Assembly: GCA_001179505.1 (NCBI GenBank)
Contig: CDMY01000468.1
Location: forward strand, 6,649-70,648
Length of the DNA stretch: 64,000 nt
Source of the DNA: Vitrella brassicaformis CCMP3155
Taxonomy: Eukaryota > Protista > Chromerida
Direction: 5' to 3'
How positions within the stretch are numbered: the stretch's first letter is position 1; every line of letters begins with the position of its first letter. Shown piece after piece: positions 1 through 64,000 of the stretch. The notes beneath the pieces were generated by a model. That model was not told the origin of the DNA and ran no database searches. It saw nothing but the letters and a program-made list of their open reading frames with translations. Both the position numbers and the translations under genes were made by a program.

Positions 1-134
1 GACTTGCGAACAACTCTCATTAGCTAAATCGAATCAAGTTGAAAAATCCCTCTCTCTCATTGATCGACCAATTGCTTCATTTGCAAACCACACACACCCC
101 CTATAGCCGGCTCGACTCAGCAGTCATCGACGAG

Positions 135-2163
135 TCACCCTAGCCCACTCAGTCTTCTAAACAGCACCACGCCGAGAGAGGTCGCCGTGGCGTAGCCCAC
201 GGTGCCGTACACAATGGCCGGCAGCACCAGGTCGTCGCGCCCCATCGACCCCCCGGCCATCCCTGCCGCCGTCGAGGGGCCGCCCACATTGGCATTAGAC
301 GCCACAATGAGGTCGTCCAGAGGCAGCCGGAACTGCAGCCGCTTCAGCATCGAGTTGATCAGCGCCGAGATGCCGAACAGACCCATCGTGTGCACCAGCA
401 GGATCAGCCCGGTCACCAGCGGCGCTGCCGCGCACTCGACGCCCATCAAGTCGGCGAAGCGCGCCGTCGCCCCGATGCCGCCGTAGAAGATCTGCAGCCC
501 GACAGCCGCCAGTAGCGATGAGCTCTCCCCGGCCGCCGTGTAGAGCTGGTCGAGGAGGGGCGGCCCGCTGAGCGTCAGTCGCTTGAGGATGGTGGCCAGG
601 CCGATGGCCACAGTAGCCATGACGAAAGTCGAGAGGCCGTCGATGGGCACGTAGCGGCGCGCCCACCTCTCGATTGCCGGGCTCACCGTCAGCACAGTTG
701 ACGCCAGACCCAAAGACACCATGAGGCCGAGCGCGCGGAAGGCCATCTTGCCCGCACGCTGCCGCCAGCCTGTGTGTTGCTGCTTGTCCTTCACAGAAGG
801 GATTGTGTGCTGGGTGGGTGCTGCTGTGGCAATGCCGTATGTGGGGACGTTGCTGCCGGCGAGTGGAGCGTTGCGGCTGACTGCCGACACAGGCTGGCCG
901 TTCTCGTGATGATGCGCCTTTGCGGTTTGGGCGCCGACGAGCACTTGCGTCTTCTCGATGGAGGCAGGGGCCTCCTCGGGATGGTAGCCGTTGAGCAAAT
1001 AGGGGGAATCGTTGGCCTTGATGGCTGATGCATCCTCTGAGTGAACAAACACAGAGGATGTATGGTGTTCCTCTCTCTCTCTCTCTCTCTGTCTGTCTGT
1101 CTGTGTGTGTGTGTCATCCACCTCTCTCTGGGAAGAGCTTGCGCAGCTTGATCCATCCATGGGCATACTTCAACGCTGAACGACACAAAGAGCCCAAGGC
1201 GAACACGCCACGTGTTTCCGGGCGCATTCCTCCCTTTAACCTCTTCTGCCTGCTCACCGGCGAGGTAGAATCCCATGAAGAAGATGTCTGCGGCACAGAG
1301 GCCTCCCAGCAGCGCGCTGCTGCTCCCTTCCCCACTGCCCAGACCCACAGCGTTCGCCACGGCGAAGAAATTGACAGTCCCGCCTACACACACCAAGCCG
1401 GACACACAAGACAGATTCGAACAGATCAACGAAAGACTCGTTCCCTTCCCGTGTTTGCCCGCCTACCGATGTAAGTGGCGGCGAGGCATCCCACGGCCTG
1501 GGCCGCACTGTGGACGGGCATCTTGAGGAAGGCTATCGGCATGCGAGTCGTCACAAGGAAGGCCAGCAGTCCGCCGACAACGGTCGTGACAGCACCGAGG
1601 GCGTAGGCGCTCCCCACCGTGCGCATCTTCTCCCAGCTGGCAGGGCAGGTGCTCGGTCCAGAGAGCCGCGACGGCGCCCCGAGCAGCACCAGTGCAATCG
1701 TGATGGGCAGCAGCTGCCCCCAGCACCAGTCATAGGCAGGATGCGTCGAAGGCATGAAGCCCAGGTTGCTGAGCAGGAAGGGGACACCAAAGCTGACGAG
1801 CGAGCCCCACGAGTACTTGCTGTCGAGAAAGTAGCCGCCGATGCCGTTGGCGAGCAGCACACCCCAGATGGCCACAGGCGACGTCAGAGCTGCCATTCTT
1901 GACTGGGCGACGGCTCGATTCTTTCTTCCCGCGATGAAGCTGGGTCGTTCTGGCGTCCGAGCAGTGGACGAGGATGAGTGCTGAGGCTGCGAGGGAGCCG
2001 ATAAGGTTTGTGTCTGGTGTGTCGGCGAGACCGGTCTCAGGGCAGCGAATGCAGCCGCAGACCTGCGAAGCGACGGGACGGTCTTCTGCGAGAGTCCTCC
2101 GGTCGTCAGCAAGAGCACCACTGCCACCAGCACACCGCCCTGGAAGCCTCTCAGACAGAGCAT
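135..2163 (-). CDS. DUF819-family multi-pass membrane protein with probable bipartite (signal + transit) plastid-targeting leader; multi-exon
   Basis: Exons give GGTVNFFAVA, AADIFFMGFY, ASNANVGGPSTAAGMA and LVLPAIVYGTVGYATATSLG, the conserved DUF819 motifs. The N-terminus MLCLRGFQGGVLVAVVLLL..AAAFAALRP looks like a signal peptide plus a Ser/Arg-rich transit peptide. GT-AG intron at ~1384-1466. Confidence 0.85.
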
Positions 2164-2363
2164 GCTCCTTCGCAGCGCATTGATCTATCAAGATCTTGAT
2201 AGCACAGACACAAATCGATGGACTGTGCCTCACAGTGAGGCACTCGAAGCCTTTAAAGCGTTGCTGCCCCCTTTCGGTGAATGCGAGCTTGAAGCATCTG
2301 CGAGCTAAAGCGGGAAGAAGCGGAGGCTCCTTACGTTGCTCATCTATCCCTCTGGTCATCACC

Positions 2364-2870
2364 ATGTTGGGCAAGAGGTGGGATTTCCAGTTTGAGAACC
2401 GCACCTCGCTGCCCGACCCTATCGGCTACCGCATGACGCTCGGCGAGGCTGAGGGATCCACACTATCGTCCAGGAAGACTCGGGAGCGCAGCTCACGGCA
2501 CGCCAGCATCGTCGAGAGCAAAGCGTGGGAGGCCGCCTTGGCGCCGGGCAAGTCCATCGGGATGACCATCTTTATGCTGTGGATGGGCGGCTCCTCGCCT
2601 GGGATCTTCTCGATTCTCATCATGGGCTACGGCGCCATCAACACGGTCAAGTCGCTGTTCGGTCTGAACGCCGCCTTTGCGTCGTTCGAGACGGCCAAGG
2701 TGAACGTGATGCTGCAGAAGCTGGTGTACGTGCTGATCAACCTGGCTGCTCTGGGCTACATCTCCTACCACTGCGCCCACATGGGCCTGCTGCCGATCAG
2801 CAGTGGCGACTACATCGCCATGATACCCGAGAAGAAGGTCCTCGAGTTCTCTACCGGCATCGTCACATAG
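2364..2870 (+). CDS. EMC4: ER membrane protein complex subunit 4 (DUF1077), intronless
   Basis: LPDPIGY, KAWEAALAPGKSIGMTIFMLWMGGSSPGIFSI, QKLVYVLINL and MGLLPISSGD match the EMC4/TMEM85 pattern. ATG at 2364 is preferred over the upstream alternative start. Confidence 0.85.
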   Translation: MLGKRWDFQFENRTSLPDPIGYRMTLGEAEGSTLSSRKTRERSSRHASIVESKAWEAALAPGKSIGMTIFMLWMGGSSPGIFSILIMGYGAINTVKSLFGLNAAFASFETAKVNVMLQKLVYVLINLAALGYISYHCAHMGLLPISSGDYIAMIPEKKVLEFSTGIVT

Positions 2871-3699
2871 CAAGGATGCGGCGACCAGAGGTGGCTTGAG
2901 CTTAGCTTGCTTTGTGGTGCTGCTCTCTCTCTCTCTGCCAGCCGGCGATGCATGCATTGTACAGAAGATAGGCTGGGCGGTCTGTCTGTGTGTGTGGGCT
3001 GTGTCGATCATCGGTCGCATCTCTGCGGTCAACCTACTACTCTCGATGGTTGGATACATGCCGCTGTGATCTGGCAGCTCAGCGAGGGACACATGCCGCA
3101 CTGACGGACACACTTGCGACAAGTGTAATGGAGATCTAGATGGGGAAAAAAGGAAGGGCAGTCCGTCAGTCAGTGGGGCAGACAGCGGAAGGTATCTTGT
3201 GTGGTGTTGTGTTTTGTTGTGGTAATGTGTTCGTCGGTCTTATTGTCCTTCTCCGCTAGCTGAGCTGAGTCACTCGGCTGCGGAGCAGGACAATGAGGCG
3301 GACGAGCACATGACCACACATGTGCACAAGAGAGCACGCGTCTGCGAATCGGTTCTTCCATGACGGTCAACCGTTGCAAGTACAAGTATGTTGATGTGTA
3401 GTGTGCGCGCCTTGTCTGAACGCATCAACAAGCGAGGCATGCATGGCCGTCGATCAATCGATATCATGTACCCGTACCGCCATACAACAAGAAGCCGCCA
3501 TTCTGGTCGCATACGCATTCCGCCCACTCCCATGCCCCGTCACGCCTCAAACACCATGCACAAGAGCCAAGACGCTGCTAAATGGATACACAGACAGGCA
3601 GACAGGCAGACAGACAGACACGCCAGCCGTCTCTCCATCATCCGATGAGTGCCAACGACCCAGCCCACCACCACCACCACCACTCAGCAAAAGTCGGCC

Positions 3700-6090
3700 A
3701 TGGCATGGCAAGCGCCAATACATGTGGCAGCAGCAAGGAAATCCAGTGTCTCTGGTCACGTTTTGGGGCCCATATTGGCCGCGATGGCGCGTTCCATATC
3801 ATCCTGTCTCTTCTTGATTCTCTCGGCATCGCTCTCGACAGCCCGTAGCAGAATACGGACAGCGTCGAGCTTCTGCGTCATCTCAGTCTTGAAGCTGGAC
3901 ACCTCAGTTGCTGCTGCGGTAGGGGCTGGCGGAGACGCAGAGTGGGCACGCTGACCTGATGACAGAGAGAAATGCCGGTGCTTGCATGGCTATATCTGTG
4001 TGTGCGTGCCACTGGATGCCTGCCTGTATTGGAGGCGTTGATGCTTGCGATTTGGGAGTCGATGCGGTTGAGCCTGGCGTTGATCTCGGGGTTGATCGAC
4101 TTCAGACCCTCCACATCAGAGTGCAGGTCTGCACACAAATCGTGTCTTTAGCTTAGCACGTTCCCTGCTGTCTCTACCGGCTCAGCTCACTGACCTTCGA
4201 CCATCTTCCTGACAGCAGTCCATTCAGCATTGCTGCTTCTGGACGACAGGAGGAGAGTCCTGTCTCGCGCCGTCTCCAAGTTCGTGGGCGCCGCCATTCT
4301 TGACTCGAGCTGTCGGCGGTTGTTGAGGGTCCTCAGCTGCGCCCGCATTGACTTGACCTCCGCCCGCAATGACGTCAGCAAAGTGGATATGTCTGGACAG
4401 ACAGATGCAGGCGGGACATCTTGTTTTCTCTCCGTCTCCCTTCCTGTCTGCGTACCGTGCATCTGCTGCTGCGTGGCCGAACTCTCCCCCCTTATCTGCC
4501 ATATCTGCGCCTGGATGACAGGAATGGCCTTGACGAGCGTCCCCTTCCCCCTCCCGCCCACGCCCCCATCATCCCTCTCGTCCTCGATGGTGGTAGTCCT
4601 GCTGCTGCCAGCATGATTTCCGCGCCTCTCAGCATCCGACAAATCGACCGTTGTCGGCCGCGAGAGGGCCCATTCCCTCGGCGACGTTTCTGCGGCCCTC
4701 TTGATCAATGAGGAGAGGGGCGGGAGGCAGCGGGGCGAGGTGTGGGTGGGATGGTGGGGGGTCATGAGGAGGCTGGCGAGCTCGACCGAGAAATCGTTGA
4801 CGCGCTTGATGGCCTTCATCGCCGCCGCCTTGGCCGAGTGCACTTCTGGCGGATCGAGAGACACGGGCGTGTGTGGTCTGTCTGCCATCTGCATTATAAG
4901 TGGATAGTTCTTACCGTCTGTCAGCTGCTGCTGTCTTGTCAGTAGGTCCTTGTTGCTCTCTAGAAGGCCGTCCACCACACCTCTTAGTTCGGATAAGCTG
5001 CACGCCTTATCCGGTGCACCGTCCACCGCCGGCAGCGTTCCGTACGTTTCTGAAAAAAAAGCCCCATCGTCACCGAATGAACATTGCCCGAGCCTCCCTG
5101 CCAACCTGTGCAGGCAGATCTCCTCTGCATCTCTCTCTCCTGGTTCTGGACTCGTCTCTGCAGTGTATCGACGGTCTTTTCGAGTCTCGCGTAGGACTCC
5201 GCTCGTTGCTGATCGAGTGCATGACGGAGACAGGCGACATCAGCAGGGGGCTCCTTTGCACAAGCAGCGGATTGGGCGTTGTTCGAAGATGCGGCGACAC
5301 ACGGGCTCTCTGAGGAAACAGCGAAGTGACGACTTCTCACGCAGGAGAGTTGTCGTCTCTCGTGTGCGGCAATACCTTCTAATCGTCTGCTGAGATGGTC
5401 GGCCTTCTGTCGTGCTGCATCTGCAATGGATGAAGTCTCCTCCAGTCCGTCGCGCAGGTCTGTGTCGATCGATGGCAGGACACGAGACAGACAAACGCAC
5501 CCCTGCTCCGCAAGTCGACATGTCTGCTGCTGCCTTACCCTTGGCCATGTCGACGAGCTTGGTGTTCAGCTGTTGCACCTTCTCCTCAATAGCCGACAGA
5601 CGGCAGTCAGCTGCTTCCGGCGTGGTACTGGAGGGCGAGACAGGGGCGTGGGCGGCCTGGTATGACGTGAGGAGCTTCTCACACAGCTTGACCACCTCCC
5701 GTACTGATACCACACACACACAAGAAAAGGGAAGGGACACTCATGCATGTGGACGCTTTGCAATATTCATCGCTCACTCGCTTGTTGGTTCTGCACTATT
5801 TTCCTCTCCAGAACGCCAAACTGCCCCTGCCCAGACCCGTGTGAGCCACTCGATGTCGCATCGCCATTCGTCGCAACTGCTGCTGCTGCCCTGGCGCCTC
5901 TCTCACTCCTGTCGCTTCTGCCGCTCAAGCACGGCTCCCACTGATGGCTCTTGGGCGTAGCGAGACCGGCCATGAGGGCGGGAGGGGGCACACCTGGTGA
6001 GGCCTTGGGGGTGTTCTGCAGTGAAGCGTTCGAGTCATGCCAAGCCTGCGGACGCCGGCGCAGCTCCTTCAGACTCTCAACGGCATCCAT
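3700..6090 (-). CDS. Hypothetical multi-exon coiled-coil protein
   Basis: Exon-like segments RLSAIEEKVQQLNTKLVDMAK, RLEKTVDTLQRRVQNQERE, LRAEVKSMRAQLRTLNNRRQLE and LKSINPEINARLNRIDSQI are separated by microsatellite introns. Ends approximate. Confidence 0.5.
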
Positions 6091-6256
6091 ACCGCAGAAA
6101 AGGTGTTGATTCTAATTTCTGAGCTCGCGCTGCCGGTTGAGGCATCGCGAAAAACGGCCTTTCCGTTGCGAGGGCATCATTGGCATTGCCTTCCCGCCCC
6201 GCCCTCTTCACTCTCTCTCACTCATCCGCTCTGCCCTCTCGGCAGATCTGACGGCG

Positions 6257-7674
6257 ATGCAGCACCCTCAGCAGCAGACCGACCAGCAGCAGGCCGACCA
6301 GCAGCAGGAGCAGCAAAGCCAGAATCAGGAGCAGCATCCCTTCGTGTACATCTTTCTCGGCCGCCGCACCTTCTACCTTCTCAGCCTCAATGACATCCTG
6401 CGGCTGAGGAAGATCTGCAGATGGCTCAAAGAGCTCTTCGGAGCGCTTCAGCTGCGGCAGCGACTCAGCCATTCGCTCTGCACACAGGCGGGGCCGCGGC
6501 GGACTGCCAACGGACAGCAGCTCCTGACATTCGACGAGCAGCAGATGGGTGTGGGTGACCTGCTGGCGGCGCTGTGTGTGACGGAGGCGGGCGGCTGAAG
6601 TGAGATGAGCGAGGTCATTGAGCTGGCGGGGCAGTGCGGCCGCTGCCAGCTGCCTGTGAGGCTCACGGCGACCGATCTGCACCGATACCCAAACAAGACG
6701 GTAAGCCAACCGAGGGAGGGAGGGAGGGAGGGAGGCAGAGACAATGGCTCTCAATGGGTGTGTGTGTGGTGTGTGCAGGCGTATTTGGCCGATCCCCGTG
6801 TGTTGGCTCAGCTCAAGATGGTCGGCCGCCACATCGACTTCGGCAACGGGGTGACCTTCCAGCTGTTCCACCACGGCAACACACTGCGGGCCGTCAAGGA
6901 CCAGGACGGCTTCGAGATGGACATCAACCCGCCCCTCCCTGCCAACCACCCCTACCAGCAGCACCGACAGCAGCACAACCCGCCCGTCCGCAGCAGGATC
7001 ACATTTGTCCCGGCCTTGGGCTGGCACATGAGTTTGTCCAGGCCTCTGGCCTACTCATCTGTGTCGTCGTGTGTCAAGAACATCGTCATCAAACACTTCG
7101 AGGTGACTCACCAGATCAACTTCACTAGGCGTACTATCCACAGGTGAGGCGGGGCATCACTCTGTGTGTACTTTGCCACGACAGACGAGTGTGTATGTTA
7201 TGTGTGTGTGTGTCAGGCATGTCGACAACAACCGGCTGGACACCCTGCTGACACAGTCCCCCCACACACCAGTCGCCGGATGCACCACCACCACATCATA
7301 CCGCACCACTGCCGGCTTCACTTCTCGTAGTCTCGTCCTGACCGGCGCAAGCCACTCGTTCGTGGCATGGATCTACATCGTCGAAGCCTCCTTTTACAAC
7401 TTCGGTCAGCCCATTCACAACTTCGGTCAGCCCAGCACGGCACAGCGAGGGGGGGGGAGGGAGGGGGAAAAGCACACACACAAGACACACACAGCACTCA
7501 CTCTCGTCTGCTGTGCTTTCCTGTCATTCGTTTGCAGTGATTGTGTGGGTCCACACGACCGAGCCGGCTGTGTCTGGTGTGGGCGGTGCCTTCAAGGACC
7601 GCTTCCCTCAGACGACTCGGCTGGCGCGTGTGGTGCTGGGTACCATCATCTCAGCCATGGTCTTCGGCCAATAA
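6257..7674 (+). CDS. Lineage-expanded hypothetical protein (Q-rich N-terminus), multi-exon
   Basis: MQHPQQQTDQQQ..PFVYIFLGRRTFYLLSLNDILRLRKICRWL through FKDRFPQTTRLARVVLGTIISAMVFGQ*, with GT-AG introns. Resembles chromerid-specific expanded families (recollection). Confidence 0.65.
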
Positions 7675-8245
7675 ACAGCTGAGGTGTGCACCAAACACGA
7701 CTGACACGAGCAGAAGATGCGCACGCACGCACTTCTATATCCTCCGTGTGTCAGGTTGGGCGGTGGTGTCATGCCGGCCCACAACAGTGCAGACGTGTTG
7801 TGATCGGGGTGCATGGGGGTGGGTGGGCGATTGATTTTCGACTGCGTGACTGCATTGTAACTGTCTGTGCGCGACATATGTGCTGTTGCATGTGTTTCAC
7901 AGTCGTTGCCCCTTCAGACAGACAGACACAAAGACAGACAGACAGACCGCTCGTTGTCCACGGGATCGATACGTGTGGATGCATTCATTCACATCTCTTT
8001 CTGTCCCGGTGGAGCAGCCAACGCGTGTGTACATGGGTGCGGCTCCCTCTCTGTATTCATGTGGGCCTTCAGCATGTGTGCGTGTATACATGTGGACTTT
8101 GATATGCAGCGAAGCATTCATTCAATCGATTGCCGTGTCGGTCATCAGTGTGTTTGTCAGTCAGTCAGTCAGTCCATCAGTGCGTCGGCTCCCTCGTCTG
8201 TTGGTCAATCATCCCGAGTCTGTCTGTCTGTCTCATCGAGTCCAC

Positions 8246-11180
8246 TCACTCCACCTCATTCACCAGCCGCTCGGTCAATTCAGTGGCCTGCTGCCACCAC
8301 ACACACACACACACACACACACACGGTGGATGAATGAGTTGTAATGTCCATTTGGCTCTTTGTTTGTTTGGCTGACCTCCGTGTAGCATTTCGTCCTTCT
8401 TGGCCACACGCTGCACGAACTCCGTCAGGACGTCAACCTTGACTGAACCGACACACACACTGCCTGATGTGTCTTTGGATGAGTGGTTGCGATGCACTGC
8501 ATGCCTTGTTCCTCTGATGTGACGGCGGCCATGAGGTCTGTCAGCTCACTCGCCGTCACGGGCGGACGCAACTCACTCAAACCCTTCACCAATCCAACAC
8601 ACACACACACACACATCCATCCATCCATCCATCCATGTGTGTGTGTCACAGACCTTGGCGAGTTCGTCGATGGAGATTTCGCCCGAGCGGTCGGCGTCGA
8701 TCGAGTCGAAGAAGACGCGCAGCGCACCTTTCTCGCGCTCGGCTCTGGTCGACGGATCTTTACATTTGAAACACACAGAGAGAGAGACAGACAGACAGGC
8801 AGGCATCCACACGTGTGTGACGTCAGTGTGTGTGTCTTTGGTGTTGTGCCTTCATAGTCGAAGAAGGCCATGACGAAGACGGTCTGAAACTCCTGGTTAG
8901 TGACCGGACAACGGATGCACTCACGCAAGAGGTGGATGTGTGTCTGTTTGGCTCACTCTCAGCTCCAGTTTGCCCGATCGGTCGTCGTCGACCGTCTCGA
9001 ACAGCACACGAGCATAGTACCTGCACACACACACACACAGAGTTGGAGCTGGTTGTGTGTGTCTTGGTTGGTCACTGACTTGGCGTCTGGCGATGTCTTT
9101 GCGAGGCCGAACGACCGCACCGTCTCGTAGAAGCCCTCCAGGTCCATGCCGCCACTCTCTGCAGCACACACACACACACACACAAAGGGGCCATCCACTG
9201 ATCCGTCCACCTATTTCTGTGTGTCGGGTGGCTGACCGTCTCGAGTGTCGCTGAGTGCGGCGAAGGCACTCACCACGGCGTCCTGCACGTCACGCGGCAG
9301 ACGCTCGAAGTAGCTCACAGCACTGCACACACATTATCAACACACACAAGCACACATATTCCCTCTCCCTCTCTCGCTCTGGTGCACTGCAACTGACCGG
9401 GCCCGTTTGTTTCGGTCCTCTTTGGCGGCCGTGTTGGCTTTGTTTCGGATGAAGGCGAGTATCTGTGTCTGCCGGGCGAGCCGCTGCGCGTCGATGTCAG
9501 CCATGAGCGTGTCGATGGTGTCTGTGTCGGTGAGGAAGTCCAGCGAGGTGATCATCGTGAAGAGCCCCACTGCACTCGCCAGCACCATTGCACTCAGCCC
9601 CACCGGCAGAAATGTCAGCGGGTAGGCCCACAGCCCGTTGAACCACCACAGGCCACGGCTGCCGTGGGACGTGCTGATGACGGCCTTGAGCAGCAGAGCC
9701 GTGTAGGCTGACAGCAGGAAGAGCGTCAGCTGGACCAAGAAGGTCGTCGCCTTGACGGACGCCAGAGGCAAGACGGCCGCCGTCCGGTTGACCTTGCCGC
9801 ACAGCCAGTGGGAAATGACCGGACGCTCCTCGTCGAGCCGAGACACAAACACTGCATCCAACACACCACACAGAGAGAGAGATATGGCTGTGTGAGCATC
9901 ATCCCTCTGTCTCTCTGTGTGTGTGTGTGTGTCCTTGCCGGTCTGGTCGGGCTCGGCGACGTCCGAAGTGATCCAGTTCTTGAGACGCGTCTTGTCGGGG
10001 CGGTGGTAATACTAACCCAGACAGACAGACAGACAGATGGAGGAGACAACAGAGAGAGGGGTCATGTGTTGTCCTGTTTGTGTTGTGTTGTGTTGTCTTG
10101 TCTTGTGTTGAGTGTGCGCATTATTACGTCGAAGGTGCGGTAGAATGAGAGGTGGAGGGCCGAGGCGGCCGCCAGCAGCGCAAAGGCCAACACCACCATC
10201 AGTGTCACCGACGGAACACCAGACAACTCCTGCACACACACATCCGTCCATCCGTCCATGTGACGTCAAGTCATGCTGTGTGTGTCGACTTGTGTTGCTG
10301 ACGAGGAGGGGTCGGGCGGTGATGGCGATAGCGATGACTGTGATGAGCATCGATGTCGGCAGCTCGATGAACTCGACGACGGTGTGGCCCACACGAGCTG
10401 CACACACACACACACACACACATCCATCCATCCAGCCAGCCCTCCCCCGTCAGTGTCTGTGTGTGTCTCTGTTGTGCCTCGGAGGTATTGTGAGAATGTG
10501 ATTTCCTTCTCGTCCGGCGTCTTGACGAAGATGTTGGTGTGTCTGCCGTGGAACCGTTCGCGGAGGCCGAAGAAGGAGAGGGCGTTGTCGAGCTCGGCCT
10601 CCTGTGTGCCGAAGGTGACTGTCTTGCGGATAGTGAGAGGAAATTCTCGGAGCCGCTGGGCAGTGCCTGGATCTGCTGGGAGAGGTCGTTGCGGGTGAGG
10701 CCAGAGAGGAAGTCCCAGCGGCGGCACGTCAGGTGGCCGACGACCAACAGGATGGCCGTGTTGAGAATGAAGAGCGCCATCACGATGAAAATCAGAATGT
10801 GCACATCCTCAAACAGCTCCGTCAAGGGCGTGGGCGGCGGGGCCCCTGAAGAGGACAGACAACACACAGCAGGTGTGTATAGCCATGCGGTGGGTGGACT
10901 GACCCACCACACTGACCTGGGTGCACTTGGAGGGCGACCTTCTCCGTCTCGCTCATTCCCAGGTAACGGTCGTTGAACGCACGAACCACACCGGTCCGAA
11001 CTGACACAGACGCACACACACGCGATGAATGAGCGTGTCGCTGGGCACCCTCTGTGTGTGCCGGTGGCCTACCGGCGATGAAGAGTGCGGGAAGGGGTCA
11101 TGTAGCCCGAGATGTTGACGAACTCTGAAAAGTCATAGATGCACTCGACAGCAGCGAACTCCAGGCCGACAGGGCGATAC
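8246..11180 (-). CDS. MLO-like multi-pass membrane protein with C-terminal EF-hands, multi-exon
   Basis: Exons ELFEDVHILIFIVMALF..RRW, ALSFFGLRERF..EITFSQYLRARVGHTVVEFIELP and GLFTMITSLDF follow the MLO block order (HQLHIFIF; DYLTLRHGF..FDFHKYIKRSLEDDF; LYALVTQMG). EF-hand loops DDDRSGKLE and DADRSGEISIDE follow. Ends approximate. Confidence 0.7.
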
Positions 11181-11934
11181 AGAGGCCATCTTGCTGCCAG
11201 GAGAGGCACCGGGACGAGAAGGACAGCACCGCACAGAAGGCCACTGACTCATCCTCGGTGCTTATATTCCAACTTGCAGCGTCATGCCCAGGTCTGATCC
11301 TCTCTCAGCCCAACTCAGCCCACTTAGATGGGCTGGCGGCGGGATCTTGATCTGTCGAGGCCGCCAAATCCAACACATCAGTGACAGTTACTCGAAGGCA
11401 TAGCTGCTGCTGATAATGCTCGGAGAATGGCATCGATGTCGTCGACGGCCGGGGAGGCTGAACGGGGCTGCCAAGAGGGGCGAGAGGATGACATGCTGAG
11501 ATCTCATCGGCCAAGATGAACGATAACCTCTCAGCCGATAATGGCGCTTCTCACAGGCACCTCCCGTCGCCAAACACGTGAAAAAAGCCCCCTTCCCCGT
11601 TGTCGGTTCGATACTGTTTAAGCTCGCGATCAGAGAGAGAGATTGGAGAGACCTGTCTTCCGGAAAGGAGCGAGGCTGTGCAGCATCGAGGGGTGGCCGA
11701 GGCGCCGTCTTGTGGTTGCTGCGCCTCATATCGATGAGTTGACTGAGAAGAATCGTCGCTTTTGTCCTTCCTGAGGTAGCCAGACAGGGAACAGGCGAAT
11801 TCGCCATCGGTGCCGCCCTCATGTGCTGTGTGTGTTTGCGCAGGGAGGGACCGTGAGCATCGGTCAATTAGCTGCGGCCTCAGAGAAGGCATTGGAGTTC
11901 TCATCGCAGCCGCTGAGTCAGATCTACAGCAGCA

Positions 11935-14121
11935 ATGGAGGAGGGAGATAGACAGGTGAGCGCATCACAGCACCGCTGGCAATGGACGGCCGTGTTTGGG
12001 TTGGGTATGTGTGTGCAGGGCAAGAGGACCCGTCACAGTGAGGACGCGCCGGCTGCGGCTGCGGCTGCATCTGCTGGAGGTGGTGGTGGTGGCGAGAGTG
12101 ACGAGGTGCGGCAGCGACGGGAGGAGAGGGAAAGGCCCTTGCGCAAGGAGATCAGTGACACGGTGAGCCAGCCACCGACGCACTGAGGGCATACACACTG
12201 ATGGATATCCTCTGCCGTCCCGTGTGCTGTGTGGCTGTACTTCAGGAGGGGCTTCTCAGCTACATGATGGCCTTCCTGCCCATCAACCTGATGGTGCAGC
12301 TGGCCAAGTCCATCTGGCAGCACGCCGCACCCGAGCTCTCGGACGTCACCATCAGCTCGGCAACCAAGGAGGAGCGGTCCTTTTGGCAGCACGTCCGTCT
12401 CGCCTTCGTCACCCAGCTGGCGGCCCGACTCACCCACCTCACAGCCATCACCCTCCACTACCCCACCGGCTTTACCGGTGTCTTCTGCTGGTGTTTCGAC
12501 GTGTTTGTGGCCATCATCGAGGGTCATATCGCTGGCCGACGGGCAGCCGACCTGGGCGGCGGGACTCTGGAGACAATCACCCTCCAAAGAGGGGTTCGTC
12601 TGACCAACACGGAGATGCAGACCCTCTCGAGGACTCGTCCGCCCCTCCCAGCTCTTCTCGACCCGCCTCCCACCCTCCACGCGCTCACCACCATTGATGG
12701 TCTGACCCGCGACCATCACGGGCTGGCCGACCGACGCCGGCGGATGCCCTCACTCACCACCGTGCAGCAGCACGAGACATGGGGTGCCGACAGAGTGGGC
12801 CGCTTCATCAGCTCGTCCCGCTCACTGCGGCGTGTGGGCGGTAGCCTTAGGGGGGAGGACTGGGCGGGTGTGTTTGAGGGCATCCCTGCGGCACCTGCTG
12901 GGCAGCGGGGAGGGCCACTCGCACAGCTGGAGAGCATCGACACCATCAAGATCAGAGGTGACGATGAGGCGGCGGGCATAGATCGGCTTCAGGTGACCAC
13001 AAAAGACGTTCATGTTCAGCGTCGCGTGTGTGGGTTGGCTCATGATGTTCTTCCTCTATGTGTTTGTTGTCGCCTTCAGGCTGTGCTCGTGGCGCGTGGC
13101 TGTCGACGGTCGCTTAAGCAGCTGCACGTGGAGCTCAGTTCCTTCTACCGCATCGGCCGCCGCACCCTGCCCACTCTGCTGGCCGTGGACCGGCTGGTCG
13201 GCGCGTGCTGCCGACCGGACGCCCCACTCACGCTGACCGCCATTGGCCATCTCGAGTTCGACCTCGCCATCTTCTACCAGGCCGACTTCCCCGCCCGCCC
13301 CTCACCCTCATTCAAGACCATGATGCAGCAGCTGGCCCGGCAGGCTTGGTGTGTGCAGTACATCTTCACCCAGGACGGCCTCACCGACCCGTACGACAAG
13401 CCGAGCCAATCGGCCATCGAGATGGCCAAGACACTCTCATTCGACAAGGCCACGGATGTGCTGGTCATGAACGCCGACGGCTTCGATCCCCCGGCCAATA
13501 CCGCAGCGCCCCTTCCCGCTATCGTCACACACCTACAGCAATTCCCGAAAGCCTCACGGCTGTGTGTCGAGAGCGACCTGGGTGGTGCTGCCGGGCGGCT
13601 GCTGGCGGCAAAGATGCCCAAGGAGGTGGGGGACGTGGACATCGGCGAGGTGTCGGGTGATGAGAAGGTGGGCGTGTTGGAGGCACTGGGGAGGGAGAGG
13701 GAGGTGGGTTGGATGAATATGGGGGAGTTTGAGGGCGGTGTGGACCAGTTAGTGGGGGCGGCCAACAGATTGCCTACGATAAAGGCACTAGACTTATTAT
13801 TCGATGTGACATGTACGCCGAGAGAAGAGGACATTTGTGTCCCTCTGTCCGTCCTCATTGCTGCCTTGTGTGTGTTCTCTCCCCTTCAGTGCCTGACGAT
13901 GTGGAGGAGGCGGGCAGCTTCGTCCGCACCGGCTTCTCGTCGGTGGTCTCGCGCATCAGAGGCCTCCAGCGCGTGTATCTGATAATCCGCAATACCGACT
14001 ACCAGCAGGGTGCTTCCATCGGCGCCTCCCTCCCTGGCGGCACCAACATCGGTGCCTTCACAATCACACACGAGCACCGTGGGTCACACTTCACCGTCAT
14101 GACTGTCAGTCGCAGTGCATG
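11935..14121 (+). CDS. Lineage-expanded hypothetical protein (degenerate LRR-like repeats), multi-exon
   Basis: Long ORF 12201-13982 (LQEGLLSYMMAFLPINLMVQL..FVTQLAARLTHLTAITLHYP..LAQLESIDTIKI) plus upstream MEEGDRQ/SDEVRQRREERER exons and a 3' exon ending at ~14121. Confidence 0.7.
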
Positions 14122-14782
14122 ACGGTAAGGGAATGGCACTCATTCACACGGAGTTCTGATTGCGTGACCATGTTCGTGTCTCCTCTGTGTGTATGCAGAT
14201 TGGTGGTGGTCTGTCGGGCCGGCTACTGTGTGTGATGGATCATAGCGGACGGGCAGTGGGGCCGTTCTTAGCTGACGACATTCATTCATTGCATAGCACA
14301 GCTGCATATGTGTGTCTGTGTCTGTGTGTGGATGACTGACTGGGTAGCTGTACAGATCGGCGGACGACCGGGGGCTGCATGATGCTGACGTGTGAATGAC
14401 CGTGTTGGCAGAGAGAGGGAACGAACACGCCAGAGGGACAAGTACCGGCAGGCGCACCACATAGCCATGCCGCATCAATCAAGCACTCCAACCAGCCCAT
14501 TGCATTCAGTCAATCACTCGTCATGGATGGATGCAAATGTCTCTCGTCCGCTGGTTCGTTCGTTGGTCTGTCGTAGGAAGGACACCACTTACGCGTACAC
14601 TCTCAGAACACCACACACACACACACACACAGCGAGAGCCAGCATCCCTCTCCGCTCTCTCTAAAACACTCACTCTCACATGAGAAGGGAAAAATCTCTC
14701 GTGTGAATGCGCACGTCATACGCCCACGCATCACACGCATCACACGCATCCATCCATTCGGTATCTACCCTGTGCTGTCTGT

Positions 14783-17071
14783 CTAGGAGGATTCGCTGCC
14801 TGAAGCAACGGGAGCCGGCTCTTGGCTGGTTGATGCGGCTGTGGCAGGTTCGCCCAGCTTGGACTCCTTCTCCTGAAGCTCCTTGGCTGCACACACACAC
14901 ACACACACACACACAGGCAGACAGAAAGAGAGGACGGAGAGACGCATTGATGGATGGATGGATGGACGCGTGGGCGTGCATTTGCTCACCGCGCGCTTCG
15001 AGTTTTTCGGCGAGGTCTTTCTTGCGGCGGATCTCCATCTCTTTGAAGACCTTCTGGACCTGAGGTCGATCATCAGACAGACAGACAGACAGATGGCACC
15101 ATGGCACACATCGTGTTTATGGTATGGAGGAGTGGGTGGTTACCTCTCTGAGCCGTTGCAGGTTGGCCGACCACACCGTGTAATCGGTAAAGCACTTCCT
15201 GTGATGTGTCACATCACACACGCACACACTGACTGTGAGCACACAGTCTAAGTGTGTCTGTCTGTCTGTCTGTCCGTGACGAGCGACTTACTTTGGTCCG
15301 CCGAATTTGTAGTTGCAGTCGAGAGCGCTCATCCACTCGGTAACGGACTCTGATTGTTCGACGCCATGAGGCACACAGACATGCCATCCATCTCTCTCTC
15401 TCTCTCTCCCTCCCTCCCTCTGTGTGTGGCTTTGTGTGTGGCTTTGTGCGCACCCTGTGTCACTTCGGTGTTGGCCATCTCCATCATTGTGTACAGGCCC
15501 CTAAATGACGCACACACAGACTCAGGTGGGTGGATGCACGGGGCTTGGCTTGAGTGCGGTAGGTAGAGTCACTTAAGTCACTTACACGCCCCAGACGCGG
15601 TTGTACAGCCACAAGGGATTCGCCTTGATCGACTCAATCGTCCCCTGACAACACACACCACACACAACAGACACACACACCGTGTTGTATACTCGTTGTG
15701 GGCGGGGTGGATGGAATCACGTCAACTCACTCACCTCAATGCCCTTGTCGCCAGGCTTGGCCGCATTGAAGGCCGAGAGTATCTCTGAAGAGCCCCCCTT
15801 GCCTATCCCACACAAAGAGAGAGGGAGAGACCTTCTGCGTGTATGCGTGCGTGTGCGCCTGTGTATCGGCACGTGACGTACGTACCTGTGACCCATTCTT
15901 TGAGCTTCTGGGCGTCTCCGCGCATCTTACTGGGGTCCTGTCCAGCACATGTAGGGACACACAGACGAGACGCCCATACACCACCATGAGTCCATGCGGA
16001 CCTCTGTACACCCGTCCTCCCACCCACTCACTTCATCAACCGCCTTTGCAAGGCAGTCGAAGAGCCGCTGCTTCTCTGACTCTCCTGGTGGGTAGCCATC
16101 CTTCACACACGGACACACAGACACACCGACACAAGCACATGTGTGTATTGGGCATCTGAGGTGTTGGTTGTGCGAGCGGCCGGGCTTACTGTCAGCCTGT
16201 CGAATACTGTCGCGAAGCCCAGTGCAAAGATGGGATCTACACACAGCACGCACACACACATAGACGGGCAGACACACAGACGAACACGCACACGAGAGCG
16301 CGCCGAAAGGCAGACACAGACATGCGCAGCTATGGAATGAGTGAGTCACTGACCGTATGTGAAACGGACGTCGACTTTGGCGAAGTGCGCTGCAGTGAGG
16401 AGCTCGTCGACCACACGGCGGTAGGGCTCCATGATGGGAATGGCGCCCCACAAAGAGTAAAAGGCTGCACACATATATGGAGAGAAAGAATCGACATTTG
16501 TAAGTTCTTCAGCGCAGTGAATCTCTTTCCCTCTCTGTTTGTTCGTCTATCTGTCTGTCTGTCTGTCTGTCTGTCTGACGAGGCTGCGCGCACCTCTCGT
16601 CGAGTCAGAGAGGGTCTTGGCCTGAACGTCGACGAACACGCACACACACATGACATGTGCTCTCCCTCCCTGTGTATGTTGTCATGTCGATGTGCGCAGG
16701 GATTGTTTACCTTGGTGGCCGCCCCTGCCTGGTTCTTGAGCACCTGTGTTGAGCAGTCAGGTACACACACACGATTGTGTCATAACATAAGACAGATCTG
16801 ACGGGCAGTGGGTGCATCCATGACCTGCAGATCGATGTCCTTTTCTGCGAGCATTGTCACTGCCTGCGCACGCACCAACACACACGCACAATAGGAGCCT
16901 CTATTCTCCTTTGTCTGCACGCACCTGCTGCCTCCTAAGACTGCTCCCCCTGTGTGTGTGAGGGCTGACGGTCCTCATCCCACTGTGATAAGGCGATGTG
17001 CCCGTGATGAGCGCATGGGCAAGCCGCGTCCACGCGCACACAGCCATCAGTACTAGAAGGGCTTGCTTCAT
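14783..17071 (-). CDS. THF1: Thylakoid formation 1 / Psb29 photosystem II biogenesis protein, plastid-targeted, many short exons
   Basis: Spliced exons read DPIFALGFATVFDRLT-DGYPPGESEKQRLFDCLAKAVDE-DPSKMRGDAQKLKEWVTG..GLYTMMEMAN..FKEMEIRRKKDLAEKLE, matching THF1 (YDPVFALGFVTVYDQLMEGYP..DAQKLEEW). The first exon MKQALLVLMAVCAWTRLAHAL is a signal peptide. Confidence 0.85.
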
Positions 17072-17732
17072 TTCGCAGACAGAGGAAGATCTGCCTCAGA
17101 TCGACCTGCCTGAGTGCGCCCTTTGCACAGCAGGGAACACGCAAAGGAGATGCAGGCAAGATCTGTCTGAGAGAGATGCGAGCTGTAGTCTGATCTCGCA
17201 AAGGAGACCGAATGAGGAGAAGGAAATGGTGGCGCCGTTACTGCCATTGACGTGAGGCAGTGTCTACGCGACAACAGCTTCCTTGCCAACACATGATGAT
17301 GATGATGCTGGCGTGCTGCTGCTAGTGCTGTTGCTTGGATCACATGATGCTGCTGGTATGTAAGCAAAGCACTGGGGTAGGCTTCGCTTCGTGTGCTTCG
17401 ATGGCCTGCCTGCTGTGTGCTGCTGTGCGTGTCACCCACAGGTGTCGATTGATTGATTTGATTGACTGCCTGTCTGTCTGTCTGACTGCCTGTCTGCCTG
17501 TCTGTCACACTGACTGACCGCATCAGGTAGACTGACTACGATGGGTGTGTGAGCATACAGATGATTGATTGAGTCCATGTGTGCCTTTATCAGATTGATT
17601 CATTGATTGGGTTGATTCACACCGACACATACCATCCGTATGGCTGACAGCCGCCCGCCGGTATAGAGTCCAGTCACGCCGACACGCAAACAAAGCAGTG
17701 CATGGTCGCACGCACGCCCTCTGCTGCGTACT

Positions 17733-17767
<35 letters not shown>

Positions 17768-17859
17768 GGGGGTGTGCTGCGTCCACCGAATGTGCAGGTA
17801 CGTCAGCTTGTTTGTCATTGTGGGCGTGGAGGTGACTTGTGTGTGTCTGTGGTCTGTGT

Positions 17860-20800
17860 AGGTGGCTGGGGATGAGAGCGAGGAGTTGCTGCCGCTGCAC
17901 ACGCCCACGTACGTGTTACTTACGTGTGTTACTTACGTGTGTCTGTGGGCACCCGCCCATCCATCCATCCATCCATCCATCCATCCACTGCTGTGTGTGC
18001 CTTCACAGGTGTCTATACGACGACCAAGACACCAGTGGGCCATGGGGAGATGACCCACATGATGACAACGGTGAGTCGGTCGGTACACGCACACACACAG
18101 TGAGAGAGGAGAGGGACGACACACACGAGGGAGGGAGGCAGGCAGGCAGGAATGTCTGGGTACCTTCTCTCTCTCTGTGTGTGTGTGTAGAGTGGTATGA
18201 GGACGAGTCGACAGCCGAGCATCACCTCGAGCTGATACGGCTCATACCACAGGCACGCGAAAGATGCGACGACGAATTGGACACAATGAACGACAAACAT
18301 GAAGGGTACTCGTCTCGTTCATTGTGTGTGCAGCTGGCGGCCTACACCCAGACCCATCCGCAGTATGCCAATCGCGCAGTGGTGCTCTATGTCAGCGGTG
18401 GGATGGACACGGTCACACCATCACACGTGGGGGCGTGTGCATGTGTGTGTGTGTGTGTGTGTGCAGGTGAGTCCATCGACTGTGTGGAGGTGACCGAAGG
18501 CGACATCAGGAAGGTCCGTGTGTGTGCATCAGTGTGGGGTGTGTGGCACTTATTGCAAGCATTCTGTCTCCGGGTCTGTGTGTGTGTGTGTGTGTGTGTG
18601 TAGGTGTCGTTGCACTACGGACCGATCTGTGCTGTCGAGAGAATCGCACCCCACTGCTACGTAAGTGCACATCTGTGTGTGGTTTGCACACATTTGTCTG
18701 TGTCTGTGTGTCTGTGTGTGTCTCTCTCTGTGTGTGTGGTCGTGTAGGTGATTGTGTATGAGACGGAGAGTGCGGCGAGCTGTGCCAACGATGGGTTCAA
18801 CGAACGGATAGAGGTCGGTACACACACACTCGCGCACAGCACACCGACACCGATACACACTCTCTTCCTGTCTCTCTGGCCACTATGGCAGCACTCTCTG
18901 CCAGCGATTGACATGCACTGCCATCTGCTGAGCAAACTGACCTCACCACCACCACCGCCACCACCGCCACACACGGAGGTACGCACCCACCACGATGTGC
19001 AGACGCACTGTAGTGCGCAGATGGTATGTGTGTGCTCGTCAGGACACCGCCCATTCGCAGCAGCAGCAGGAGCAGCAACAGGTATGCCAGAAAGAGAGAG
19101 GGAGGGAGAGAGAGAGAGAGAGAGGGTGGGAGAGAGAGATATATATCGTCGGGGTGGCATTGTGTGTGTGCAGGTGCCTTTGCTGCCCACGCCCAATGTC
19201 CCTGCCTACCCATTGACAAGTGAGCACGCACACACGCGCGCGGGGCCCGACTGGGCATATTGTATGCCTTTCTGCATCCACAGGCTCTCATCCAATATAT
19301 GGCGCTCAGCAGCAGCAGCAGCAGCATTTCGGTGGCCCCGGGCCGACATCTCCCACAAGTGAGCTGAGTGAACGAGTGCACACGTCAGTGGATGTCATTC
19401 GTGTGTGTGTGTGTGTGTGTGCGTAGATCTCGGTTCGCCCTCGTCATATGCCCATCATCCTGGCAGCAGAGTGTCAGGCCCCCCGCACCCTCAACCACAC
19501 CCACACGGACATCCACACGCGCCACATCTGCACAGAAGGGGGGGCAAGGAGTGGATCCCTGTACCACGGTACATACACACACACACACACTCTCTCTCTC
19601 TCCCTCTCTCTCTGAGATTATCCCTGTGTGTGTGTGTGGTGCAGGTCTGTTGCTCGCGAGGCCGACGGGTATCCTGTGCTCAATCTCGCCAAAGAGCATG
19701 AGGCAACCAAGCACAAAACAGAGAGACCTCAGGGGGAAAGAGATGCAGGCAGGACGATGTGTCTGTATGGTGGTGCTATGCTATGTGTGTGTGTCTCTCA
19801 GTTTCCATCGCCCGCCCTGCGCAAATACACGGCGCGATTTGAGGCATGCATGCACCAATGCAGCCATGCAGCACGCACAGAAGGGCACGCATCACAGCGC
19901 TTGTGAGTGAGTGGATGTTGTGTGTGCAGGTGGGCATAGAGAATGAGAGAGAGTTCACCGTGGCCCGCCGAATCATCGGCAACAAGGTAACTGACGCACA
20001 CACACACACACACAGGGAGAGAGAGATGCGAGTGTGCACGCAATAAACCACACACACACACATCTCTCTCTCTCTCCCTCCCCCTCCTTGGCATTTATAG
20101 GGTTCGCACATGCGCGCTGTGTGGGAGATGACCAAGGCCAAGCTGAGGCTGAGAGGGCGGGGCAGCGGCTACTATGAGGGCAGCCAACAGACAGGTGGGT
20201 GAGGAAACGCGCTCAAACGAACGAACCGAACATTCGGATGGATGCTGATCTCTCCCTCTCCCTCTCTCTCTCTCCTTCTCTCTCTCTATCTCTGCGTGTG
20301 TCTGCAGAGTGCCCCGAGCCGCTGCATCTGTGCATCAGCTGCAGAACCTATGATGGTACGTCCGCTTGTGTGGTGCCATCCATCCATCCATCCATCCATG
20401 TGTTTCTGTGTGTCCACCAGGCTATGTGTTGGCCATGCGGATGGTGGCGGACCTGCTGCTCCGCATCCACGACGACTACAGAGAGTGGTGCGCCATACAG
20501 GTAGGTACCCTGTCCGCGCGCCCAATCGTGCGATCGATCTCCATGGCTTCTATCTCCTTTTGGTGGCGCACAGGGCCGCCCGGTGCCCAATCTGCAACTG
20601 AGATACCGAGAGCACCCACGTGAGTCGAGTCAGGAGGGTCTTGCCGACACATCGACCTCATTGGATGGATGGATGGATGGATTGTGTGCAGTGGACCGCC
20701 GTTCGAGCAATATCAACGCCAGCAAGAAGGCGGACAACAACAGAGAGCGGCAGCCGCACGCACCCGCACCGAGCGTCAGTGTGAGCGTGACGTCGCCTTC

Positions 20801-21042
20801 GGGGGCATCGGCGTCGCCATGGTGCAACCCTGACCACTTTGGTACACACCCTGCCACACACCCACACCCACACCCACACACACAGACACACAGAGAGAGA
20901 CATTTTCCTCTCTCCGTGTGTGTGTGTTGGACTTGTGTGTGCAGGTGGGTTGATGTCTTCGTATCTGCAGAGGGGCGAGAGCACAGAGGGGGGCGAGGCC
21001 ACACGGCCATACACACACCACAACGGTGAGCAGTGGCGGATG
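17860..21042 (+). CDS. KH-domain RNA-binding protein (KHDC4/RIK/BBP-type KH), multi-exon
   Basis: Spliced exons give VGIENEREFTVARRIIGNKGSHMRAVWEMTKAKLRLRGRGSGYYEGSQQT-ECPEPLHLCISCRTYDG-YVLAMRMVADLLLRIHDDYREWC, i.e. an IIGxxG loop plus the LRGRGSG..EPLHLCIS signature. Ends approximate. Confidence 0.72.
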
Positions 21043-21805
21043 AGTGCCCGCATGCGGGGGTGTGTGTGAGTGTGTGCGTGTGTGTGGAGTGCAGAGATCG
21101 GCTTCCCCCTGCACATGCACAGCACCGATGACCGCACACCATACAATCGTCGATAGACAGACACGGAGGGAGGGAGGGAGGGAGGGGGGGGGGCACAAGA
21201 GGTTGATTCGAATTTCTTTGCCAATTAGCGAGTCCATCTAGCCAGGCCAGCCATGGATGGACCTCTGTATGTATGCGTCTGTCTGTCGATCTGTCTGTCT
21301 GAGTGAGTGAGTGGTCGGTTCGTCTGTAGAATTACGTCTGTGAGGGTGAGTGTATGCCGAGCATGTGTGTGTGTGTGTGTATGTGTGTATGTATGTATGT
21401 GTGTATTTGTCTCTGTGCGTACGTACGTGTACAAAAGGAGGATGGGATGATGGGGAAGGGGTGATGGAGAGAGAGAGAGAGAGAGAGACCGCCGGACCGG
21501 TGTACACTATGTATGAATGCCTAGAGATCGATGGATGGATGGATGGATCAATGGAATGGATGGGCCTGATTATTATGTGTTAGTTACGTGAGGTGAGGTG
21601 CCGTACACAGGTGTCATGTGTGTGAGTCTGTGCGTTCACGGCAACCGACGTACTCAAAAAGTCAATCACGGTCAATCAATCCTAATGCAATGCATACCGA
21701 AAGAGAAAGGAGAAAAAGAGCAGAAGACACCCACACAATCAATTCAGAGAGCAGCAACAGCAAAATTCACAGACACACGAGCAAATGCCACACGCCAATC
21801 TGCGT

Positions 21806-22599
21806 TCAAGCAGCGGCCTCGCCACCCAGCCCCAGCCCCAGCCTCTCTCTAATCGACACCCAAACCCTCTCGAAGCTCTCCTCATCGCCGCCAGTAAGCT
21901 CCAAGATGTCTTCGCGCGACATCGGAGTCAGGTTCGACGGCTCGAAGAGTCGCTGCACGTCCTCCTTTGTCGTGTCATCGCCGAGGGGGATGGTGTGCAG
22001 GGAGAAGTGGCTGTAGCAGTAGCCGTCGTAGTAGGTGCCTTTGTTGTCGCATTCCTCCGGTTTCTTTGTCCATTTGGCGTGCTCAGCGAAGGCGATGCGG
22101 CCTCGGTCGAGGTCGATCCAGTAACCATACTGCAGGCGCAAGAGAGAGAGAGAGAGAGAGAGAAGGAACATCTCCACACAGGCAATGTGTCTGCATCTTT
22201 CCGTCCGACACGGACCTCTTTGTCGTCATACGCACTAACTGGCCCTTCGTCGCAGTACTTGCCCATGCTCAACACCTTCTCCAGGCTCAGAGGGCCACCA
22301 CCTGTCACCTTTTCCGTCTGCGACTGCTCACACACACAGACAGAACAACAAAGGCACCATCACATCGATACGCTCAGCCACACGTCGGTGCAGCTTGCCT
22401 TGTACAGCTCCTCGTCGTCGACCTCCTGCAGATTCTCGATCTGCCCCTTCCACCGTGTGAGCTGCGGGTCATCCTTCATTGCCGAAGCCAGCTGCTGCAC
22501 CAGTGCGACGCCCAAGCCATCAGGGTAGCTGTCCCAGTGGTTGTACACCGTCACCGTCCGGCCCTTCCACCGGAAGCCGCCCACGCCGCGGGTCGCCAT
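21806..22599 (-). CDS. Conserved hypothetical protein of the 'MxTRG..YNHWDSYPxGLG' family, 3 exons
   Basis: Exon 1 MATRGVGGFRWKGRTVTVYNHWDSYPDGLGVALV, exon 2 GGGPLSLEKVLSMGKY, exon 3 LQYGYWIDLD..; separated by microsatellite introns. Confidence 0.75.
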
Positions 22600-23110
22600 G
22601 GTCGGGGTCAGACGTGCACGCGATGGGCGAGACCAGTGGTTTGGCCGCAGGAGTGATCTGGTAGTGGTGACGGGTGATGATGAACGCAGCCGCGTGCGCC
22701 GTCGTGCAGGCGGCGCAGAGAACCGCGGCCAAAAGGGTCACCGATGGCGTCATCATCGAGTCGAAGAGCCGGGGAGAGGGCAGGGAACGGCCGGGAATGG
22801 CCGACTGTCACCTCCTGATGGGCTGATGAATGGACACCATCAATGAATGAGCGTTTTCATTCTTTCGCTCTTTCTGCTTTGCTCACCGTGTGCAAGTGAG
22901 TGGATCAGATACGTCTGGGAGTCAAAGAATCTCCAGGTCGCGAGCTCAGGTCGCGAGCTCAAGCTCGCGGTGCGATCGGATCTTCCCTCCATCGCCCTTT
23001 CCCGCGCGTGGAGCAGCCAGACAGGTGCCATGACAGCCACCTGCCGGGACTGGACGCATTCGTGATTGGGATCTTTCTGCGTGTGTGTGGTATGCAGCAA
23101 GATCTCTCTG

Positions 23111-26100
23111 ATGGGGTGCACGTCGTCGTCACAGCACGGTATCGGTGCTGGTGGGCATCACCGCGTGGCCGTGCCGACTGCAGAGGTAAGGGTGGTTACT
23201 CAATGTGTGGATGGATCTTTCGCTTTGGCTTCATCTTATATATCTCTCTCTCCCTCTGTGTGGCTTTGTGTGTGCGCAGGATGACAGGAACAGCGTGGCC
23301 AAGGGCCTCAGAGTCCGTTACGTCCCGCCCCACTATGTGTAGGCTGCGCGTGATATGATGATCTGCCCGCCATCAACGGAAACCATGAGTCATGTGTGTG
23401 GGCGGATGGATGGATCTGGACGGATCAATGCAGGTACTCTCTGCTCAATGCGCCGTCAACTGTGCCGCCAGGTCAGCCATGCACACAGTTGAGGCGAGAG
23501 AAAGAGAGAGAGAGAGAGAGAGAGTGCACGTGGATGTGTGTCGTCCCTGTCGTGCAGTTGTGATCGACGCGCGAAAGGCGCTCGATTACGGCAAATGGCA
23601 CATACAAGGTGGGGGCGTGCACTACTACAGACACATCCACATGCAGTTGCCAATGTGTGTGTGTGTGTGTGTGTGTGTGTGTTCTACAGGTGCCTACAAC
23701 TGGCACATAAGGGAGCAGCCATTAGTGCCTGGTACGCACACCCATCCCATCCCACTTCACCCGCCCACACAGAGGAGCATCCGATCCGAGCCACGCAAAT
23801 GTGTGCACCTGTGTGTGTGCGTGTGTGCGCACATCTGCGCTGCGCATTGTAGGACGCTTCATTGAGACGCTGGCATCGACCACGGTCATCATTCACGGGG
23901 AGGAAACTCAGGAGAAGAACGACGAGAGGATCACCGGCGTCGTGGTAAGAACACACACAGACAGAGAGAGAAACAACCAACCGACATTTAACATATTGAT
24001 AGCTCGTTTGTTTCACTCCTGTGTGGTGTGCAGGGGCAGCTTTTGAAGTTCCTGAGGGACGACTTAGGGCCACACAGTCAATGCAAGGCACGGAACTCCC
24101 ACACACAACACAACACACACATCGACAGTCATCCTGGCAACCAACTGCACTGCCTGTGTGTGTGTCTGCATGCACACAGGGGTTCGACCCAGACAGGGCA
24201 CACGAGCGGTGAGCTGAGCTTGTCCACCACCGAAGTAGCCATGGGTGCATCCAGACATCTGTGTGTGTGGGTGTGTGTGGGTGTGTGTGTAGGTCGCTGA
24301 TGTCGCCGTCGTGTTTGTGGATCATGAAAGGCGGTCTGCCGGCGGCCAAGCTCTCCTCCCCGTTCCAACTGAGATGGGCATTCATGGGCAGCGAAGGTCA
24401 CACAGACACACACACACACAGACAGACAGACGGACAGAGAGATCGCACACAAAACTCACTCACATATGGGAAGACTTGCGATATGTGTGTGTCATTATGC
24501 GTGCAGGTCGGCTGTCCACCGGCAGCCAGAGCAGCAAGAACGCCTCCAGCGGCGTCGGCGTCAGCTCGTCTGCACCAGCAGCGCTACAATCCGACAGCAT
24601 CCTGCCACCAAAGGGCAAATCGGAGATGATCTCCGTGGTGACGAAACACACACACACACACACACAGTGTGGGTGTACAGGCAGGCAGACAGGCACAGAG
24701 AGAGAGAGAGAGGGAGAGAGAGGGAGGATCGACATTCGTATTTCGTGGTGTGTGTATGTGGGTTGGGTGTTGGTGTGTCCAGGAGCGAGGCAGCAATGGC
24801 GTGAGGTCTCTGAAGACCTTTCACGACGAAGCGCCGGACAAGAGCGCCACACACAGTACGCACACACAAGTGCACACCACACCCACTCATATGGATGGAT
24901 GGATGGATGGACGCAGGCATCACGCGGCGGTCGACAGGCGCCAAGTGGATCTACCCTGCAGAGATCGTCCCGCCTACAAGCAGGTCCGTGTGCTACGCGT
25001 GTGAATCAACCATCGCACTTGAATTTATGAACATGCTTTGTGTCTGTGGGTGGGCGGACAGGTCGCGCCAATCGTTCTGTCTGTATGTTTGCTCGGAGGC
25101 CGTCTTTAACAACAGATGGGTACCTACCCTGTGCACACCCCCCTCCCCCCCCCACACACAGACACACGCACACACAGACGCATGGCTACCTCTCTCTCTC
25201 TCTCTCTCTCTGTCCCTCCCTCCATCTGTCAGACACAGTTCAGCCACTTTGTGCCCCCCATTGGGCACATTGTGTCGATCAACACGAGCAGCAAGCCTTA
25301 TGCGGGCCCCATAGCGGAACACACGCAGAGCCACTGTCTGCAGGGAGACAGGTACGCACAGAAATGCTCGGAGAGAGATGTGCATGTGTGTGTGTGTGTG
25401 CAGTGCTCTGAAGGACTGTCTCTCGATTTTGGTCAAGGCCTTGGGCGAGAAGAAAGGTAGGTGCGTGTTCCTGGATGTGATGGATTCATATGCCTGTTGG
25501 CTGTGTGTGTGTGCGTGTGGTCAGGTGTGTTGGTGTATGACAGTGACGGCCTCTCCGACTGCATCGCCGTCACTGTGGCCTTCCTGGTAGGTACCCTCCC
25601 CCCCCTCCCCCCCCCCACAGACGTGTCTACAGTACAGTGACCCTCTCTCTCTCTGTATGTGTGTGTGTGTGTGTGTGCAGCTGCTGCATTCCTCTCTCTC
25701 CACTGCTGATGAGGTACAGTGGTGTGCAGTGCAGCCCACACACACATACGCTACGCGTGGCGTGGTGAATTCTCTCTGCATGCAGGTGTTCGGCTACCTG
25801 AATGACATTCGGCCGACCATGCAGCTGACCGACACACACATCAAGCAAATCACGTCGGCTGCTCAACTGACTGACGAGTGCACACACACGGACACACATC
25901 TGCCGCGGATGTCTGTCCGTCTGTCTGTCTGTCTGTGTGTGTGTGTCGATGCGTTCGTGTTGGCAGCGATTGTGTGGGTCAGCGGATCGCCGTGCCGAAG
26001 TCCATTGACGTCATACACACAGCCAAATGTCCGCACTCCCGCACAGACGAATGAATGCACACACAGAAATAAATCCCCACCTGCATGTGTGTGTGGTGCG

Positions 26101-26355
26101 CATTGTGCAGTGACGATGATGGACCGAATATCCACTCAGAGCACCACGGACCCCTCACCGTCGCCGGCCGCAGCAGGAGCAGCAGTCACGCGAAGCATCA
26201 CAGACCAAAGCAGTAGGTGGGCAGGGCAGGCACTCTCTTGCAAGAAGAAAGCACCTGTAGGTAGGCCTGAGATTGTGTTTCGTCCATGCATCAGGCACCA
26301 CCAGCAGCAGCGTCGAGCGGCCCATGACACCCGCATCGCAGCCGCCACTGTCTAA
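23111..26355 (+). CDS. Rhodanese-like domain plus catalytically dead dual-specificity phosphatase (MKP/MK-STYX-like architecture), N-terminal MGCxxS acylation motif
   Basis: Start MGCTSSS. Rhodanese motif VIDARKALDYGKWHIQGAYN. Spliced DSP-fold region ALKDCLSILVKALGEKKGVLVYDSDGLSDCIAVTVAFL-LLHSSLSTADE-VFGYLNDIRPTMQLTDTHIKQI, with frames checked across three introns. Confidence 0.7.
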
Positions 26356-27069
26356 GGCCAACAAGGCGGTCGTCAGGCCATCATTCGCAAGACCACAGGA
26401 CATCAGCCAGCAGTACTGACTGAGATGTGAATATGTATAGATATATCGATGGGTGGCCTTCTCGTTCGAACGTCGATGCCTATTGATTGTTCTTTATCGT
26501 ACGCATTAAAGGCTGACTTCTCCGTGGCGTGGCCCATGGTGTCAGGTCTTTTTTGTGCCCGTTCGTTTCCTTACCGAGCTGCGTTCGTTGTGTCTGTGCT
26601 GGGGTTGTCCCAATTGGCTTTGTGTGTCGTGTGTGGTGGTAAGGTATTGTGTGTGGTGTCATTTTTATTCAACACACGGACATGGCGTGTGTATCTCGGC
26701 CAATACGTCAGCAGCACGTATTTTGCCTTCAGCAACTCAACGCAAGACGCTAACCCTGACATCCAATACCTGCATGTCTCTCATGTGAGTCCACGCAAGA
26801 AATACAACCACATACACGTTCCCCGATCAAATGTGTAGCGCCTTGAGATAGAAACAGCTTCGTGGCGTCTTCTGGCAGAGGACTGGTGACGAATTCACCG
26901 ATATCGACAAAACAGCATTCACTGAATGGGGAGAAGAAGAATAGCTGTTCGCGTGTCTCCAGTAACTGGTACTGTTTGCGTGTCTCTAATAGCATAAGCG
27001 TACGGTAAACTGGATGTCGATTTGTAGCAAAATTACAGTGTGTTGCAAAAGCTACGTACACACAAACTG

Positions 27070-27612
27070 TTACCGTGTGTCGTTGCACGCCCTCTTGGGA
27101 CATGTCATGTACAGCCTACCTCACAGCTTGCTCCCACGCCCTTCCACCGTGCGCACCTGCAGCTGTTCGCCACACAGCCTGCATGTGACCGGTGCCTTGG
27201 GGGTCTTGCTGCTGCACGCCAGCATGTCGTGCATCTTGAGGTTGATGGGGTCGTTGGGGTCGGGGATGGCCATGATATCCCGCTGCGACACAATCAATTC
27301 ACACCAAAAGCTCCACTGCACCGTGTCCGTTGCGTGTACAATGCTGACCTTCTCACACCACTCAGTGATGCCATCATTAAACTGGACATTGCAGAACTTT
27401 TTCGGCACGAGGCGCCCGTAAGACACGTCAGAACAGACAGTCCAAACTGACATTCCCCAATCGGCCCTATGTATATATAAGGCCTCATCTGAGCCTACAG
27501 TGGGATAGAGATGATGAGGAAAGTCGCTGACATCCGATAAAACCTCGTCAGGTCTGCAAAAAAGAGATATGGGGCTGATATCTTCACTGCCAACCCTCAA
27601 AGGGCTACACAA
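27070..27612 (-). pseudogene. Decayed gene with GRF-type zinc finger interrupted by an in-frame TGA
   Basis: VTCRLCGEQLQVRTVEGRGSKL*GRLYMTCPKRAC resembles the zf-GRF pattern CxxCG..RTV..G.N.GR.FY.CP...C. Stop at 27121-27123, further stop at ~27070. Confidence 0.45.
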
Positions 27613-28534
27613 TATTCCTACACCTGGTGCACATACCCTGCAGTCCCGCCATTGTTCACAACATACTTAGACGCAGACAAGGCTCATCCCGCTTTGAGCA
27701 TAAGGTCGAGATCCTGATCGCTGAGAAGAAGGGATGAATGAAAGGAACAGAGCCAGCAATGTTATGGTTCCTTCAAAACATCAAAACACGTTCATACCTG
27801 GACGTCGCCGTTGTCGTGTCGGCCGGCCTTAGGAGCCAGCTCGCACGTCAGAGGTAGCAAGCGCGAATAAGCCAGTCAGGCCAGGTGAGTGAGCTTACGG
27901 AAGCGCTGGATCGGCTTGAGGAGAAGCGAGATGATCGAAGCCATCGGCTCGGTCATGAAAAGGCCGCAGCTGATGATATAGAGACACACGCTTTGTCCCC
28001 AGTGGTGCAGAAGATCGTAGGGGACATGTTTCGATGGGTAGAAGCGGGAAAAGCCGACAATAATCTGAGGCAACCCCCTCATAGATCAGTCCCACCAGCA
28101 AAGCCACCGTCCCCGGACCCAAGATCACAAAAGACTTGGTCCTGGCGCATGAGAACTCAACCGAACATGTGACGCATTACCGTCACCTTGCGCCGCCGTG
28201 TTCGTGCAGCTTCTGCAAAATCTGAATCACCCCTTTCTCTCTGTTCTCGCCGTACATTGTGCCAGTCCTTTTGTCTGCACAGACAATGGTAGCGGAAAAT
28301 ACTGTCAAACGACGATTACTAATAATATTCCAGTTATGTTGAGTGTGCAACTTTCGAGTAGACTCCCTCTGCGCCTACAGCAAGTCTGGCAACTTCACAT
28401 GTTATCATCCTTCTGTGTACCCCCCAAAAAATGGACCCCTGCTGCTCGGTGTTTCGATTCTCGACGACGACGGATACGACAACGCTTAACGGGAGGATAC
28501 AAATACAGAGCGTGGGCGCCTATTACTCATAAAT

Positions 28535-30632
28535 ACCTTTGCACTATGTCCAGAGGGCTTTGGCTGCTTGGACGGGTCCGTCGCGCCCTTGCCGGCCAAG
28601 GAGATCCTAAAAGCAGAGCAGCCACACAAGGACATTGAGCCAAGAGTACAAGAGGACAAAAGACAGGCATGGATACGCTGCCGGAGGTTGCAAGCCACGG
28701 CCGTGTCGGTGGCGAAGGCATGAGAGAGTGGGGCACCTGAACGCCGGCACAGCGAACAGAATGGCACGGGTGCATGTCAGTTGACACAGGCATGTACTGT
28801 CAGTGTGAACGCATACCAGCTCGCAATTTGCCGGCTCCTCATTCGTCACCACAGACACGTGCACTGCACATGCACCAGAAATAAATGCATACAGGCAGAG
28901 AGTCAATAGGGAAGTGATATGCGCCTCCAGGCGGCCATGTGTGGCGTTCTTCTGACGAAAGAGTGCTTGCCTGTGCTCTCGCCGTCGAACTGTGAGATGA
29001 TGATGTAGGCGATGAAGGGATGGCCGAAGGACGTCAGCAACAGCTGCTTTCACTTGCGCTCAAGTCCTTGGAATCCCACCACGGCCGTCGTGCCCTTCAC
29101 TTTGATGTGGGGAGACGAGCACATCAGCCTGGCCAACACACCGGGACGCCGGCTGAACGAAAAGCACACAAGACAAAAGTGCCACTGACTGTTGCTAGAG
29201 AGACGACGTGAAAAAGAAGCGACTCGTCGTGGCTGGCTCTCCCTCACAGTTGGAAGGGTTCTTTCTTAGTTCCACCCCTTCGTCATCGCCGACCGACAGG
29301 ATGGTGCTGGTCAGGAGGGAGGTGAACGAAACCTCGTCGAACTTGTCCTCCGTCTCCCACTCCCCTTCTCCCTTGTGGCCTCCAATCTGTGCCGCACAGG
29401 GGGGTCCTCAGCACGCTGCGAGATGGGGCGGGTGGGNNNNNNNNNNNNNNNNNNNNNNNNNNNNNNNNNNNNNNNNNNNNNNNNNNNNNNNNNNNNNNNN
29501 NNNNNNNNNNNNNNNNNNNNNNNNNNNNNNNNNNNNNNNNNNNNNNNNNNNNNNNNNNNNNNNNNNNNNNNNNNNNNNNNNNNNNNNNNNNNNNNNNNNN
29601 NNNNNNNNNNNNNNNNNNNNNNNNNNNNNNNNNNNNNNNNNNNNNNNNNNNNNNNNNNNNNNNNNNNNNNNNNNNNNNNNNNNNNNNNNNNNNNNNNNNN
29701 NNNNNNNNNNNNNNNNNNNNNNNNNNNNNNNNNNNNAGGGGGGAGGGGGGAGTGGGAGGGGGGGAAGGGGAGCGACAGGTGGATGTCGAAGGCCGACTCA
29801 TCTCGAATGGCACGCACAGCGCCCGGCGGCCCGTCGAACAGCTCGAATGTCCCGGCACCGTCAGGGAAGGCGACATGGGGACCGACCACTCCTCACTGGG
29901 CCAGCGCACGGGGAAGAGGCGAAGAAGCCTGACAGACAGACAGACAGACCACCCCCACCCCAAGCAGATTGAAGCCCTCCACGTCCCGGCCAATATATGA
30001 TGTTCCCCTTTCCTCCCTCCCTCCCTCCCTCTCCTTCCTTTCTCGCACGTCCCTCACAGCACAGGCACGAACATATATACCTGCTTGGTGAAGTGCTTCT
30101 GCAGGTCCGCCCGGGTGAGTCTGATGGGCAGCTGACAGAGGCGGCGCTGAGCCGCCAACCGTGATAGGGGCCTCGCATGCTCGGGTGGTAGCCCTCGACT
30201 TGGCTGGTACTGCGCACGTTGACCTTCTTGGTAATGAAGACGCCTGTCCCTCGATAGTTGACGGCCTCTCTGTGGCGGACAGAGATAGAGAAGACACACA
30301 GCCACACGTGCAGGCACACGTCGGTATGCCTTTCGCTCGTCTACAGCATACCCGTCCATATACATGGGCCTGCGGGGGTCGTCGCTCAGGCAGTCGTTCC
30401 ACATGTGGGCAAGCAGTCGTTCGCAAGCCGGTCCTATAGTCCTCTGCTCAAGCCGTATTTTGAGGGGTTCCTCAATGCCTTGTCGCAAAATTTCGGCATC
30501 AGCCTTAAAGTGACCGTCGACCCTGGACAAACGACGAAGGACGGCGATTTCCACGACATCCCTCCCGCGCTTGGCCGCGGCACGACGGCTGGTTTTCGTG
30601 CCGAACGGATAATCCTGCTGAGGACCCAGCAT
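28535..30632 (-). pseudogene. Fragmentary hypothetical coding sequence spanning an assembly gap
   Basis: Protein-like segments (EILRQGIEEPLKIRLEQRTIGPACERLLAHMW, DKFDEVSFTSLLTSTILSV, LLLTSFGHPFIAYIIISQF) cannot be joined without stops or frame changes. Confidence 0.3.
29437..29736. other. Assembly gap (300 N) flanked by G-runs
   Basis: N run. Confidence 1.
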
Positions 30633-30820
30633 AGATCGTAGAAGTGAAAGTCACCAATAAATAAAGCCCGGGGAGCAGGTGCAACTTCCGCAATGCTAGC
30701 GTGAGCTGGATACATGCGCAAACAGGGCGTGTCATGGAAGTTGCTGCATTCATGCCGGTCTGTTCTAGCGCTCCTCCGCCCTTTTCCAGTGCGTGCCGAT
30801 CTTTTGTCTTGTTGAGTTGC

Positions 30821-31160
30821 TCACCTGCAAAGGGCTCTGGCTGCTTCGACGGGTCCGTCGCGTCCTTGGCCGGTCCAGTTTACCCACTTCAGATTCTTCC
30901 CGCGGCTCAAGCGGCTGTCGTCCCGCAGACCCCTCTTGGAGCAAGTCAAGTGGAATGATATAGTCATCTTCGAAAGCCCCGCCATCTCAATGTAGGCATA
31001 GCAGCTTTTTGCCCGCAACTGCTTGCCATACTTCAAGTACAGCAACCGACTGGCCATATTGACCATATTGACGCTGGGATTCGCCGATTTGCCGATGTAC
31101 AATACGTCATTGCTGCCGGTGCCGGGAAGCTTGTCGATGGGAAGCTGATCTCAAGGCACA
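30821..31160 (-). pseudogene. GIY-YIG-like nuclease remnant
   Basis: ..IDKLPGTGSNDVLYIGKSANPSVNMVNMASRL.. contains the YIGKSxN..RL half-motif. The upstream half (YPAVCLEISF) lies in a different frame. Confidence 0.4.
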
Positions 31161-31286
31161 CCGCGGGGTAAGCGAAATAAAGTCAACCTGAGAACACCGG
31201 CACACGCCACGTGCAGTGAGTCAGCGAGTCGCTGAACAGCTGACACATCTCCACAAGGCCGTCCCAGGTCAGCGAAGACGCTAAGC

Positions 31287-32290
31287 CTAATAGACACAGA
31301 ACAGACAAAGAGACATGCATCTCATGGCAGCATACTTGTAACATCGTCGACGTGCCTGAAGAAGGAGAGGAATTCCGGCGGCAACTGTAGGAAGCGACGT
31401 CAGCGTAAGTGCAGTGAGCGAGGGCGAGGTTCTTGCAGGTGGGTATGGGTGTATGTGTGGTACCTGCAATAACAGGTTGAGGGAGTACAGGTTAAGGTCG
31501 TACATCTCAGCGTCGAAGTCGCCAAATGAAACGGATAGCATGGGTAGGTCCTTTTTGGGGTTCTTTGTGTCGAGGTGTGCTGATGTGGTATGGCGGCAGT
31601 TCATCGTTTGAGTGTAGGACCGCCTGCAGGGACAAACCGACAAACCGAGACCGGTAAATGTGCAGCTGACAATACTGAGACCTGTGCGAACGGCTAGGGT
31701 CTCAGACGAGGCACAGTTCGACTGTTGATAAAAGGAGAGCGTCATTGGGGAGAGGGTGAGGGGGAGATATATGATTGAGTGAGTGTGCTGTTTTCCCTCA
31801 GCCTGTCGACGGCCCGTGCGTGGTATAGTGAGTATCCTCCGAGCAGCTTGGGCTCTCCGACATCACTGATATCAGCACTCTCCCGTGCAGGGTCGCGTGC
31901 AGCAGCAGGAGCAGCAGGACTGGGTTCAATTTTTGACTGGGTTGGCTTGTATCCGCCGCCACGCGAGCGGCCTCATAAATCTCCTAGATGCTGTCATCGC
32001 AGTCGAATCCGAGAGTGAAGGTTGTCCATCCGGTGGCTTTATCGTGCACAGCGGAAATCAGCCAGTAGTACCCACTCTCGGGAGGTCTCGTTCGCTCTCG
32101 GTTGTCTCCCAATCGACTTTTTTTCTGAAGACCAACAGCATGGGCTTGTTGATGTCAAGCACCGAGATCTGCGGATGGCACCGCCCCTCGTTTGGGTTGC
32201 CATCATCGGGGATGACGGCCGGACACCAGTCACAGATGTGGAAATCCGAGCGAACAGGACCCTGCACAAAATCACACACACATTATGCAC
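31287..32290 (-). pseudogene. Degenerate coding-like sequence of unknown family
   Basis: Short protein-like stretches (CDWCPAVIPDDGNPNEGRCHPQISVLDINKPMLLVF; LPMLSVSFGDFDAEMYDLNLYSLNLLLQ; LQLPPEFLSFFRHVDDV) are broken by stops and frame changes. Confidence 0.3.
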
Positions 32291-32914
32291 CGAAACCGTG
32301 GATACCCATTCACAGGCACAGGAGGGCAGGAAGCCACCATACGACCCGTGCAGATGGAGGGGAGGCAGTGCGGCGGACCTTTGTAGACGTGTAGAGAGAG
32401 ATCGATGAACAAACAGCTGTGTGGTACATCAACCAGAGAGCAACGGGTCTGGGCTACACTGCACTACTCTTGCTCATCGTCTGCGTGATGCTGCCACGGG
32501 TGCACGCGCTGTTGTTATTGAGTACCACTCCCGCCATCGCTGGTGGTTCTTCTCAGCGGATTTGATGCCTGTATAGCTCTTCTCTAGGCACCGAAATTGT
32601 GAGAGGATCGAGGGCCGTCTCAGCACTCGGATTCTCGACGCTTGGATTGCACATCCGACGTCTCCGCACTTGGAACCAATATCGCTCCAGGGGGCCACCT
32701 GCAAATTTCAATATATTGGTTCCTGGCCGTGCGGATTGAGCCAACGCTTATTAACTTTCATATTGAATGGACAGGCGTGAAGGACAGCTGACAAATGTGT
32801 CGTCCTGACCTATCCCTCTCTCGCACCACACACACGCGTCCACCATTCGTCTGTTGGCTATCCATACCCCCCTGGTCCATGCACACACACTGACGGATGC
32901 AGAAGCCCATTGCA

Positions 32915-35900
32915 TCAAATCACACCCACACACCCGGCAGCAGACGCGTGCTGCCTTGAGGGTGGGGTGGGTGAATGAGTCAGTACGTCAGCTGCTGCTG
33001 CTGCTGCTGCCGGTCTCCACCCAGCTTCACGGGCAACGCGATAGCTGACCCTGCACACACCACACACACACACGTCATACACAAGTGTGCACTTGACACA
33101 CACAGGTGCGTCCACCTACCGGTGCTGTTGGTGGTGACGTCACTCGTCTTGGCAAGATCGGCACTCGCCAACTCCTTGGCACGTTTCCTGCGCAGGAAGA
33201 CACACACACACAAATGTACCGTGCGGGTGCGCCTTCCTTATATTCTGTCACTCGTGTGCGGTGCAGGTGAGGTGCATCGTTTGCTCACTCACAGTTTGGT
33301 CTGCTTGTAGTACTTGTAGAGGGGGGTCTTCCATGCCTTCGGGCGCATCGAACAGACACACACATCACGTCCAGTCCATGTGTGTGTAGCCGTGCGTGGC
33401 GTAGGGGGATGGGCGAATGGGTGTGGCTCGGTTAGCTTACGTAATAGGGGACCTCTGGCTTGACCTCAGATGGCTGCAAACACACACCAACACGCCCCAC
33501 ACCAAAGAGGAAGATAGCGATTCGCATGTGTGTGCGTGTGAGAGAGACAGATGGGCGCGTACCAGCACTGGATGGACAGTGGACCGAAACCCCTTTCTGA
33601 AGGTCCGCTTCCTTTCCTCTGAACACACACGACACGACACACCCATACAAAGCCATTCCATCACGCGTCTGTGTCTGTGGAGGTGCCTGTGCTGTGTATG
33701 TCCTTCCTCGACCTTTGATCTTGGCAATGCGCTCTTTGTGCTCTTTGAATATCGGCCGAAACCACCTGCACACACACATGGCATGGCCAGGTCATGCGGC
33801 AAGGGGTGCGCATCGCAGGTGTGAATGGGATGGTTGTGGTGTGTACTTGCCTGTCTGGCCAGTGCACCCAATGGCTGCCGGGCGCCACGAGAAGGCTGTA
33901 CTTCTTGCCTGCAGACAGACAGGGCACACACACACACAAAGGCACCCACACAGGCCTCGCTGTGTTGTGGCAATGATGCATTGCGTCCACACGCAGCGCA
34001 GACACTCACCGGTAGCGTTGGCCATTGTGCGCCGCGACTGTATCATGTCCAATGCGCGACGAATAGCCCTGCCACCACACACACACACGGATGCATGGGA
34101 TGCGCAAGTGAGTGAGTGAGTGCCATTCACTCGACCGACCGTATACGAGTGAACCACTTGCTCTCATGCTTGGGAAACGTCACACGGCAATTGTCGAGAC
34201 CTGCAGGGACGACGTGGGCATCCATACATCGATCCATCCATCCATCCGACAACGGTATGCATCAGTGTGAGCGTACCGATCAAGTAGAGAATTGGCAGGA
34301 ACTTTCTGTTGGCCCGAATGCCCCTCCCTGCATGTGGATGCATTCATGGAGCACACAGAGGTGGTTGGTGTGCGTGAGGTGCGTGAGGTGGGTGAGGTGG
34401 GTGAGGTACCTATCGGCCGGCCAATGATCTTGAAGTGGCTGCCGTATTCCCTTCCTGCACGCACACACACACGACACACACACACACGCACAGAGAGAGA
34501 GAGAGAGGGAGAGGATCATTGACAGTGCTGACACCCTTCCTGACGGGCTGACCGTATACAGGTGTGTTGAGTGTGCGTGCTCTGTCCAGATCGACAAACT
34601 CCATATGCTGCAACGCCTTCAGCGCCGCGTCAGCACGCGCCTGCCGTCCAGGAAGTGCACCACACACACACACACGTGTAAGTGACTCGTCCGCGTGAAC
34701 ACAGACAGAGAGCGAGAAGCGGACCTCTTTTGGCGACTCACCAAACCCCACACCAAAGCCCACCAAACCGCGGCCATTGCCTATGGACACACCACACAGA
34801 TATGACTCCTGTGGACCCATAAGCTCGGGGGGNNNNNNNNNNNNNNNNNNNNNNNNNNNNNNNNNNNNNNNNNNNNNNNNNNNNNNNNNNNNNNNNNNNN
34901 NNNNNNNNNNNNNNNNNNNNNNNNNNNNNNNNNNNNNNNNNNNNNNNNNNNNNNNNNNNNNNNNNNNNNNNNNNNNNNNNNNNNNNNNNNNNNNNNNNNN
35001 NNNNNNNNNNNNNNNNNNNNNNNNNNNNNNNNNNNNNNNNNNNNNNNNNNNNNNNNNNNNNNNNNNNNNNNNNNNNNNNNNNNNNNNNNNNNNNNNNNNN
35101 NNNNNNNNNNNNNNNNNNNNNNNNNNNNNNNNGGGGGGGCGGCTCACTCACCCACACAGACAATCGACCTGTAGTAATAGAGACGCCCATCTGCCAGAAC
35201 ACACAGACGCATCCACTCCACCAAAGTGGGTGGGCTGCGCATTCATGCGCGGCGCGTGTCGGGACCTGAGCACATGCTGCCCATGCGTGCGATGTGCAGC
35301 TGTGTCTGCCGCAGCTCGTCTATCTTGAGCAGCGGGTCGATGCCCTCCTGCACGCGCCGCACCGAACCAGACACACAGGGAAAGGAAGGGCACACAGCTA
35401 TCCGTCCATCCATCCATCCAGTCACCCAACCCAGGTAGGTGTTTGGCTGGCTGACCTGTTCTCTAACGTATCGGTCTCGCTTGGCGTCATAGAGAGCATT
35501 GGCCGGCTTGCGCCTGCACATATACCCTCACACGCGAATGGGTGATGGATGCCCGGACGAGTGACTGCGCCTTCGTATCTCTCTCTCTCTCTCTCTGTCT
35601 GTCCGTCTACTGGGTGTGTGCACACATCTGCAGCGTCACCATACCATGTCCACTTGACGATCTCTCCGTCCTGTTCGACCCATTCCAGAGGGCCGGCCGT
35701 CTTGACGTGAGACATCTCGTGATCGACCTAAACACACACACACAAATGATGCACCCATACACACAAAGATGATGATGCACCCACCGGCCAATGGACTCGC
35801 TCACCAGGACTTCCATAGGGGTCTTGCCATGCCGCTTGCGAAACGCTTCATCAACCTAAGACGCACACACACACACACACACAGGCACATGCCTTATGCG

Positions 35901-38731
35901 AGTGTGTCTGTGCGCACGAACCGAATGGTCAGCAATGATGCTGCTGCTGCTGCTGCCTTTGCGGCCGAGGGAGCGGCCTACATCCACACACACAGACCAC
36001 AGACCGACTTGCGACTGGTGGCTCTTTGTGTGTGTGTGTGTGTGTGTGTGCATGTCAGCTGACATGCGCCCTGAATGTCGAATAGCTGGTCGATCATTTC
36101 GTCGGAGAGGTGTCTGTTTTCGGGGAGGGAGGACAGCTCGGCTGATACCTGCGTTCAAGCACACGCACACACACACACGGACTCTGTGTGTGTGTGTGTG
36201 TGTGTGTGTTGCGCACGTCGGTGGGCTCGAATCGGTGGAGCAGCTTGTAGGGATCCAACGCCTGACAGACAGACAGACAGACAGGTGATATCCTCTCTCT
36301 CTCTGCTGCTGTTGTGTAGCCCTACATCAAATTCCAGCAGGTTCGCCTTCCCACGAGCAGCTGCCTTCAGCAATAGCCTGGCCGTCTGCACACACACACA
36401 CACACACACATACACACACACATCCACACACGGATGCAGTCCGTCGACCCCACTGTATGCGAACCTCTCTATCTCGTGGGCTGGCGTCGATCTGCGGCAG
36501 GTCGCCCGATGGCAGATACTCGGCCAGCTGATGTGCACACACACACACACAAACACACACACACGGAGAGAGAGAGAGAGAGAGAGGGATAGAGACACAG
36601 AGAGAGCAGGTAATGGAAGGAAGCCGATTGGTGTGCTATGTCAGTCTCCGTGTGTGTCGTGGACCTCTGCTATGTCCATGGTGAGCCAGTTCCGCAGCCC
36701 AATTGTTTCAAGATCGCTGTGTGTGTCAGCACAGCACACACACCCTCATGCCCGTGTGTGTGCTGTGTGTGTGTGTGTGAGGGTGGGGTGGGGTGCGCGC
36801 ACTTGCAGAGAGACTGGAACTGGTCTGCCAAGTCGCTGACGTTCTCGTCGCCCATCTGCCACCACACACACACGTCCATCCATCCATCCATCCACCGATA
36901 TGCTGCAGGTCTACCTGCAGCAGCTTCGCGGTGCTCGTGAAGTATTCCCCTGCTTTGTCCAGCGGGAATGCATCTGACACCGATCACACACACACACACA
37001 CACAAAAAGAGATGGAGAGAGAGAGAAACAGAGACGACATGCGCAGCGCACGGACCTTTGAGGTTTCGCTCATCGATCATGTCGGCTGGGAGGGGGAAAT
37101 CTGCACACACACACACACACGGAGGCATCAGCGTGCGGTGCGGGTGCGCATCAGTGTGTGGCCGGGTGGGTGTTTAGCTGACCGTCGTACATGAAGTCCT
37201 CGCCAAAGTCATACCTGCACACACGGAGAGACCGCACACACAGGGATGCGTCTGCCCACACACGGACGGAAGGGTAAATGTGTGTGTACCATTCGACCCC
37301 GTCCCTCGGCTTGCTGTGCAGGTGGATCTGGCCACACACACACACACACGAGAGGGTACCCCTGTCTGTCTGTCTGTTCTGTGTCACAACACGCGGCTGG
37401 GCTGCATACCTACCTACCCTACCTCTTTGTGTGCCATCGACTGGTTCTTGACCACACGAGTGAGGTGCCCCCGCAGCCACTCGGCTATCTCCTGCGCCGC
37501 AGCACACACACAGACACACGTGCGTCAGTTAATTGCCTGAGAGAGTGTTTGTGAGACCAACCTACCTGTGTGTCTCTCTCTCGGATCTCCTTCGGCAGCA
37601 GCGGCGCCAGCCTGTGCCAGCACCTGCACACACACACACGCTCACACGGACAGATACAATGAACTGTCTTTCTCTGTGTGTGTGCGATGCATCTACCGCT
37701 CCATCCACTCGTCGACGTACGAGGGGTCCTTCCTCAGACGGAACGAGTGAAACTGGCCAGGCCAAGCGCAGACACACACGAGTCCCTCTGTCTCTCTCTC
37801 TGTTTGTTTGTCTGTCTGTCTGTCTGTGCGGCGAATCGCATGCATACGAGGGCGTCGATGGTCTTTCTGAACCGCAGTGGATCATCGCTCGTCGGCAAGT
37901 TGTCCACACCCAACACCTACACAGCCATCATACGACTGACTGCAGAGAGAGACAGAGGGAGAGTACCTGGCAGATGTGGTGCAGGTCTTCTGCCAAGGAC
38001 CGAGTTGCTGTCACACACAGACACACACATACACACAGACAGACAGACAGACAGACAAGGAAGGATGCACAGACAGACAGACAGACCCACGGAGGCGCGG
38101 CGCGCATCGCATCATACCTACCTGCTTCAAGAGCAATGGCGAATGCGTTGGGGTTGACCACAGGCAGGTTGAAGGACAGGGGGTCCACCTGAGGCTTACG
38201 CCACGCCATGTCTCTCTGTGTGTCGGTGTGCGTGTGTGGGTGGGTGGGTGGGTGTTCGTGTGCCCACCGCCTTGCTGTTGCCTGCCGCAGAAGGCACCAA
38301 TGCACCGTTGTGATCCCCCTCTGATTGTGCTGTCCCTGGTGCTGCTGCTGGTGCTTGGGCCATCAGCAGCTGCCACACACACACACTCGAGGGCGTGGCG
38401 TGGTGTGTTGGGGTGTGTGTGTGTGTGTGGGTGAATGGGTGGGTGGGGTACCGAGTTGAGCTTTGTTTCGAGGCCCAGCATTGAGTCCTCCTGTGTGTAG
38501 GGACCGCGGGCACCCCAGACAGATCAGAAACATGGGCGAGTGTGTGTGTGTAGGCACTTCACTCGGATTGCCTACGCGGTAGAATGGTTTGCTCTCGGGC
38601 CTCAGCAGCTTGTAGATGCGCAAGGCAGACAGCGACACGTCACGCGCCTCACTGTGGCTGCGCACACACACACACACACACAAACACACTTGAATCCATA
38701 CGTGTGGATGAGAAGTCGTCATTCTCTCTCC

Positions 38732-38762
<31 letters not shown>

Positions 38763-39432
38763 CTTACAGGTCTTTGCCATCCCCCATCTGCTGCTGCTGC
38801 TGCTGAATGTCGTTGCGGCCCTCATCACCAAACAGACCCGACAGACCCTCCTGCACACCCCACACCACAAGCCCACACAAGTGGACACACCTCTCTCTCT
38901 CTGTGAGAGTGTCGGTGTGGGAATCCGTGCCTGCGCCTCTTTGATTTGGCGCAGGAACCGCTCCTTGTCTCGCCGGATGGCTGCGTGGCACACACCACAC
39001 ACACATGGGATGGGGGGGATGCATATGTGATGTGTTGGCCACGTCAAGAAGTACCTCACCTGACGGCTTGCCCGCCTCGATGTGCTCATCCAGGTGTTTA
39101 TCGCGGATCTCACCTGCACACAGACACAAACACACTCTCACAGGCATTTGAGAGTCAGTTCGTTTGGGTGTATTCGGGCGACTTGTGTGTGTCGACAATC
39201 CCCCGCTCCACTCACTCACCCCAGACGGCTCTTCTCAGCTTGTTGGCCGTCGCCCCACCCAGCAAATGCCGTTGCTGCTGCCCAGTGCCCCTATGCCATC
39301 TGCACGCACCAGACGCCACAGTGAATGCACACGGCAGGCAGGCAGGCAGGCAGGCAGGTGTGTGTGCGTGCGTCCTTGTACGAGCTGGGCAGCAGGGCTC
39401 GAGACGGCCGCCTTCTCCCAGGCGATGAGCAA
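32915..39432 (-). CDS. Large, highly fragmented multi-exon hypothetical gene (possibly two genes), crossing the 34.8-35.1 kb gap
   Basis: Many short exons between microsatellite introns, e.g. AAIRRDKERFLRQIKEAQ, SLSALRIYKLLRPESKPFYRVGNP, QVDPLSFNLPVVNPNAFAIALEAG, YDFGEDFMYDG, EIERFAYSGVDG, WFRPIFKEHKERIAKIKG. No family recognised. Confidence 0.6.
34833..35131. other. Assembly gap (~300 N) flanked by G-runs
   Basis: N run. Confidence 1.
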
Positions 39433-39958
39433 CAGTGGTGACAGTGCTGCATCCTTCTCTTCTGCTTTCCTTCGTCCCTCCGACCGATCTCTTTTGTCAG
39501 GTCAGATCTTTGTCAGCTCAGACGTCAATGAAGGCCCGGCTCTCTCATCCACACAAACGTGCATTGCTCAGAGGCCCGAAGGAAGCGGAAAATCCATCGA
39601 TTTCTGCAGATTGCTAGGGTGCTCCCTGAAACCGCTGCCGCAGATCTCGCTTGCCATCAGCGGCCAAGGCCGGCCGACGATGGAGCTGGTGACCCAGATC
39701 CGCCTGACGACACGGATGCGTGTGCGGCTGCAGCGAGAGGTCAGCCTGCTTGAGAAGCGAGCCGGCACGTCCATGAGCCGGGGATCGCCGCCCCCAAGCT
39801 CAGGAACCGACGGGTGTGGGAAAAAACGGATGATGAGCGACGACGAGCTGAGAGAATACCTCAGTGAGTGGGCGAGAGAGGAGGGAGGCTCACGGCCGCC
39901 CTGTGTGAGATCAGAGTTTGCCAGTGGCCGGCTCACAGCGTGTTTGTCTTCCGTTTGA
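39423..39958 (+). CDS. Possible small hypothetical protein, divergent from the upstream gene
   Basis: Repeat-free ORF MSNSGDSAASF..KRMMSDDELREYLSEW; no homology recognised. Confidence 0.3.
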
Positions 39959-40348
39959 TCGGCTGCGAAGAGGGGAGTGTTCTGCTGATGACCGGCTGAC
40001 TGACTGACAGAGGCTTATCAATGGATGTGGGGTGTCTGTCGGTCGTCATACGTGTGTGTGAGAGTGCGAGCGGGCGTGGGGGTGTGATGATCTGTGTGTG
40101 TGTGTGTACGTCTGATTGATGTATGGCTCACTCTTTTCCTTTGCCCATCAAACACGGCCTTCATTCATTCTTCTGGTCCATCAACTAACGTACACACAGG
40201 TCAGTCACGCCATGCATCACTCACCAGACATTCGCAGCAGGCGCCTGTCTGTCTGTGTCTGTCTCCCCTCCTGCTGACCCTCAACCACACCACCACACGT
40301 GCAGCCCTCTACCGTGGACAATCGACACACTTACGATAAAGCCCCCGA

Positions 40349-41628
40349 TCACATTATGGTGCATCTCCTCGTGTTGGCCGTCGCTCGCCCGTCGTCGCTG
40401 GCTGTCGCTTGCCTGTGCTCATTCTCCCCGCGCCACACCTTGCGACACAGGTGATCCCCGAGCACACTCGTCACGATAGTGCGTGTCTTGTCGTGGGGGG
40501 CCGACTCGGTCGTTAAGATATCCACATGAATCACTGCCATGTGGATCAGCTGACTCACTGCCATGTGCCCCTCGCCCATCGCCTCACTGCCCAGCACCAC
40601 CAGCCGCTCATGCCGTCCCAGCTCCTTCTTCTTGTCGAAGACGGCCGCCCCCGCCCCCCACTGTGCCGCATCGCTTGGAGAGGCCGCCAGCACCTCACAC
40701 ACACGCCGGGATGCAGCAGAAGGATGGCGCCAAGACCGCCAGGACCTGATGCGGCAAATGTAGTGGTCGCGCTTGAGCCAGCCGAAAAGGACGAACGAAT
40801 GCCACCATGGAGGTGTAGGTGGGGTACGTCGAGGGCTCCAGCTGTGTGCGCGGGTCGGCGGGATCGAATCTGTCGTGAGGGAAAAAGAGGGGGCTCAGCT
40901 CGGTGAGGAGGGTGGGGGCGGAACGGCAATTGGCCCGGGGGGGGCGAAGGATGCCGTTGCCGTCCATCAGCTGGCTATGCTGGCCTCTGTGACTCACAGT
41001 GACCCCCCAGCTGAGTATCTTCCACTGCCGGACAGCCTCCGTCTCGCCGATGAAGGCCGCCCGGCTGTTAAAGACGCCGAAGCTCTCATCACGCAGCACC
41101 ACAATCCTCCGTCTCAGCAAGTACAGCATCTCCAACACTGGCCGCCATCCGTCCCAGTTGCCGCCCCTCTCAAGGATGAAGAGCCGACGTGTGGTGGCCA
41201 CTATGATGGACACACTCTGGGTCAGCTGAGGCATCGGCACCTCCACCAGGCCGCCAAAGATGGCCTCCACCACGACGGGCAGCAGTCGGGTGAGAATGGG
41301 CAGGATGACGGCGGCGGTGAATTGGGTGGGATGGGCGTCGATGAGGGCCTCCAGCTGTGAGTAGCTGCTGACGTACTCGGCAACTGTGGGCACTGCCTCC
41401 TCAGGCACATCAGCGGCACTGATAAGGGGATCATGCTGATGCTGCTGACTGCCGCACGACACACGGCTGGCACCTGTAACACAATCACACGCACACACAC
41501 AGACCTAGTTGTGGCTGCACGATTGTCCCTTCTGCAGCGATGCCGCCCCCACCATCAGCAGCTGCAACCGACGCAGCGGATGACGATACCCTAGACGTGG
41601 GAGGGCCGTCACGAGCAGCACTCGACAT
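40349..41628 (-). CDS. Lineage-expanded hypothetical protein, possibly frameshifted near 40.7 kb
   Basis: MSSAARDGPP exon, then a long exon (VPTVAEYVSSYSQLEALIDAHP..RRLFILERGGNWDGWRPVLEMLYLL), continuing in another frame (AVFDKKKELGRHERLVVLGSE). Confidence 0.6.
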
Positions 41629-41829
41629 CTGCAAGAAACCAGTGAGACCACTCGCTGTTTGATTGTTCTCCCTCCCCGCCGCACTTACAGATCTGTCACA
41701 AAACACACAGAGGAACCACACAGACTGCCACGGGATCACGCAGAACCACATAAATCGAACAGGTGCAGCACAAACATGACAGCTGGAGGGCTCGAACCCA
41801 CGTGTCGTCGAAGCGCACCACAAACGAAA

Positions 41830-41911
41830 CGTTGGCTGCAGGATTCGAACCTGCGCGGGCATAACCCACCAGATTAGCAGTCTAGCGCCTTAACCACTCG
41901 GCCAAACCAAC
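41830..41911 (-). tRNA. tRNA-Ser (anticodon GCT), long variable arm, no intron
   Basis: Minus strand GTTGGTTTGGCCGAGTGGTTAAGGCG-CTAGA-CTGCTAA-TCTGG-TGGGTTATGCCCGC-GCAGGTTCGAATCCTGC-AGCCAAC-G folds into a cloverleaf with A and B boxes. Confidence 0.95.
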
Positions 41912-42338
41912 CGCTCCCACCAACGTGTTCCCTCTTCACACCACTGAGTGTGGTTCCCGGTGTGTGTCCGAGCAAGGTTGACTCCAACTCATTCGACTGA
42001 GAGAGGCGCAGACAGGCAGACAGGCAGACAGACAGACAGACACTGGCACATCGGATGGCAAGCAGAATATGCGCCGTGCGTGTGTAAAGGGGCGTTGATC
42101 ATCATTTCATTTGATTGGTAGCGCGGAGGACTGTCATGACAGACGCAGACATCGATGCATCGGTCTGGCCGATTCCCGGTCTGTCTGGCTGCGTCATTGC
42201 CTATTTAGAGCGTTAAGACACGAACACAGCATACAACACGCACGCACACACACACCATTCATGGGAACGCATGCATGGGCTCACAATGGTGATTGAGTGT
42301 AGCTATGGCTAGTGCTCTTTGCAATAGCTGGCCTGGCT

Positions 42339-42369
<31 letters not shown>

Positions 42370-42779
42370 TGCATTAAGAGTGGCTGCATTAGAGCTGGAT
42401 GGATAGATGTAGGGGTCATTCATGTGTGCCAGTGGACACACAAGCAGACGACACAGACACACAGGCACACAGACAGACGACGCACGGCACCGGACGGACG
42501 GACATGGATAAAAAACATACATGTCATGATAGATATGGACATACACACGAGTATGCAAGCAACGTAGTATGGAGCCTTGATGGATTATGGAAGGATCCCT
42601 CTGCTCCCCTCCCTCCCTCCCTCCCTCCCCTCTCTGTGCGTGGTCGGTGTGGACGGAACTCTCTCGTCAATTCCATCTCCCTCTCATACACACGGCACCG
42701 ACAAAACAAGACGTCACGGCAATCGTCCGTCCGTCCATCCGTCCGCCTGTCTGTCTGTCTGTCTGTCTGTCCGTTCTTT

Positions 42780-43380
42780 CTATCTGAGTGAAGGATTGTA
42801 CAGGTGGACGTACTCGTCATAGGTCAGAGAGGCCTTCGCGCTCTCGTACCGGGTCACCTGGAGGCGCAATCAATCAACCACCGACACACACGAAGACATC
42901 ACGGAGGTGTGGGCGGTGATTGGGCGGACACACACCTGCAAAGTGCTCATCATGGCGCCGTCGATCGGCCCCCTATACCCAGCCTTGCGAATCTGCACAC
43001 AGCACCCCACACACAGCACCACACACGCAGCACACGTGTGATGCCGAGCCGTTTCCACACACACACACATCGATCATCGGGCATGCGAGCAGACAGACGT
43101 ACCAGCTCACGAATGGCGACTTCCTTGCTCATGTTGTGCTCTAGCGGCACCTCAGGCAAATACGTCGCTGACAACCTGCCAATCGAAATCGATACACACG
43201 GTAGGTATGCATCTTGGTCTCTCTCTCTCTGTGGGTCGGTGGGTGGGTGGGTGGGTGTGTGGGTGTGTGTGCCTACAGGGCTCCATTGTGCGGGTCGGGG
43301 AAGCGAATCAGCACACCATGCACACCAATCACCCAATCATCGGCGTCAACACACGACTGCTCACATCGACAGACACACAG

Positions 43381-43421
<41 letters not shown>

Positions 43422-44907
43422 CGCTGACGGACGATGAGCTGAGACCCCGATCGACCCCTCATCCCCCACACATACGCACCTGGAAGCGGCACAGCAGTGA
43501 TATTTTGCAAATGACGAGAGGGAGCTCGTCGTAGTGCAGCGGGGGGAACCTCTTGTCCTATAGCCACACACACACACACACACACACGGTGTACACAAGC
43601 ATCTAACGAACGGATCTCTCTCTCTTTCTCTCTCTCTTTCTCTTTCTCTCCTTGTCTGTCTGTCTAAGCGTACGCACCTCCCCTCACCTGCATGCCGCTC
43701 TTGATGGCGTACTCGCCCATTTTTTCGATCGGGATGGGGTCCAAACACCCAATACAGCCTTGATTCACGTTTGATTGATGCACATCACATCACATCACAC
43801 ATTCATCCACACACACACACACTGCTTACGATTGCACAGTGTGCGTCTGGCTGGCTGGCTGGCTGGCTGTCTTTCTGCAGCATCGGATCGGACCCACCCC
43901 TCAATTCGGTCGATGCGCGATCGAACGACAAGTGCTCGTGCCTGCACACACACACACACACACACAGATGGGGTGCTCTGTGTGTATTGATGGTGGGTGA
44001 GTCGATGCACGCGTAGCGCTAGGCGGGGCGGGTACCCTCTCCTTTTCTTGCACCAGGTCACGAACAGGGGACACTCAATCCTGCTCACATGGCATGGCGT
44101 ACACACACACACAGATGGATGGATGGATGGATGGTGTGTGTCGTGTAGGTTAGGTGTACCTAGCGTCAACAAACCGTTGCAGGTCCATTGGGATGACCGG
44201 ACCGTTGAGGGGCTCACCCTACACACACAGGCAAACAGACACACAAAGGCATCCGTCTGTCCATCTGCGTCTGTCTGTCCATCTCATCTGCGTTGCGTAC
44301 CCATCTGTCAGATGAGAGCGCCAGGCTCGGCCGCATGTCGTGGATGACCACGTCAAAGCAGTACGCACACATGTCCTGACTCGCGTCCAACTCGGCGCTC
44401 GACAGCCTGCACACCACACACCACACACACGATCTCTCTCTCTGTTCGTTCGTGTGTTGTGTGGCCAAACATAATACCCAAGGATGGGCGGCGAAGGTGC
44501 GCTGGCGGGCGTGAGATGCGAGAGGGGTGGGGGGGGAGGGGTGGACGCGACTACACCACAGAACAGAACAGACCACCGCACGACAGATACGTCACACACA
44601 CATGAGAGTGTTTGTTGCAGGGGAGGTTTGGTTTGCTCACTGGCTGCCCTTTGGCTGTTGGCATTGCTGCTGGCGTTGTTGTCGTTGGTGGAGTTGTTGA
44701 CCGTGACTGTCGTCGGCATGCTCGTGCTGACAATGCCGCCCTCAGCAGCAGGACACGAATCACGGTCTACCAACCTGCCGCGAAGGTTACATGACCGAGA
44801 ACACGACAGAGAGCCAATGGAATGACACACACACGCGTTCTCTCCATGCAGAACGACGCGCAACAGCGTCAGTGTGTCCGCACACCACAACGGACCTTCC
44901 TATGTCC

Positions 44908-44938
<31 letters not shown>

Positions 44939-45068
44939 CCTGCCTCTCTGCTGGTTTGGTTTGACTGACCTGACGTTCGAAGGTCGTCTTCTCGCCCGCG
45001 AGAAAGGGCCACAGAAGCAGCCCACCGACGGCTTGATCGTGAGTAGAGCCAACTAACCCAGGAACCAA
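42780..45068 (-). CDS. AMMECR1: AMMECR1-family protein, multi-exon
   Basis: Exons MCAYCFDVV, ECPLFVTW, GCIGCLDPI, DKRFPPL..ELP, SATYLPEVPLEHNMSKEVAIREL, RKAGYRG and TRYESAKASLTYDEY are the canonical AMMECR1 motifs. Start approximate. Confidence 0.88.
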
Positions 45069-45699
45069 CGTACTTACTGACGAGGGAGAGCTAACACAGG
45101 AGGGGTGAGAGGGGGGGCTGAACAGGTGGAAGCGCGAGAAACAACGAGGACGCCAATCAGCTAGCTATCCATTCACCCACCGGCAGCCGCCACTCTCACG
45201 GCTGCTGGCTGGCTGACAAGGCGACATTGGCGCTTTCTTCTTCTTTGTGCGAGCTCAGTTGCGAGCTTTGCATTTGAAAAAGGAGGGATTGTTCCAATGC
45301 AAGAGGGGATGAAAACCATGAGAATCGGACAGGAATGGCTATCTGGGGGCATTGATGTATGACATTGTGTGCTTATGTGTGATCGGCAAAAAAAAAAGAA
45401 ACAATTGGCTGACATTACAAATGCACGCCTGCCCCGACAGCGTCGATGAGGCCCCCGGGCTCGGATCGCTGGTGTGTGAGAAAGCAACAGAGCTGGCCAT
45501 CACAAACAGAGCTCGAGACCAGCTGCCGCTGCCGCGTACATCTCGGAGGACACCGCATTGCTGTTTCCGAAAGTGACGGTAGGGAGGGGGAGAAGGGGAG
45601 GGGGCGTGTACGGTGGTGGGGCGTGACGTGTTGCATGCGACCTCTCCTCGGCTGAGTAAGGTGTGTTTCAAGCTGTCTGTCTGTCCGGCAGGCGAGGGC

Positions 45700-45850
45700 G
45701 ACACGCTTAACCGATCGTCAGGATATAAAATGTAGGCAGAGATAGGCAGAGACCAGCAGAGACATGATCTGCAGGCACACCTGGTCTACACGGATGATAG
45801 GCAGAGAGAGACACGCTTAACCAACCGTCAGGATATAATTGTAAGCAGCG
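45700..45850. repeat. Two direct copies of a ~45-bp motif, ~110 bp apart
   Basis: gacacgcttaaccgatcgtcaggatataaaatgtaggcag vs gacacgcttaaccaaccgtcaggatataattgtaagcag; a weaker third copy (gatataaaatgcaggcagcg) at ~46820. Confidence 0.8.
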
Positions 45851-46069
45851 GCTGTACACAAGACGCCTCCCTTCTGCAACTGACGCACTTTCGTGCCACT
45901 CACTCTCTGCGTGCCTCCCTGTGGGCGTCATCGACCGACGCATGCGCAAGCAGCAACGAAGGGCGAACAGTCGACGTCGGGCTGGTGTGTTGCTCCTAAA
46001 AAGAGAAGGTGGACGCCACACATCAGTGTGGTGACGATGCACATCTCACACATCACCTCGCAATTCTGA

Positions 46070-46713
46070 CGCCTGGGTGGATGATGTGGTGGTCTTCTTC
46101 ACATTCGTCGGTTCCGGCATCGTCACATACAACAAAAGTTGAATACCAACAAATCTCTCGTGATGGGGGGCTCGGTCGTGGGGGAGGCGATCTCGCCTGC
46201 ACCAAAGCGCGCAGGCGATTGTGTTGATGTTCAGTGTGAATCCTCTGTACCTTAATGACGCCCTCAGAGGTACAGAGGGCACGGTTGGTCTGGCGCCCGT
46301 TGGTCGTAGGCGCAGTTCTCGCGCGTGGCCATGGCCATGGCCTTGAGCTTCTCCACTTGGCTGGTGGTGCGAATCCATCGGTTCAACTCGAATTCGTGGG
46401 GGGCGTCTCTCTCGTGATGTCGACGGGACGAGCCGCGAGGACGAGCTTGGCGACGCCTGGGTGTGTGATGGGCTGGTCTTTTTGACGTATGCTTGTTGCG
46501 GCATCGGTGGGTGGTCTTCTTCATGTACTTTGGTTCCGGCATTGTCACTCTCAACCAGGGACTTGATAACTTGTCAAGTTCGCCAAATGGGGGCCACGAG
46601 ATCGCCTGAAACCAAGCCAGCAAGCGATTCAATTGATGTTCACTGTGATGGTTTGTGCTCCTCTGTACCTGAGTGAGGCCATCCATCGGTCCTCGTGACC
46701 TCTGCAATGCTCC
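46070..46713. repeat. Degenerate tandem duplication (~440-bp offset) containing an interspersed repeat core
   Basis: ggtggtcttcttcacattcgtcggttccggcatcgtcac (~46090) vs ggtggtcttcttcatgtactttggttccggcattgtcac (~46510). The core 46583-46713 recurs at 62198-62332. Confidence 0.75.
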
Positions 46714-47024
46714 AAAAACGCCGAGCGACCTTCAGCAGACAGCCACCAACTCAATCGACCCGGGCCTTGAAGGGTTGCCGACGGCCAACGCGTTGAGTGG
46801 ATAATCACTTGCAGCCGATATAAAATGCAGGCAGCGATTTTTAGACGCCTGACGAGCAAAGACACACAGAAGACCAGCGAGTCACATCTTGAATGAATGT
46901 CTACTCATGTCTCACCTTCTCTCGTGCTCACTCTGATAGGGCGGGGCGTTGCGATGGCAGCTCCAGTCTGAAGATGCTGCAGATAAGACACGCAAGTGTA
47001 GCAGCTGCTGTGCCTCGGTCGCAG

Positions 47025-48163
47025 TCAGATGGTGTGATAGTACACGAAAGACTTATTTGACTCAGACACAAAGGGAAGCAAAGCCATATAGTGACGACAC
47101 GCACCCCCAAAACCGCAGATTCTTATCGAAAAAGTCGCAAGAACGCATCCCATGCCCACTGGATCGCTGTGCCGCAACCGCACTAGCACTGCATTCACAA
47201 CACCAGAGAAGCGAAAGACATAAATCATTCGAATTCGTCGTACTCGTAAGCGCTCGCTTACATTCGCCAAATCCACAATATCGCTCTCGTCCCACACCCT
47301 TGCCTCGCCACGTTCAAGACCATGTCCTTGGTCGTCAGATGATGACGTCTCCTCTGCACGGACACGGACGTCCATTCGTGTGTCAATTCTGGCGAAACGG
47401 GCACGCATGTATGCGCTCACCAGAACCTTCTCTCCCACTCAGGATGGCGTCTAAAGTTATTCTATGTTAGGATGGGCGGCCGTACACGCAGTAGGGGGCG
47501 ATGGGGGGCATCGATCTCGTCATCTCTTGGACAAGGGCATCGGCGTACGCTGCGGTGTAGAAGTCTTCGGCGGGGTCGTTCAGCGCCCTGCACATGAAGC
47601 AGACAACAGACAACACATAGTAGCTTCAAAGGCAGCTATGTTGTGAGGTGTGCTTGTACCTATCGATGACGAGACGGGCACGATCCGCCCGTCGCTGCCG
47701 CGCGACGCGCCGGCGGTGGGCCCACACCTCGGCCGCAAACTCACGGCAGACTGTTCATGCAGCAGGCACAAGAGACATTTGAGATGCACATATTCACTCA
47801 CTGGCTGACGATCTTACCCACAGCCGCTTCATCGGCGACATGTCGCAAGATGTTCCACAACAGCTCCCGCGGAATCGCTGAAAACCCGCGGTCTGCTGAC
47901 TGGGCGGGTGCAGCAGCAGCACCAGCAGACGACCCATCCCCCTCCTCGCCAATCTGGGCAGGCGGCTGCTGGGTCTTGCCGTCTCGTCCATTGGCATCTT
48001 CTGCTGCCGGTGGTGGCGCGCTGGTCTCCTCCTCTGCGCCATTGTTGTCCTCCTCCGGCCCTGCTTCTCCCTCTTGCCCGTGTTGCTGCTCCTGCTCCTG
48101 CTTGCGCGCCTTAGCGGTGGTCACATCGGCCGTGTTGAGCTCTGCGGTGGCGCTGGCGACCAC
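47025..48163 (-). CDS. Hypothetical protein with acidic low-complexity N-terminus and F-box-like segment
   Basis: MVASATAELN..FSAIPRELLWNILRHVADE (resembles F-box LPxEllxxIf), then probable exons (ALNDPAEDFYTAAYADALVQEM). 3' end uncertain. Confidence 0.4.
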
Positions 48164-49799
48164 ATCTGTACAGAGCCATCAGTTCATCTGCACGTACAAA
48201 CACGGCAAGAGGAGGCATCTGAGCACACCCATGGCAACGAAATGCACCATGCATTCATCCCTACACTTCATCCACACACCACACCATCACCACACCCAAG
48301 AGACATGACGCACAAGGCCACGCTCATCTGTATTTACCTGACGGAGTCGCTTTGGGGGAAAAGAAGGCGCCTGGGCACTTGGCTGACGCCAGGCAGGCGC
48401 CAGCCGCTCCGCAGAAGGCAGGGCGCCAGCAAAGGAGGCCTCGCCCGGGGCACGGCGGTGGAGGAAAAAAGTGGCGGATGAAATCCGGACGAGTTGCGAA
48501 GGGTATAGGGAGATGCGGCGGACAACACAAGCCAACAACCAGCCGAAAAGAAAAAGAAACGGAGGAGATGTGGCCGAAACAAGGCTGGAAAGCCGAACGC
48601 GCTCGAAAACGAAAGAAACTGCTGCAAGTTCGTAAATCATTGTTGTCTCCGTCTCAGAGCGCTCGCAAAAATATATCTCGCCGCATTTGATTCTCGCTTT
48701 CTGCGGACAACGGGAGGCCAGTACTGGCAGACAGAGGCAGAGACGATGGCTGCTGCCAGAAGAAGCCATACAGATTGCGTGCGAGATCCGCTCACTTTTC
48801 TTTTTCGTCGGTTTGGTCGGATAGAGGTCTGACGTCTGAGATGCGATGCGCCTGTGTGGGTGCAGAGGCTCTTCATTTGACCTCTGGTGGATCCTCAGCG
48901 AAGCTCCAAGTATCCCACCAGCCAGCCTTGTGGACCGGAACGGCTTGCATTTCTTGTGTGTTGACCTTTGCAGTGGATGGATTTCACGCCATGTCTGCCG
49001 CACACACACGAACACACTGTTACTGTTACTGCACTGCTTAGCAGCTTGGCAGAAAATCTCGTCCCTCTACCAAACAATCAGACAGTCAAGACAGACAGAC
49101 AGCAGACAGGCAATCCATCAGTGTGTGTACGCAGACAGACAGCCAGGCGGACAGAGCAAAAACAGAACACACAACACAACACATGACACTACACACATCA
49201 CAGCACATCACAGCACAAATCACATGCATGGACCTCATGAAGGGCACAAACCACACATTCAATCACAATCACACCAACGTGCACGCAGCCACTCAGACGT
49301 CGTCATATCATTGGATGGGGAGGGGAGGGGAGCGGGGAAGAACCACTCCACTACCCTCCCCAGCCCACCCCACCAGGGCCCTCTGCTGGCCGTGGTCGTG
49401 GCTGTGGCTGTGTGCTGCTGGCTCTCGGCATGTGTGTGGCCGCTGACGGGGGGCGGGACGTCCTCCGGGGCGTCTAGCTGGTCTGAGGGCGAGAGGAGGT
49501 AGCATGAGGGCGGGAAGCACGCCTTGGAGGACGTGACGGGCGCCTCCAACTGATCAACAGGTACAGAGACATACAGCGAGAACGACTGCAGATTGTCGCG
49601 TGTCTGTCTGACGGTATGGTCGCAAGTTCTGCTGCTCACCGTTTGTGACACGTCGAGTTTGCCGAGGATGGTGTTGCTCACCTGGAGTGGGGGCTCGGCG
49701 GTGGCTGGGTCGGGCTGCGGCACCACGCCGGTGGAGCTGGCCAGGTCGGCCGGCAGGTCGTAGTCGATGTCAGGATTGACAAAGCTCGCCACCTCGATC

Positions 49800-52230
49800 T
49801 CATTCTGACCAGACACACACATGCACGGAACCAGTGGGATCCACTCTTGCGGCCCGTCCCGTCCACCCTCCCCCCCTCTCCCTTCTCATCCCCCCTCTCA
49901 CCAGCCTGTCGCTCGCGCCCTCATGGTCTGCCGCACGGGACACCATCCCCACGCCCATCCCCCCGGTCACCTCTCCCGGCTTCTCACTCGGCATCGTCTG
50001 CCCTATCAGCTCGGCGATGATGATCCCCAACGCACACTCGTCGAGCTCCACCCGCCGCAGCTGCAGCAGCGCGAAAATGGCAGGCGTGAAGCCCGCCAGG
50101 TCGAGGGCCAGCTCGATGTTGGGCCGCTCGCGATCGAAGAGCCGCAGCGCGTAGGCGGCCTGGCCGGCCGCCCACGGCGACGAGGGCGTGGGGCCGCCGT
50201 GGTGGCCGCTGGCGGTGCCCGGGATGGCTGCGGGGCTGGTGGTGTAGAGCTGCTCGTGCGCCTGCTGCTTGGTCATGGGATCGTAGTGGTGCGCGGCCCG
50301 CCACATGACCTGTGCGATGGAGAGTCGGATCTCTGCACGCAGCGAGGGCTGCTGGGGCAGCGGGGCCTTCTCGAGGTAGAGCCGGATGAGCGTGTGGACG
50401 AAGCAGCTGTTGATGGTGCTCTCGAATTCGACCAGCTTGCTTTCCAACAGCAGGCCCAGGATCTGGCCCAGCTTGTGCTCGATGTCCTCGTTGAGCAACG
50501 CACTCGCACCTTCGGGCGTGAAGTGCCCGATGAAGATGCTCAGCGTCGTCAGGGCCTGCCGCAGCGGGAGCGGCTCCGCGAGGGCCTCGACCGACGGCTG
50601 CACGCAGGCCGCGTACTCGGAGAGCGGCGACAGGGTCAGGTCGTGGTCGAAGTCCCTCTCAAGCGTCATGTCGAGCGTCATGTCAGGACGGCTGCCCAGC
50701 AGACGGCCGATCACACGCAACGCTGAACACAGGTGAGAGAGAGAGAGAGAGGGAGATGTGTGTGTGTGTGTGTGTGTGAGTTGGTCATATCTACCGAGTG
50801 GCAGGTGTCCGCAGAGGTCTCCAGTTCTGGCGGCGGATTCGACGTCCACGTTGGGGCAGAGCTGCCGCAGCAGCCGGACAGAGTTGGTGCGGTCCAGCTC
50901 ACCCAGGTGGATGTGCCTCGGAACCAACGGACACTTCTCGGGCAAATCTGCACACACACACACACACACACAGATGAGACGCATGCAAATGCGTGTTATC
51001 CCTGTGTCAGTAGGTTTGTCTATCTGTCTGACCGCCAGGTTTGATGATTCGTGGCGATGTGAGCAGGGTCTTGAGGTGCGGGCATGAGTCCGGCATACAC
51101 CGCACACACACAGACCCTTGGGGCGCACCGTTATCGAAAACGATGAGCCTCTTGCCGCTGGCGGTTCCCGGGGTGGCTGCGATGGGACCGGCTGGTTGCG
51201 GTGGCGCCTGTTGCGTGTCGAGCATGTGCTGTGTGGGTGTGCGGAAAAGATCGGCGATGCCGCCCCCGATGTTGACGAGCGAGCGGATGGGCGTTATGCC
51301 GGACAGACAACGGAGCACCTGAGACCTGACGACATGCAGACAGACAGACAGACAAGGAGACATCGCAGAAAGCACCACTTCACGCCACATATTTATACCA
51401 GTCGACGCACAGCCCCGTCGGGAGTAATGACAAGAGCACCTCCGAGTGGTCGGCAGCCGCCGGCAGCAACACAAACTTGTTCGACTGTCAATCAAAAGAC
51501 ACATACAACGCATCACATCACAATGATCACAATGAGGCCATGCCCCCTCCTCCCTCCCTCCCTCGCACACACGTGTGTGTGAGAGGTGTGTACTGCACAT
51601 ACCTCTTGGTGGGGCGAGGGGATCTCCGCCGAGTGTCTGACGAGCCAGTTGATGGAGTTGCCGACCAACAACGAGTCGTAGAAGGCGTAGACGAACTTGC
51701 GGGCGGCCGTGTCAGCCACGTGCAGAGCGCCCGCATCCAAACTGACCGGCCGATCCACACACACACACACACACGACTGCTGTCTATGTCTTGTTTCCGT
51801 CGTGTGGCGGTGGTGGTGATTACAATGATGCGGAGGCGATGGCTCGCGAGTTGCAGCTGCTGAGCACCACGCCCTGGCATGACGGGCCGCGCTGAACAAA
51901 ACTCCACGGGCCCGGAGACCTGACACCCAACACACCAACACACAACACAACACACACATGGGGCCCATTCTGACAACTCACTCTATCTCACCTGAACAGG
52001 TCGCAGAGTGAGTCGGCCTGCAGTTCGGCAGCACGTGGGTCGCCCTCGGCCACATCCTCGTTGATCTCGGCAGCACGCGGGTCGCCCTCACACGGGGCCG
52101 TGTTGAGCCAATCCAACCAGTTGACCACCTGACAGCAGTGGTGGAGATGCACAGATGGACGGACGGACGAATGGACGGCGCAGAGGTGTGTGTTTGTGCG
52201 TGTGTGTGAACCTGGGAGAGTGTCTCTTGT
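49800..52230 (-). CDS. Most complete NLR-like copy: W2 tail, C-terminal CHAT half, ATG2-like fragment, NB-ARC (Walker B onward), winged helix, 'LRLFDRERPNI' helical region
   Basis: VVLSSCNS; AARKFVYAFYDSLL; KFVLLP; PIRSLVNIGGGIADL; RLIVFDN; CPHLKTLLTS; LGELDRTNSVRLL; CGHLPLALRVIGRLL; LSIFIGHF; VHTLIRLY; LFDRERPNI. Confidence 0.65.
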
Positions 52231-52234
52231 TTGC

Positions 52235-52534
52235 NNNNNNNNNNNNNNNNNNNNNNNNNNNNNNNNNNNNNNNNNNNNNNNNNNNNNNNNNNNNNNNNNN
52301 NNNNNNNNNNNNNNNNNNNNNNNNNNNNNNNNNNNNNNNNNNNNNNNNNNNNNNNNNNNNNNNNNNNNNNNNNNNNNNNNNNNNNNNNNNNNNNNNNNNN
52401 NNNNNNNNNNNNNNNNNNNNNNNNNNNNNNNNNNNNNNNNNNNNNNNNNNNNNNNNNNNNNNNNNNNNNNNNNNNNNNNNNNNNNNNNNNNNNNNNNNNN
52501 NNNNNNNNNNNNNNNNNNNNNNNNNNNNNNNNNN
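52235..52534. other. Assembly gap (300 N) at a junction between tandem copies
   Basis: N run. Confidence 1.
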
Positions 52535-53389
52535 GGGGTGATCTCGGCAGAAGGGGACTTGACGGGCGCCTCCAACTGATCAACAGGTACACAGACATAC
52601 AGCGAGAACGACTGCAGATTGTCGCGTGTCTGTCTGACGGTATGGCCGCAAGTTCTGCTGCTCACCGTTTGTGACACGTCGAGTTTGCCGAGGATGCTGT
52701 TGCTCAGCTGGAATGGGTGTTCGGTGGTGGCTGGGTCGGGCTGCGGCACCGCGCCGCTCGAGCTGGCCAGGGCGGCCGGCAGGTCGTAGTCGATGTCAGG
52801 ATTGACCTCGGAGAGTGGCGACAGGGTCAGGTCGTGGTCGGAGTCCCTCTCAGGCAATGCCGCCACCGATTCGGGCGGCATGTCAGGACGGCTGCCCAGC
52901 AGACGGCCAATCACACGCAACGCTGACCACAGGTGAGAGAGAGAGGGAGATGGGTGTGTGTGTGTGTGTGTGTTGGTTATATCTACCGAGTGGCAGGGTC
53001 TCCAGTTCTGGCGGCGGGCTGGACGTCCATGTTGGGGCAGAGCTGCCGCAGCAGCCGGACAGAGTTGGTGCGGTCCAGCTCACCCAGGTGGATGTGCTTC
53101 GGAACCAACGGACACTTCTCGGACAAATCTGCACACACACACACACAGATGAGACGCATGCAGACGCGTGTTATCCCGGACGGCCATGTGCTCAGCTCAC
53201 CGGTAGTCGACAGAGATGAGGAGTCCGTCCATGAAAAAGTGCTGGATGAACACCGGCAGGGGGGACGACAGCACAGAAGCGCCACCGCCACCGCCACGGC
53301 CACCACGAGCACCCGCAGCGCTGGTAGGCAACCCGCCCCCACTCCCCGACTCCTCAGAGGCTGTCCTGCTTGGTCCCTGCTCGTCGCCG

Positions 53390-56300
53390 TCATCGGGCCT
53401 GGACATCGGGCCTGGACTCCTGGCCCGCAGACGCCCTCTTCTCGACCATTTGTGGCATCCTGCCGTGCTCGAGGAAGGCGGCGATGAACTCGAAGGTGTT
53501 CTGGTCGGTGGTGATGGGCAGAGGCATCACACGGACGTCCACACGGGACTCGTTGGGACCCCAGCCGCTGTCAGAGGAGGTGTTGGGACGCTCGTCAAGC
53601 ACCACTGACACCATGTCCACCGACGGCCCTGTGCTGGCGCCGGGGCTGGTGGTGCTGGCGGTGCCCGGGATGGCTGCGGGGCTGGCGGTGTAGAGCTGCT
53701 CGTGCGCCTGCTGCTTGGTGATGAGATCGTAGTGGTGCGCGGCCCGCCACATGACCTGTGCGATGTAGAGTCGGATCTCTGCACGCAGCGAGAGCTGCTG
53801 GGGCAGCGGGGCCTTCTTGAGGTAGATCCGGATGAGTGTGTGGACGAAGTAGCTGTTGATGGTGCTCTCGAACAGCTGATGATGGTGCTCGGAGTCCTCG
53901 TTGAGCAACGTACTCGCACCTTCGAGCGTCGTCAGGGCCTGCCGCAGCGGGAGCGGCTCCGCGAGGGCCTCGACCGACGGCTGCACGCAGGCCGCGGACT
54001 CGGAGAGCGGCGACAGAGTCAGGTCGTGGTCGGAGTCCCTCTCAAGCGTCATGTCAGGACGGCTGCCCAGCAGACGGCCAATCACACGCACCGCTGAATG
54101 AACACACGTGAGACAGAGAGAGGGAGATGTGTGTGTGTGTGTGTGTGTTGGCTATATCTACCGAGTGGCAGGTGTCCGCAGAGGTCTCCAGTTCTGGCGG
54201 CGGATTCGACGTCGATGTTGGGGCAGAGCTGCCGCAGCAGCCGGACAGAGTTGGTGCGGTCCAGCTCACCCAGGTGGATGTGCTTCGGAACCAACGGACA
54301 CTTCTCGGGCAAATCTGCACACACAGATGAGACGGCATGCAAAGGCGTGTTATTCCTGTGTCAGTAGGTTTGTCTGTCCGGCTGACCGGCAGGTTTGATG
54401 ATTCGTGGCGATGTGAGCAGGGTCTTGAGGTGCGGGCATGAGTCCGGCACACACCACACACACACAGACCCTTGGGGCGCACCGTTGTCGAAAACGATGA
54501 GCCTCTTGCCGCTGGCGGTGCCCGGGGTGGCTGCGATGGGACCGACTGGTTGCGGTGGCGCCTGTTGCGTCTCGAGCATGTGCTGTGTGGGTGTGCGGAA
54601 AAGATCGGCGATGCTGCCCCCGATGTTGACGAGCGAGCGGATGGGCGTTATGCCGGACAGACAACGGAGCACCTGAGACCTGACGACATGCAGACAGACA
54701 GACAGACAGACAGACAAGGAGACATCGCATAAAGCACCACTTGACGCCACATATTTATACCAGTCGACGCACAGCCCCGTCGGGAGTGATGACAAGAGCA
54801 CCTCCGAGTGGTCGGCAGCCGCCGGCAGCAACACAAACTTGTTCGACTGTCAATCAAAAGACACATACAAGGCATCACATCACCATCACAATGAGCATGC
54901 CCCCTCCTCCCTCCCTCCCTCGCACACANNNNNNNNNNNNNNNNNNNNNNNNNNNNNNNNNNNNNNNNNNNNNNNNNNNNNNNNNNNNNNNNNNNNNNNN
55001 NNNNNNNNNNNNNNNNNNNNNNNNNNNNNNNNNNNNNNNNNNNNNNNNNNNNNNNNNNNNNNNNNNNNNNNNNNNNNNNNNNNNNNNNNNNNNNNNNNNN
55101 NNNNNNNNNNNNNNNNNNNNNNNNNNNNNNNNNNNNNNNNNNNNNNNNNNNNNNNNNNNNNNNNNNNNNNNNNNNNNNNNNNNNNNNNNNNNNNNNNNNN
55201 NNNNNNNNNNNNNNNNNNNNNNNNNNNNACTGCACATACCTCTTGGTGGGGCGAGGGGATCTCCGCCGAGTGTCTGACGAGCCAGTTGATGGAGTTGCCG
55301 ACCAACAACGAGTCGTAGAAGGCGTAGACGAACTTGCGGGCGGCCGTGTCAGCCACGTGCAGAGCGCCCGCATCCAAACTGACCGGCCGATCCACACACA
55401 CACACACACACGACTGCTGTCTATGTCTTGTTTCCGTCGTGTGGCGGTGGTGGTGATTACAATGATGCGGAGGCGATGGCTCGCGAGTTGCAGCTGCTGA
55501 GCACCACGCCCTGGCATGACGGGCCGCGCTGAACAAAACTCCACGGGCCCGGAGACCTGACACCCAACACACCAACACACAACACAACACACACATGGGG
55601 CCCATTCTGACAACTCACTCTATCTCACCTGAACAGGTCGCAGAGTGAGTCGGCCTGCAGTTCGGCAGCACGTGGGTCGCCCTCGGCCACATCCTCGTTG
55701 ATCTCGGCAGCACGCGGGTCGCCCTCACACGGGGCCGTGTTGAGCCAATCCAACCAGTTGACCACCTGACAGCAGTGGTGGAGATGCACAGATGGACGGA
55801 CGGACGAATGGACGGCGCAGAGGTGTGTGTTTGTGCGTGTGTGTGAACCTGGGAGAGTGTCTCTTGTTTGCCTGGTGTCTTGTCCTGCTCGTCCTCCCGC
55901 CACTGGACACACAGAGGGGCCCGTGAAAGCAGTCAGCCAGTGCATCCTCTCCGTGTGTGTCAGTCAGTCATGTGTGTTGGGCTACCTACCCAGGTGAAGT
56001 ACTGTTCCTCGATGATGTCCTGCGTGTAGAGGGCGTCGAAGACGGCCTCGACCAAAGCCCACAAGGGCGATATGCGGACGTGACGCAACTCTATTATGTC
56101 ACACACAATGGACACACACAATGGACAGAGACACACACACATAGCGGAGAGATGGACGGACGTGCACTGCATGGCTCCTGGTCACGTCAGTTTGTTACCG
56201 AGTGTGCCCTTCTGAATGGCAAACAGGAACCGTAGCTTGTGCCGGTGGATGCAAGACGTCTGAATGAACACAAGGTTGCGCGTGCACATCCATGCCATCT

Positions 56301-56555
56301 GTGTCTGTCCCTCCCTCCCTCCCTGACTGACTGACTGATTGACCTGGAAGATGTTCTCGAGTGTGGGCTTGATTTTGGCGACGAGGGCACTGACCGCCTC
56401 GAGGCTCTCCAAACTCTCATCAGCCACACCAGCTGCAGTGCACCCCACCACACATCACATCAACCAATCGCCGTATGTCGGTGTCAGTCAGAGATGCGCA
56501 CCATCGATGGCTTTGAGCAGCTCCTCGGCGATGGTGGCCGACGGCAACACCTGAC
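53390..56555 (-). CDS. Second NLR-like copy with full W2 domain, WHD deletions and a different C-terminus
   Basis: W2-end to CHAT to ATG2-like to NB-ARC exons join in frame by GT-AG splicing (phases checked by hand). The winged-helix exon lacks SIFIGHFTP and LGLLLESKLV. It ends with an unrelated tail containing TDQNTFEFIAAFLEHGRMP. Confidence 0.55.
54929..55228. other. Assembly gap (300 N) inside an intron of a tandem copy
   Basis: N run. Confidence 1.
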
Positions 56556-57209
56556 GACATGCAGACAGACAGACAGAAGACAGACAAGGAGACCATCGCA
56601 TAAAGCACCACTTGACGCCACATATTTATACCAGTCGACGCACAGCCCCGTCGGGAGTGATGACAAGAGCACCTCCGAGTGGTCGGCAGCCGCCGGCAGC
56701 AACACAAACTTGTTCGACTGTCAATCAAAAGACACATACAAGGCATCACATCACCATCACAATGAGCATGCCCCCTCCTCCCTCCCTCCCTCGCACACAC
56801 GTGTGTCTGAGAGGTGTGCTGTCCATACCTCTTGGTGGGGCGAGGGGATCTCCGCCGAGTGTCTGACGAGCCAGTTGATGGAGTTGCCGACCAACAACGA
56901 GTGGTAGAAGGCGTAGGCGAACTTGCGGGCGGCCGTGTCAGCCACGTGCAGAGCGCCCGCATCCAAACTGACCGGCCGATCCACACACACACACACACAC
57001 ACACGACTGCTGTCTATGTCTTGTTTCCGTCGTGTGGCGGTGGTGGTGATTACAATGCGGAGGCGACGGCTCGCGAGTCGCAGCTGCTGAGCACCACGCA
57101 CTGGCATGACGTGCCGCGCTGAACAAAACTCCACGGGCCCGGCGACCTGACACCAACACACCGACACACAACACACATGAGGCCCATTCTGACAGCTCAC
57201 TCTATCTCA

Positions 57210-60200
57210 CCTGAACAGGTCGCAGAGTGAGTCGGCAGTTCGGCAGCAAGTGGGTCGCCCTCGGCCACATCCTCGTTGATCTCGGCAGCACGCGGGTCGC
57301 CCTCACACGGGGCCGTCTTGAGCCAATCCAACCAGTTGACCACCTGACAGCAGTGGTGGATGCACAGATGGACGGACGAACGGACACCGCAGAGGTGTGC
57401 GCGTGTGCGTGTGTGTGAACCTGGGAGAGTGTCTCTTGTTTGCCCGGTGTCTTGTCCTGCTCGTGCTCCCGCCACTGCACACACAGAGGGGCCCGTGAAA
57501 GCAGTCAGCCAGTGGATCCTCTCCGTGTGTGTCAGTCATGTGTGTGTTAGGCTACCTACCCAGGTGAAATACTGTTCCTCGATGATGTCCTGCGTGTAGA
57601 GGGCGTCGAAGACGGCCTCGACCAAAGCCCACGAGGGCGATATGCGGACGTGACGCAACTCTATTATGTCACAATGGACACACACAATGGACAGAGACAT
57701 ACACACATAGCGGAGAGATGGACGTGCACTGCACTGACTGCATGGTGTGGCTACAGGTTACCGAGTGTGCCCTTCTGAATGGCGAAGAGGAACCGTAGCT
57801 TGTGGCGGTGGATGCAAGACGTCTGAATGAACACAAGGTTGCGCGTGCACATCCATGCCATCTGTGTCTGTCCCTCCCTCCCTCCCTGACTGACTGACTG
57901 ATTGACCTGGAAGATGTTCTCGAGTGTGGGCTTGATTTTGGCGACGAGGGCACTGACCGCCTCGGGGCTCTCCAAACTCTCATCAGCCACACCAGCTGCA
58001 GTGCACCCCACCACACATCAGAGAGTGGGTCGCCGTCGGTGTCACTCAGAGATGCGCACCATCGATGGCTTTGAGCAGCTCCTCGGCGATGGTGGCCGAC
58101 GGCAACACCTGGTGCCAATCAGACTGACACACGAAACACACACAGACAGACAGACAGACAGACGAGTTGGTTGCTCAGCTCAGGTGAACTCAACGAGCAG
58201 TGCGTGTGTGTGTGGTTGCTCAGCTCAGGTGAACTCAACGAGCAGTGCGTGTGTGTGTGGTCTACCTCTTGCAGGAGCTGGTGCGTCTCGTTGGCCAGCT
58301 TCTCGGCAGTGAGCTCGTCGGTGAGGCACCGGCTGACGAGGCCCGCCAGCTTGGACATCCGCTCGACTGAAGCGCGTGTGCTCTCCTGGTCCACACCACA
58401 CACACGCACACACAACACGTGTCGTAGGTATGTCGAGTTGGGTGGGCGGGTGGGGGAGGGGGCGTACTGTACCTGCTCCTCACGGCGCTTCTGTTCCTCC
58501 TCCCGCTGCTCACGGCGCTTCTGTTCCTCCTCCTCCTCTTGGCGCTTCCTCTCCTGCTCCTCACTGCAGACACGTTCGTATTCACCACACACAGACAGAC
58601 AGACAGACGAGTGCATCGCATTCATTGGAGTGTATGTGTGCGCATTTGGCCCCCACATCGTGTGTGTACACCTACCGCTGTTTCTCCTTGATGCGGCTCC
58701 GCTCCTCCTCCTTCTCGGTGAGCGGACGGTGGCCGCCACCGGCCTGATAGCCACCACACACACATACACAGACACACACACACACAAGTGGGAGGGGGCG
58801 TTGGAGGGGCTGGGGGCTGTCTGCTGACTTTCTTGGGCGGGGCGTGAGTCTTGTTCTTGCCCTCGTCGCCCTTCTCCATCCTCGCCAGGGCCTGTCGGAC
58901 CAACACACACTCATCGATGCAGCCTTCTAACCGCTTGTGCTTCGTGTGGTGCGAGTGTGCTGACCGCTTGGATCCTGTCATAGACGGCTTTGCCCGTGTC
59001 CTTCTTGCCTTTGTTCTTGGCCTTCTTCTTCCCTGGCGCCCTCTCTGCCGTCTCCTCCTTCTCGGTGGTGGGTGTGCTGGTGCTGGGGGCCTTGGCGTGC
59101 ACCGGCGGCGGCGAGAGGGGAGCGGCCGCAGGGGTGGGAGCAGCAGGGGCGGGCGGGGGCACAGTGGACGGCTTGGAGGGCCGGACGGTGGGCGCAGGGA
59201 GGGGTGTGGTGTCGCCAGCAGCCGCCGGTGCGGCGATGTCGGTGCTGTCGTCCAGCGGGGAGGTGATGTCCTCGGTGTCCTTGTCAACCGCACTCGAGGG
59301 GCTCGACGGCACCACCGGGTTGTCGATGGAACGGGGCAGCGACACTGCACACAGCACACACCAAGCAGACACACATGAACGAATGCGTGTGAGCGTGTCT
59401 CTGTGTGGGTGGGTGGTCGACATCATCGGCGCGTACCTTCACGCTCCTTCTTCTGAGTCGGTGGCACGTCGGGACGCTTTGCGGGTGCGGGCGGGGCAGG
59501 CTTGCCTCTGTTGGTGGTCGGGGGGGTCTCTGGCTTCGCTGGCGGCGCTGGCGGACCCTTTGGTGGGGACGGGCGGGGCGGGAGCTGGGGACGAGTGCTG
59601 CGCTTGGGGGGCCGGCTGCTCGTGTCCAGTGGTGGGAAGTTGTCTGTGCCGCTCGGGGGGCTGACGGGCGGGGGCGATGGGCGCGACATCAGCGGGCCAG
59701 CGGGGCTGACGGTGCGGCCGCCGCTGGGGCCGGTGAGGGGCGGCGTTGGCGACTGGGAGTCGAAGGCTGCCGTGAAGTAGGCGTAGAGGTCGTTGTGCCT
59801 GCAGATGGGGCACTCCGTCACGAACACACGAGTGTTCTGAACCAATCAAAAACAACAAAGCGACAAAGAGGGACGCGTGTGTGTGTGTTTCAGTCAGTGT
59901 CTGTCTGTCTGTCGGTCGGTCTGCTTCGCTGTGTGTGTGTCCTTACGTCCTGGAGTAGGGTCGTCCTGCGATTGTAGGTGAGGTGGTCGTTCGCACAGGT
60001 GCTGCACACGAGCTGCACCCATCCATCCATCAATCGACAGACAACTCGTGGATGAAGAGTGAGGTCATGCACGCCTTTGTGTGGGTGGGAAAGTGGCTGC
60101 ATACTTTTTGCAGCACGGCAGTCTGACCAGCTCCTCGCGACATGTGCAGATGGGGCACTGCATGGTCTTCTGCCCCGTGCCGTTGCCGCCCGCACCCCCG

Positions 60201-61957
60201 GCCGGCGAGTGGAAGCACACGGGGCACTCCAGGCCATCAACCGACTCCTGCACACAACACAAGTGGGGCCACCAGACACACCACACCCTCCCATGTGTGT
60301 GTGAGAATGCGTGTGTGTGTGTGTGTGGTAGGTTTGGTTCTTACGTGCTCTTTCCGCCCGAGCCTCTTCTTGCAGGTGACGCACAATCGGTGGAAGCAGA
60401 TCAACATGTCCTGTGGGACACACACCCCGAGGAGATAGATAGATGACACACCGTTCGTTCGACCATTGACGCGTGGGGTGGTCGGTTGTGTCCCCAGGTG
60501 ACGTACCAGTGCTCGCAGCGAGGTGCGGGCCCCACAGTCGCTACACTCTGCCTGTAACGCACTCATCTCCTTGAACGGACGCGTCTGGGACCTGTCGGCC
60601 GACATGGCACCACAGACAGACAGGCAGCAATGTGTATGCCGTGTGCACCGCGTGTGCCGTGTCCGTGTGCGAGTGGGGACGTATGTACGTGGCGTAGAGG
60701 AGGTCGTAGTGGCCTGGACGGAAGAGAAGGACGACAGGAGTAGTGCCGGGCATCATGACCGACCCCTCGCGGTACTCGTACAGCGGACACAGAGCGTCGG
60801 TGTTGTCCTGACACACACACAGAGAGAGAGGTACAGGAGTGAGAAGTCAAGCCAGAGAGGAGAGGTGCGTTGCTGTCGCTTTGTTTTGTCACCCACCAGC
60901 TGCACGATATGGATCTTGTCGTTGAGCACTATCGAGGCGACGGCAAACACCAACCCACCCTCCGCCTCACGACCACACACACACACACACACAGATAGAC
61001 CAACACACCCTCAGCCCCTCAGGCACGATGGATGCATCAGTCCCTCCCTCCCTCCGTCCCTTCTCCGTCGCTCACCCATCTCCATGACCTCCATCTCCAC
61101 GTACTGCTCCACACTCTGGAAAAACTCCTCCTCAGCAGCCTGACCCTGCTGTCCCTGCTGCTGTGTGGCGCCCGAGCTGATGCTCTTGCCGCCACAGGCC
61201 TCGTGTGGTGTGGGTGAGTCGGCGGGGGACGATGCGTCACCTGTGCTGGGGCTGGGGCTGGAGGTGGCGGGGATGGGGTAGGTCGAGACGTACTCGGAGA
61301 TGGTCAGCACACCCTCCTCACCGGGCGTCACAGACTCGTCGGCGTGCTCCAACATGTACTTGCGCACCAGCCGACGGAGCATCTTGACTGAATCAATGAA
61401 GCAGAGGAGGGACAAGACAGGACAGCTCACATGACACGACGCGATTGTGCTGATTGTGCTGTGTGGTGTAGGTATGTGTGGTCAGCTACACACGTACCTA
61501 TGGCAAGGTCCAGGTCAGCGTCGGTCATGAGTTGCCAGTAGAGCTCACTGCCGCTGAGGGACTGCAGACGGCCGTACTGCACCGCCAGGTCATCGTCCGC
61601 CAGCACATCGGCAGGAATGTCAAAGTCGTACGCGGCCGTCTCGCGCAACTCGAGCAGGGCGAAACCCAGCGCACGATAGAAGCAGTTCCTTGCACCACAT
61701 AAACAACACACCACACACAGGCAATCAACGCCCCGACCCATGACCCTTTTCGTGGCCGCACCATCGCCCCGGACGCGTCTGAAGCGGTCGTAGGTCTCGC
61801 AGAGTTTGTCGATCTTTTTCTGGTGGTTCTTGCTGGCCTTGAAGTCACGCTTGAGCACCTCCAGCGCCAATGGGACCGACAGGGGATAGCGCCTGTCCCG
61901 CCAGTCGGTCGGCGTAGTGGGAGCATTGACGCCATGGGAGCGGTTAAGGTCGTTCAT
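57210..61957 (-). CDS. Otubain-type OTU deubiquitinase, RING-like fingers, Pro-rich/coiled-coil linker, eIF4G2/DAP5-like W2 domain; multi-exon, possibly disabled
   Basis: RRVRGDG/NCFYRALGF and LLFRPGHYDLLY (otubain Cys and His motifs) are spliced in frame to CSDC..CFHRLCVTC..CPVC (RING). Then CPIC..CSTC..CPIC; a PAPAAP region; an EEQKRRE coiled coil; and AVFDALYTQDIIEEQYFTWWREHEQDKTPGKQETLSQVVNWLDWLKTA (W2). Confidence 0.72.
58168..58260. repeat. Exact 2x ~45-bp tandem duplication in an intron
   Basis: ggttgctcagctcaggtgaactcaacgagcagtgcgtgtgtgtgt occurs twice in tandem. Confidence 0.85.
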
Positions 61958-62197
61958 AGCTCCCACTGCTCCTTGAGTGCCCCGGCCGCCCGCTGAGCCC
62001 TCCCCAGTGTTGCTGAGGGGGATGGAGGGCCGCATAGACGAAAGAGGGGGGCGCCACGGTGCCGACGGGTGGAGAGGGGGTGGATGATGCCGTGCGGGCG
62101 GTGGGGGAGGGGGAGGATGTTCCATGGGTGCGCGTCGGGCAGACATTCTTCCGGTGGAATGCCGACAACCAAACCAATGTGGGGGTCTCCGGCTCGC

Positions 62198-62332
62198 ACC
62201 AAATGGGGGCCACGAGATCGCCTGAAACCAAGCCCGCAGACGATTCAATTGATGTTCACTGTGATGGTTTGTGGCTCCTGTGTACCTGAGTGAGGCCATT
62301 CAGCGGTCCTCGTGACCTCTGCAATGCTCCAC
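62198..62332. repeat. Interspersed ~130-bp repeat, same orientation as 46583-46713
   Basis: caaatgggggccacgagatcgcctgaaaccaagcc..cgattcaattgatgttcactgtgatggtttgtg..tgtacctgagtgaggccat..ggtcctcgtgacctctgcaatgctcc is shared between the two sites. Confidence 0.9.
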
Positions 62333-62879
62333 AGACGGCCAGAGCCCTCCAGCCGAAATCGCTAAACGAGTCCATTTTTCCTTCGCCAGGTCCGTTCCTG
62401 CATACACAGAGGCCAACCACACACTTGCTCATTCTCTGCTGTGCCTGCTCTGCCCTCTCTGTGCTGAAATAATTTGCGAGCTAAGCCGTGTGGAATTCTC
62501 GCCGACAGCGAAGGAATTAAAAGTGCTGAGAAACACTGGATCTGCCGTGTGGAGGGTGCGGGCAGCCGCGGACACGCCAGCCAGCCGCCAGGCAGCGAGA
62601 AACACCGCCATCCGCCGCCGCAGCGGTCCTCTCCCTCTCTTTGTCTTCGTCAGGTGGTCGCCAGGCCGCAGCGATGTGGTGGTGGTCTGCTGCTGCTCAG
62701 CTGCTGGCAGATCGAGGCGGCGGAGTGGTGGAGGACAGCGGCGAGCAGTCTGCAACCACAGCGGCAGGCCACTTGTAAGATGCGCCGAGGATCGGTGTTG
62801 ACGTGGTCGACGCCCTTCTCGCCATCGCCGAAAGGCCGCGCTTCGGAAAGGCGCTGCAAGCTCAGCTGCTGTGATCTCT

Positions 62880-64000
62880 AACCCGAAACCCTGGAAACAC
62901 CGCTGCACGGTGCTGCGGAGGGTGGTTGTGACGATGGTGGTGGTCATCTGCCATCGACGAGGTGGGCATTGATGTTCTCCAGATCTGCAGATGATGCACC
63001 GACAGCCGTGATGATGTGCTCCCGTGAGTCTCCCGTGAGGTCTCAACATACTGGCGGCATGCTACTGAGGAGGGTAACTGACAGGCACTGCCACTGGCTG
63101 GCTGGCTGCTCATCTCACCTCCCTGCCATCGATTGGATGGCTGGTGCTGTCTGTCTGTCGTTGGTGCTGTTTGGTGCAGGTACTTCCCCTTGCTGTGGAC
63201 GGCAGTCCAGGACGGAGGCCTCGCGAGGCTGCAGGCACGCACACGCACAGCATCGCGGGGGGTGCATTTGTTCTTCATCTGTTCGTATGTGTGTGGGGGT
63301 GGTGCGTCACAACTTCAGGTGTACTTCGTCGGCGGCGGAGGCGCCCGGTGAATGACCGGTAGACCGCCACGGGCAACTAGAGGGTGCATTTGAGCCTTCC
63401 GTGTCATTGAGTGCGATGACTGTAGGCGTGTTGCCGTCCAAGGGGCTCGGGGCACCCTCCCGGACGATGGCAATTGGACGATGGGGGTGGTCATCGGCCA
63501 TCGGGGGGGTGGCCATTTCATGTTGCAGATGCTACTCCGACAGCCGTGATTATGTGCAGCATTGAGGTAGGCTGCCAGTTGGCTGCACGCACACACGTAG
63601 CATTGCGGGGGTACATTCCTTTGGTGTATCTATCAACAGATGATATCATCTGTTCGTGTGTGTGGTGCCTCAGGACTTTAGCTTTGCTTCGTCGGCGGCC
63701 GATGAGGCGCCTCGGCGGAGGGAAGCCCTGCATGAGGTATACCGCTACGGGCAACTGGAGGGTGCATTTGAGCCTTCCGTGTCATTGAGGCTGGGTGCGA
63801 TGGCTGCAGGTGTGCTGCCGTCCACTGCAAGGGGCTCGTGGCCCCCTGATTCATGCTCTCCAGCTGATGTGGCGGTCACGTGGCGGTGAGGTAGGCCGCA
63901 GGCACTGCACGCTGCACGCACGAGCACAGCATCGCGGGGGGTGCATTCCTTCATCATCTGTTCGTCTGTGTATGTCTGTCGTGCGTCGTAACTTCAGGTT
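62880..64000. repeat. Degenerate tandem array, unit ~330-380 bp, about 3 copies, running off the window
   Basis: cagcatcgcggggggtgcatt..catctgttcgt..aacttcaggt at ~63250, ~63600 and ~63928; acgggcaact(a/g)gagggtgcatttgagccttccgtgtcattgag at ~63370 and ~63745; cgacagccgtgat at ~63000 and ~63540. Confidence 0.8.

What the first reader, a model, noticed from the sequence alone, without database searches (positions are those of the whole stretch)
49259..61957. Mosaic NLR-like immune locus: ubiquitin-editing head (OTU+RING), eIF4G-type W2, half-CHAT, ATG2 fragment, NB-ARC/WHD
Seen in sequence: on one strand, in order, are otubain motifs, RING cysteines, a DAP5-like W2 domain, the Cys-containing half of a CHAT domain (VVLSSCxS, ARKFxxAFY, KFVLLP), an ATG2-like peptide and STAND/NB-ARC motifs (LIVFDN, LLTS, CGHLPLALRVIG, winged helix, LFDRERPNI). 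In the middle copy I checked exon phases from the W2 tail to the NB-ARC helical exon, and they join in frame by GT-AG splicing. Established knowledge: CHAT-STAND proteins are innate-immune/cell-death effectors, and plant NLRs acquire integrated host-protein domains as pathogen decoys. Inference: this may be a protist NLR locus that captures pieces of virus-targeted housekeeping proteins (translation initiation, autophagy) next to ubiquitin-editing domains. It could instead be a graveyard of shuffled gene fragments. I do not know of this architecture being described.
Basis: partly seen in the sequence, partly recalled or inferred. Interest (0 to 1): 0.9.

Follow-up and report, generated by a model that had tools for sequence, protein, structure and literature searches.

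The report
Decaying STAND gene array beside deubiquitinase gene
The "mosaic immune receptor" is a public computer-made gene model in the alga Vitrella brassicaformis that strings together a normal deubiquitinase-RING gene, a fragment copied from another gene, and a poorly assembled tandem array of broken copies of a W2-(half CHAT)-STAND gene; only the W2-to-STAND fusion is new.

Summary
They all lie on the minus strand of a Vitrella brassicaformis CCMP3155 scaffold. The whole stretch is already a public 1681-aa predicted protein (P0003, exons 61957 to 53393).

Confirmed:
- An otubain domain with intact catalytic residues.
- A C3HC4 RING, conserved in OTUB-RING proteins of other protists.
- An eIF4G-type W2 domain.
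- The cysteine half of a CHAT domain, shown through CHAT-NACHT-TPR homologues.
- STAND motifs.

The ATG2 match is only 35 residues long and below Pfam's threshold.

The single-protein reading does not hold.
- OTUB-RING relatives are stand-alone proteins of 385-700 aa.
- The linker exon is 78% identical to part of a Vitrella USP gene and has almost no RNA cover.
- The cDNA contigs start at 58865, 14 nt after a good ATG.

From there runs a tandem array of about four units, 92-100% alike, bordered by gaps. Every unit is damaged:
- None has the CHAT histidine half.
- None has TPRs.
- The window has no P-loop exon.
- There are 4-nt and 11-nt frameshifts and deletions in the winged helix.

The cDNAs confirm that W2 is spliced to CHAT. 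They also carry a P-loop exon that the assembly lacks, so the assembly is incomplete here. Other windows of this scan noted the same stretch.

Verdict: mostly a set of gene fragments plus an annotation fusion. Interest is modest.

The parts
59423..61957 (-). OTUB-like deubiquitinase plus C3HC4 RING gene. The OTU exons run 61957-60688 and the RING ligands lie in exons 60590-60128. It probably ends at the stop codon at 59423-59425.
   Evidence: Peptidase_C65 scores 55.5 bits and OTUB1 is the best PDB match. The 8 RING ligands are invariant in 7 sequences. Homologues are stand-alone proteins of 385-700 aa. Exon map of P0003. ORF 59423..59845 ends in a stop codon.
58965..59345 (-). Proline-rich 'linker' exon of the public model. 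It is a duplicated fragment of the disordered tail of a Vitrella USP gene and is probably a pseudo-exon.
   Evidence: P0003 residues 528-627 are 78% identical to P0158 residues 495-602. The two RNA runs give almost no depth over 58629-59828, while the DNA run X1 gives 23-103.
57211..58879 (-). Unit C, first part: a candidate start ATG at 58879-58877, Lys/Glu-rich exons and an eIF4G-type W2 domain. The cDNA contigs start at 58865.
   Evidence: cDNA contigs L001-L003 map here at 98.5-100% identity with GT-AG introns. W2 scores 41.5 bits. PDB hits are eIF4G2 and eIF4G1. The ATG context is shown. An RNA contig of X13 confirms introns 57661-57761 and 57826-57916.
56630..57146 (-). Unit C, cysteine half of CHAT (VVLSSC ... 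KFVLLP). It is out of frame with W2 when the cDNA-supported donor at 57210 is used. It comes into frame only with the donor 10 nt downstream, which the public model uses. The unit is cut off after this exon.
   Evidence: Reading frames of the cDNAs. Unit C lacks 4 nt that unit B' has; both candidate donors are visible. Alignment to CHAT-NACHT-TPR homologues.
53390..56586 (-). Unit B'/B. W2 from its second listed exon (56553-55628). Half-CHAT (55555-54760, with gap 2 in an intron). A foreign ATG2-like exon in place of the P-loop (54678-54484). Then Walker B, GHLPL-ALRVIG and a winged helix with internal deletions (54315-53393).
   Evidence: Exon map of P0003. Self-BLAST. The family HMM aligns only the flanks, not the ATG2-like part. 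The winged-helix deletions relative to unit A are visible in the ORFs. X9 RNA contig over 53232-53683.
54929..55228 (.). Assembly gap 2, inside an intron. By homology it is about 20 nt of GT-rich sequence.
   Evidence: Units A and C are continuous across the equivalent point with 20-24 nt. DNA contigs there show variants that the assembly lacks.
52555..53177 (-). Partial unit. The GLPL exon has an 11-nt deletion that shifts the frame. The ALRVIG exon is fused directly to the short tail, so the winged helix is deleted.
   Evidence: Self-BLAST. The cDNAs match 53129-52987 at 99.3% and 52923-52663 at 97.3%, and their ORF ends at GDPATRVACDWPSAGQPS. Spliced RNA contigs of X9 and X13.
52235..52534 (.). 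Assembly gap 1, between the partial unit and unit A. Its content and length are unknown. The missing W2 exons of unit A would lie here.
   Evidence: Gap list. The 643 bp next to it is identical to the flank of gap 2.
48681..52234 (-). Unit A. Last W2 exon. Half-CHAT (51923-51397). ATG2-like exon in place of the P-loop (about 51330-51129). Walker B. GHLPL (50948-50796). The longest ALRVIG/winged-helix exon (50726-49902). A short non-TPR tail (49780-49637). 3' end (49550-48681).
   Evidence: Frame listing. ATG2_CAD scores 26.4 bits. The winged-helix region resembles P0005 residues 706-855. X9 RNA contigs cover 49902-50551 with no mismatch, and pieces end at 49902 and 49550, which look like exon ends. 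The cDNA 3' end maps here at 96.7%.

Best explanation
The stretch holds at least two transcription units plus debris. An automatic gene prediction fused them into one protein (P0003, 1681 aa, Vitrella brassicaformis CCMP3155).

(1) 61957 to about 59423 is an intact otubain-type deubiquitinase with a C3HC4 RING. This gene type is conserved in other protists as a stand-alone protein. It probably works as an ordinary ubiquitin-editing enzyme.

(2) 59345-58965 is a copied fragment of a USP gene's disordered tail. It is probably not expressed.

(3) From about 58879 downstream lies a tandem array of about four units, produced by repeated segmental duplication. The founder was a CHAT-NACHT-TPR STAND gene. 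It had already lost its N-terminal (histidine) CHAT half and had an eIF4G-type W2 domain spliced on in its place.

The array is transcribed and spliced, but every unit seen is crippled in its own way:
- C: a 4-nt deletion at the W2/CHAT junction, and truncation.
- B and A: the roughly 100-aa P-loop segment is replaced by unrelated sequence with a short ATG2-like stretch.
- B: deletions in the winged helix.
- The partial unit and the cDNA copy: an 11-nt frameshift in GLPL and no winged helix.
- All units: no TPR sensor.

The array is therefore most likely a birth-and-death cluster of decaying STAND paralogues. If any part is still useful, it is probably the W2 part.

Shown: the domains, the unit structure, the lesions, the splice junctions in the cDNAs and the identity of the public model.
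Inferred: that the genes are separate, that the units do not function, and the order of events.
For: - P0003 is the window's own model, and its exons map exactly to 61957-53393.
- OTUB-RING homologues of 385-700 aa cover 80-86% of P0003:1-420, and all 8 RING ligands are invariant.
- The last RING exon ends in a stop codon if it is not spliced.
- The linker exon is 78% identical to USP protein P0158. It has almost no RNA cover.
- Three cDNA contigs all start at 58865, 14 nt after an ATG in a good context.
- Unit structure and the identical gap flanks.
- Homologues are CHAT+NACHT+TPR or SAM-CHAT-NACHT-TPR.
- The locus lacks the SGHG half, and units A and B lack the P-loop. No P-loop or histidine half was found anywhere in the 64 kb.
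- The ATG2-like insert has no similarity to the P-loop segment or to the rest of the window.
- Frameshifts.
- The winged-helix region is homologous to P0005 only up to about residue 855 of 1520, so the TPR part is missing.
- dN/dS is about 2 for the CHAT exons (1 synonymous, 6 non-synonymous) against 0.28 for W2 (5 and 5, p about 0.05).
- The assembly was made from short reads with velvet, SSPACE, GapFiller and IMAGE, and genes were predicted with Augustus (PMC4501334).
Against: - Exons are better conserved between units than introns (about 97% against 91-95%). W2 to CHAT is in frame in two units. Both hint at some constraint.
- Units A and B are transcribed.
- Augustus used RNA-seq intron hints that I could not see. 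Those hints may support the downstream donor in unit C and the RING-to-linker junction.
- The W2 reading frame of the cDNAs is open to their 5' end, so an upstream continuation is not excluded.
- The RNA runs hold few contigs, and their libraries may favour 3' ends, so missing cover over the linker is weak evidence.
- The cDNA contigs may be chimeras of paralogous units.
- The assembly is unreliable here, so an intact unit could be hidden in gap 1 or elsewhere.
Confidence: 0.6

Rival explanations
1. The public model is right. One 1681-aa protein carries OTU, RING, linker, two W2/half-CHAT modules, the ATG2-like piece and a STAND tail, and it acts as a mosaic immune receptor with integrated decoys.
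For: All exons lie on one strand and can be joined into an open frame with GT-AG-type sites. Augustus used RNA-seq intron hints. The 5' end of the cDNA ORF is open.
Against: - The model keeps an in-frame intron inside the OTU active-site region (between GDG and NCFYRA) and crosses an assembly gap.
- At two places it avoids the donor that the cDNAs use: the W2-CHAT junction of unit C and the C-to-B' junction.
- With the natural donor, the C-to-B' junction is out of frame (my reading of the sequences).
- OTUB-RING relatives are stand-alone proteins.
- No near-identical transcript-derived ORF of 231-735 aa or 925-2940 aa joining these parts was found in the protein collection.
- There is no P-loop, no CHAT histidine and no sensor repeats.
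Confidence: 0.07
2. The array encodes working but non-canonical proteins: W2 + cysteine-half CHAT + a P-loop-less STAND scaffold. They would act without ATPase or protease activity, for example as adaptors, dominant-negative regulators of the intact SAM-CHAT-NACHT-TPR paralogues, or W2 decoys.
For: W2 to CHAT is in frame in units A and B'. Exons are more conserved than introns. W2 has dN/dS 0.28. Units A and B are transcribed, and RNA contigs end at what look like exon boundaries. The ATG2-like exon is in frame with both neighbouring exons.
Against: The CHAT exons show no constraint (1 synonymous, 6 non-synonymous changes). Unit B has lost core winged-helix segments. The units differ by frameshifts and large deletions. 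No RNA contig was seen across the ATG2-like junction. No start codon or full open frame could be shown for unit A because gap 1 cuts it.
Confidence: 0.17
3. Much of the damage is an assembly artefact. The real locus holds one or more intact W2-(half)CHAT-NACHT genes, like the cDNA copy that has a P-loop. Short-read assembly and gap filling scrambled near-identical units.
For: - cDNA positions 1160-1478 (the P-loop) are absent from the window. Flanking exons match at 100% on one side and only 94-97% on the other.
- 643 bp are identical at two gap edges.
- DNA-run contigs show bases and junctions the assembly lacks: 56402, 51677, 51691 and the sequence beyond 56553.
- cDNA isoform L001 has a 21-nt insert that no window unit has.
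- The assembly method.
Against: The P-loop cDNA itself has the GLPL frameshift, lacks the winged helix, and is out of frame with W2. So the best copy seen is also broken. The ATG2-like replacement is present in two diverged units (92% identity across that segment), so it is a real sequence and not a mis-join. DNA contigs match most of units A and B without mismatch.
Confidence: 0.16

Closest known systems
CHAT-NACHT-TPR STAND proteins (bacterial 'tetratricopeptide repeat protein' type, e.g. HXU31953.1) and the eukaryotic SAM-CHAT-NACHT-TPR transcripts P0004/P0005
   Same: 34-41% identity across the cysteine part of CHAT, the KFLLLP linker, and the NACHT core: Walker A in the cDNA copy, Walker B, and LLTSR. 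The winged-helix region is weakly alike.
   Different: The locus lacks the histidine half of CHAT and all TPRs. The window copies lack Walker A. A W2 domain sits where the SAM or the CHAT N-terminus would be.
Plant NLRs with integrated domains (NLR-ID 'integrated decoys')
   Same: A host-protein domain (W2 of the eIF4G type) is fused to a STAND module, inside a tandem cluster of paralogues.
   Different: The NLR chassis here is not intact. There is no evidence of pairing with a helper, of pathogen targeting of W2, or of selection on the fusion. The NTPase is NACHT-like, not the plant NB-ARC clade.
Otubain (OTUB1, peptidase C65) with a C-terminal RING, as in the protist proteins P0152-P0157
   Same: The catalytic Cys and His motifs, and the C3HC4 RING directly after the GHY[DE]LLY motif. 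The ligands are invariant.
   Different: Some relatives carry an A20 zinc finger (PF01754). None carries W2, CHAT or NACHT among its precomputed Pfam domains.
W2 (HEAT-3) domain of eIF4G1 and eIF4G2/DAP5
   Same: The alignment covers about 150 residues of the C-terminal HEAT domain, including the aromatic/acidic boxes. Pfam W2 scores above its cut-off.
   Different: There are no MIF4G or MA3 domains. It is preceded by a Lys/Glu-rich stretch and followed by CHAT exons.

Membership tests
STAND NTPase (NACHT / NB-ARC) | Walker A P-loop (GxxGxGK[ST]) | tested here: not met
   It is absent from all window units. tblastn of P0002 finds nothing for residues of about 100-190. The family HMM skips that region. 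It is present (GAPGIGKST) only in cDNA contigs L001-L003, whose P-loop segment is not in the window.
STAND NTPase (NACHT / NB-ARC) | Walker B and the downstream core, with a profile hit above threshold | tested here: inconclusive
   LIVFDN is present in units A and B. Pfam NACHT scores 31.7 bits (cut-off 26.7) on the cDNA ORF only. NB-ARC scores 14 bits. There is no NACHT or NB-ARC hit on the window ORFs or on P0003.
STAND NTPase (NACHT / NB-ARC) | Helical domain with the GLPL-type motif, plus a winged helix | tested here: inconclusive
   GHLPL-ALRVIG is present in units A and B. Unit A's winged-helix region aligns to P0005 residues 706-855 (E 3e-4). Unit B has deletions there. The partial unit and the cDNA have an 11-nt frameshift in GLPL.
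NLR-type receptor (tripartite) | C-terminal repeat sensor (TPR, LRR or WD40) | tested here: not met
   No repeat family was found in P0003 or in unit A's tail. Homologues have TPR_12 and related repeats. Unit A ends about 50 residues after the region that aligns to P0005 residue 855.
CHAT (caspase-like protease) | Catalytic histidine (SGHG region) | tested here: not met
   It is absent from the alignment with homologues and from the whole window by tblastn.
CHAT (caspase-like protease) | Catalytic cysteine segment, homologous to the C-terminal part of CHAT | tested here: met
   VVLSSC aligns with VSACHS of homologues whose Pfam CHAT hit covers that part. There is no direct Pfam CHAT hit on the locus.
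Otubain (Peptidase_C65) | Profile hit above threshold and the catalytic Asp/Cys/His | tested here: met
   55.5 bits against a cut-off of 24.3. GDG|NCFYRA and PGHYDLLY are present.
RING finger (C3HC4) | Eight zinc ligands with canonical spacing | tested here: met
   The pattern C-x2-C-x13-C-x-H-x2-C-x2-C-x16-C-x2-C is invariant in 7 aligned sequences. The Pfam RING models are not significant.
W2 domain (eIF4G/eIF5/eIF2B-epsilon) | Profile hit above threshold | tested here: met
   41.5 and 75.4 bits against a cut-off of 30. PDB hits are eIF4G2 and eIF4G1.
ATG2 | Profile hit reaching the family threshold, or similarity to a solved ATG2 structure | tested here: not met
   Only 32-35 residues match. 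Scores are 26.4 and 19.4 bits against a cut-off of 50. There is no PDB match at E up to 10.
NLR with integrated decoy | A working NLR chassis carrying the integrated domain, with evidence that the domain's parent protein is a pathogen target | not testable with these tools
   The chassis features above fail. No data exist on pathogens of Vitrella or on targeting of W2.

The most novel reading that the evidence does not exclude
Vitrella has, at this locus or in the part the assembly lost, a translated W2-(Cys-half CHAT)-NACHT protein. An eIF4G-type W2 domain would replace the usual SAM/CHAT-N effector head of a CHAT-NACHT-TPR family. The protein would be a STAND switch coupled to, or guarding, the translation-initiation machinery. 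The broken units in the window would be its birth-and-death relatives.
Probability: 0.12. Interest if true: 0.7.

Novelty: new variant of a known kind. Interest (0 to 1): 0.3.

Why it matters
The main use is as a caution. A striking multi-domain "immune receptor" in a public proteome turns out to be a prediction that fuses separate things across a poorly assembled tandem repeat.

Two points have some wider interest.

First, chromerid algae carry CHAT-NACHT-TPR STAND genes of the bacterial type. This locus shows them being duplicated, shuffled and decaying, as NLR clusters do in plants and animals.

Second, the cDNAs really do splice a translation-factor W2 domain onto a STAND gene. I found no cluster or paper with this combination. 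If an intact copy exists, it would be a testable case of domain integration into a STAND protein outside plants.

The exon shared with a USP gene also shows that segmental exon shuffling is active in this genome.

Tried and rejected
1. The ATG2-like peptide as a degenerate P-loop. I rejected this. A family HMM built from the up to 148 homologues that passed E 1e-10 aligns only the flanks. Sensitive blastn and tblastx against the cDNA P-loop segment find nothing.

2. The ATG2 peptide against solved structures: no hit. The protein-atlas search of that part gave only weak NB-ARC/NACHT-like leads with scores of about 0.6.

3. Transcripts joining RING to W2.
- Two exact-pattern scans of metagenome contigs found nothing. 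The second was a positive control taken from L001, so the JGI transcriptome sample is not in that collection.
- Protein searches with P0003:1-420 and with region 1-700 found no near-identical transcript ORF.
- So the question stays open.

4. Laying Logan contigs on the locus. The (CAGA)n and (CA)n introns attract thousands of unrelated contigs. The joint tables are mostly noise, and only a few listed pieces were usable.

5. Pfam on raw window ORFs gave no CHAT or NB-ARC hit. The STAND and CHAT calls rest on the cDNA ORF and the homologues.

6. Closing gap 2 with an X1 contig. The contig is a mosaic of unit-type variants. It shows there are extra variants. It does not prove closure.

7. I ran no structure prediction. 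It would not separate the rival explanations.
Full report
**Source and layout**

The window is GC-rich (about 57%) and intron-rich. All features of the finding lie on the minus strand. A profile search with a cDNA-derived ORF returned a 1681-aa protein, P0003. A later search named it 'unnamed protein product [Vitrella brassicaformis CCMP3155]', on a 70,648-nt contig. Exact matching of P0003 to the three minus-strand frames places its 34 exons from 61957 down to 53393. Its precomputed Pfam domains are C65, W2 and ATG2_CAD. The genome paper describes a short-read assembly made with velvet, SSPACE, GapFiller and IMAGE, and Augustus gene prediction with RNA-seq intron hints (PMC4501334).

**Gaps and assembly**

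Self-BLAST shows a heterogeneous tandem array:
- unit C, 58142-56541;
- unit B'/B, 56586-53390;
- a partial unit, 53177-52555;
- unit A, 52234-49529.

Units are 87-95% identical (99% over one short flank), with one exception. The stretch 51592-52234, which ends at gap 1, is 100% identical over 643 bp to 55229-55871, which starts at gap 2. That is what gap-filling in a repeat would produce.

Gap 2 lies in the intron between the second CHAT exon and the KFVLLP exon. Units A and C are continuous there with 20-24 nt of GT-rich sequence. So no coding sequence or frame should be lost, but this is an inference from homology.

Gap 1 is unresolved. It cuts off the W2 exons of unit A.

DNA-run contigs carry bases and junctions that are not in the assembly: 56402, 51677, 51691 and the sequence beyond 56553. 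So there are more unit variants than were assembled.

**The domains**

- Otubain is solid: Peptidase_C65 at 55.5 bits, OTUB1 in the PDB, and the Cys and His motifs.
- Pfam does not find the RING. An alignment with six protist OTUB proteins shows eight invariant C3HC4 ligands straight after the OTU domain.
- W2 is solid and of the eIF4G type.
- The STAND part has 6573 relatives at E up to 0.001. The closest are SAM-CHAT-NACHT-TPR transcripts (40-41% identity). Next come many CHAT-NACHT-TPR proteins, mostly from metagenomes; one cluster member is from a Thermoanaerobaculia MAG.
- In the alignment the locus starts just before the catalytic cysteine (VVLSSC against VSACHS). It lacks the roughly 110 residues that carry SGHG. 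So 'half-CHAT' is right, and it cannot be an active protease.
- Pfam classes the NTPase as NACHT (31.7 bits), not NB-ARC (14 bits).

**What the cDNAs show**

A protein search found two ORFs (P0001, P0002) on three intronless 2.5-2.9-kb contigs, L001-L003, from a JGI-hosted transcriptome sample. These map to exons of unit C from 58865 to 56829 at 98.5-100% identity, with GT-AG introns. This proves that the W2 exons are spliced to the CHAT exons.

The contigs then continue as follows:
- a KFVLLP exon that is only 94% identical to any window copy;
- 319 nt encoding RFIVIVGAPGIGKST and what follows, with no match anywhere in the window;
- the exons of the partial unit, at 97-99%;
- a 3' end that is 96.7% identical to 49550-48681.

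So either the assembly lacks a unit or the contigs are chimeras of paralogues. In either case a copy with a P-loop exists and is expressed.

That copy is itself broken. W2 and CHAT are in different frames, because unit C lacks 4 nt that units A and B' have. An 11-nt deletion in the GLPL motif ends the ORF, and the winged helix is missing. The public model restores the frame in unit C by using a donor 10 nt further on. At the C-to-B' junction it also avoids the natural donor.

**The window units**

In units A and B the exon after KFVLLP is an in-frame 180-200-nt exon. It runs into GKRLIVFDN but replaces about 100 residues: the linker, Walker A and the segment after it. The replacement is unrelated to the family and to the cDNA segment. 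It carries the 35-residue ATG2_CAD match. That match is statistically not trivial (E 1.9e-6), but it is far below the family cut-off and has no PDB support. I treat it as a possible captured fragment of unknown source.

Unit B also lost two winged-helix segments and diverges after AAIPGTAS. Unit A has the best winged-helix region. It is homologous to P0005 residues 706-855, including the 'E.PN...LDL.G' motif. It ends soon after that, without TPRs.

No unit has Walker A, the CHAT histidine or sensor repeats.

**Expression and selection**

- RNA-run contigs cover unit A's large exon (49902-50551) without mismatch. Pieces end at 49902 and 49550, which look like exon ends.
- They also cover unit B (53232-53683, running past the annotated stop) and the partial unit's exons, with spliced flanks.
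- Exons are about 97% identical between units, and introns 91-95%.
- dN/dS is 0.28 for W2 (5 synonymous, 5 non-synonymous, p about 0.05). It is about 2 for the CHAT exons (1 and 6).
- The counts are small. They suggest that if anything is constrained, it is W2.

**One gene or several**

Points for separate genes:
- OTUB-RING homologues are stand-alone proteins of 385-700 aa. None has W2, CHAT or NACHT among its listed Pfam domains.
- The last RING exon runs into a stop codon at 59423.
- The next model exon is 78% identical to the tail of a Vitrella USP protein.
- The region 58629-59828 has almost no RNA cover in two RNA runs.
- All three cDNA contigs begin at 58865, 14 nt after an ATG in an AGGATGG context.

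Points against:
- The cDNA frame is open at its 5' end.
- RNA cover is thin overall.
- I could not see the RNA-seq hints that Augustus used.

I found no transcript that joins RING to W2. The tools could not exclude one.

**Conclusion**

- The headline interpretation, one NLR-like receptor with a ubiquitin-editing head and integrated decoys, is not supported.
- The best reading is an ordinary OTUB-RING gene, a copied USP fragment, and a transcribed, decaying tandem array. The array derives from a CHAT-NACHT-TPR paralogue that acquired a W2 domain before the duplications.
- The W2-STAND fusion is new. I found no cluster or paper with it. There is no evidence that it makes a working protein.
- Other first-stage notes of this scan cover the same stretch. 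They also report intact SAM-CHAT-STAND-TPR genes elsewhere in this genome.

Noticed in passing
window 58965-59345 (P0003 residues 528-627) and P0158: An exon-sized block is 78% identical to the disordered tail of a Vitrella USP deubiquitinase on another scaffold. The two proteins also begin alike (MNDLNRSHGV against MNDRNRSAGV). This suggests exon-level segmental shuffling between two deubiquitinase genes.
   Followed up: partly
window 61499-61957 (first exon of P0003): The public model keeps an in-frame intron between GDG and NCFYRA in the otubain active-site region. There may also be unused RING-region exons (VRLPCCKK, LVCSTCANDH...). The deposited protein is mis-annotated.
   Followed up: partly
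L001:1005-1025 compared with L003: cDNA isoform L001/P0001 has a 21-nt insert (KQSFKHA) in the CHAT exon. It matches the family consensus (SAFKHAQ) and is absent from every window unit. This is evidence for a further, more ancestral-looking unit that was not assembled.
   Followed up: partly
window 56402, 51677, 51691 and the sequence beyond 56553: DNA-run contigs (X1, and X5 at 51677 and 51691) show only bases that differ from the assembly at these sites. One X1 contig continues past 56553 with the full SDWH exon start instead of the assembled C-to-B' junction.
   Followed up: partly
window 51178-51375, 52960-53157, 58429-58628, 59829-60028, 61029-61228: Introns here are full of (CAGA)n, (CA)n and (GA)n runs. 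These attract thousands of unrelated contigs and inflate depth 10- to 100-fold. Depth at these places means nothing.
   Followed up: no
window 29437-29736 and 34833-35132: Two more 300-N assembly gaps lie in the window, outside the finding.
   Followed up: no
window 63235-63320 and 63914-63999; 63333-63440 and 63713-63824: Short direct repeats (82-85% identical) lie about 380 and 680 bp apart upstream of the OTU gene. Their nature is unknown.
   Followed up: no
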